DNA of 43,085 nucleotides, taken from positions 1 to 43,085 of the forward strand of contig JBAXPC010000003.1 in the NCBI GenBank assembly GCA_037132395.1, given 5' to 3'. Origin of the DNA: a bacterium (GTDB lineage: Bacteria; Patescibacteriota; Saccharimonadia; CAILAD01; BJGX01). Numbering within the stretch: position 1 is the stretch's first letter; each line of letters starts with the position of its first letter. The translations under genes and the position numbers were made by a program. Positions 1 to 43,085 of this stretch are shown here, one piece after another. The notes below the pieces were generated by a model. It did no database searches and was not told the origin of the DNA. It saw nothing but the letters and a program-made list of their open reading frames with translations.

Positions 1-1376
1 TAAAAGCCGGCAAGTGTGTGATTTATGTAATGAGCCGCGATCAAAGAGTTCACGATAACCATGCTTTGTTACGGGCTCAGCAGATTGCGCTCGAGAACAA
101 GCTTCCTCTAGTTGCTGTTTTTAACCTTTTATCAAAATCAGGCGACAGAGCCAGAGAACATTATCAATTTATGATAGCCGGTCTTAGGCTAGTTGAGTCA
201 GATCTCAGAGCGCACGATATTGAGTTTACTCTATTTTTTGAAGATCATGCCGCGGGACTTCTGGAGCAGTTAAATAAATTGCAACCAGCCGCCATAGTTT
301 TTGACTTTAGTCCGCTAAAAGGTCCTATAAACACCAAGAATTATATCGCAGATAATGCTGATTGTAGTGTAGAGGAGGTTGACACTCATAATATTATCCC
401 AATCTGGATAGCCTCTGAGCATGAAGAATTTGCTGCCCACACCTTCCGTAGGAAAGTGCATCTAAAGCTTATAAATTGGCTTGAGGAGCCACCAAAACTT
501 CTTAAGCACAGTATTGCAATGAAGCCAAGCCTGAAAGCTGATTGGGATCGCGCCGCTAAGATTGTGCAAAAAATAGATACAAACGGCACGACTGTTAATT
601 ATGAAGCTGGGTCGGAAGCGGCTTTGGCTCATCTTAAAGGATTTATTAAAACCCGTCTAGCCGGCTATGCTGGTGACCGCAATAATCCTAACATCGATGG
701 ACTAAGCGGGCTTAGCCCTTACCTACACTATGGTCAAATATCATCCTTGCGAGCAGCTCTTGAGCTTACCCATAACCACACTCCGCTACTAATTAAAGAG
801 CCGCGATTAGCTAAATATGAAGGCCAGCCAACCATTGGCGATAGTATAGATGCTCTACTCGAAGAGCTTATAGTACGCAAAGAACTGGCCGACAATTATT
901 GTTATTACAACTCAAACTATAAAAAACTCGCAGGTGCTAAAGACTGGGCCAAGAAGACTCTTGCTGAGCACGAACACGACGAACGCGAATACCTGTATAG
1001 CCTAAAAGAGCTTGAAAATTTGAATACTCACGACGGAGCCTGGAATGCCGCCCAATCGCAGCTCGCCAAAACTGGCAAGATGCACGGCTACATGCGTATG
1101 TACTGGGCAAAAAAAATACTCGAGTGGAGTGAAAGCCCTCATCAAGCAGTAGAGCATGCCAATTATCTCAACGACCATTACTCAATCGACGGCGGCGACC
1201 CCAACGGCTATGTGGGTGTGCTATGGTCGATTGCCGGCTTACACGACAGAGCATGGTTTAGTAGGCCAGTATTTGGAAAAATTCGCTACATGAATTATAA
1301 CGGCTTAAAGAATAAGTTTGATATCAAGGCTTATGAGGCGAAGTGGACTAGTGCTAGCTCAGACCAATCAAAATAG
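1..1376 (+). CDS. phrB: Class II CPD photolyase (deoxyribodipyrimidine photo-lyase), probably 5'-truncated by the window edge
   Basis: Motifs YVMSRDQRVHDNHAL, SGLSPYLHYGQIS, EELIVRKELADN, GKMHGYMRMYWAKKILEW, DGGDPNGY. The frame is open upstream of the called GTG at 18. Confidence 0.93.
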   Translation, partial: KAGKCVIYVMSRDQRVHDNHALLRAQQIALENKLPLVAVFNLLSKSGDRAREHYQFMIAGLRLVESDLRAHDIEFTLFFEDHAAGLLEQLNKLQPAAIVFDFSPLKGPINTKNYIADNADCSVEEVDTHNIIPIWIASEHEEFAAHTFRRKVHLKLINWLEEPPKLLKHSIAMKPSLKADWDRAAKIVQKIDTNGTTVNYEAGSEAALAHLKGFIKTRLAGYAGDRNNPNIDGLSGLSPYLHYGQISSLRAALELTHNHTPLLIKEPRLAKYEGQPTIGDSIDALLEELIVRKELADNYCYYNSNYKKLAGAKDWAKKTLAEHEHDEREYLYSLKELENLNTHDGAWNAAQSQLAKTGKMHGYMRMYWAKKILEWSESPHQAVEHANYLNDHYSIDGGDPNGYVGVLWSIAGLHDRAWFSRPVFGKIRYMNYNGLKNKFDIKAYEAKWTSASSDQSK

Positions 1377-2220
1377 CTCCGAGCACCATTATGGCAGCAC
1401 CCTTGAGCCTAAAGAGTGCTCGGTTTTCCTTTAGTACAAAATAGGCCAGAATTACCGCAAGCACCGAGCTTAGTCTTTTGATTGATAATACATAGGTCAC
1501 TAGCGCGGTTTGAAGGGCTAGTAGTTGAAGGTAAATGGCCGATATACTAAAAAAGGCCGAAGCCAGTAGCAGCAGCTTGTTGTCTTTTAATTTCACCAAC
1601 TCCCGTCGTCTCTTAATAAGCACTATCGGTAGTAAAAAAATAAATATAAAAAAATAAACGTAAAATATCCAGACTCCCAAAGCAGTAATCTTTAAGCCGC
1701 CTTTATCGAAAACTGAAACTAGGGCATACAGCGCCGCAGCCAGAACTCCCAGTAGTGCAGGTTTATAGCTGACTATTCTCTTTGCTATTGAGCCGATTGT
1801 CTCGTTTGGGTTCTTGTCTAGCAAAATACCACCCAACACTATCAGGACTATACCAATAAGGCCAAGGGGGCTAGGAGTCTCTTTGAGGAAAAATATAGCA
1901 ATTATTAGTATTAGCAGAGGAGTAATGGTCTGGATTGGGGCAATCAGCGAGAGGTCTCCTTTGCGGAATGACATCAGCAGTATTACGCCTGCCGCCGCCG
2001 TAGCCGCCGCTGTAATTATCAACAGCAACAACAGCTCACTACTGACTGGGAATAGCTTTTGGCTAGTAACGACGGCAAGTATCAAAAAAGCCAAAGTACC
2101 AAAACCATGTATGAACAACGATACCGACATGGGATCTTGCTTTTTAGAAATAAGCTTCTTATTAGTAAGGCTTGCGATACTATCGCTAAGTGCGCACAAT
2201 AGAGAATATACAATCCACAT
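1354..2220 (-). CDS. EamA/DMT family transporter
   Basis: About 10 hydrophobic segments in two repeats, with GDLSLIAPI and FFLKE motifs. Start set at ATG 2220, 7 nt after a TACTAT -10 box. Confidence 0.85.
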   Translation of the reverse strand: MWIVYSLLCALSDSIASLTNKKLISKKQDPMSVSLFIHGFGTLAFLILAVVTSQKLFPVSSELLLLLIITAAATAAAGVILLMSFRKGDLSLIAPIQTITPLLILIIAIFFLKETPSPLGLIGIVLIVLGGILLDKNPNETIGSIAKRIVSYKPALLGVLAAALYALVSVFDKGGLKITALGVWIFYVYFFIFIFLLPIVLIKRRRELVKLKDNKLLLLASAFFSISAIYLQLLALQTALVTYVLSIKRLSSVLAVILAYFVLKENRALFRLKGAAIMVLGAILIGLS

Positions 2221-2285
2221 ACTATCAATAGTACTTACAAATAAACATAAGAGCAAACAGCAAGAGCTAGTAGCTAGGGTTAATT

Positions 2286-2310
2286 AAGGCCCCGGTAATC
2301 CCGGAGCCTT
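2286..2310 (-). terminator. Hairpin, probable terminator of the 2333-2605 gene
   Basis: Minus strand AAGGCTCCGG-GATTA-CCGGGGCCTT; the U-tract is weak. Confidence 0.5.
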
Positions 2311-2332
2311 TAAAAAAATAAAGGTTAAAAAA

Positions 2333-2605
2333 TTATAACTTGCTGCGCTCGCTCCACTCGTCAATATCTTGAGACCACTGCGTGGTGTTGTCACAAATCT
2401 CACTGAGAGTTGCGATGCCTATATTCCACGGTGGACTCTTGAGGCTAGCTGAGCATATGCGGGCTTCCATAAGGAACTTTCCTTGGCCTGGCTTATTGCT
2501 GTGTTGGGCCAGCAGCTTTTCGATTGCAATAAACTCTTGTAGGATTTCAGCGAGCATAGTAGCTTGGTAGCTGGTGAGTTCGCCTAGCAGGTCCGTGAAT
2601 TTCAT
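2333..2605 (-). CDS. Hypothetical protein (~90 aa), divergent from uvrC
   Basis: ORF starting MKFTDLLGEL preceded by an AGGAG Shine-Dalgarno on the minus strand. No recognisable family. Confidence 0.55.
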   Translation of the reverse strand: MKFTDLLGELTSYQATMLAEILQEFIAIEKLLAQHSNKPGQGKFLMEARICSASLKSPPWNIGIATLSEICDNTTQWSQDIDEWSERSKL

Positions 2606-2714
2606 TTTGCTCCTATGTTTTTTTGAGGTACGGATATCCTTAATATACAACTTTTTACATAAAAAGCAATAGCTAGGAGTGAGCATAACCAAACATAAGG
2701 TATAATGATAAATA

Positions 2715-4154
2715 ATGAAATCAATCAAACAACAGCTCCAAAGCCTACCAACTACACCAGGTGTCTACTTTTTTAAGGATAAAAAAGGGCACATTATTTA
2801 TATTGGAAAAGCCTCGGTACTCAAAAGGCGAGTCAGCTCGTATTTTGCTAAAAACCACAAAGACCAGAAAACTCCACTGCTGGTCAAAAATATTGCCGAC
2901 ATTGACTGGATAGAAACTTCTTCAGAGGTAGATGCCCTATTCCTGGAGGCAGAGTTTATAAAGCGTCATAAGCCTCTGTATAATGTCAGAGAGAAAGACG
3001 ACAAGAACTTCATATTTATCCGTATAACGATGCAAGAAGACTTTCCTACGGTAAGCTTAGTCCGCCGACCGGCCGACGACAAGTCGCGCTACTTCGGGCC
3101 TTTCGTACAAAGCTATGGTGTGCGCCAGGCCTTAAGATACCTGCGTAAGGTTTTCCCATATTTTGTTAAAGACAAACACAAATACAGCTCCAAGCTAGAA
3201 TACCAAATTGGCGTGCTCCCGAAGCCAGATATATCGAAGTCCGACTACCGCAAGCAGATAAGAAAGCTGGTGCTGGTTCTAGAGGGCAAAAGTACCCAGC
3301 TTATCGATCAGCTACAAAAAGACATCGGCAAATTATCTAAAAAACGTAGCTATGAAGAAGCCGCAGAGCTCAGGAATCAATTCTTGGCTCTGAAGACATT
3401 AAATAGCAGAGTTATCTTTGGGGGAGAAGAAAAAATTACCATCGGGGTAGACTCGGCTCTTTTTGAACTCGCGCAGCTACTAGAGCTCAAACAATCCCCA
3501 CGCCGAATCGAATGTTATGATATCAGTAATTTTGCTGGCGGAGACAGCGTCAGTTCGATGGTGGTATTCTCTGATGGCTTACCAGACACTAAAGCTTACA
3601 GGCATTTTAAGATGCGAACTCGTGGCCCAAATGATTTTGCAATGATGCAAGAAACACTAACTAGGCGGTTTTCGGAGCGCAATAAAGCCTGGCCAAAACC
3701 TGATTTAATTATAGTAGATGGCGGCAAAGGCCAGCTTTCGAGCTCCAAAAAAACCCTCGATAGTATGGGCGTAAAGGTTTTGGCCGTAGGCTTGGCAAAA
3801 CGCTTTGAGACGCTAGTAGTTGATTCTGAGGATATTAGCCCGAGTATCAGGCTGCGCAAAGAAGGGGGCTATTATATGTTTAATTTTGAAGCTAATTCGG
3901 CGCTTCTTCACTTGCTGCAGCGCGTTCGCGACGAGGCCCACCGTTTTGCTGTTGGCTACCATACCAATCTCAGAAATACACGCACCAAACGCTCAATACT
4001 GGACGATATAGACGGAGTCGGACCAGCCACACGCAAAAAACTTATTAGGGCCTTCGGCAGTGTGGTTGGTATAAAACAAGCGTCCCAGGCTGATATTGCC
4101 AAAGTTGTAGGCGATTCTAAGGCCCAATCTATAATTTCTCAGCTACAGCAATAA
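2715..4154 (+). CDS. uvrC: Excinuclease ABC subunit C
   Basis: GIY-YIG N-terminus (PGVYFF..IYIGKA), UVR coil, RNase H-like domain (RIECYDISN, PDLIIVDGGKGQ, RDEAHRFA), C-terminal HhH. Confidence 0.96.
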   Translation: MKSIKQQLQSLPTTPGVYFFKDKKGHIIYIGKASVLKRRVSSYFAKNHKDQKTPLLVKNIADIDWIETSSEVDALFLEAEFIKRHKPLYNVREKDDKNFIFIRITMQEDFPTVSLVRRPADDKSRYFGPFVQSYGVRQALRYLRKVFPYFVKDKHKYSSKLEYQIGVLPKPDISKSDYRKQIRKLVLVLEGKSTQLIDQLQKDIGKLSKKRSYEEAAELRNQFLALKTLNSRVIFGGEEKITIGVDSALFELAQLLELKQSPRRIECYDISNFAGGDSVSSMVVFSDGLPDTKAYRHFKMRTRGPNDFAMMQETLTRRFSERNKAWPKPDLIIVDGGKGQLSSSKKTLDSMGVKVLAVGLAKRFETLVVDSEDISPSIRLRKEGGYYMFNFEANSALLHLLQRVRDEAHRFAVGYHTNLRNTRTKRSILDDIDGVGPATRKKLIRAFGSVVGIKQASQADIAKVVGDSKAQSIISQLQQ

Positions 4155-4191
4155 CTATCATCTTATCTGTTAATATGCTAAAATATAGCTC

Positions 4192-4545
4192 GTGATTAAA
4201 AGATTTTTATTTACATGGCTAGCAAACTTTATAGGTTTATTAGTGGCCTCCACGCTGCTAAGTGGTATCAATGCCGATAGCCTGTGGGTGGTAGTAATAG
4301 CCAGCCTGATATTTGGTATTATAAACGCAGTCCTAAAGCCGGCGCTAGTGATATTGAGCCTACCTTTTATAGTAATAACTTTTGGCTTTTTTAGCTTAGT
4401 GATCAATGCAATGTTACTTTATTTCACAAGCGCCATCTACAAGCCCTTCCATGTTACATCTGTTATGTCGGCGGTGGTAGCGGTTATTGTGGTTTGGCTT
4501 GCTAACTACGCCCTGAGCTTTATAATTGATAGAGACAAAATATGA
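4192..4545 (+). CDS. Phage holin family 4 / YvlD-like membrane protein
   Basis: Four TM segments with the INAVLKP..LSLP..ITFG.F.LVINA signature. Confidence 0.85.
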   Translation: MIKRFLFTWLANFIGLLVASTLLSGINADSLWVVVIASLIFGIINAVLKPALVILSLPFIVITFGFFSLVINAMLLYFTSAIYKPFHVTSVMSAVVAVIVVWLANYALSFIIDRDKI

Positions 4546-4760
4546 AAACCTTCTTACAATCAGCTCTAATAGTAATATCAGTTCTTATAACAATATCCGT
4601 GCTGATGCAAAATCAAGGCTCCGGACTAGGAACTGCATTTGGTGGAGAAACCAACTTTTACCGTACAAAAAGAGGAGCCGAAAAGTTTTTATTCTATGGC
4701 ACTATTGTGCTGGGCGTTAGTTTTGTAGCGTGTATAGTTGGACTACTAATAATTAAATAA
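4542..4760 (+). CDS. secG: Preprotein translocase subunit SecG
   Basis: Two TMs around VLMQ..GSGLG.AFGG...RTKRGAEK. Confidence 0.92.
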   Translation: MKTFLQSALIVISVLITISVLMQNQGSGLGTAFGGETNFYRTKRGAEKFLFYGTIVLGVSFVACIVGLLIIK

Positions 4761-4766
4761 AACAAA

Positions 4767-6473
4767 ATGAGTTCTTATACTGGATTTACTTTTCATAGGA
4801 AGTTTAGGGGTCTGAGCAGGAAGTCTAAACTCTGGCGCGCCTGGACAATCAACTACCTGAATAGACATATCTTTGGATCCTGGCAGAAACTTGGTAATGT
4901 ACGTTGGGCTTTTCTGGCGTGGATATTTATAGTGCTAGTCTCTTTTTGGGGAATGGTATGGCAGTTGCAAGGCTCCGGATTATCGAGCCAGATAGAGAAG
5001 CCAGTCAGGGGTGGGTTGTACCGAGAAGCAATATTAGGACAAGCTAAGAGCATTAATCCCTTATTCCCAGAAAGCTCAGCTAGTGCCGATGTTTCAAGCC
5101 TAGTATTTAGCGGCTTGACTAAGTTCAATGGCAAGCGCGAGATTACACCTGATCTGGCGGAACGCTGGGAAATTAGCGCCGACCGTAAGGTATATACTTT
5201 TTTTCTTCGACCTAACCTCGTTTGGCAAGATGGAGTTAAACTAACAGCTCATGATATCGCCTTTACTATCGACCGAGTAAAAAACCCCGACACTAGAAGC
5301 AGCTTTGCATCGAATTGGAGCGGGGTTGAATATACGGTAATAGATGATGGAACTATTAAGTTTAGCTTGCCTTCTTCGTATGGTAATTTTTTGTCTAATA
5401 CTACGCTTGGTGTATTGCCTAAGCACAAACTCGAAACAGTTGCGCCATCGAACATGAGATCCTCCGAGTTTAATCAAAAACCAGTCGGCAGCGGGCCGTA
5501 TAAGCTGAGTCTTCTGGAAGTCGACAGTACAGTTGTGGAGTTAGAAGCAAATGAAAAATACTATATTCATGAGCCTTATATACCAAAAATAAGGATTGAG
5601 CTCTTTCAGGATCAAACCCAAATGGTCGATGCCCTAATTCGCAGGCAGGTTGATGCCGTATCTCAAGTTTTGCCAGGTGATGTTTCTACGGTAGAAAAAA
5701 TAGAAGGTATCGTAGACCACCGTATTGGGCTACCTGCATATGTTGGGGCTTTTTTTAACCTCAACTCTTCCGTGCTCTCTAATCTATCCGTAAGGCAGTC
5801 ATTGGCTTATTCAATAGACAGAGACGTAATAGTCAAAGACATACTTAAGGGCGAAGCCGTTCAATCGTACTACCCAATTCCAGCAGGCTTCGTAGGTTTT
5901 AACCCATTGGCCACAAAGTACAATTTTAATTACCCTAAAGCTAAAGAGCTATTTGACCAAAATACCACTGCCAAACAAAGTATAAGAATCGTCACCCTCG
6001 ATAACCCAGTTTATAAAAATGTTGCTAATTATCTCGCAGAAAGCTGGCGTAAATTAGGCCTTAATGTCGAAGTAATTGCAGCCAACTCAATAGAGCTCCA
6101 ACAAAATTATATTCGCAGCAGAAACTACGATGTTTTACTTTACGGACAAAACCTGGGTATCGATTCGGATGTATACAGCTTTTGGCATTCCAGCCAAATT
6201 AGCGACCCAGGCCTGAATGTCTCACTTTATAAAAATTCTGATGTCGATAAATTGTTAGAGGCTGGGCGATTAGCAAAGGACCCCACATATAAAGCAAGCA
6301 GGTATTCTGCCTTTGTAGAGCAGTGGGCTAAAGATCTGCCAGCAGTGGTCCTGTACAGTCCGTACTATAACTATCCGCAGAGCGAGCTTGTAAGTGGCTT
6401 TGATGCCAATAAAATTGCTGAGCCTAGCAATCGCTTTTATAATGTCTATGATTGGTATATAAAATCTAGGTAG
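4767..6473 (+). CDS. Peptide ABC transporter substrate-binding protein (SBP family 5) with N-terminal membrane anchor
   Basis: PDLAERWEISADRKVYTFFLR..WQDG..LTAHDIAFT, PVGSGPYK. No permease or ATPase genes nearby. Confidence 0.9.
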   Translation: MSSYTGFTFHRKFRGLSRKSKLWRAWTINYLNRHIFGSWQKLGNVRWAFLAWIFIVLVSFWGMVWQLQGSGLSSQIEKPVRGGLYREAILGQAKSINPLFPESSASADVSSLVFSGLTKFNGKREITPDLAERWEISADRKVYTFFLRPNLVWQDGVKLTAHDIAFTIDRVKNPDTRSSFASNWSGVEYTVIDDGTIKFSLPSSYGNFLSNTTLGVLPKHKLETVAPSNMRSSEFNQKPVGSGPYKLSLLEVDSTVVELEANEKYYIHEPYIPKIRIELFQDQTQMVDALIRRQVDAVSQVLPGDVSTVEKIEGIVDHRIGLPAYVGAFFNLNSSVLSNLSVRQSLAYSIDRDVIVKDILKGEAVQSYYPIPAGFVGFNPLATKYNFNYPKAKELFDQNTTAKQSIRIVTLDNPVYKNVANYLAESWRKLGLNVEVIAANSIELQQNYIRSRNYDVLLYGQNLGIDSDVYSFWHSSQISDPGLNVSLYKNSDVDKLLEAGRLAKDPTYKASRYSAFVEQWAKDLPAVVLYSPYYNYPQSELVSGFDANKIAEPSNRFYNVYDWYIKSR

Positions 6474-6478
6474 TACGA

Positions 6479-7348
6479 TTATTTGGTGTAGTAAAAGTTG
6501 TAGCCAGTATCATTTTGTCTATCCCAATTGAACTCTGGCCTAAAGAGGTACCATATGCTGTGGTAGGTATCGACGCCAGCCCTTTGGCTTTCGTAGGTAG
6601 GCTTGTCATTAGTTTCGATATTATTATTGGTTCTAGTTAGTTTTGCCCCTGCTGGAATACCTTCGATTGGCCTAATACAAAACGAGGCATCTAGCGGTAT
6701 AGTGATATTATATCGACCTTCTGTATTAGTGACGGCGGTCTTTCCGTTAATGCAGGTATCGAGCTTGACATTGGCAAGCGGCAAGTCGTTTAGGGTTATT
6801 TTTCCGCTGATTATCACATTATAGGATTCAGATGGCAATCCGAATGGGTTGGCCGGCAATATCGGTGCCGAGGGGATACCCGAAACAGATTGTTCGGAAT
6901 TAGCCTGGGCAAAGGTGGTGCCTTTGATCCAGCAATGGTAGCTAGCATTCCAGGGTTGGGTTCCGCGTTGTGCAAAAGTGTTATTAAAGGCCATTTCCTG
7001 AATATCACCAGGTGCTAAATAGGCTTGCGGGTATTGTGCTGCAAGTTCGGCACCAACAGCACTGCGCCAGGTACCCGAATCGTATTGGTACTTGCCGGTA
7101 TGGCCGCTAGGGCCAATCCTGTCATATCGCCCCCCAGACTCACAGTAGCCAATTTTGTCGCGCCAAAAGTCTGGGTCGGTACCAAAAACTGGTATACCGC
7201 TGGCGGCAAATGAGCTATAAACTAAGTACAGACCAGCTATAATAAAAAAACTCAAAAAGGAAATAATGACAGGTTTTTTCGAAAGAGCAGTCTTAAATGA
7301 TGAATAACTCTTCGATGACTTTGTTGATTTTTTTGTTGGGCGCTTCAT
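6479..7348 (-). CDS. Membrane-anchored Rpf-like (lysozyme-fold) transglycosylase with C-terminal beta-rich domain
   Basis: N-terminal TM, then IGYCESGG..G..GKYQY...TW...AP..IQ...RGTQPW....C, matching the Rpf catalytic pattern (CESGG glutamate). Confidence 0.8.
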   Translation of the reverse strand: MKRPTKKSTKSSKSYSSFKTALSKKPVIISFLSFFIIAGLYLVYSSFAASGIPVFGTDPDFWRDKIGYCESGGRYDRIGPSGHTGKYQYDSGTWRSAVGAELAAQYPQAYLAPGDIQEMAFNNTFAQRGTQPWNASYHCWIKGTTFAQANSEQSVSGIPSAPILPANPFGLPSESYNVIISGKITLNDLPLANVKLDTCINGKTAVTNTEGRYNITIPLDASFCIRPIEGIPAGAKLTRTNNNIETNDKPTYESQRAGVDTYHSIWYLFRPEFNWDRQNDTGYNFYYTK

Positions 7349-7431
7349 TACACTTATGTATTATTTTAATTGACTAACAAAATAAGTCAAATGGGTTTTT
7401 AATATCGCCCAAAGTTGCTATGCTATTAGGT

Positions 7432-9069
7432 ATGAGCAACATACTTAAAGATTTAAAAGAAAAACTCGATGGCGAAGTCGCAATCGATACCCAAACCAGA
7501 GACTACTTTTCGACCGACGGCAGTATTTTTAAGGTTACACCAAGATTGGTGATTTATCCACGCAACGAAAAAGACGTAATTGAAACTTTGAGGTTTAATT
7601 ATAATTTGCTCGATAGCAATCGAGCCCTGACAGTTACAGCCCGCGGCAAGGGAACCGACCAAGGAGGGGGCTCGCTATCAGAGGGAATCAGCCTGGTCTT
7701 TCCGGCCCATATGCGCAAGTTAGTAGCTATCGACAGCCAAACCGTTACGGTGCAGCCCGGTATGATCTACTCTAACCTCGAAGATGTACTCAATAGTCAC
7801 GGTCGATTTTTGCCACCCTACCCTGCCAGTAGGGACTTTTGTAGTATCGGCGGGGCCATCGCCAATAATTCGTCTGGCGAAAAAACCTTCAAGTACGGAG
7901 CAACCCGCAAATACGTCGATTCGCTAAGGGTAGTTTTGTATAACGGCGATGTCATCGAGACTAGCCGTATCAACAAAAAAGAGCTTAAGCAGAAAAAAAA
8001 GCTCCAAGATCTAGAAGGGCAAATATATCGTGAGCTCGATGATTTGCTTGAAAACAACAAGCAGCTTATTGAAGCGAGCAGACCCAAGACATCTAAAAAC
8101 TCAGCCGGCTATGATTTGTGGGATATCAAGCGCAAGGATGGTAGCTTTGATCTCTCGCAGTTAATTGTCGGATCTCAAAGTACTCTGGGAATAATAACCG
8201 AAGCAAAACTTATTCATGTGGCCTATAATCCTAAAACCACTCTTTTGGTAGGATATTTTGATAGCATCAAAAAGCTGCAGCAGGCAGTTTTTGAGATATC
8301 CCCGTTGGCACCGAGTGCTCAGGAGCTAGTTGATGACAATGTGCTGAAGTTTGTTTTAGAAAAGCACCCCGAGATGATCAAAAACCTCCTGCCCGAGCAA
8401 ATGCCAAAGTTTGTTTTGCTAGTTGAGTTTGATGATATCAAGCCAAAAGTACAGGCCAAAAGTGCCGAACGAGCTAACACAATTTTACAAAAATACGCTT
8501 ACCACCAAAAAATTAGCTCGAACAAGCTCGAGCAAGATCAGCTCTGGAAAATCCGCCGCCAAGCGGCAGCTTTAATTTGGACCCAGCAGGGCCCCAAAAA
8601 AGCCCTACCGATTATCGAAGACGGAGTAGTGCCACTAGATAAGTTTGAAGATTTCGTAGAGAAAGCTTATGTAATTTTAGATAAGTATAAGGTTAAAGAT
8701 GCAATCTGGGGGCACGCTGGCAACGGGCATTTGCACATTCAGCCATTTATGGACCTCGGCAATATCCGCGACCGGCACAAGGTCTATGCCCTGAGCGATG
8801 AATATTATAAGATGGTCTTGAGCTTAGGCGGGAGCATATCTGGTGAGCACAACGATGGCATTATGAGAGGGTCTTACTTGCGCCAAATGTATGGCCCAGA
8901 AACATACGGGCTCTTCAAGCAAGTCAAGAAGCTGTTTGACCCAAACAACCTGCTCAACCCCAGAAGCAAACTAGGCTCAACCAAGGAGTATGGCATGGTG
9001 CACTTGCGCAAAGAGTATTCGATGAAGCACCTCCTGGAACACCTGCCAGGGCTGGCGTCGTTCCCTTAG
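7432..9069 (+). CDS. FAD-linked oxidase/dehydrogenase (GlcD / D-lactate dehydrogenase-like)
   Basis: ARGKGT..GG, VQPG, SIGGAIANNSSG, GHAGNGHLH, GGSISGEHNDG, FDPNNLLNP. Confidence 0.88.
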   Translation: MSNILKDLKEKLDGEVAIDTQTRDYFSTDGSIFKVTPRLVIYPRNEKDVIETLRFNYNLLDSNRALTVTARGKGTDQGGGSLSEGISLVFPAHMRKLVAIDSQTVTVQPGMIYSNLEDVLNSHGRFLPPYPASRDFCSIGGAIANNSSGEKTFKYGATRKYVDSLRVVLYNGDVIETSRINKKELKQKKKLQDLEGQIYRELDDLLENNKQLIEASRPKTSKNSAGYDLWDIKRKDGSFDLSQLIVGSQSTLGIITEAKLIHVAYNPKTTLLVGYFDSIKKLQQAVFEISPLAPSAQELVDDNVLKFVLEKHPEMIKNLLPEQMPKFVLLVEFDDIKPKVQAKSAERANTILQKYAYHQKISSNKLEQDQLWKIRRQAAALIWTQQGPKKALPIIEDGVVPLDKFEDFVEKAYVILDKYKVKDAIWGHAGNGHLHIQPFMDLGNIRDRHKVYALSDEYYKMVLSLGGSISGEHNDGIMRGSYLRQMYGPETYGLFKQVKKLFDPNNLLNPRSKLGSTKEYGMVHLRKEYSMKHLLEHLPGLASFP

Positions 9070-9167
9070 AGGCTTATCAAGATTAGTTATTTAATATATA
9101 ATACTCGGAGTTAAGACTAGCCCCTCCAAGTAATGTTGGGGAGCTATTGAGAACTTAATAAGTTTAA

Positions 9168-9258
9168 GCCGCGGTGGTGGAATTGGTAGACACGCTAGCT
9201 TGAGGGGCTAGTGCCTAATATATCAGGCGTGGAAGTTCGAGTCTTCTTCGCGGCACCA
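9168..9258 (+). tRNA. tRNA-Leu(GAG)
   Basis: Cloverleaf with anticodon arm CTAGC-TTGAGGG-GCTAG, long variable arm, TTCGAGT loop, encoded CCA. Confidence 0.95.
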
Positions 9259-9267
9259 AATAAGAAT

Positions 9268-9303
9268 AAAAAACTCACAGTAATTATTTATTGTGAGTTT
9301 TTT
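9268..9303. terminator. Bidirectional intrinsic terminator
   Basis: AAAAAACTCACAGTAA...TTATTGTGAGTTTTTT between the tRNA and a convergent CDS. Confidence 0.8.
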
Positions 9304-9312
9304 GATTGCCAA

Positions 9313-9756
9313 TTATTTATTAGGAATAAATTTTTGCTTGGGATCTTCGGGGAAGTTTACTTCATCCCAAGTATAAATTTCAGTTGGTCTAAATACCCAG
9401 TATGCTCTACCTTCTGGATCTTTCATTCTCATTTCTGTTAAATCGTAATCCTTTTGGCCGAATCTTTTTTGGTAAAGATCATGTACCTTTTTCAGTTCAT
9501 TGCCATCAACTTCATAAGAATTTCCTATAATTTGAAGTGCCTGTTTTTTATCTACATCTTTTACTATGGTGACTGAGCTTTTGCTTTCTTTTTGTATGTC
9601 TAGAGAGTGCTTGCGTGAGCGGCCGGAAGTCCAGTACAAGTTAAAGTTGTCATCATAAATATAATAGACTGTACAGATCCAAGGCTGACCATCAGAGACT
9701 GTTGCTAGTTGCATGTCTATCTTATTTTCTAGGTATTCTTTTATAAGTTTTTCCAT
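9313..9756 (-). CDS. Pyridoxamine 5'-phosphate oxidase family (FMN-binding split barrel) protein
   Basis: MQLATV..GQPWICTVYY...NLYW.S...RKHS..I pattern. Confidence 0.82.
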   Translation of the reverse strand: MEKLIKEYLENKIDMQLATVSDGQPWICTVYYIYDDNFNLYWTSGRSRKHSLDIQKESKSSVTIVKDVDKKQALQIIGNSYEVDGNELKKVHDLYQKRFGQKDYDLTEMRMKDPEGRAYWVFRPTEIYTWDEVNFPEDPKQKFIPNK

Positions 9757-9791
9757 AAGGTGATTATATCATGAGCTAATTAAGTTAAATA

Positions 9792-10622
9792 TTACTTTGA
9801 TGCCTCAACGACATTTAGAAGTAAGCATGCCACCGTAACTGGGCCAATACCGCCAGGCACCTTAGATACCATCGAGGCTACTGGCTCGACGCTAGAGTAC
9901 TCGACATCGCCCACTAGCTGACCGTTTTGCTCAGAAGTTCCGGCATCTAAAACTACTGCGCCTGGTTTTATCATTGTGCCAGTAATCAAATTGGCCTGTC
10001 CGGTTGCAGCAATCACAATATCGGCAGATTTTAGTATTTGGCTAGTGTCGGTCGTATTTATATCGATTCCGACAACATCAAGATTTTTATTTTTCATAAT
10101 TATCGATAGCGGTAGGCCGACCAATTTGCCCTGGCCAATGATGACAATACTTTTGCCTTGCAAATCTATCTGGGAGCGCGCGATGAGCTCTAGAATGGCC
10201 CGTGGCGTAGCAGGGATGAGTTTGGCTGAGTTTGCACGAAGCAACTCTAGCGACTGATCACTGAGCCCATCGACATCCTTGCTAGCGGGTATGGCATTGA
10301 GCAGCTCTTGATAACCCTCTAGGCCACGAGTGGGGAGCTGAACGATAATACCATCAACATCCTGATTACCTGACAGGGCAGCCATAGCCGACATGCAGGC
10401 ATCTAAGCTTTGGCCAGTCCAATCTAGAGCTTCGCATGCTATACCCATCTCTTGGGCTCTAGCAAGTTTCAGGCCTATGTAGGTCTTTGAAGCTAGGCTA
10501 GGGTTGTAGCTGACAATTACGAGCTTAGGGACTTTTCCGGTCAGTTTCAAATCATCTACTTCTAGCTCTATTTCGTCCAGAATGGTTTGGGCTATTTTGT
10601 TGCCATCAATTATTTTTGCCAT
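9792..10622 (-). CDS. folD: Methylenetetrahydrofolate dehydrogenase/cyclohydrolase
   Basis: IIDG..IA, GIIVQLP, KDVDGL, PATP, VGLPL, GDV, VPGGIGPVTVA. Confidence 0.93.
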   Translation of the reverse strand: MAKIIDGNKIAQTILDEIELEVDDLKLTGKVPKLVIVSYNPSLASKTYIGLKLARAQEMGIACEALDWTGQSLDACMSAMAALSGNQDVDGIIVQLPTRGLEGYQELLNAIPASKDVDGLSDQSLELLRANSAKLIPATPRAILELIARSQIDLQGKSIVIIGQGKLVGLPLSIIMKNKNLDVVGIDINTTDTSQILKSADIVIAATGQANLITGTMIKPGAVVLDAGTSEQNGQLVGDVEYSSVEPVASMVSKVPGGIGPVTVACLLLNVVEASK

Positions 10623-10716
10623 GAATAGTATTGTAACAAAATTTAGCACGATTGACAGCAGATACTCGCTATGGTATAAATTTATACACTACATCCACAT
10701 AATAATCCCGGGGGGA

Positions 10717-11249
<533 letters not shown>

Positions 11250-11261
11250 GCGAACCTGATA

Positions 11262-11290
11262 ATTATACTATTAAAGCTCTATTCTGTAAA
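11262..11290 (-). promoter_or_regulatory. Sigma70 promoter of tRNA-Val
   Basis: TTTACA-17 nt-TATAAT on the minus strand, just upstream of the tRNA. Confidence 0.8.
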
Positions 11291-11300
11291 TATCAAAAAA
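11268..11300. repeat. 33-bp direct repeat, copy 1 (tRNA-Val promoter -35 and spacer)
   Basis: CTATTAAAGCTCTATTCTGTAAATATCAAAAAA; copy 2 at 11878-11910 differs at one base. Confidence 0.92.
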
Positions 11301-11320
11301 AGACCCCAGAAGGGTTTTTA

Positions 11321-11358
11321 GTTTGAATTTGCAAGGACTGTCCTTGCAAATCTCAAAC
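11321..11358. repeat. Palindrome, copy A
   Basis: GTTTGA-ATTTGCAAGGAC-T-GTCCTTGCAAAT-C-TCAAAC; 27 bp identical to copy B. Confidence 0.92.
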
Positions 11359-11440
11359 ATCCGCTATCAACAGTGTGGATAATTATAAACTAAAGCACCT
11401 CGCTGATGTGTTTAACTTATCGGGCGAGTTGCTGGCATAG

Positions 11441-11809
11441 CTACCATTGCGGTTCGCCGTTAACGGTGTAGGGAACAAGTCGATACAAAGTGTAGTTTTT
11501 TACGGATGATTTGGGCTGTACAAGCTCATAGTCTTTTACGGTGCCGTATTCGCCATCTTTCATAAAAGTTACCAATTCATCATCTTCTTGGAACTTGCCG
11601 CTATATTGCACCAGTTTGTAGCGATTATCAGTGTTGGCAGTGAAATTATAAACCGTAAAGTGACCCTTGTTTGAGACAGTTTCAGTTTTATCTTCATGAA
11701 TTGTAGTCATATTAGTTGCATCAAAGTCTTCTTGCTCATCCCAACTAATACCTCCAATGCCAAAATATTGTTCCAGTAAATTGTTTAATTCTGTGCTGTT
11801 ATTGCTCAT
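11441..11809 (-). CDS. Hypothetical acidic protein (122 aa) inside the palindrome-flanked cassette
   Basis: Clean ORF with its own promoter (TTGCAA-17-TATAGT) and a downstream hairpin at ~11395-11433. No family recognised. Confidence 0.7.
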   Translation of the reverse strand: MSNNSTELNNLLEQYFGIGGISWDEQEDFDATNMTTIHEDKTETVSNKGHFTVYNFTANTDNRYKLVQYSGKFQEDDELVTFMKDGEYGTVKDYELVQPKSSVKNYTLYRLVPYTVNGEPQW

Positions 11810-11850
11810 TGATTTAGTGTTAATTGTTGAAACTATACTATATGAAAATC

Positions 11851-11879
11851 AGATTTGCAAGGACTGTCCTTGCAAATCT
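11851..11879. repeat. Palindrome, copy B (perfect 14-bp arms)
   Basis: AGATTTGCAAGGAC-T-GTCCTTGCAAATCT. Confidence 0.92.
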
Positions 11880-11910
11880 ATTAAAGCTTTATTCTGTAAA
11901 TATCAAAAAA
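11878..11910. repeat. 33-bp direct repeat, copy 2
   Basis: CTATTAAAGCTTTATTCTGTAAATATCAAAAAA. Confidence 0.92.
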
Positions 11911-11932
11911 GCCCCAGGCTGGGCACTTTGTT

Positions 11933-12009
11933 TGGTGCGGGTGAAGAGACTCTAACTCTCGACCTCTTCCTTGGCAAGGAAGCGCTCTAAACAACTGAGC
12001 TACACCCGC
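11933..12009 (-). tRNA. tRNA-Gly(GCC)
   Basis: GCGGGTG acceptor, CTTCC-TTGCCAA-GGAAG anticodon arm, CCA. Atypical D loop (AGTTGTTTA) and T loop (TTAGAGT). Confidence 0.93.
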
Positions 12010-12039
12010 ATGGTGTAATTTAATTAAAAGAATAATTTT

Positions 12040-12115
12040 TGGTGGCGAGACTCGGATTCGAACCGAGGACACGAGGCTCTTCAAGCCACTGCTCTACCAA
12101 CTGAGCTATCCCGCC
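12040..12115 (-). tRNA. tRNA-Phe(GAA)
   Basis: GGCGGGATAGCTCAGTTGGTAGAGC..GTGGC-TTGAAGA-GCCTC..GTTCGAATCC..ACCA; one U-U mismatch in the anticodon stem. Confidence 0.93.
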
Positions 12116-12227
12116 ATTGTTACTTCAATAATGCTACGGCATTTATATTCAATTGGCTAGTAATTTTGAATTGAATTATAAAAAGCGTGCCATTTAAGGA
12201 TATTTGAAAGAGCAAAGTACGCGACTA

Positions 12228-12288
12228 ATCATACCAAAAAACCCGCTAAATTTCTACCCTTTTACAGATTAAGCAAGCAAGGTATAAT
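12228..12288. promoter_or_regulatory. Divergent promoters of the two tRNA operons
   Basis: Minus: TAGAAA(12256-12251)-17-TATGAT(12233-12228). Plus: TTTACA(12261-12266)-16-TATAAT(12283-12288). Confidence 0.6.
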
Positions 12289-12299
12289 ATATGGCACGG

Positions 12300-12373
12300 G
12301 GCGCGTTGGCCGAGTGGTTAGGCAAAGGTCTGCAAAACCTTCTACACCGGTTCAAATCCGGTACGCGCCTCCA
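12300..12373 (+). tRNA. tRNA-Cys(GCA)
   Basis: GGCGCGT acceptor, AAGGT-CTGCAAA-ACCTT, U73 discriminator, CCA. Confidence 0.95.
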
Positions 12374-12393
12374 TAAGATTACACAACTACCGC

Positions 12394-12479
12394 GGGCGAG
12401 TGGTGGAACTGGTATACACGACGGACTTAAAATCCGTTTCCTTTAAGGATTGAGGGTTCGAGTCCCTCCTTGCCCACCA
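12394..12479 (+). tRNA. tRNA-Leu(TAA)
   Basis: ACGGA-CTTAAAA-TCCGT anticodon arm, long variable arm, GTTCGAGTCC, CCA. Confidence 0.95.
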
Positions 12480-12481
12480 TT

Positions 12482-12509
12482 AAAAACCCCCTCTCAGGAG
12501 GGGCTTTTT
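12482..12509 (+). terminator. Intrinsic terminator after tRNA-Leu(TAA)
   Basis: AAAAACCCCCTCTCAGGAGGGGCTTTTT. Confidence 0.75.
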
Positions 12510-12648
12510 AATAATAACACCGCTCTATTATTGGCTTACAGTAATTGGGTTTTAATATAAAAAATGGCAGAAACGGTGAATCGAGATGACTTAGCCGTTA
12601 TATTTTTGCGAGCTAAAAATGACAACAGATATGGTAGAATAACAGATA

Positions 12649-12870
12649 ATGAAAGAAGACTCGCTATTAGATCATTATTTTCAATATAGCACGCAACTAG
12701 ATGAGCTGTTTAGTTACGAACGCTATTTATCATATAACGATCTTTATAACGTTTGTAAAAAATTTGATAACTTAAACATTGAAAGAAAACATTCGTTAAA
12801 AACGACTTTTAAGCTTATAAGTATGTTCAAATCCTATCAAGTACACCAAGCAAATCCGAATACCCCGTAG
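12649..12870 (+). pseudogene. Short AT-rich ORF, possibly the N-terminal remnant of the disrupted helicase
   Basis: TGgTAGAAT -10 lies 8 nt before the ATG; AT-rich like the 13650-14357 fragment. The link to the helicase is inferred. Confidence 0.35.
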
Positions 12871-12963
12871 GATAGAATAGCTGCCGAAGCTCGCAACCTA
12901 GTATGTGAAATTCTGTCCCATGTGGTATAATCATAGCTGAAATTTAACAAAAAGGAGCTATAA

Positions 12964-13632
12964 ATGGGCGAGGATACTAAATTTATTTTTAATAAGCTAT
13001 CATTTTCATTACCAGAGGACTGGTATGAACACTCTGATGTAGCCGACCCACATACCAAACAGTTTGCAATAAATACTCAATCTGGTTCAGTTAAGCTCAC
13101 GACTAAAGAGGTTGACCCATCACAAGCTATGCCATACGGCCAAGACCAAGCAGTAATAGATATAATTCACAAGCAATACGTTGATGATGAAAGTGGGCTT
13201 ATAGAAGTTGCCACTATTGATAATGGTGATTTGCACTCCGTGCATACTGTGTTTAAGCGTCAAGTTAATGACCCTGCAAACCCAATGCTAAAGCTTTTCT
13301 ACACGGCTTCTCTATATGTACATACATCTGCAGGCAAAGTTTACGCATTCCTGTTTCAAGGCCAAGAAGAAGGAATGACAGGTATGCGTGACGCACAAGT
13401 ATTTGCTCAAGCTCAATCACAAGGTGCTGTTACTATTGCGTCTGGCCCTGAAACTGGCCAACCAAAAATGCAGGGTTGGCAACAAGACCCCTATGACCCA
13501 AGCTTTACAAAAGGATTCTTGATGAACCAGTCAGAAAAGGCAGAATATGATAATGCGTTTCCTCAACATCCTTTGTCGCTATTAAGAACTGCGATTAAGA
13601 CGGTTTCGCAAACCGCTAGTGAGGGTAATTAG
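12964..13632 (+). CDS. Hypothetical protein (222 aa)
   Basis: Own promoter (TGgTATAAT) and AAGGAG SD. C-terminal GW..DPYDP....G.LMN.SE..EYD..FP.HPLS..R resembles a conserved uncharacterised family (from recall). Confidence 0.8.
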   Translation: MGEDTKFIFNKLSFSLPEDWYEHSDVADPHTKQFAINTQSGSVKLTTKEVDPSQAMPYGQDQAVIDIIHKQYVDDESGLIEVATIDNGDLHSVHTVFKRQVNDPANPMLKLFYTASLYVHTSAGKVYAFLFQGQEEGMTGMRDAQVFAQAQSQGAVTIASGPETGQPKMQGWQQDPYDPSFTKGFLMNQSEKAEYDNAFPQHPLSLLRTAIKTVSQTASEGN

Positions 13633-13649
13633 ATGCAATTTCAACCTAA

Positions 13650-14357
13650 CGATTAAAACGATTTTATGTTGATGTTGATAGTTACAATTCAAGTAAGCAG
13701 TCAAAGATTAGTCAAGAATCTAAAGCTGTCGATTCAATTTTAACAAGTTTATACGAAAAACATGGACAAGATTTATCCAACAAGTCTATTCAAATAATTT
13801 CACGATATAATTGGGATATAGACACCATATTGGGTAGTACAGAAAAGCGAATATCACCCAACGAGAATTTTGAAAGAGTTGAGTCTAAAGATGATATTAA
13901 CGACAACGATAAAGAGTTGATTATTCAATGGAAAGCAAAACCAAAAAGCCAACCAATAAAATTGACCTTTAGCTCTATGCATAAAGCCAAAGGTATTACC
14001 AGGGATATTGTAATAGTGCTGAACATGAACGCCGGACCAAATGGTATGCCGTCACTACGTTCAAGCGATCCGGTGATAGAGATGCTTCTATCTCACTCGG
14101 ATTCATACCCTTTTGCTGAGGAAAGGCGACTTTTTTATGTCTCTATAACAAGAGTAAAAGAGGCAACTTATGTGGTAGCAGACAGAACAAAGCCATCTCA
14201 ATTCTTATATGAAATATTTGATAATATGTTTGAAGACAGTAAAATGTGCCCGGAGTGCCAGACTGGTGAAGTTGTAGAGAAGAATGGTAAATTTGGTAAG
14301 TTTTATAGTTGTTCCAACTCCAGATATGGCTGTCACTACACAGAAAAATCATATTAA
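13650..14357 (+). pseudogene. C-terminal fragment of a UvrD/helicase IV-like SF1 helicase with topoisomerase-type C4 zinc ribbon
   Basis: Frame open from 13650 with no good start. IISRYN, motif V (SMHKAKG), motif VI (EERRLFYVSITR), CPEC...C....C. No Walker A/B. Confidence 0.8.
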
Positions 14358-14440
14358 CCACGGCAGAGATTAATCCTGACAATTCATTTTATTTGGTACC
14401 CAACAGTAGTATAATAGATATATAAATAATTGGAGGAAAC

Positions 14441-15010
14441 ATGACAGCTCTTTGGATAATACTAGCAATAATTGCGGTTTTGGCGGTAGCACTGTGGGCC
14501 ACCTACAATAGCTTAGTACGCTTGCGTATTAAGGCCGATGAAGCGCTGAGCGACATCACCGTCCAGATGAAGCGCCGTCTTGACCTAATCCCGAACCTCA
14601 TTAGTACCGTCAAAGGTTATGCCAAACACGAAAAGAGCGTACTAGAAAATGTCACCAAAGCCAGATCGGCCGCAATGGACGCCGGCAAGGGTGATATTGC
14701 CAATAAAGCCGAAGCCGACAATATGCTAACCTCGACACTAAAGAGCCTGTTCGCGGTTGCCGAAAGCTACCCAGACCTCAAAGCCAACCAAAACTTTATT
14801 CAACTCCAAACCGAGCTGGCTGACACCGAAGATAAAATTCAGGCTAGTCGCAGACTTTACAATTCGAATGTCACAGATTTCAACACCAAATTGAAAGTTT
14901 TTCCGACTAACTTTATTGGCAACATGCTCGGCTTCAAACCCAGAGACTTTTTTGATGTAGCCGAAGACGAAAAGGATGCCGTTGGCAAAGCTCCGGAAGT
15001 TAAGTTTTAA
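14441..15010 (+). CDS. lemA: LemA family protein
   Basis: TM, YNSLV, KRR.DLIPNL..TVKGYAKHE, AVAESYPDLKANQNF. Confidence 0.95.
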   Translation: MTALWIILAIIAVLAVALWATYNSLVRLRIKADEALSDITVQMKRRLDLIPNLISTVKGYAKHEKSVLENVTKARSAAMDAGKGDIANKAEADNMLTSTLKSLFAVAESYPDLKANQNFIQLQTELADTEDKIQASRRLYNSNVTDFNTKLKVFPTNFIGNMLGFKPRDFFDVAEDEKDAVGKAPEVKF

Positions 15011-15036
15011 AGTATATTTAAGCAGTCTAATAAAAC

Positions 15037-15786
15037 ATGAAAAAAGATAACCGACACATTCCAAAACTCAAGGTATGGAAGCTATACAAGCAAACATTAG
15101 TGGAGTGGAAAAATAACTACCAGGTTTATTTTAAAATCATCTTGATTGTCGCTTTACCGGTCGCAGTGCTGGGCATCTTTCAAAACGATGGCGCACTGGG
15201 TGATTACGGCATCACAACCGCTATAGTTTGGGCTTTTGCATTTATTGCTACCATATCGTTCGCTGCCAACAAATCTAAATTGCAAAACTCAAAACTGGCT
15301 ACGATATATTCTTTTGCCAGCTCTAGGTTTTTGCAATACACGGCAGTTAGCCTTATATTGGCACTATTTGCACTGCCAATATTTTTGAGCCTGCTAGGCA
15401 TGTTTGTGTCTCTGCCGGTTTTTGGTTTTCCTCCAGCAATATTTTTACCTTTATCGGTCGGGAGTTTTTTACTAAGCTCATACTTGCTAGCAAGGTTTGG
15501 ACTAGCTCAAATAATTGTGGTTGCCACTACAAAATCAACTTTTGAATCGCTCAAAAATAGCTCGCTTTTGACTAGTAAAAATAGATGGCGCATATATCTG
15601 GGAACTTTCTTGTTGCTACTGGTGTTTATGCTGGTTCTGACATCGGTGCAATTTTTATTGACGCTCAACCAGTCGGTAGCTCAAAACCAATACATCTCGG
15701 GGCTCGTTAGTGCCATAGAGGCTGCCGTATTTGTGCCGATATTTTTTATATTTCAATCCAAGATGTACAGAGATCTGAATGAATAA
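15037..15786 (+). CDS. Multi-pass membrane protein
   Basis: About 6 TM segments with an ESLKNS..L....RWRI motif typical of uncharacterised CPR membrane proteins. Confidence 0.75.
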   Translation: MKKDNRHIPKLKVWKLYKQTLVEWKNNYQVYFKIILIVALPVAVLGIFQNDGALGDYGITTAIVWAFAFIATISFAANKSKLQNSKLATIYSFASSRFLQYTAVSLILALFALPIFLSLLGMFVSLPVFGFPPAIFLPLSVGSFLLSSYLLARFGLAQIIVVATTKSTFESLKNSSLLTSKNRWRIYLGTFLLLLVFMLVLTSVQFLLTLNQSVAQNQYISGLVSAIEAAVFVPIFFIFQSKMYRDLNE

Positions 15787-17785
15787 AGATCAGGCCAGAG
15801 ACAGAGCCAAAGAGCTCTCTGGCGTAATCAACGACTACCGATATCGTTACCATGTGCTAGGAGATCCGTCGGTCACAGATGAGATTTACCAAAGCCTAAC
15901 CCGTGAATTAGCCAAAATCGAAGAGACCTACCCGGATCTAGTAACGCCCGATTCACCAACTCAGAGGGTCGGTGGTAAGGCTTCGGCAAAATTTAAAAGC
16001 ATTCCACACCAACGCCCAATGCTCAGCTTAAATGACGTTTTCGATATTGCCGAGCTAGAGGCTTGGGAGCAGCGCGTTCATAAGCTCACCCAAAAAACCA
16101 AGCTCGAATATTATATAGAGCTCAAGATGGATGGTCTGGCTATGGCACTGCAGTATGAAAAAGGCCTGTTTGTGCGCGCTATAACGCGCGGCGACGGAAA
16201 GATTGGCGAAGACGTTACTCATACCGTTAAGACAATTCAGACCGTACCACTAAAGTTGCGCCAGAGTAACAAGGTATCGGCTGAGGTTTATGATTTTTTT
16301 GAAATCCGCGGAGAGGTCGTAATACCCAAAAAAGATTTCGACAATATCAACCTTCAGCGAGCCAAAGTTGGCCTGCCATTATTTGCTAACCCGCGTAACG
16401 CCGGAGCGGGTACTGTCCGCCAGCTCGACCCAGCAGTAGCCGCCAGCCGTAATCTAAAATTCGTTGCCTACGCAGTAGAGATGGATCTGCCGGGCCTAAC
16501 TAGCCATGCAGACGAGCACAATATGGCCCGCGAGCTCGGCTTTATGGTGGAGCCAAACGACCAAGTTGTATCGAGTGTGGTAGAGATACGAGCTTATATT
16601 GACAAGTGGTCTGGCGAGCGTCAGAAATTGCCGTACCAGACCGACGGACTCGTCATAACCATCAATAATAATGCCGAATTTGAGGGCCTCGGAGTAGCTG
16701 GCAAGGCACCTCGTGGCGCCGTCGCCTACAAGTACCCGGCCGAAACCGCCACTACAATACTTGAAGATATTAGAGTTAGCATTGGACGCACCGGTGCGGT
16801 TACACCTTATGCAGTTTTGACGCCGGTCAATGTGGCTGGCAGTACCGTTAGACGTGCCACCCTCCATAATGAAGACGAAGTTGCTCGCAAGGACCTGCGC
16901 ATTGGTGATACCGTAATAATTCAAAAGGCTGGCGATATTATCCCCGAAGTGATTGAGGCTATCACCAAGCTCAGAACCGGAAATGAAAAAATATGGAAAA
17001 TGCCAACCAGCATCGATGGTGTTGCTGTGGTGCGCCCCGCCGGTGAGGCAGTGGCCCGACTGGCAGATTTACAAACCGGCGAAATACGCTGGCAACAGCT
17101 TATACATTTTGTGTCAAAATCGGCTTTCGATATTGATGGTCTGGGCGAGAAGATCCTAGCTCAATTAATGGAAGAAGGGCTAGTTGCTAGCGCCGTCGAT
17201 ATTTTTAAACTAACCAAAGACGATCTTCTTGGCCTCGAGAGGTTCGCCGAAACTTCAGCTCAGAACCTTATCGACTCTATTAATGAGCACTCCAAAGTGG
17301 GGCTAGGGAGATTTATATATGCCCTAGGTATTCGCCATGTCGGGTCCAAAACCGCCAACGATATAGCCCAGCACTACCATAGCCTAGCCAAGTTTTTGAT
17401 TGCTCAGCCCGATGAGCTGGCTAGTATCGACGGAGTTGGTGGTGTCGTGTCTGATTCGCTCATCAGTTGGCTTGGGCAGCCCAAAAATATTAGCCTTGTT
17501 GAGCAGCTGCTGGCCCACGGAGTCGTGGTTGCTACCGCCAAGCCAAAAGCCAAAGGCCAACTGACCTCTACAATCTGGGTTTTTACAGGAACTCTGAGCT
17601 CGCTTAGCCGGGAAGAAGCAAGCGCAAAAGTACGAGCGCGAGGAGGGCAGGTAACCAACTCAGTCAGCAGCCAGACTAGCTATGTTGTTTATGGGGCAGA
17701 CCCGGGTAGCAAGTATGATAAGGCCAAAAGCTTAGGCGTGACCACCTTAGACGAGGATAGTTTTATCAAAAAACTCGCCTTGTGA
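15779..17785 (+). CDS. ligA: NAD-dependent DNA ligase
   Basis: ELKMDGLA, TRGDG..GED, EIRGE, ANPRN, AYKY, ATLHN, HhH repeats, BRCT. Confidence 0.97.
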   Translation: MNKDQARDRAKELSGVINDYRYRYHVLGDPSVTDEIYQSLTRELAKIEETYPDLVTPDSPTQRVGGKASAKFKSIPHQRPMLSLNDVFDIAELEAWEQRVHKLTQKTKLEYYIELKMDGLAMALQYEKGLFVRAITRGDGKIGEDVTHTVKTIQTVPLKLRQSNKVSAEVYDFFEIRGEVVIPKKDFDNINLQRAKVGLPLFANPRNAGAGTVRQLDPAVAASRNLKFVAYAVEMDLPGLTSHADEHNMARELGFMVEPNDQVVSSVVEIRAYIDKWSGERQKLPYQTDGLVITINNNAEFEGLGVAGKAPRGAVAYKYPAETATTILEDIRVSIGRTGAVTPYAVLTPVNVAGSTVRRATLHNEDEVARKDLRIGDTVIIQKAGDIIPEVIEAITKLRTGNEKIWKMPTSIDGVAVVRPAGEAVARLADLQTGEIRWQQLIHFVSKSAFDIDGLGEKILAQLMEEGLVASAVDIFKLTKDDLLGLERFAETSAQNLIDSINEHSKVGLGRFIYALGIRHVGSKTANDIAQHYHSLAKFLIAQPDELASIDGVGGVVSDSLISWLGQPKNISLVEQLLAHGVVVATAKPKAKGQLTSTIWVFTGTLSSLSREEASAKVRARGGQVTNSVSSQTSYVVYGADPGSKYDKAKSLGVTTLDEDSFIKKLAL

Positions 17786-17805
17786 TACAATAAGCATAAC
17801 AAATT

Positions 17806-18540
17806 ATGATTCAAATCAATAAAAAACAAACAAAAAAATCAACCACTCGAAACAAAAATACCTTATATTGCTTCAGCCCTCTGGTGATGATAATTACCTT
17901 CGTCGTCGAAATCGCTCTAGCGATTTATACTTTTGCACGCATCAAGCCTTCGAGGGTTAAGAATATAATTTTGGCTTCATTGGTTCTGCTAGCACTATTT
18001 CAGCTCGCCGAATTTTTTGTTTGCGGAAAGTATAGTAGCTTCACCACTGATGCGTCGTCGCGTATAGGCTTCATGGCAATTACTTTTTTACCGGCCCTAG
18101 GAGTTACCTTGGCCAACGAAATATCTGGCCGCAAAAACCATTGGTCGAGCGCATTGGTGCTACTTACGGCAACAGGCTTTGCGGTGTTTTTTGGTTTTGC
18201 TCCAAGTGCTATCAATAACTCTATATGCACCGGCAATTATGTGATATTTGCTTTGTCCGAAACAGCCACAGCAGTGTACTCTAGCTATTACTTTGGGCTA
18301 TTATTGATAACCCTCGCTATTGTTTTTGTGATGTCTATAAAGCAAAAATCTAAAGTTAGACGCAACTCACTACACTGGCTTGGTATCGGAACTCTATCGT
18401 TTCTAGTCCCGACCGGAATTGTATACTGGATAATCCCATCGTCTGAGCTGGCGATACCGTCGGTAATGTGTGGTTTTGCAATTATTTATGCAGTTATTTT
18501 GGCTTTTATAATTGCTCCTCGGGCCTCCTCGGCAAAATAA
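17806..18540 (+). CDS. 7-TM membrane protein of unknown function
   Basis: Seven hydrophobic helices with FQLAEFFVC and SVMCGFA motifs. Confidence 0.75.
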   Translation: MIQINKKQTKKSTTRNKNTLYCFSPLVMIITFVVEIALAIYTFARIKPSRVKNIILASLVLLALFQLAEFFVCGKYSSFTTDASSRIGFMAITFLPALGVTLANEISGRKNHWSSALVLLTATGFAVFFGFAPSAINNSICTGNYVIFALSETATAVYSSYYFGLLLITLAIVFVMSIKQKSKVRRNSLHWLGIGTLSFLVPTGIVYWIIPSSELAIPSVMCGFAIIYAVILAFIIAPRASSAK

Positions 18541-18585
18541 CATCACAAGTACTAATCTCGGCCAGAATCTGGTAAAATAACAGAT

Positions 18586-18876
18586 ATGGCAAAGTTATCA
18601 TTAGACGAAATACAAAAGGTTGCACTGCTAGCCAGAATTGAGCTATCCGACGACGAGCTAGTAGTAGCCAGCACCGAGATAAGCTCGATTTTGGATTTTG
18701 TCGATACCATACAAAACACCGATACGGCCGGCGTCGAGCCAACCTCTCAGGTCACCGGGCTTACCGATGTATGGCGCGAAGACTCGGTCGAGAAATGCGC
18801 AATCGCTCCAAAACTTTTGTTGGCCGGCACACCAGACATGCAGGATGGTTATGTAAAGGTCAAGAAGGTACTATAA
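18586..18876 (+). CDS. gatC: Asp/Glu-tRNA amidotransferase subunit C
   Basis: VALLARIEL..IL.FV....DT.GVEPT....REDS..YVKV.KVL; overlaps the gatA start. Confidence 0.93.
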   Translation: MAKLSLDEIQKVALLARIELSDDELVVASTEISSILDFVDTIQNTDTAGVEPTSQVTGLTDVWREDSVEKCAIAPKLLLAGTPDMQDGYVKVKKVL

Positions 18877-20327
18877 TGCCCGACTTGAATTATTTATCTA
18901 TCACAGAAGCTCATGAGCTCCTAGTAGCCAAAAAGATTTCGGCCCAAGAGCTGACTGAATTTTACATTGGTAAAATCCGTAATCTAAATCCAAAAATTCG
19001 CGCCATTCTGACGGTCTGTGAAAGCCAAGCCCTAAAGCAAGCCAAAAAGGTCGATGCTAAGATTACTAGCGGGGCAGAGATTGGGCTGCTTGAGGGCATT
19101 CCTTATACCGCCAAAGATATGTTCTTGACTAAAGGAATCCGAACCACGGCTGCCAGTAAGATACTAGAAGATTACATTCCGCCTTACTCAGCAACTGTTA
19201 TCGAAAAACTTGACCATGCTGGAGCAGTCTTGATTGCCAAGGTAAATCAAGACGAATTCGCGCACGGTGGCAGCACCGAAAATAGTTCTTATCATGTCAC
19301 ACATAACCCCTGGGGCCTCGACCGGGTGCCGGGCGGAAGTTCGGGTGGCTCGGCCGCTTCGGTAGCCGCCGACTTTGGTATATTTAGCCTAGGTACCGAT
19401 ACCGGTGGTTCAATCCGCCAGCCCGCCAGCTATTGCGGCGTAACGGGCTTTAAGCCAACCTACGGAGTTGTTAGTCGTTATGGCGTAGTATCTATGGCCA
19501 GCAGCTTTGACTGCGTTGGTCCTTTGGCTCGGTCTGCCGAAGATGCCCAGATAGTCTTTGAAGTTATCGCCGGCAAGGACAGTAAAGATTCCACCACCAT
19601 AGCCTTGAGCGACAAAACTCTTAGCGACAAAAACCCCGTCGGTAAGCTAAAAGCAGTCTTTTATGACGACGAAGATTCTGATGCAGTATCGAAAGGAGTT
19701 GCAGCGATAGAAGGCAGCCTACTTGATATCCAAACCGAAGCTAGTATTGCCGAGCTGGTGCCACTAGAGCTGGCTCTGGCAGCTTACTATGTCTTGGTGC
19801 CTTCTGAGATCAGCTCCAACTTGGAGCGTTACGATGGCGTAAGATACGGCAGCAAGGCTAAGGATAGCAAGGACTTACTAGATAGCTACATGAAAACCCG
19901 TAGCGAATTCTTGGGCCCTGAAGTAGTACGCCGCAACATCATTGGCACCTACGCGCTCTCGGCCGGCTACTACGAAGCCTATTACAAAAAAGCAATGCAA
20001 GTTCGGACACTAATTATACAAGCTCTCAATAAAGTATTTGAAGCCAACGATGCAATACTTGTACCAACTACGCTCGAGCCAGCCTTTAAGATCGGGTCAA
20101 AATCCGACCCTGTCGAAATGTACAAGACCGACCTACTGACAGTATTTGCAAACCTCGCTGGTGTACCAGCCATTAGTATTCCTATCGGTTTTGAGCCTAC
20201 AACTGGCTTACCTATGGGGCTACAAATTATCGGCAAGCAGGGTGATGATATTAAGATTTTGGCCATCGCTAAACACATCCAATCTGGTAGCGACTGGCAC
20301 AATAAACTTAAGGAATTAAAGCTATGA
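18876..20327 (+). CDS. gatA: Asp/Glu-tRNA amidotransferase subunit A
   Basis: Amidase signature VPGGSSGGSAA, GTDTGGSIRQPA, SSNLERYDGVRYG. Start at ATG 18876. Confidence 0.96.
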   Translation: MPDLNYLSITEAHELLVAKKISAQELTEFYIGKIRNLNPKIRAILTVCESQALKQAKKVDAKITSGAEIGLLEGIPYTAKDMFLTKGIRTTAASKILEDYIPPYSATVIEKLDHAGAVLIAKVNQDEFAHGGSTENSSYHVTHNPWGLDRVPGGSSGGSAASVAADFGIFSLGTDTGGSIRQPASYCGVTGFKPTYGVVSRYGVVSMASSFDCVGPLARSAEDAQIVFEVIAGKDSKDSTTIALSDKTLSDKNPVGKLKAVFYDDEDSDAVSKGVAAIEGSLLDIQTEASIAELVPLELALAAYYVLVPSEISSNLERYDGVRYGSKAKDSKDLLDSYMKTRSEFLGPEVVRRNIIGTYALSAGYYEAYYKKAMQVRTLIIQALNKVFEANDAILVPTTLEPAFKIGSKSDPVEMYKTDLLTVFANLAGVPAISIPIGFEPTTGLPMGLQIIGKQGDDIKILAIAKHIQSGSDWHNKLKELKL

Positions 20328-20785
20328 ACATCTCGACCATTTCGTTTCTTATTGCCCTAGTAGTTATGACAATACTAATATCGCTCACGCTCAAACAAAA
20401 AGCCAAACCAATTCGTAAGCAGTATAAAACGAGTGCCAGTAGTGATGATCAGTCAAATACTTTTAATGTCGGCTTGGTGCAGTCTAAGTGGGCAGAAATA
20501 ACCGCCATGAAAAATGCCGGCCCATCGGGTCTTAAAACTGCCCTCTTCGAGGCCGATAAGCTGCTAGATTATTGCATGGTCGGTAAGGGTTTCAAAGGCG
20601 AAACAATGGGCGAGCGGCTCAAGAGTGGTGGCCACCAGCTTAGCAATATCAATGCCGTCTGGAACGCCCACAAGCTACGTAACGAGCTAGCACATAATGT
20701 CGAGCACGATTTGGTGCCCGTCCAGGTCGAGCAGGCCATAGTTAACTTGGGCAATGCAATCCGAGAATTAGGAGTAACAATATGA
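20324..20785 (+). CDS. Membrane-anchored hypothetical protein with HEPN-like RxxxxH motif
   Basis: N-terminal TM, EADKLLD, GETMGERLK, AHKLRNELAH. ATGA overlaps with both gatA and gatB. Confidence 0.8.
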   Translation: MNISTISFLIALVVMTILISLTLKQKAKPIRKQYKTSASSDDQSNTFNVGLVQSKWAEITAMKNAGPSGLKTALFEADKLLDYCMVGKGFKGETMGERLKSGGHQLSNINAVWNAHKLRNELAHNVEHDLVPVQVEQAIVNLGNAIRELGVTI

Positions 20786-22203
20786 GCACATACAAACCAA
20801 CCATCGGTATCGAAATACACGCCCAGCTCGCCACAAATAGCAAAATGTTTTGTGGGTGTAATAATGACAGCCGCGGGGCTTTGCCCAACACTAACATCTG
20901 CCCAGTCTGCTTGGCTTTGCCGGGCACCTTGCCGGTAATCAACAAAGGAGCCATCGATATGGCCATCAAACTCGCCAAAGGTTTTAATGCCGAAGTAGCT
21001 CGCACCACTAGCTTCGACCGAAAAAATTACTTTTATCCGGACTCACCCAAGGGCTACCAGATAACCCAAATGGACCAGCCAATTGTTAAAAACGGCTATG
21101 TCGAAATACTTGTTGGCGGCGAGTTTATGAAAATCGGTATTCATCATGCTCACCTCGAGGAGGACGCTGGCAAACTAACTCACCCCGACGGATCTAATTA
21201 CAGCCTAGTCGATTTTAATAGAGCCGGAACCCCACTAACTGAGATTGTATCGGAGCCAGAAATTAAAAGTACCGAACAGGCCAAGCGGTACTTGCAGGAA
21301 GTCTATAATATCGTTACTAGCCTCGGTGTATGTAATGGCGACATGGAGCACGGCAACTTTAAGTTCGATCTAAATGTATCCGTTAGCGATAGCTCGACAC
21401 TCGGCACCAGAACCGAACTCAAAAACCTCAATTCTTTCAGAAATGCCGAGCGGGCACTGAGTTATGAGATAGCTCGCCAAATAGCGGTGCTCGAGTCGGG
21501 TGGAGTGATAGAGCAAGAAACTAGAGGCTGGAACGACACCAAGGCCGTGACTTTTTCTCAGCGTAGCAAGGAGCAGGCCAACGACTACCGCTATTTCCCA
21601 GAGCCAGACCTTCCTCCAATCACCTTAAGCCAAAGTTATATCGACCAAGTCCAGAGTCAAATAACTATTTTGCCGATCGATGTCCGCAAGGATCTCGTTA
21701 GTCTCAACCTCAATGCCGACGAACAAGATGTGTTGTTGGCTCAGCCTAAGACTATCGTGATATTTAAAGACGCCGAGAGTGCCCTCAAAAACCCTGAGCA
21801 AATCAAAAAAGCCGTCAATTGGCTGGTCGGTGATTATCAGTCTATCCTTGCCACCAACAAAAAGCCTCTACTAACTGGCCAGCACTTAGCGGAGCTAATA
21901 GAGCTCATTGAGAATGGAGACATTAGCTCCAAAATAGCCAAGTCGATTTTTGCTGATATCGTGGCCGGCGACAGGCCCAGCGATATCGTGGCGCAAAAAG
22001 GCCTAAAGCAAGTTTCTGACGACACGGAGCTCGAAAGTATAATTAAAAAAATAATATTAGATAACCCTAAACCAGTTGATGACTATCGCTCTGGTAATGC
22101 TCGAGTGCTTGGATTCTTCGTGGGTGAAGTCATGAAACAGACCAAAGGCCAAGCTAACCCTTCTAAAGTCAACCAGCTTATGGTTAAATTACTAAAGGAG
22201 TAA
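20782..22203 (+). CDS. gatB: Asp/Glu-tRNA amidotransferase subunit B
   Basis: IGIEIHAQL, CPVCL.LPG.LP, FDRKNYFYPD.PKGYQITQ, HLEEDAGK, DYRYFPEPDL. Confidence 0.97.
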   Translation: MSTYKPTIGIEIHAQLATNSKMFCGCNNDSRGALPNTNICPVCLALPGTLPVINKGAIDMAIKLAKGFNAEVARTTSFDRKNYFYPDSPKGYQITQMDQPIVKNGYVEILVGGEFMKIGIHHAHLEEDAGKLTHPDGSNYSLVDFNRAGTPLTEIVSEPEIKSTEQAKRYLQEVYNIVTSLGVCNGDMEHGNFKFDLNVSVSDSSTLGTRTELKNLNSFRNAERALSYEIARQIAVLESGGVIEQETRGWNDTKAVTFSQRSKEQANDYRYFPEPDLPPITLSQSYIDQVQSQITILPIDVRKDLVSLNLNADEQDVLLAQPKTIVIFKDAESALKNPEQIKKAVNWLVGDYQSILATNKKPLLTGQHLAELIELIENGDISSKIAKSIFADIVAGDRPSDIVAQKGLKQVSDDTELESIIKKIILDNPKPVDDYRSGNARVLGFFVGEVMKQTKGQANPSKVNQLMVKLLKE

Positions 22204-22208
22204 TATAA

Positions 22209-22820
22209 ATGCAAAATTTACAATCCGACGTTTTAGCAGGCTTCAATAACGCGACAGTATCTGCCACCCAGATACTCCCAAAAATACCAGCTGCTCTAGT
22301 AGCATTGCTGATAGGCTTTGTCGTTATTAAAATAATATCGCGCTTTTTGAAAGTCACCCTGCGGCTGACGCGCTGGCCGATTGGCCTCCAAGAGATAATG
22401 GCTACACTACTTCGGATTGCTATGTGGGGGCTATTGATGATTGCTGTTTTACAAATACTAGGTCTAACTAGCGTAGCACTTGCAGTCACTGGCTCTTTCG
22501 CTATTTTGCTATTGGGCTTTTCATCTGGCATATCTTCAACTGTCAGCGACTTAATGGCCGGTTTGCAGCTAGCCAACGACAAAGACTTCAGAATAGGCTA
22601 CAAAGTCAAGGTTGGAGACCATAAGACAGTTGGAGTGGTCAAGGAAATGGATATCAAAAAAACTCGCATCCAGGGCGATGATGGCCAGCTCCACGTGGTA
22701 CCAAATAGTGTTATAGAAAAAAACGAATGGATTGTTATAGAACGACACGTTTTCTCGCATATGCCCAAAACTCAAGGTGCTATAATAAATAAAGCTAGCT
22801 CAATAAAGAAGAAAGGGTAA
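22209..22820 (+). CDS. Small-conductance mechanosensitive channel family protein
   Basis: Three TMs then FRIG.KV.VG...GVV.E...KTRI...DG.L.VVPNS. Confidence 0.85.
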   Translation: MQNLQSDVLAGFNNATVSATQILPKIPAALVALLIGFVVIKIISRFLKVTLRLTRWPIGLQEIMATLLRIAMWGLLMIAVLQILGLTSVALAVTGSFAILLLGFSSGISSTVSDLMAGLQLANDKDFRIGYKVKVGDHKTVGVVKEMDIKKTRIQGDDGQLHVVPNSVIEKNEWIVIERHVFSHMPKTQGAIINKASSIKKKG

Positions 22821-22827
22821 CTCGACA

Positions 22828-23088
22828 ATGGAAACATTATTAGTAGTGCTAATAACCTTGGTATCTATTTCCTTAATCATGCTGATAATTTTTACGGTAG
22901 CATTTTTGGTAGGACTAATTGCAGCAATGAAGCAAATTCGCTTGGCCGCCGCAAAAGTCCAAGAAAGTGCCGACACAGCTGCCGAATTGGTCGACGAGGT
23001 CAGGAGTGCTGTGATTAATCCGGGCATAGTAGCGATGATGTTTGAAAAATACATGAAGCGCCACTTTAGTAAGAAAGGTAAGCGGTAA
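22828..23088 (+). CDS. Small single-TM protein (YtxG/DUF948-like position)
   Basis: Long hydrophobic N-terminus plus amphipathic helix, directly before the YtxH-like gene. Confidence 0.65.
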   Translation: METLLVVLITLVSISLIMLIIFTVAFLVGLIAAMKQIRLAAAKVQESADTAAELVDEVRSAVINPGIVAMMFEKYMKRHFSKKGKR

Positions 23089-23089
23089 G

Positions 23090-23578
23090 ATGGCAAAAGG
23101 ACGAGGTTTTGTTGCAGGAGCTGCTATTGGCGCTGCCATAGCAGGAGGACTGGCTTTGTTGTTTGCACCTAAGGCCGGCAAAGAGCTCCGCGAAGATATT
23201 GCCATAAAGGCTCATGAGGTTAGTACCGATCTTGATACCAAAATTAAGCAAGCTAAAATAGATATTGATATACTAACAGGTAATGATAAAGACAAAAGAC
23301 TTGAGCTCATCAACCAAGCTGAAGATTTGAAGCTAGCATTGACCACTAAAAGCTCCGAATTCGGCAAGTCTGGCAAAAAAGTCACTAGAGTAGCTGCTCA
23401 CGAAACAGACAAAATGATACAAGACGGCAAAGCATTGGTGGTAGAGCTCAATAGCTACAAGACCGACGCCTTAAAAGACACCAAGAAATTCGCCCAAAAA
23501 GCTACCAAATCCGGCGATAAGGTAATCAAGGTTGCATCAACTGAAATAAAAAAAGATCTAAAGTTACAAAAAAAATAG
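23090..23578 (+). CDS. YtxH domain protein
   Basis: GFVAGAAIGAAIAG..ALLFAPKAGKELR. Confidence 0.88.
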   Translation: MAKGRGFVAGAAIGAAIAGGLALLFAPKAGKELREDIAIKAHEVSTDLDTKIKQAKIDIDILTGNDKDKRLELINQAEDLKLALTTKSSEFGKSGKKVTRVAAHETDKMIQDGKALVVELNSYKTDALKDTKKFAQKATKSGDKVIKVASTEIKKDLKLQKK

Positions 23579-23581
23579 CCA

Positions 23582-23839
23582 ATGAAAGACCAAGCTAACT
23601 CTAAACAAATTAAAGCTGAAAAAATAATTTCACTTGATGGAGTAATGGAAATACTAACGAATCCCAAAAAACTTTTTTGGCTAAACTTTAAAGCTGGCTT
23701 TGTTAGGGGTTTTGCAGGTGTACTCGGAGCCGCGCTAGCAATTATATTAATTAGCTTAATGGTTGCAAAGCTCGGTGGCGTTCCGGTAATTGGTGAATTT
23801 ATAAAACAGATTGGAAGTGCAGTTAAATCGGCTAAGTAA
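23582..23839 (+). CDS. Small membrane protein (DUF5665-like)
   Basis: LFWLNF.AG.VRG...VLGA...PVIG.FI. Confidence 0.75.
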   Translation: MKDQANSKQIKAEKIISLDGVMEILTNPKKLFWLNFKAGFVRGFAGVLGAALAIILISLMVAKLGGVPVIGEFIKQIGSAVKSAK

Positions 23840-23871
23840 TCTTGCTATAATAGGGGCATAGGAGGGGCAAC

Positions 23872-26800
23872 ATGCCGGGTGAAGCTAAAATAATAGAAGA
23901 CGAAACTGTCGTGCAGGTTCGGAACGAAGAAGGTTTTGTCGATTTCGTTCACCTGCACAACCATACACACTACAGTCTGCTCGATGGCTTGCAAAAGATT
24001 CCTCAAATGCTCGATAGGGTTATTGAAATGGGGCAGACTTCAGTTGCCATTACTGACCATGGTACGTTGAGCGGCAGCATTGAGTTTTATAAGGCCTGTA
24101 AGTCGCGCGGCATTCAGCCGATTATTGGTATCGAAACTTATGTCGCACCTCGTAAGCATACCGATAAGAGTTCTTCAGAGGATCGGAGTCCATTTCACCT
24201 CACTCTGCTTGCTAAAAACAAGCAGGGCTACCAAAACCTGATGAAGCTCAGCACCATCGCTAGCTTGGAGGGATTTTATTATAAACCTCGCGTTGATCAT
24301 GAGCTGCTCGAGAAGTACAGCGAAGGACTAATAGTCTTATCTGGCTGTTTGGGGGGCGAGTTGGGTACACTCATTAGCAACGACCAGCTTGAACAAGCCC
24401 TAGATTTGGCCAAGTGGTACAGTGGTGTTTTTGGTAAAGAAAATTATTATTTAGAAATGCAGCCACACACTCAGTGGGCACCACAAAAAAAACTTAACTC
24501 GGAACTAAAGAAAATATCAAAGCAACTCGGCATCGGCCTGGTCGTAACCGGGGATTGCCACTATTCAACTGAAGCCGACCACTACCCTCACGACATACTA
24601 TTGTGTGTCCAGACAGGATCCAACGTCGATGATACCAATAGGATGAAACTTGAAATGGACCTTTCGATGCAGCCAGGCAAGGTTTTTATGGAGAGGTTCA
24701 AAGATACACCAGAGGCAATCACTAATACGGTAAAAATTGCAAAAATGTGCAAACTAGAGATTGAGCTCGGCAAGATACTGATACCGCGCTTTCCAAGTGT
24801 TCCTAAGGGCGAAACCGAAAAAAGCTATCTGCGAAGGCTTGTTTATGTAGGAGCTGCAAACCGGTATAGTGATGTTCCAAAAGAAGACCTCGATAAAATT
24901 ACAGAAGCCAAGGTCAAACCGAAGCTTGATAAAAAAATAATCGACAGGATTGAATATGAGCTGACTATTATTGAGCAGATGGGATATGAGGGCTATATGT
25001 TGATTGTGGCCGACCTCATCAACTGGAGCAAGAACCAGGGAATTGTCTGTGGGCCAGGACGCGGTAGCGCGGCAGGTAGTATTATTGCTTACTGCACTAA
25101 TATTACAGAAATTGATCCAATCAGGTTCGGGCTACTCTTTGAGAGGTTTTTGAACCCAGACCGAATCAGCATGCCTGATATCGATATGGACTATGCCGAT
25201 GATCGCCGCGAAGAAGTAATAGCTTATGCTACCGAAAAGTACGGACAAGACAGAGTCGCCCAAATTATTACTTTCGGGGTGATGGCCGCCCGCAACGCCG
25301 TCAGAGATACCGGCCGAGTTTTAGGCGTTCCCTATGGCGAGGTCGATGCGATAGCCAAAAACATTCCTCCGCCAGTTCAAGGTCGGCACATACCGCTTAG
25401 TGTTTCTATCATTGAAAGCCCGGAGTTAAAATCAATCTATACTGGCAACTCAAAAGCTAAAGAAATTATCGATATCGCAATCCAGCTGGAGGGCACCATC
25501 CGAAATGCTGGTACTCATGCCGCCGGCGTGGTGATAGCACCAGAGCCTTTAGTAGAGTACACCCCACTTACCAGGGCTAGCAAGGGTGGCATTGCAACTC
25601 AATACTCTATGAATCCAATCGAAGACTTAGGGCTTTTGAAATTTGATTTTTTAGGCCTATCCAATCTTACGGTTATAAAAAATGCCTTAAGAATAATCAA
25701 AAGAGTTTATAAAAAAGACATCCAGATAAATCAAATCCCGATTGATGACAAAAAGACTTTTGAGCTGCTTTGCCGGGGTGATACCACCGGCGTATTCCAG
25801 CTAGAGTCGGCCGGTATGAAACGCTACCTAAAGGATCTTAAGCCAGATAAGTTTGAAGACATTATTGCAATGGTGTCTTTGTACCGTCCTGGACCAATGC
25901 AATGGATTGAAGAGTTTATAAATCGTAAACACCGTCCAAGCCTTATTACCTACGGTCACCCAAAAATGGAAGCAGCTTTGAAGGAAACCTACGGTATTAT
26001 TGTCTACCAAGAACAGGTAATGCAAATAGCCAAGGACTTGAGCGGGTTCACTGGGGGCCAGGCGGATACGCTAAGAAAGGGTATAGCAAAGAAGATTCCT
26101 GAGGTTTTGGCTAAAATGAAGAAAGAGTTTATTAGTGGGGCAATTAAGAACTCAAAAGTAGATAAGAAGTTTATAGAGGATCTGTGGGTCAGCCTTGAAG
26201 ATTTTGCGGCCTATAGTTTTAATAAATCTCACGCAGCCTGCTACGCCTTAATTGCCGTCCAGACAGCTTACCTCAAAAGCCACTACCCCTCGGCCTACAT
26301 GGCAGCTTTATTGACTAGTGACCACGAGAATCTGGATCGGATTGCTATCGAGGTAGCAGAGTGCCGAAAGCTAGGAATTGAGGTTTTGCCGCCCGATATC
26401 AATGAGTCCTACAAGGAGTTTGCGGTTGTACCGGAAACTGGCAATATTCGATTCGGACTAGGGGCTGTCAAAAATGTTGGTCAAGGTCCAATCGAAAAGA
26501 TTATCGAAGCAAGGGCCGGAGATCCGTTTAAATCCGTCGAAGATTTTGCTAAGCGAGTAGATGCGGCGGTTGTAAATAAAAAAGTCATGGAGAGCCTTAT
26601 AAAGTGCGGAGCTTTTGATAGCCTGGGCGATCGACACAAGCTACTATTTAATGCTGATAAGATTACCTCCTATGCCAGCAGGGTTCAGAAAAACGCCCTG
26701 TCGGGTCAGATTGATATTTTTGGGTCTCTTAGTGCCGATCAGGAAATACCTCCAATCAGCATGGATAATCCAACAGCTAAGATTGATCCTCGCCAAAGTT

Positions 26801-27468
26801 TAGTCTGGGAGAAAGAGCTCTTGGGTTTGTATGTTAGTACCCACCCTCTCGACGACTTTAGAAACTACTTTAAAAATAAAACCCAATCAATAACTGATTA
26901 TAAAAGATCTGATGACGGGAGGCAGGTAGTGGTGGGTGGGATCATTACTTCAATGCGAAAAATATACACCCGCAAAAATGATCCAATGGCTTTTGTAGCT
27001 ATCGAAACTATTAGTGGTGATATCGAAGTTATAGTTTTTCCAAAGACTTTTGTTAAATACGAACAAGACATCGCTACTGATAATGTCGTTTTGATAGAAG
27101 GCAAAATAAATGCCAAAGACCGAGATGGCAACGCTACGGACGAGCTCAAGATAATAGCTGATAAGGTTAAAATATTAAATGCTGACACAGCCCGGATGTG
27201 GCTAGCCCCACCCAAGGAGGTTCCAAAAATAGAAACATCGAGCATATCGATTATACTCGAATCGATCGCTGACACCGAGCAGTTGATGCAAATTAAAGCC
27301 GTACTGGATAGCAACTATGGCGATAGCCCGGTTGTGTTAGATTTTATTAATACGGCCCAAAAACTGAAGTTACCCAAGGGGGTTAATATTTCAGATGAGT
27401 TGATTAAAAAACTAAAATCAATTGCAGGCGCAGATAATGTACTTATTGCTACTTCGGTACAGAGCTAA
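23872..27468 (+). CDS. dnaE: DNA polymerase III alpha subunit
   Basis: PHP (HLHNHTHYSLLDG, TDHG, GDCHY), GPGRGSAAGS, PDIDMD, KFDFLGL, YSFNKSHA, OB fold. Confidence 0.98.
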   Translation: MPGEAKIIEDETVVQVRNEEGFVDFVHLHNHTHYSLLDGLQKIPQMLDRVIEMGQTSVAITDHGTLSGSIEFYKACKSRGIQPIIGIETYVAPRKHTDKSSSEDRSPFHLTLLAKNKQGYQNLMKLSTIASLEGFYYKPRVDHELLEKYSEGLIVLSGCLGGELGTLISNDQLEQALDLAKWYSGVFGKENYYLEMQPHTQWAPQKKLNSELKKISKQLGIGLVVTGDCHYSTEADHYPHDILLCVQTGSNVDDTNRMKLEMDLSMQPGKVFMERFKDTPEAITNTVKIAKMCKLEIELGKILIPRFPSVPKGETEKSYLRRLVYVGAANRYSDVPKEDLDKITEAKVKPKLDKKIIDRIEYELTIIEQMGYEGYMLIVADLINWSKNQGIVCGPGRGSAAGSIIAYCTNITEIDPIRFGLLFERFLNPDRISMPDIDMDYADDRREEVIAYATEKYGQDRVAQIITFGVMAARNAVRDTGRVLGVPYGEVDAIAKNIPPPVQGRHIPLSVSIIESPELKSIYTGNSKAKEIIDIAIQLEGTIRNAGTHAAGVVIAPEPLVEYTPLTRASKGGIATQYSMNPIEDLGLLKFDFLGLSNLTVIKNALRIIKRVYKKDIQINQIPIDDKKTFELLCRGDTTGVFQLESAGMKRYLKDLKPDKFEDIIAMVSLYRPGPMQWIEEFINRKHRPSLITYGHPKMEAALKETYGIIVYQEQVMQIAKDLSGFTGGQADTLRKGIAKKIPEVLAKMKKEFISGAIKNSKVDKKFIEDLWVSLEDFAAYSFNKSHAACYALIAVQTAYLKSHYPSAYMAALLTSDHENLDRIAIEVAECRKLGIEVLPPDINESYKEFAVVPETGNIRFGLGAVKNVGQGPIEKIIEARAGDPFKSVEDFAKRVDAAVVNKKVMESLIKCGAFDSLGDRHKLLFNADKITSYASRVQKNALSGQIDIFGSLSADQEIPPISMDNPTAKIDPRQSLVWEKELLGLYVSTHPLDDFRNYFKNKTQSITDYKRSDDGRQVVVGGIITSMRKIYTRKNDPMAFVAIETISGDIEVIVFPKTFVKYEQDIATDNVVLIEGKINAKDRDGNATDELKIIADKVKILNADTARMWLAPPKEVPKIETSSISIILESIADTEQLMQIKAVLDSNYGDSPVVLDFINTAQKLKLPKGVNISDELIKKLKSIAGADNVLIATSVQS

Positions 27469-27537
27469 GGGGCTCTCCCGATACTAGCACTATTATGCCT
27501 TGTCAGATGTAGCTAGTTGTGATAGAATTGTTGAGTT

Positions 27538-28185
27538 ATGCAAGAAGCTCTAAATGCAATCGAACAGGGTTCTATCAAGAAAAAAATCTCCGACATCCGT
27601 GTCGGCGATACTGTTCGCGTTCATCAAAGAATCAAAGAAGGCAAAAAAGAGCGAGTCCAGATATTCGAAGGACTTGTTATTAGCTACAGAAACTCTGGCG
27701 GAGTCGCAGCAGTTATTACTGTTCGCAAGGTCGCTTCGGGTGTCGGTGTAGAAAAAACTTGGTTTGTTAATAGCCCTAATGTTGTAAAAATACAAATCAC
27801 TAAGCGCAGCAAGGTTCGTCGAGCAGTTCTTAGCTACATGCGATCACGATCTGGAAAATCAGCCAGAATGGCCGAGCGAGATTTTGACAGAAATACTGCT
27901 AATGAGTCTGACGAGAGAACCGCATCTCAATTGGCTGAGGCAGAGCAGGCCGAAATAGAAGCCCAAAGCAAGGCCAAACAAAGCGAAGATGAACTTAACC
28001 AAGTTGAAGAAAGCACAGATGCGCTAGCTAAAGAAGAGAATAAATTAGCAGGCAAAGATGATGCCACTAACGACGAAGCTCCTAAAGATAAGGCTGTCGA
28101 CGAACAGATCAACACTGACGGCCAAGACGAAGCCCAGCTTCCAGCAGAAGAGTTCAAGGCCGGTGTCGATAAAGTCCAGAAATAA
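27538..28185 (+). CDS. rplS: 50S ribosomal protein bL19 with long acidic C-terminal extension
   Basis: GDTVRVH.RIKEG.KERVQIFEG..TVRKVASGVGVEK..KVRRA.L.YMR.R.GK.AR. Confidence 0.96.
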   Translation: MQEALNAIEQGSIKKKISDIRVGDTVRVHQRIKEGKKERVQIFEGLVISYRNSGGVAAVITVRKVASGVGVEKTWFVNSPNVVKIQITKRSKVRRAVLSYMRSRSGKSARMAERDFDRNTANESDERTASQLAEAEQAEIEAQSKAKQSEDELNQVEESTDALAKEENKLAGKDDATNDEAPKDKAVDEQINTDGQDEAQLPAEEFKAGVDKVQK

Positions 28186-28200
28186 TTTGTCTTGAATGCC

Positions 28201-28228
28201 AATAGCCCCATCTAGGGGCTATTTTATT
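28201..28228 (+). terminator. Intrinsic terminator after rplS
   Basis: AATAGCCCC-ATCTA-GGGGCTATT followed by TTATT. Confidence 0.8.
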
Positions 28229-28295
28229 ATATTAAAAAATATGTTATAATATCGTTTCGTACCTTTCAATAGTGCCAACCTAAGGAGTCCCAAAG

Positions 28296-29258
28296 TTGTC
28301 TACCTCAAGATCAGAACAGATTAAGAGTAAGCTTCAGGCTTACGATCAAGCTAGTGTCTTTAGATCTATCGAAGAGCTAGGGCTAAGAAACGCTATCGGT
28401 CCACTAGTACCGATGTCGTACGACCCTTCGAAGCCATTCCATCAGCTAACTACGGTACGCTGTGATGTCAGCTCGATTTCAAATGAAATGCTAGCGCCTC
28501 TAGGCCCAGCTGTGCATCGTAATTTTGGAGTGATACCATCTGCTTGGCGAGAGCATCAGGATATGCTGCAATTTATTGCTGGCGAAATGCTCCGAAGTGG
28601 AATGAATTTTACCTTGGTAACCAACCACAGTAACGTGGTTGATATTGCCCTAGTCCTCGGTGCTTTGCGCCTGGAACTGGCTAGCCTAATAGACGGTGAA
28701 GAGTTTTCTAGAAACAGCGGGCTAATTATTAGCCGCGGTATCGCTACAACTAAAGCTGACCTCAGCAATCTGGGCATCAATATGCCTACCGTTGAAGCAC
28801 TTCAGCTCTTTGCTAATATATTTTTTAGCTTTCCGACTACACCATCCGTTAGGAGCAAAAACTTTCCTGTTGAGCTTGTAAAATTATCTAACGAGCTAAC
28901 TCGAATTGAGCTGGACAATTTTCTCCAGCCAGGTGGTCGTTTGCTGGCTGTTGCGCCAAGTGCCTCTAAGGACTTGTTTTTGCGAGACCGTGTTCATATG
29001 CAACCACTAAAAAATGGGACAATGGACATCATGCAGGGCTGGGTTATACCTGTAGCTGTGACGCTCGATAGTTCTGAGCCACCAGCTTGCAGGGTCTTGC
29101 CTTGGAGGCTGGTCCAGTCTTACGAAGACTGTCATCAGACAATGCGAGACATTGCCCACGAATGTTATCGCCAAACCTTGGTGCCGCACCAATATTACGA
29201 CAAGCCGAGCCTTTTTGAAGAGGCTAAGGCAAATATCTCGAAGCTCCGTCGTAGCTAA
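28296..29258 (+). CDS. Putative glycerolipid acyltransferase (LPLAT/GPAT fold)
   Basis: HX4D motif in LVTNHSNVVDIA and block III-like LAVAPSAS. TTG start with AAGGAG SD and its own TGtTATAAT promoter. Confidence 0.65.
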   Translation: MSTSRSEQIKSKLQAYDQASVFRSIEELGLRNAIGPLVPMSYDPSKPFHQLTTVRCDVSSISNEMLAPLGPAVHRNFGVIPSAWREHQDMLQFIAGEMLRSGMNFTLVTNHSNVVDIALVLGALRLELASLIDGEEFSRNSGLIISRGIATTKADLSNLGINMPTVEALQLFANIFFSFPTTPSVRSKNFPVELVKLSNELTRIELDNFLQPGGRLLAVAPSASKDLFLRDRVHMQPLKNGTMDIMQGWVIPVAVTLDSSEPPACRVLPWRLVQSYEDCHQTMRDIAHECYRQTLVPHQYYDKPSLFEEAKANISKLRRS

Positions 29259-29264
29259 ATTTCT

Positions 29265-29304
29265 ATTCACCACAGCTCCAAAAGGGCTGTGGTGAATTTA
29301 TTTA
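29265..29304 (+). terminator. Intrinsic terminator
   Basis: ATTCACCACAGCTC-CAAAA-GGGCTGTGGTGAAT followed by TTATTT. Confidence 0.8.
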
Positions 29305-29346
29305 TATTCACTATTAGCTGTATAATCACTTACATTAAGGAGAAAA

Positions 29347-29949
29347 GTGTTGAAGGCTAGTATGCGCATGGAAAACTCCCTAAGAAGAAGCGGGCAGCTC
29401 TTTGTCTGTGGTATCGATGAAGTTGGCCGCGGAAGTTTGGCTGGGCCACTTGTGGCAGCGGCAGTTGTTTTGCCATCTAGCTGGCGAAAGGCTCTGACGG
29501 ACTCAAAATTATTGTCTGCAGCTAGACGTGAAGAGCTATCAGAATACATCACAGAGAAGTCACTTGGCTATGGCATTGGCTGGGTGGATAATACCGAAGT
29601 AGACTTATTCGGCCTAACTGAAGCAGTGCGGATGGCATACCTTCGGGCCCTAGAAGATTTGGAATGTGAGTTTAGCTCAATTATTATAGACGGTAATTAC
29701 GACTATCTATCCGAATATAAGTTAAGTCAGACAATCGTGAAGGCCGATCAGAAAGTGAGCTGCGTAGCCGCCGCCAGTATTATTGCAAAAGTCGCCCGCG
29801 ATCAGTATATGTTCGCCCAGACCCAACAGTACCCTGGCTATGGTTTTGAGAGTAATGTTGGATATGGCACCAAGAAACACCTAGAAAGTTTGGCCAGAAA
29901 AGGACCTTCAGATTTACACAGAAAAAGTTTTTGTAGGGGGTATTTATGA
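29347..29949 (+). CDS. rnhB: Ribonuclease HII
   Basis: GIDEVGRG.LAGP, DSK.LS, IIDGN, KAD....VAAASIIAKVARD, GYGT..H. Confidence 0.96.
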   Translation: MLKASMRMENSLRRSGQLFVCGIDEVGRGSLAGPLVAAAVVLPSSWRKALTDSKLLSAARREELSEYITEKSLGYGIGWVDNTEVDLFGLTEAVRMAYLRALEDLECEFSSIIIDGNYDYLSEYKLSQTIVKADQKVSCVAAASIIAKVARDQYMFAQTQQYPGYGFESNVGYGTKKHLESLARKGPSDLHRKSFCRGYL

Positions 29950-30296
29950 AAAATACCACCGCGATAGGATCACAGGCTGAAGATTTGGCTGCGCAGTACT
30001 TAATCAGTCAAGGATACAAAATATTGCAACGCAATTTCAAAAACCGCTTTAGTGAGCTAGATATAATCGCTAAAAATACCGAGTACATCTGCTGTGTTGA
30101 GGTGAAATACCGCAACACCGATGATTATGGCGGTGGTCTTGGAGCCATATCGGCCGACAAAAAGAGACGTTTGGCCAGAGGCTTTGAGTACTGGCTTTAC
30201 GAAAACCCACAATATGCAAAACTACAGCCCCGGATCGATGTAATTGCTGTAGGTGGTAATAAGCAGATACAGTTCATAGAAAATGCCATCGAATAG
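29946..30296 (+). CDS. yraN: YraN (UPF0102) family putative endonuclease
   Basis: G..AEDLA..YL...GY.IL.RN......ELDIIA......VEVKYR; canonical position after rnhB. Confidence 0.92.
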   Translation: MKNTTAIGSQAEDLAAQYLISQGYKILQRNFKNRFSELDIIAKNTEYICCVEVKYRNTDDYGGGLGAISADKKRRLARGFEYWLYENPQYAKLQPRIDVIAVGGNKQIQFIENAIE

Positions 30297-30314
30297 CCCC
30301 AGAACTCATGACTG

Positions 30315-30499
30315 ATGTCAAAAGTGCTGGATTCTCATACCGCTTGCTCACCGCCCTGTAAGGCCATAGCTCTAACTCATTTATTCCGGTTAGCCTCATT
30401 GTAGCTACAGCTACAAATCGGCCTGAGCCTCATAAATATAGCGAACTATGACGCCACAAATCAATAAGCCATCAATACGAGCCCTAGCACTCTTGACAT
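30315..30499 (-). ncRNA. Candidate ~185-nt rod-like structured RNA or ssDNA element (6S-RNA-sized, identity unknown)
   Basis: End-to-end imperfect inverted repeat centred at ~30407. About 15 arm differences give G-U pairs on the minus strand versus one giving A-C. Confidence 0.6.
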
Positions 30500-30521
30500 A
30501 AGACTGCTAAAAAAGTACAAT
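30493..30521 (+). promoter_or_regulatory. nusA sigma70 promoter
   Basis: TTGACA-17 nt-TACAAT. Confidence 0.85.
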
Positions 30522-30550
30522 TATGAGTATAGTCTGAAATGAGCGAAACT

Positions 30551-30579
30551 GTCGGTTGCACTGGTGTACCGACTTTTTT
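30551..30579 (+). terminator. Leader terminator/attenuator upstream of nusA
   Basis: GTCGGTTGCA-CTGG-TGTACCGAC followed by TTTTTT, between the promoter and the nusA start. Confidence 0.7.
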
Positions 30580-30634
30580 ATTCAAGCTTTATCTAGGGCT
30601 AACTACAATTTAATAACATTTTAATAGGAGAATT

Positions 30635-31882
30635 ATGCAAAACCAATTTTTATCAGCAATAGAGCAAATATGTGAAGAAAAAGGCATATCGAAAGATATG
30701 GTTATTGAGGCAATCCAAGCCGCAATAATCGCTGCCTACAAAAAAGACTTCGGCGACAAAGAGCAAGAGGTTAGGGTCGAGCTAAACCCCGATAGCGGCG
30801 AGCCAACTATTTTTGTAACCAAGGAAGTTGTTGAGAGTGTCGAAGATGGTCTAATACAAATATCGATAGCTGATGCCAAGAAGCTCAAAAAAGCTAGCGT
30901 CCTTGGAGATATGATTGAGTTTAAGGAAGACAACAAGGAATTCGGACGAGTCGCTGCCCAAACTGCTAAGCAGGTGATTGTCCAGCGAATTCGTGAAGCC
31001 GAGCGAGAAGTCGTATTTAGCGAATTTAGCGGCAAAGAAGGTCTAATCATTAACGCCACTGTTCAAAGATTTGAGAGTGGTAATGTATTTATTGATCTCG
31101 GAAAAGCAACCGGCGTGATGTTCCCCAGCGACCAGATACCTAATGAAAAGTATTATCCCGCCCAAAAGATTAAAGTATTTGTAGTTCGGGTTGAGCAAAC
31201 CAACCGCGGGCCACAAATTGTAGTTAGTCGTACACACCCAGATATGGTTCGAAGATTATTCGAGCTTGAAGTTCCTGAGATAGCCAACGGATCAGTGGAA
31301 ATTGCGGGAATCGCTCGTGAAGCTGGAGCTCGCACCAAGATTGCCGTCAAATCCAATGTCCCAGGAGTAGACCCAGTTGGTACTTTTGTCGGAGGTAGAG
31401 GCACAAGGGTGCAGGCCGTAATGGGAGAGCTCGGTGAAGAAAAAATCGATATTATAGCATTTAGCGATGATCCTAAGGAATACATCACAAATGCCTTGTC
31501 ACCAACTAAAGTAATTAGCGTTAAACTAGATAAGGAAAATAAAAAAGCCGTAGTCAAGGTCCCTGAAGACCAACTGAGTTTGGCAATCGGCAAATCCGGC
31601 CAGAATGTCAGGTTGGCAGCTAAATTAACAGAGTGGAATATTGACATCGATGGTGCCGATGAAGCTGGCGTTGAATCTACTGCAAAAGAGATAGTGCCAG
31701 AGCCCAAGCCCGCCCGAACAGTCGATCTAGAAGATGCCATAATTGCCGCTTCTAATGAAAAAACTGAAGTTAAAGATGGCAAGACTTCAGCTGAGGCCAC
31801 TGAAGTTAAGACAGAATCTGAAAAAAGTATCAAGGAAGCCGTAGAAAAAGAAGAAGCCTTAGAAGATTCAGAAGATAAATAA
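30635..31882 (+). CDS. nusA: Transcription termination factor NusA
   Basis: FGRVAAQTAKQVI.QRIREAER, S1 domain, KH domains (AREAG.RTKIAV, LSLAIGK.GQNVRLAAKLT), acidic tail. Confidence 0.97.
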   Translation: MQNQFLSAIEQICEEKGISKDMVIEAIQAAIIAAYKKDFGDKEQEVRVELNPDSGEPTIFVTKEVVESVEDGLIQISIADAKKLKKASVLGDMIEFKEDNKEFGRVAAQTAKQVIVQRIREAEREVVFSEFSGKEGLIINATVQRFESGNVFIDLGKATGVMFPSDQIPNEKYYPAQKIKVFVVRVEQTNRGPQIVVSRTHPDMVRRLFELEVPEIANGSVEIAGIAREAGARTKIAVKSNVPGVDPVGTFVGGRGTRVQAVMGELGEEKIDIIAFSDDPKEYITNALSPTKVISVKLDKENKKAVVKVPEDQLSLAIGKSGQNVRLAAKLTEWNIDIDGADEAGVESTAKEIVPEPKPARTVDLEDAIIAASNEKTEVKDGKTSAEATEVKTESEKSIKEAVEKEEALEDSEDK

Positions 31883-31930
31883 ACAGACACAAAAACCAAA
31901 GTTTGCTAGAATTAATGGAGGACAATAATT

Positions 31931-34408
31931 ATGCAAGAAGATTTTTTAAGCCATTTTGATAGATTTACACAGAATGCTAAAAAAAGCCTGGAGAGTGCAG
32001 GCCTTCTTGCAATTAATATGGGGTCGAGCTACATAGGCACCGAACACTTGCTGCTAGGAATGCTTAAAGTGCAGGGTTCGATAGGAGCTCGCCTACTATC
32101 TGACATGGGCGTCAGAATTGATAACGTCCCCGTTTATGGCAATCATAATATCCAGACCTCTACACCGTCGGGGAGTATTGAGCTATCTGAGACAGCCAAA
32201 CAAACCATTACATCTGCACTTAGAGTTGCACAGCAAAACGGCCAACCCTACGCTGGTACGGAGCATTTATTAATTGCAATTCTCGGGCAAAAAAATTCTC
32301 GGGCAATATCTATTTTAAAAGACATGCAGGTCGATCCGGTAGCAGTTAGAGACGAGCTAGAAAAGTACCTGGACTCTCAACCTTCTCAAGTCGAGATACC
32401 ACAAGGTGGACCAGGCCGTAAGAATTCTAAACAGTCTAAAACACCTGCACTTGATCACTTCGGTATAGACTTGACAGCTAAGGCTACAAAAGATTTGCTA
32501 GATCCTGTAATCGGTCGAGAAACCCAAATCGATAGGATGATTCAAATTTTAAACCGTCGGAGCAAAAATAATCCTGTTCTGATTGGCGAGCCTGGAGTTG
32601 GTAAAACAGCGATAGTAGAAGGACTAGCTAAAAGAATTGTCGACGAGAGAGTCCCAGAGATGCTACTAGGTAAGAGACTAATGATGCTTGATATGGCATC
32701 TGTTATTGCAGGGACTAAGTTCAGGGGCGAATTCGAAGAAAGACTCAAAAAGATAATTGACGAGGTAACTGCTTCGCCAGATGTAATATTATTCATTGAC
32801 GAGCTTCATAATGTAGTCGGAGCCGGAAGTGCCGAAGGGGCAATTGATGCTGCGAACATCCTAAAACCAGCCTTGTCGCGCGGGGAAGTACAGACTATTG
32901 GTGCTACCACTCTTGAAGAGTACAGAAAGCACATCGAAAAAGATGCTGCACTAGAACGGCGCTTTCAGCCAATTATAGTTCCAGAAGCTACAGTCGATGA
33001 AACTATCGAGGTGCTCAAGGGCCTGCGACCAAGGTATGAAAAATTCCACAGCGTTAAGATTACTGATGAGGCAATCGAAGAGGCTGCTAAATTAGCAAAG
33101 CGCTATATAGCGGACAGGTTTTTGCCAGACAAAGCCATAGACCTAATCGATGAAGCATCATCACGGGCCAGAATAACCCGTTCAAGTACCGACGGACGAG
33201 GCAAGCGCCTATCCAAACAGCTCGAACAAAAGTTAATCCAAATTGATGATGCTGTATATAACCAAGATTTTGAGCAAGCTGCTCGATTAAAATCTGAAGC
33301 CAGCATTATAGAAAAAAAACTAAATGAAGTGCAGGCTGACTCTAAAAACAATGATAAGGTCGAAGTTACGATTGAGGACATTACCAAGGTGGTGGCTCAA
33401 TCTACAGGAATCCCCGTTGAAAAATTAGCTAAGTTTGAGACTGATAGTCTTAAGAAACTAGAGCAGACATTAAAACTCAAGATCATCGGACAAGACAATG
33501 CTGTCGATGTTATTGCCAAGGCTATCCGCCGTAGTCGCACAGGCATTGCTGACCAAAAGAAACCCATCGGGTCATTTATGTTTTTAGGACCTACCGGGGT
33601 AGGCAAAACCGAACTCGCTCGTGTACTTTCAGAAGAACTCTTTAATGACGCAGACTCGATTATTAAGGTTGATATGAGTGAGTTTATGGAAAAACATAAT
33701 GTCTCGCGCTTAGTCGGAGCTCCCGCAGGGTACGTGGGCTACGAAGATGCCGGCCAGCTGACAGAAAAAGTTCGTCGCAAGCCATACAGCTTAATATTAT
33801 TTGATGAAATCGAAAAGGCCCATCCTGATATATTTAATATTTTGCTTCAGATTCTAGAGGATGGTATCTTGACTGACGCCAAGGGCAAAAAAGTAGATTT
33901 TAGCAACACAATTATAATTATGACAAGCAATGTTGGTGCTAGGGTTTTGGCGAAGGAAGCTGAAATCGGATTTGCGACCGACACCCCCAAAGAACAAAGA
34001 AAGCTAGACGAAATACACGTACAGATGACAGAAAAAGTTACCAGTGAACTGAAAAAACAATTTCGTCCAGAATTTTTGAACCGCATTGATCATGTTGTGG
34101 TATTTAAAGCACTCTCGAAGTTAGATATCGAAAAGATTGCTGAGCTCCAGCTCAAAGATCTTGCTAAAAGACTTGAAGAAAAAGAAGTTATCCTAAAGTT
34201 TAAGCCAAATGTACGAGTCTTGCTGGTAGAAAAAGGCTATGATATCGAAAACGGAGCTCGCCCCATGAAGAGAGCGGTACAAAGATTAATAGAGGATAAG
34301 CTTGCTAGCGGCATAATTACAGAGATGATCAAGCCAGGCGATATCGTAGAAATTAGTGCTAAAGATGGTGAGGTTGATCTAAATATCAAGGTCGGTGCAA
34401 CAGTATAG
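31931..34408 (+). CDS. clpC: ATP-dependent Clp protease ATPase ClpC
   Basis: Clp-N repeats, two AAA+ modules ([16 protein letters not shown]), UVR middle domain, IGF loop. Confidence 0.94.
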
Positions 34409-34476
34409 GCAGCTAGCTGCTATAATAATCTATTCGCTATTTGTTCGTAAAGCAGTAGTCGTGTATAATTTATTGT

Positions 34477-35805
34477 ATGTCTAAATCAAACGTACAGTTT
34501 AGCTGCCAGAGCTGCGGAGCCAACTCTAGTAAGTGGAGTGGTAAATGCATGCAGTGTGGCGCATGGGATAGTATCGTAGAGAGCATCGCCCCAGGATTTA
34601 ATGGGAACAAGAAGCTAGCCACTCCAACCACTAAAATCGACAAGTTCCACGAAATTTTATCTTCCGATAAAAGCCGAATAGGTACTGGCAATAGTGAAGT
34701 CGATGCGGTCTTGGGTGGAGGGATAGTACCAGGCAGCCTGGTACTCTTGGCTGGTGACCCTGGCATTGGCAAGTCTACTCTGGTTTTGCAGATCGCTGCG
34801 GAAGTGGCCAAGAAATACAAAGTTCTATATGTAAGTGGTGAAGAATCTGCTGCCCAGGTTAAACTTCGGGGAGCTAGGCTCAAAGGTATGAATACTGAAT
34901 TTGAGTTTTTGGCGACTACTGATGTAGATGAAGTGTTGGCCTATGCCCAAACTGGTGGATACCAACTTGTAGTGATAGATTCGATTCAAACTATGGTGAG
35001 CCAAAACCTTAGCGGCTCAGCTGGTACGACCAGCCAAATAACCAACAACACTAATAGTCTGGTTCGGCTAGCAAAGAGTACCAACACCTCCTTCGTCATT
35101 ATTGGACATGTTACAAAAGAAGGTAATGTAGCTGGACCGAGATTAATGGAGCACTTAGTGGATACAGTCCTGTACCTTGAGGGTGAACGCTATGGTCTGC
35201 TGAAGCTTTTGAGGAGCGTCAAGAATCGCTTTGGAGCCACCAATGAAGTCGGTATGCTAGAGATGACTGAAGCAGGCCTAGTGGCCGTAAAGAACCCTTC
35301 TGAGGCCCTCTTGCAAGAGCGTCAAGAGCTTCCGGGCAGTGTAGTATTTGTGGGCATGGAAGGCAGTCGGCCTATCTTAGTAGAAGTTCAAGCATTAGTT
35401 AGCCCTAGCGTATTTGGCTATCCTAAGCGTGTAGCAGATGGGTTTGATATCAATCGCCTTGGACTGTTGTGCGCAGTTATGCAAAAACGCGGTGGTATTA
35501 ACTTGAGTAGTCACGATGTCTATGTTAATATTGTAGGCGGAATAAAGCTCTCCGAACCAGCAATTGATCTCGCAATTATTTTAGCAATAGCGTCCGCATC
35601 AAACGGTAAGATTATCAAGCCAAGTACCGTAGTATTTGGCGAAGTGGGTCTAAGTGGCGAAGTTCGGTCTGTCAATATGTCAAATTTAAGACTTCGTGAG
35701 GCCAGTAAACTCGGGTACAAGAATGGAGTCGTGCCAGCTAGTTCTAAAGGTCAAAATTACCTAGGAGTCAAGACTATAGCTGAAGCTATCAAATCATTAA
35801 AATAG
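34477..35805 (+). CDS. radA: DNA repair protein RadA/Sms
   Basis: C4 zinc finger, GDPGIGKST, KNRFG, Lon-like C-terminus. Confidence 0.97.
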   Translation: MSKSNVQFSCQSCGANSSKWSGKCMQCGAWDSIVESIAPGFNGNKKLATPTTKIDKFHEILSSDKSRIGTGNSEVDAVLGGGIVPGSLVLLAGDPGIGKSTLVLQIAAEVAKKYKVLYVSGEESAAQVKLRGARLKGMNTEFEFLATTDVDEVLAYAQTGGYQLVVIDSIQTMVSQNLSGSAGTTSQITNNTNSLVRLAKSTNTSFVIIGHVTKEGNVAGPRLMEHLVDTVLYLEGERYGLLKLLRSVKNRFGATNEVGMLEMTEAGLVAVKNPSEALLQERQELPGSVVFVGMEGSRPILVEVQALVSPSVFGYPKRVADGFDINRLGLLCAVMQKRGGINLSSHDVYVNIVGGIKLSEPAIDLAIILAIASASNGKIIKPSTVVFGEVGLSGEVRSVNMSNLRLREASKLGYKNGVVPASSKGQNYLGVKTIAEAIKSLK

Positions 35806-35821
35806 AGGAAATAATAAATTT

Positions 35822-36823
35822 ATGTTAGTCGTAGAAGTTATATTAGTAATTGCCTTAGCTATATTTGTTATAACATATCGCTTGGCCAAATTAAGCGCCC
35901 AGAAATTAATACTAGTCGTAATAGGAGCGCTACTTGGTAGCATCATCGGATCATTATTAGCTATTCCGATTTCGGCCTTGCCAGAGCCGTACAAGCAGTA
36001 CTTGCCAATAGTCGTAACAATTGTTTTGGCTGCTGCAATGGCATCAGTGTTTTATTCGCAGCATGATTTCTTAGACAGCTTAATGTCAAAAAAGAGTGAT
36101 AAAAAAGTAAAACAAGATAAGCCCATGCCTCTCAAGATCAATAAACACGACACTAAAGTACTGGTTGATACCTCAGCTATAATCGACGGTCGAATTGGTG
36201 ACATCGTTGCTAGTGGGTTTATTCCTGGTGCTTTGATTGTACCTAGGTTTGTTTTGGCTGAGCTCCAAAATATTGCCGATAGTGAAGACCCGCTGCGTCG
36301 AGGTAGAGGTCGTCGTGGCCTAGAGATACTAAATGATATGCGCCTTAATGATGCTTTGCAGCTCGAGATTATCGAAGATGACCCTAAGGACGTAAAAGAG
36401 GTAGATCACAAGCTGGTTTACTTGGCCAAAAAACACAATGCCAACATTTTAACTACCGACTACAACCTTAATCGCGTCGCAACAATTGAAGGAGTTAAAA
36501 TTCTCAACATCAACGAATTAGCTAATGCTATCCGGGCTGTCGTTTTACCTGGAGAAATTATGAAAGTAAATGTTGTACAGGCCGGTAAAGAAAAAAACCA
36601 AGGTGTAGGATACCTGCCCGACGGAACCATGATTGTGGTCGATGGAGGTGATAAGCTCATTGGCAAGGATGTCGACTGCGAAGTTACCAGGATATTCCAG
36701 TCTGTTGCTGGCAAGATGATATTTGCTACTCCTAAAAATGCTAAGGCCAGCTCTAGCACTCGTCCACCCAGACAACCCAGAAAGCCCACCAAGTTTACTC
36801 CAAGCACTAAAAGCTCTAGATAG
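35822..36823 (+). CDS. Membrane PIN/TRAM domain protein (YacL-like)
   Basis: TMs, VDTSAIIDGRI, RGRRGL, TTDYNL, GKE..QGVGYL.DGTMIVV. Confidence 0.92.
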   Translation: MLVVEVILVIALAIFVITYRLAKLSAQKLILVVIGALLGSIIGSLLAIPISALPEPYKQYLPIVVTIVLAAAMASVFYSQHDFLDSLMSKKSDKKVKQDKPMPLKINKHDTKVLVDTSAIIDGRIGDIVASGFIPGALIVPRFVLAELQNIADSEDPLRRGRGRRGLEILNDMRLNDALQLEIIEDDPKDVKEVDHKLVYLAKKHNANILTTDYNLNRVATIEGVKILNINELANAIRAVVLPGEIMKVNVVQAGKEKNQGVGYLPDGTMIVVDGGDKLIGKDVDCEVTRIFQSVAGKMIFATPKNAKASSSTRPPRQPRKPTKFTPSTKSSR

Positions 36824-36959
36824 TAAAAACAATTAGCACTTCAGTTAATGACAGTAAGCTAGGGCTAATTTTACCTAAAGCCGAGATTGGTTTGGCAGAT
36901 ACAGCCTTTAATATAGTTTACTTGCTAAGCAAATAACGATATTTTTTATAAGCCTAGTT

Positions 36960-39800
36960 TCAGGGATAGATAGTTTGCACAGGGCCACTGGCAGGCAAAA
37001 AGCTAGCTTTAACATTTGAGCCTGAGCCGGTGATGCTATTCCAGCCTGTGCCACCCCAAGTAGCAGGCGAAGAAGACTTACTAGAACCAAAAGGCCCACC
37101 ATCTACATAGAGCTGAACGCTAAAAGCTCCTAGTGTGTAGGTGAATTGGCAGCTACTTCCCGTGCAGCTCAAGTTTGCACCACCAACCCCTGTAGCTGTA
37201 GCCGATACAGTATTGCTAGTGCCTGTGTAGTAGCCCGAGTCTGTTACTACCGCACTAAATTTGTGGACTCCAGCCGTTGGAGTGACAGTGGTACTAAAAG
37301 TTGGGCCGCTACCCGATTGTGTTGCGAGAATGTTTCCATCCATATAAAAAGCAACTTGGCTAATTGGGAACTTGCCCTGAGTAGTGGCTGCGGTAATATT
37401 AAAAGTGCTACCTGTGGTGGGGGTGGTCGTGATTGATACTACCGGCTGAGGATCGCCACACTGGTGGACATCGTCTTTTTCTGATGGGATACTTCCGCCC
37501 TGGGCGTACCCAAGCGAAGCGGCCAAAACCTGGACTGGTGGGTTCCACCTCGGGTACGAGGGGTCGGCTGGGGCTATCTCGGCCGTTATTAATGATCCGG
37601 TTATCTCCCTACGTGCGCCGGCAGGAGTACAGTCGGTAGCTAATTTGCCAGAAACAATATCAATAGTGGCTTTCTGGGAATCTTGAGCCTTTTCAACGTG
37701 ATACCAGCTCGGGAATATGTCTGTCCGCAATTTAGAGCCTGCTATCGGCGACTTACCAGTATTGGCATCAATGGTTTCTTGCTTTATGCCTGGCGGCCTA
37801 TCAAACTGCTCATTGGGATCATCCTTGGTTACCTCACGCATGTACTGATTCCATATCGGGGCCGCAACAATACTAGCAGCTTGGGTCATAGGAGTGTTGT
37901 CGTTATTGCCTGCCCAGGTTGCTGTTATGACTCTCTTCGTGAAGCCAATAGTCCAGGCGTCTCGGTAGTCTTCCGATGTACCAGTCTTGGCTGCTACGGT
38001 TTTATTAGGCAGTGTTAGCGGGTTATTACACGGAAATGTACCGTTACTACAACGCGCGTTATTATCAGACATAATATTACTTATCAAATAAGCTATTTGT
38101 GGATCCAGCACCTGCTTTGGTTTATTGTTTTCGGGTTTAGTATTGTCTTCAACGACTTTGCCGGAGCCGTCGGTAATCTTGAGCCAATAGACAGGGTCGT
38201 GGTGCTGGCCGTTAGTAGGAAACGCCGAATAAGCATTAACCATATCTACCATACGAACCTCTCCTGCCCCTAGAGCCATACTTAGGCCGTATTCATCGAC
38301 TGGCTTATCGTAGGTAGTTATACCCATATCTCGTGCTGTACCAATAAATTCTGGTATACCGCCAATGTAGAGGCCTTTTACCGCAGGTATATTAAGGGAG
38401 CTAGCTAAAGCTGTCCTGACAGACTGTACGCCATAAAATCTTCCCGTATAGTTTTTGGGAATATAAGGAGGAATACCTCCAAAATCGGTTTTGACATCGT
38501 ATATTGTACTGCCTGGCCCCCAGTTTTTCTTGAACAAACTAGCATATACTACAGGCTTAATAGACGAGCCGGGTTGTCTAAGCGCGGCAGCTACGTTATA
38601 AATACCAAATTCAGGGTTAGTGGCATCGTAACTCCCGACCATCACAAGCACCTGTCCGTTGTTTGGATCAGCCGAAACTAGTGCGGCGTTATCTCCACCA
38701 TAACCCCTAACAGAGTTAATATTTTTAAAAACAATCTGCTCAGCTAGTTTTTGTTTTGGAAGATCAATCGACGATATGACCTTGAACCCGCCTTCGTTGA
38801 CTCGCTTGATGCCATATTTTTCTTCTAATTGCTCGCGAATATACTGCACGAAGTGAGGAGCCTGGATGTTGGCATAAGGATTGTACGGCTTCAGTAGAGA
38901 CATGACATCTACCTTTTTAGCTTCAACGGCTTGGTCTCTTTTGATGTAGCCCTGATCCACGAGTATATCTAGCACACGATCTTTTTTATCGAGCAAGGCC
39001 TGCTTATTTTGTCCGTAAGGAGAGTAATAAGTTGGCGCCTGCGGAAGGCTAGCCAGAGTAGCACACTGGGCTAAGTTTAGGTCTTTGGCATCGATACCAA
39101 AGTACTGCTTGGAGGCAGCCTGAATACCATAGGCAGTTGATCCATAGGGTATTTCATTAAGGTAAAGCTTCAGGATGTCATCTTTTTTGTAAAGCTGCTC
39201 CATCTGTATAGACAAGATAAGCTCTTTTATTTTTCTAGTAAAAGTCCGCTCGTTGGTAAGCAGAGCATTTTTGACATACTGCTGGGTTATAGTCGAGCCA
39301 CCGCCCCTACTTGGGTCTTTGAATAGTATGCCCGTAAAGGCTCTGGCAATACCAGCCGGACTAAAGGCGCCTTGCTTATAAAAATTTTTGTCTTCCAGGG
39401 CAACCGTAGCATCCTTAATGCATTGTGGCATTTGATTGAACTCGATTATGCTGCGGTTTTTATCGCCATAAACTTCAATTAGGAGGTTTTCGCCGGTTCG
39501 GTCGTATATTTTGGTAGTCTGGGCACTGACTCGAGAGTTGATTTTATTCGGGCTTGGCAGGTCTTTGGCGAACCATAAGAACAAGCCAGCCAAAAGCAGT
39601 ACTGTAACAGCAGCAGTTATGCCATATATTTTTAGAGCTTTTTTGCTCGTAATGACCCGGATAATGTTTTTGTAGCGAAACCTGTCCCATCCCTTTGCTC
39701 GTGGCCTGGAAGGTGATTTTTTGCTACCCTTTGAGATGGTCGTATGCTTCACCACACGACGGGTAGATTTATTAGCTTTATTTGCTGGTTTGTTTGCCAT
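36960..39800 (-). CDS. Class A penicillin-binding protein (transglycosylase/transpeptidase) with C-terminal Ig-like domains
   Basis: EDKNFY, GGSTITQQ, RKIKE, YLN, PGSSIKP (SxxK), SLN, KTGT; Thr/Ser-rich beta C-terminus. Confidence 0.95.
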   Translation of the reverse strand: MANKPANKANKSTRRVVKHTTISKGSKKSPSRPRAKGWDRFRYKNIIRVITSKKALKIYGITAAVTVLLLAGLFLWFAKDLPSPNKINSRVSAQTTKIYDRTGENLLIEVYGDKNRSIIEFNQMPQCIKDATVALEDKNFYKQGAFSPAGIARAFTGILFKDPSRGGGSTITQQYVKNALLTNERTFTRKIKELILSIQMEQLYKKDDILKLYLNEIPYGSTAYGIQAASKQYFGIDAKDLNLAQCATLASLPQAPTYYSPYGQNKQALLDKKDRVLDILVDQGYIKRDQAVEAKKVDVMSLLKPYNPYANIQAPHFVQYIREQLEEKYGIKRVNEGGFKVISSIDLPKQKLAEQIVFKNINSVRGYGGDNAALVSADPNNGQVLVMVGSYDATNPEFGIYNVAAALRQPGSSIKPVVYASLFKKNWGPGSTIYDVKTDFGGIPPYIPKNYTGRFYGVQSVRTALASSLNIPAVKGLYIGGIPEFIGTARDMGITTYDKPVDEYGLSMALGAGEVRMVDMVNAYSAFPTNGQHHDPVYWLKITDGSGKVVEDNTKPENNKPKQVLDPQIAYLISNIMSDNNARCSNGTFPCNNPLTLPNKTVAAKTGTSEDYRDAWTIGFTKRVITATWAGNNDNTPMTQAASIVAAPIWNQYMREVTKDDPNEQFDRPPGIKQETIDANTGKSPIAGSKLRTDIFPSWYHVEKAQDSQKATIDIVSGKLATDCTPAGARREITGSLITAEIAPADPSYPRWNPPVQVLAASLGYAQGGSIPSEKDDVHQCGDPQPVVSITTTPTTGSTFNITAATTQGKFPISQVAFYMDGNILATQSGSGPTFSTTVTPTAGVHKFSAVVTDSGYYTGTSNTVSATATGVGGANLSCTGSSCQFTYTLGAFSVQLYVDGGPFGSSKSSSPATWGGTGWNSITGSGSNVKASFLPASGPVQTIYP

Positions 39801-40021
39801 AGAGTTATTACATTAAATTATATCACGACTTAGCTAATAAATTTATCGATAAGTTTGATTACAATATAACGCTATTGTTGGTATAATGTGACAGATATGA
39901 CTTTATTAATAGCGTGTAAATTTGAACACCACTCTTGGTATTTAAAGGCTTGATTTTAGCGTCAGCCGCAAGCTATTTGCTTAATTCTAATTAATAAATA
40001 AACTAATCTAAGGAAATTGAT

Positions 40022-41197
40022 ATGAAATCTAAGGATATACTAAATGACCTGCTAACTCGAAATGTCGAAGACCTGATAGTACGTAGCGAGCTCGAGAAAA
40101 AGCTAAAAAGCGGTAAAAAACTAAGAATTAAGCTCGGAATTGACCCAACCGGATCGAAAATACACATTGGCCGCGCTGTAGCCCTCTGGAAGCTAAGGCA
40201 ATTTCAGGATTTAGGACACCAGATAACATTTGTTGCAGGTACTTTTACAGCCCAAATTGGTGACACATCAGATAAGTTTTCGGAACGAAAAATGCTATCA
40301 AAAGAAGAGGTGGCTAAGAACTTCAAGTCGTACTACCAGCAGCTTTCTGTAGTCCTAGATATGGATAAGGTAGAGATGTTTCACAATGGTGATTGGTTTG
40401 AAAAAATGCAGCTAGATGAGTTTTTTAAGCTTACTAGCTTATTTACTATTCAGCAGATGACGGAGCGCGATAACTTCGCCAAGCGCATTGAGGCTAATAA
40501 ACCGGTCGGATTGCACGAAACGCTCTATGCCCTTCTGCAGGGTTACGATAGTGTCCAGATGAAAACAGATCTTGAAGTTGGAGGTACCGACCAGCTATTT
40601 AATATGCTGGCAGGCCGAACCGTCCAAAAAGCCTACGGCCAGGACCCTCAAAATGTTATGACTTTCCATATCCTAGAGGGTACAGACGGACGCAAAATGA
40701 GTACATCCTGGGGCAATTGTATATTCATTGACGATGAGCCACTCGATATGTACGGCAAAGTAATGACCATTCACGACGAGCTGATACCGGCGTATTTTAA
40801 GCTGGCCACTGACACACCTATGGATGTGGTTGCCCAAATCGAGAAAGGCATGTCGCTCGGCGATAACCCGCGTGACACCAAAGCCAGCCTGGCCCGCACT
40901 ATAGTAGCTCGCTATTACGACAACAAAATAGCTCTAAAGGCCGAAAAAGATTGGGAAAAACAGTTCATAGCTGGCGAGAAGCCATCTGATATCGAAACCT
41001 TCAAAACCAAAAAAGGCTCAGTTATTGATGTTGTGGCTCTCGCTTTTGATGTCAGCAAATCCGAAGCCCGACGACTATTGACTCAAGGCGGAATCAAAAT
41101 TAACGACGAGGTAATAAAGGACGCAGAGCACAAAATATCTGCAGACTGTTTATTACAGCTCGGTAAGAGACGCTACAAAAAAATCAAGATCAGTTAA
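40022..41197 (+). CDS. tyrS: Tyrosine--tRNA ligase
   Basis: GIDPTG..IHIG, LLQGYDS, GGTDQ.FN, KMSTS, C-terminal S4 domain. Confidence 0.97.
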   Translation: MKSKDILNDLLTRNVEDLIVRSELEKKLKSGKKLRIKLGIDPTGSKIHIGRAVALWKLRQFQDLGHQITFVAGTFTAQIGDTSDKFSERKMLSKEEVAKNFKSYYQQLSVVLDMDKVEMFHNGDWFEKMQLDEFFKLTSLFTIQQMTERDNFAKRIEANKPVGLHETLYALLQGYDSVQMKTDLEVGGTDQLFNMLAGRTVQKAYGQDPQNVMTFHILEGTDGRKMSTSWGNCIFIDDEPLDMYGKVMTIHDELIPAYFKLATDTPMDVVAQIEKGMSLGDNPRDTKASLARTIVARYYDNKIALKAEKDWEKQFIAGEKPSDIETFKTKKGSVIDVVALAFDVSKSEARRLLTQGGIKINDEVIKDAEHKISADCLLQLGKRRYKKIKIS

Positions 41198-41231
41198 GGC
41201 TATCGTTTTTTGTTCGTGTTAGAATATAGCT

Positions 41232-43085
41232 ATGACCACTAAAAGTTCGGTATCGAGGCTCAAGGGCGTTGGGCCTATTTTAGAAAAAGCCCTAGCTCAA
41301 GCTGGGATTTTTACAATCGCTGATTTGCTTAATTATTACCCCAGAAGGTGGGATAGCTACTTGGCGATCAAAAGTATTCGTGACATTCAGCCTGGGCTGG
41401 TTAGTTTTGAGGCTAAGGTTGAGCGAGTGGCAATGCGTATTAGCCATCGCAACCGTAGGTTAACAATTACCGAAGCTGTCCTGAGCGATGATACCGGCAC
41501 AATTAAGGCGATATGGTTTAATCAGCCATATCTAGCGCAGACACTTATCGCAAATAACACTTATCGCTTCAGGGGTAACTATGAGTACAAAAACGGCTAT
41601 ATTAGCCTCCAGGCACCGACTTTTGACAAAATCACCACTCGGCCACTCCGACAAGAGATAATACCAATCTACCCCGAAACCAAACAGCTCACCTCGACTA
41701 TTATTAGAAAGCTCATCGCTCAGTGTATTGATGTTAGCGACCAGCTCGAAGACACCCTTCCTGGTGTGATAGCAAAAGACCACGAGCTACTACCGAAATC
41801 AGCATCGATTCGTATCTTACATACCGCCGAGTCGGATGCCCAGCTCGATAGCGCCAAGCGTAGCATTAGCTTTGAGGAGATCTTTGAGCTGGTGTTGACT
41901 GGGCTGGTAATCAAACGAAACATCAAAACCTCCAAGGCTGTCGAGATAGAATATAAACCCGATGTTGCCCAGAAATTCGTAGGTCTGCTAGATTTTGAAC
42001 TAACCCCAGCCCAAAAAAAAGCTGCCCACACGGTCCTAGAGGATATTAGCAAAGACAGCCCGATGAACCGCCTCTTGGAAGGCGATGTTGGTAGCGGCAA
42101 GACTCTAGTGGCCCTAATGGCTTGCGTGATGGCCAAGCAGTCGGGTTATCAGTCTGCAATTATGGTACCAACCGAAATACTGGCTCGACAACACTTTTTA
42201 GGGTCACAAAAACTTCTCGATAGTATTGGCATGAAGTCTGTTTTGCTCATTTCTGATATGAAAAAATCAGACCGAGCAACGACTCTAGAGCTAATCAAAT
42301 CAGGCAAGGTCGATTGTGTAATTGGTACGCACGCCCTAATAAGTAGCGGATTAGAGTACCACAACCTCGGGCTGGTTGTGGTCGACGAGCAACATCGATT
42401 TGGGGTTAATCAGCGCTCAACTCTGAAAGGTAAAGCTAGTTCAATGCCGCATGTCCTGACCATGACTGCCACTCCGATTCCACGCAGCCTGGCGCTAGTG
42501 GTGTATGGCGATCTGGATGTTTCGATTATCGATGAGTTGCCGCCAGGCCGAAAGCCCATCACGACAAAGGTCGTGAAGGACAAAGACCGCATTCATGTCT
42601 ATAAGCACATCGACTCACTAATCGAACAAGGCCAACAGGCCTTCGTGGTTTGTCCGCTAATTTCCGAATCCGATAAGCTTGGAGTCAAGAGTGTCGAGGG
42701 TGAGTTTAGGGTTTTACAACAATCAGTCTTTAGGCACCGTCGCATCGGGCTTATTCATGGCAAGTTAAAATCAGACGAGAAGACGCAAATTATGAGCGAT
42801 TTTAAAGCTGGCAAGCTAGACATGCTAGTGGCAACTTCGGTTATCGAGGTGGGTGTTGATATACCCAATGCCTCAATCATGCTCATCGAGAGCGCCGAGC
42901 GCTTCGGGCTGGCAGCCCTGCACCAGCTGCGAGGCAGAGTTGGTCGAGGCAAGCACCAGTCGCACTGCTACCTATTTACGCCTAGCGACAACCCGGCTTC
43001 GTTAAAGCGGCTCGAAGCCCTCGAGAAGACGAGTGACGGCTTCCGACTCGCCCAGATTGATTTAGAGACGCGTGGGCCAGGCGAA
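41232..43085 (+). CDS. recG: ATP-dependent DNA helicase RecG (runs off the window end; absent from the ORF track)
   Basis: Manual translation from ATG 41232: LKGVGP, YYPRRW, WFNQPY, MNRLLEGDVGSGKT, DEQHRFGV.QR, MTATPIPRSL, LHQLRGRVGRG. Confidence 0.96.
   Translation, partial: MTTKSSVSRLKGVGPILEKALAQAGIFTIADLLNYYPRRWDSYLAIKSIRDIQPGLVSFEAKVERVAMRISHRNRRLTITEAVLSDDTGTIKAIWFNQPYLAQTLIANNTYRFRGNYEYKNGYISLQAPTFDKITTRPLRQEIIPIYPETKQLTSTIIRKLIAQCIDVSDQLEDTLPGVIAKDHELLPKSASIRILHTAESDAQLDSAKRSISFEEIFELVLTGLVIKRNIKTSKAVEIEYKPDVAQKFVGLLDFELTPAQKKAAHTVLEDISKDSPMNRLLEGDVGSGKTLVALMACVMAKQSGYQSAIMVPTEILARQHFLGSQKLLDSIGMKSVLLISDMKKSDRATTLELIKSGKVDCVIGTHALISSGLEYHNLGLVVVDEQHRFGVNQRSTLKGKASSMPHVLTMTATPIPRSLALVVYGDLDVSIIDELPPGRKPITTKVVKDKDRIHVYKHIDSLIEQGQQAFVVCPLISESDKLGVKSVEGEFRVLQQSVFRHRRIGLIHGKLKSDEKTQIMSDFKAGKLDMLVATSVIEVGVDIPNASIMLIESAERFGLAALHQLRGRVGRGKHQSHCYLFTPSDNPASLKRLEALEKTSDGFRLAQIDLETRGPGE

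Follow-up and report, generated by a model that had tools for sequence, protein, structure and literature searches.

A rod-like hairpin between yraN and nusA of a Saccharibacteria-like genome is quite possibly a lineage-specific non-coding RNA (ncRNA), which would be transcribed from the minus strand, would start at the symmetric -10/CIRCE of the nusA promoter and would have been born by fold-back inverted duplication. In this study we focus on a window of 43,085 nt (the whole stretch of DNA that was analysed, to which all positions below refer) from the host genome G000, which contains 658,591 bases and is 97% complete. The strand-specific fold of the hairpin, its conservation, its distribution and its origin were computed. 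An earlier note on this DNA had proposed a divergent 6S RNA, a new ncRNA or a single-stranded DNA (ssDNA) element; a new ncRNA is the best of these readings, while 6S RNA is rejected and the ssDNA element fits poorly. The hairpin is best filed as a very narrowly distributed candidate ncRNA of a known general kind, and its interest would lie mainly in its visible birth and loss.

Four hairpin sequences were compared: those of G000, of its relatives G031 and G027, which carry it at full length, and of the metagenome contig L035. The relatives G029 and G030 carry an arm-deleted allele, and G026 is close to G030 in nusA. The comparison within the order comprised 60 species genomes, and the search for the junction within the class 401 genomes. 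The nearest relative by NusA (G028, 99%) was left out of the hairpin comparison; its contig begins at window position 30524, and rnhB-yraN was looked for in its assembly and not found.

Upstream of the hairpin, Pfam identifies the RNase HII gene rnhB (29347-29946) and yraN (UPF0102; 29946-30296, plus strand, Pfam match 29946-30293), whose stop codon abuts the insertion. Downstream are nusA (30635-31882, plus strand, Pfam NusA) and, after it, a gene for a Clp-type AAA+ chaperone (31931-34408, Pfam). The right foot of the hairpin, CTAGCACTC-TTGACATAA-GACTGCTAA at 30484-30510, reads as a CIRCE-like HrcA operator, an inverted repeat assigned to neither strand. We compared it with TTAGCACTC-N9-GAGTGCTAA, which we take to be the CIRCE consensus, and it shows two mismatches to this sequence. 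Its spacer contains the -35 of the nusA promoter, TTGACA-17-TACAAT (30493-30521, plus strand), which matches 11 of 12 promoter positions and is conserved in relatives; TTGACA occupies 30493-30498, and the right end of the hairpin thereby supplies the nusA -35, as had been claimed.

A CIRCE with at most three mismatches precedes nusA at 25 of 30 family loci, three of the others lacking it and two having too little upstream DNA, and CIRCE with TTGACA is found before nusA in 25 of the 28 family genomes having enough upstream DNA. The other CIRCE-like sites of the genome precede groES-groEL and hrcA-grpE-dnaK, and Pfam confirms Cpn10, Cpn60, HrcA, GrpE and HSP70 at those chaperone operons. Moreover, an inverted-repeat search revealed in the nusA leader a terminator-like hairpin on the plus strand (30546-30582), GTCGGT...ACCGAC followed by TTTTTTATT; it is conserved between genera, in which stem substitutions maintain the pairing, and is separate from the hairpin RNA. 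The nusA-clp genes, under a family-wide CIRCE and with a conserved leader terminator, appear to stand in a heat-shock regulon context in Saccharibacteria. Neither this family-wide CIRCE at the right end of the hairpin nor the insertion as a young element figured in the earlier note.

The core of the rod (helices 2-5 of the consensus) spans 30315-30499 on the minus strand, as defined by RNA folds and the consensus structure. It had been described as one imperfect inverted repeat and it is one, running from ATGTCAAAAGTGCTGG at 30315-30330 to CTAGCACTCTTGACAT at 30484-30499, with the apex TTGTAGC (30399-30405)-TACA-GCTACAA (30410-30416) as given there; an inverted-repeat search found 88% complementarity between the outer arms 30312-30328 and 30486-30502. 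On the minus strand, 30499-30473 pairs with 30342-30315 in the outermost block, 30469-30432 with 30384-30346 in the long block, and 30429-30420 with 30395-30388 near the apex, which is closed by a 7-bp stem and a 4-nt loop (30399-30416, 30416-30410 with 30405-30399). The full rod as seen in the relatives extends over 30299-30510 (minus strand) and includes helix 1, 30510-30500 with 30309-30299, which the copies of G031, G027 and the metagenome contig keep intact; in G000 it is decayed, two of its ten pairs being broken. The mismatches left in the rod are mostly G·A or A·G. The internal loop of about 9x8 nt previously placed near the apex is mostly split by the fold into small loops (2x3, 2x0 and 3x3).

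Folded as RNA, the minus strand of 30305-30510 forms a single rod of -88.3 kcal/mol (z -7.58), whereas the plus strand reaches -50.7 kcal/mol (z -3.17); none of 200 dinucleotide shuffles equals either value, and the minus strand is thus far more stable, in line with the strand-specificity proposed in the earlier note. For the 199-nt core, the minimum-energy structure of the minus strand contains 76 pairs including 17 G·U, and that of the plus strand 58 pairs including 2 G·U. The same gap between the strands is observed in the two other hairpin genomes (minus -101.8 and -96.6, plus -57.3 and -54.4 kcal/mol). With DNA parameters the folds are weak, at -29.5 kcal/mol (z -2.6, 2 of 200 shuffles equal it) for the minus strand and -20.0 kcal/mol (z -0.9) for the plus strand, and an RNA-type design is therefore favoured over an ssDNA one. 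All contigs were scanned for ungapped inverted repeats, and of the 16 best only this one forms a single long rod over 250 nt; for a 250-nt segment with the hairpin the energies are -96.7 vs -58.3 kcal/mol. A small protein encoded in the hairpin was considered and rejected: the sole open reading frame of at least 40 aa (minus strand, 30274-30399) has no ATG in G031 and G027.

Opposed positions of the arms were counted at 96 places, of which 84 are consensus pairs and 12 lie in symmetric loops. The counts for G000 are 64 Watson-Crick pairs, 18 G·U, 2 A·C and 12 remaining combinations, and those for G031, the best relative, are 72, 15, 1 and 8, respectively. The wobble asymmetry of about 15 to 1 that had been estimated by hand is correct, with 18 vs 2 in G000 and 15 vs 1 in G031; over the four hairpin sequences the G·U to A·C polarity is 18:2, 15:1, 14:2 and 15:2, counts in which G·U has a slight advantage, the structure having been predicted on the minus strand.

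The main rival to the RNA reading, which we consider unlikely, is that the hairpin is a functionless by-product, a slowly decaying fold-back palindrome. Its polarity would then reflect mutation bias plus chance, and its conservation would come from linkage to the conserved promoter and leader or from past recombination. The composition of the surrounding genes lends some weight to this proposal: counted on the plus strand, four-fold sites in the four flanking genes have many C and few G (A205 G76 T199 C183), a skew of C over G in the same direction as the observed polarity. The expectation estimated from this four-fold composition is about 1.7:1, however, and not 15:1. The probability of a 15/16 polarity is 0.006 under the local bias and 0.0003 at 1:1; over the four sequences it is 0.006-0.03 under the bias and 0.0002-0.002 at 1:1, in tests that are not independent, the sequences being related. 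The strand asymmetry appears to be real and to exceed the local mutation bias.

Conservation points the same way. Between G000 and G031, 9 of 168 hairpin positions differ, as compared with 79 of 203 four-fold sites; for G000 and G027 the counts are 19/168 and 90/197, and for G031 and G027 10/168 and 66/200. The hairpin has thus changed 4-7 times more slowly than four-fold sites (Fisher p <= 3e-11 in every pair). Its immediate neighbourhood has not been so constrained: in the spacer left of the hairpin (30297-30314) 4 of 18 positions differ and there is an 11-nt indel, which speaks against the whole block having been transferred recently. At the 3' end of yraN, only 63-68% of third positions are identical between G000 and G031 or G027. 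Slow change beside a diverged spacer and yraN end is difficult to explain for a by-product. On the other side, nusA codons 1-50 show an unusual similarity at their third positions too (78-84%), which counts for the by-product. Measured against these, the most conserved neutral sites nearby and hence the most cautious standard, the slower change of the hairpin reaches significance in two of three pairs only (p 0.001, 0.46 and 0.005). A neutral palindrome at about 40% neutral divergence should moreover have lost most of its pairing, and yet 82-87 of the 96 opposed positions still pair (86-87 in G031 and the metagenome copy MG35, 82-85 in G000 and G027). The selection on the fold of one strand that the earlier note had deduced from the wobbles is supported by the polarity beyond bias, by the slow change and by the RNA-type fold.

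At the level of individual pairs, 65 of 84 are invariant across the four sequences and 19 are variable, of which 11 changed on one side through a wobble, one is compensatory and seven are broken. The compensatory change, U-A to C-G in G027 (alignment columns 95/112), sits in the apical stem. In G027 eight variable pairs are kept vs one broken; the G000 copy, the least stable of the three genomes' copies, holds six of the seven pair-breaking changes, as a decaying palindrome might. Covariation over four sequences is a weak test: it does yield this one compensatory pair, but the signal is not significant, since 103 of 500 shuffles reach the score, and this lack of significance also counts for the by-product.

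By BLAST, the full-length hairpin is present in three of the 60 genomes of the order (G000, G031 and G027) and in the metagenome contig L035, a restriction that a functionless by-product would readily accommodate. Identity to the G000 hairpin is 93-94% in G031 and 88-89% in G027, and the L035 copy is G031-like. The hairpin is a derived insertion, because the yraN stop of family members usually borders on CIRCE or overlaps it, and far fewer nucleotides separate it from the nusA ATG, 129-205 nt in most family genomes vs 338-349 nt in the three hairpin bearers.

The left border of the insertion retains a trace of how it arose. In G031, G027 and L035 it reads TTAGCACTCTTGAC-TGAT-GTCAAAAGTGCTAG, in which the right end is copied directly and its inverse comes immediately after, so that an 18-nt direct repeat (AGCCYTAGCACTCTTGAC) flanks the insert and the end of the left arm is the inverse of this repeat. 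The insert is laid out as 'end of A, inverted A, apex, A', and one arm was therefore copied from the other. Such a layout is, judged from the sequence, what a fold-back inverted duplication would leave as its mark, and the junction pattern was found in two of the 401 genomes of the class, G031 and G027. A derivation of the arms from the 3' end of yraN was tried and rejected, as local alignments were no better than those of shuffles (z <= 1.2; 67-223 of 500 as good).

The loss of the element can be followed as well. G029 and G030 retain only 47-73 nt adjoining CIRCE, including a part of the right arm (30438-30483, no strand assigned; BLAST identity 96% and 94% over 47 nt). The left arm and the apex are missing, and the junction is a 3-nt microhomology directly after the stop codon. 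In the trees of both flanks, G029 groups with G031 as its sister, within the clade of hairpin bearers (support 84/94 and 86/96). The loss of the arm in G029 is therefore a secondary deletion, and the hairpin is ancestral to the clade and has persisted across about 40% four-fold divergence. G030 is recombinant at the locus, its nusA being 98% like that of G026 and its yraN like those of G029 and G031. Because G029 deleted the left arm and the apex and the same allele occurs in G030, the hairpin is dispensable; both the partial deletion and the recombination demonstrated by G030 speak for the by-product. In the hairpin-less relatives the surviving right arm folds with a minus-strand z of only -1.6 to -2.9, and no alternative pairing partner for it was found there; an invariant CCACAAATCAATAAGCCATCAATA within 30438-30483 contains two ATCAATA repeats, 11 nt apart. 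Since the right arm is conserved in genomes without its partner, at least that part may be a DNA site.

For the RNA reading, a minus-strand promoter has to be found to the right of the rod. RNA containing the whole rod must start right of 30510, because the foot of the rod consists of CIRCE and the -35, and 30510 is the first paired base. Predicted -10 candidates for a divergent transcript lie on the minus strand at 30517-30531: AATTGT, CATAAT (30525-30520) and TATACT (30531-30526). The last had been proposed in the earlier note and is present, with a poor -35 (CCGACA). Two of the 4 hairpin sequences, those of G031 and the metagenome contig, have TATGCT in its place, and CATAAT is changed to CGTAAT in G027; the candidates are weak, and no minus-strand -10 candidate was found to be conserved in all four hairpin sequences. 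A promoter and terminator scan found no good -35 or terminator for the minus-strand transcript. In the nusA promoter itself, the strand opposite TACAAT (30516-30521) offers the reciprocal -11A/-7T (AATTGT). Bacterial -10 elements, according to PMC10268837, come close to symmetry and frequently initiate in both directions, from starts separated by 18 bp. Applied to the reciprocal -11A/-7T, this 18-bp rule predicts a leftward start near 30510.

Among sequencing runs, 17 DNA runs contain the locus. Three RNA libraries contain 4-7% of its sampled words, and the contigs built from them, of a G027-like relative, span from 30477, 30546 or 30557 to about 30714 plus parts of nusA; they do not cover 30301-30476 and carry neither strand nor transcript ends. 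The DNA run X4 also gave no contig over 30301-30391, as is expected of assemblers at inverted repeats.

In our reading, about 200 nt were inserted between the yraN stop and the CIRCE of nusA-clp, in an ancestor shared by a few species within a single Saccharibacteria/Patescibacteria genus, with the layout that marks a fold-back inverted duplication. The sequence has since been maintained so that the minus-strand RNA, and not the plus-strand one, folds into a G·U- and G·A-rich rod of about 84-96 pairs. Transcription, its start and its function we infer as follows. The RNA would start in the near-symmetric -10 region of the nusA promoter, at about 30507-30519, and its first nucleotides would be CIRCE itself. 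As such a transcript begins inside the HrcA operator, it would be made when nusA-clp is de-repressed and would be gated together with nusA. It would comprise little beyond the rod, which could render the divergent transcript compact and long-lived and prevent an antisense run into yraN-rnhB; being double-stranded, the rod may also act as a decoy that draws in RNase III or another dsRNA-binding protein. We regard as possible, though somewhat doubtful, the more specific proposal that this is an ncRNA gene caught just after its birth in a Saccharibacteria lineage with a reduced genome: a rod of about 95 bp, created by fold-back inverted duplication upstream of a bidirectional, HrcA-gated heat-shock promoter and acting as a heat-inducible dsRNA decoy or insulator, which one sister has discarded.

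Several known systems share features with the hairpin. CIRCE/HrcA operators are the common ground, the right foot being a CIRCE at the family-wide position with the -35 in its spacer; however, a 27-bp DNA operator explains only the basal part, and nothing equivalent to the remaining ~160 nt is present at the genome's other CIRCEs. Divergent transcripts of bidirectional bacterial promoters were reportedly the subject of a study by Warman et al. in 2021, which PMC10268837 cites. The nusA -10 has the same reciprocal -11A/-7T as the promoters described in PMC10268837, and the transcription predicted here likewise runs leftward, antisense towards the neighbouring gene. Whereas divergent transcripts of this kind are usually unstructured by-products, the first 200 nt of the transcript predicted here would form a conserved rod. 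The layout of the insert resembles the birth of plant microRNAs in that one arm is copied from the other, after which the rod is maintained as an RNA structure that includes G·U pairs. For plant microRNA genes, birth of the hairpin RNA by inverted duplication has been proposed. The hairpin differs from these genes in its host, a bacterium without RNA interference, and in its source, which is promoter-upstream DNA and not a target gene. In the literature on 6S RNA and the candidate phyla radiation and on CIRCE, HrcA and nusA, we found no published account of the hairpin.

If the minus-strand RNA exists, it would provide a dated example of the origin of a structured bacterial RNA, by local inverted duplication beside a two-way promoter, with selection readable directly from the G·U polarity. 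The ancestral, intact and partly deleted states are all visible in sister species. If the hairpin is only a decaying palindrome, it would be a caution that skewed genomes can yield strand-asymmetric folding energies.

A structure acting on the plus strand is quite improbable. Under this explanation the hairpin would be a 3' structure of the rnhB-yraN transcript, a terminator, insulator or stabiliser that blocks read-through into the HrcA-controlled nusA promoter. The hairpin begins 18 nt past the yraN stop, the plus strand does fold better than its shuffles (z -3.2), and genera with another gene before nusA have an ordinary stem and T-run terminator at that position. The wobble polarity is opposite, however, with 2 G·U on the plus strand as compared with 13-17 on the minus strand. 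The hairpin is also not followed by a T-run, as the plus strand reads ...TTGACATAAGACTGCTAAAAAAG after the stem, and a scan of 30100-30800 for intrinsic terminators returned no terminator-like site. Furthermore, such a structure is missing from most of the relatives in which yraN lies upstream, their yraN stop abutting CIRCE.

The ssDNA element put forward in the earlier note (here a recombination site, a single-strand origin, a transposon end or the remnant of a foldback-type MITE) is very improbable. Strand-specific imperfect hairpins are typical of ssDNA sites, and the 18-nt direct repeat around the insert in G031, G027 and L035 resembles a target duplication. The option is nevertheless a poor fit, given the DNA-parameter fold (z -2.6) and the single copy. 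The search for further copies found none beyond the one each in G000, G031 and G027, the next-best match within G000 being 25 nt of another CIRCE, and the hairpin is not a MITE because it is single-copy. Outside these genomes, a 20-mer scan of 185,579 species genomes gave the two known relatives, G027 and G031, and one chance match in an archaeal bin with unrelated flanks, and no match was found among viral contigs, phage records or plasmid records. There is no adjoining transposase or integrase gene, and the end of the left arm, being the inverse of the flanking 'duplication', fits a fold-back junction over a transposon end. ERIC, Correia and other MITE-like elements are dispersed, multi-copy intergenic imperfect palindromes that fold as RNA. 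The hairpin is like ERIC and Correia in being an intergenic imperfect palindrome, 100-200 nt in size, that can fold as a long RNA hairpin, but is unlike them in being single-copy and having no relative at another locus.

That the hairpin is a divergent 6S RNA, which it resembles as a strand-specific, intergenic, non-coding rod of ~190 nt in a genome and genus where whole-genome RF00013 searches came back empty (0/6), has a next to negligible probability and is refuted as far as sequence goes, since the hairpin gives no RF00013 match at E<=10, has no central bubble, is absent from 57 of the 60 genomes of the order, and stands in a genome with a separate 6S RNA. The absence of a classic large central bubble, already remarked in the earlier note, is confirmed by the minimum-energy and consensus folds, in which the largest interruptions are 3x3 and 2x3 near the apex. 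An Rfam cmscan of 29900-30900 at E<=10 gave only an unrelated 13.5-bit match at 30091-30198. An SRP RNA was likewise rejected: no SRP match covers the hairpin, and the only weak RF00169 match of the genome (14 bits) is at C15:14364-14451.

6S RNA binds sigma-70 RNA polymerase and templates product RNAs. Canonical 6S RNAs occur elsewhere in 18 of the 60 genomes of the order, seven of them over the cut-off, and their syntenic locus in the order is flanked by an M50-type peptidase gene on one side and a 185-aa gene on the other. A search of this syntenic spacer in G000 revealed a full-length 6S match at C4:15610-15780 (38.8 bits, E 2.3e-6). For the annotation of candidate-phyla-radiation genomes, the rod is thus not their 6S RNA; the 6S RNA of this genus lies just under the Rfam cut-off and was found only via synteny.

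In the window, nusA is preceded by a CIRCE/HrcA operator (30484-30510) whose spacer contains the -35 element TTGACA, and a Clp-type chaperone gene follows nusA. The same arrangement of operator and -35 TTGACA upstream of nusA was found at 25 of the 30 loci compared in the family (L036-L065); CIRCE was absent from three of the others, and the upstream DNA was too short in the remaining two. The heat-shock regulon of this Saccharibacteria family therefore appears to include nusA-clp. Downstream of the operator, the nusA leader (30528-30634), for which Rfam gave no match, starts with an ATAGTYTG motif that is present family-wide, and encloses a terminator-like hairpin (30546-30582) made of a GTCGGT...ACCGAC stem and a T-run. 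Substitutions between genera preserve the pairing of this stem. The hairpin is likely an attenuator, through which NusA possibly regulates its own synthesis.

The right arm of the rod-like hairpin contains an invariant block, CCACAAATCAATAAGCCATCAATA (30451-30474, about -54 to -77 relative to the nusA start), which comprises two ATCAATA repeats 11 nt apart. This block is unchanged in all six sequences that possess it, two of which come from genomes without the opposite arm, and it could be a DNA site bound by a protein, independently of the hairpin. A 20-mer, ATAGCTCTAACTCATTTATT, also occurs once in L068, an archaeal-bin contig titled Nitrosopumilaceae archaeon; its flanks are unrelated, and the match is thus due to chance.

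The G030 genome (L042) is a mosaic at this site: its nusA is 98% identical to that of G026 (L044), while its yraN and surviving right arm resemble those of G029 (L038) and G031. Different species have thus recombined homologously at precisely the yraN-nusA locus. In G012 (L063), which belongs to another genus, the same site between the yraN stop and CIRCE is occupied by a different element, a G+C-rich hairpin-forming insert of ~100 nt whose sequence is unrelated to that of the rod-like hairpin.

The canonical 6S RNA of the genome carrying the window, G000, lies at C4:15610-15780 (locus L074, 211-381, plus strand). It scores 38.8 bits, under the Rfam cut-off of 46.4, and was overlooked by the whole-genome search; it was located by synteny with the over-cut-off 6S genes of relatives. 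The standard 6S search missed the entire genus (0/6 genomes detected). The sole SRP RNA candidate in G000 (C15:14364-14451) matches RF00169 with 14 bits and an E value of 2.2, and RF01854 has no match anywhere in this genome; the Rfam models seem to fail to catch the SRP RNA of this lineage.

Further stretches of G000 fold far better on one strand, around 1824 on C52, around 5715 on C24 and at 21100-21800 on C2, with example differences between strands of -88.5 vs -63.3 and -67.1 vs -37.3 kcal/mol over 250 nt. These predicted folds may represent additional structured RNAs, or merely G+U-rich antisense strands.
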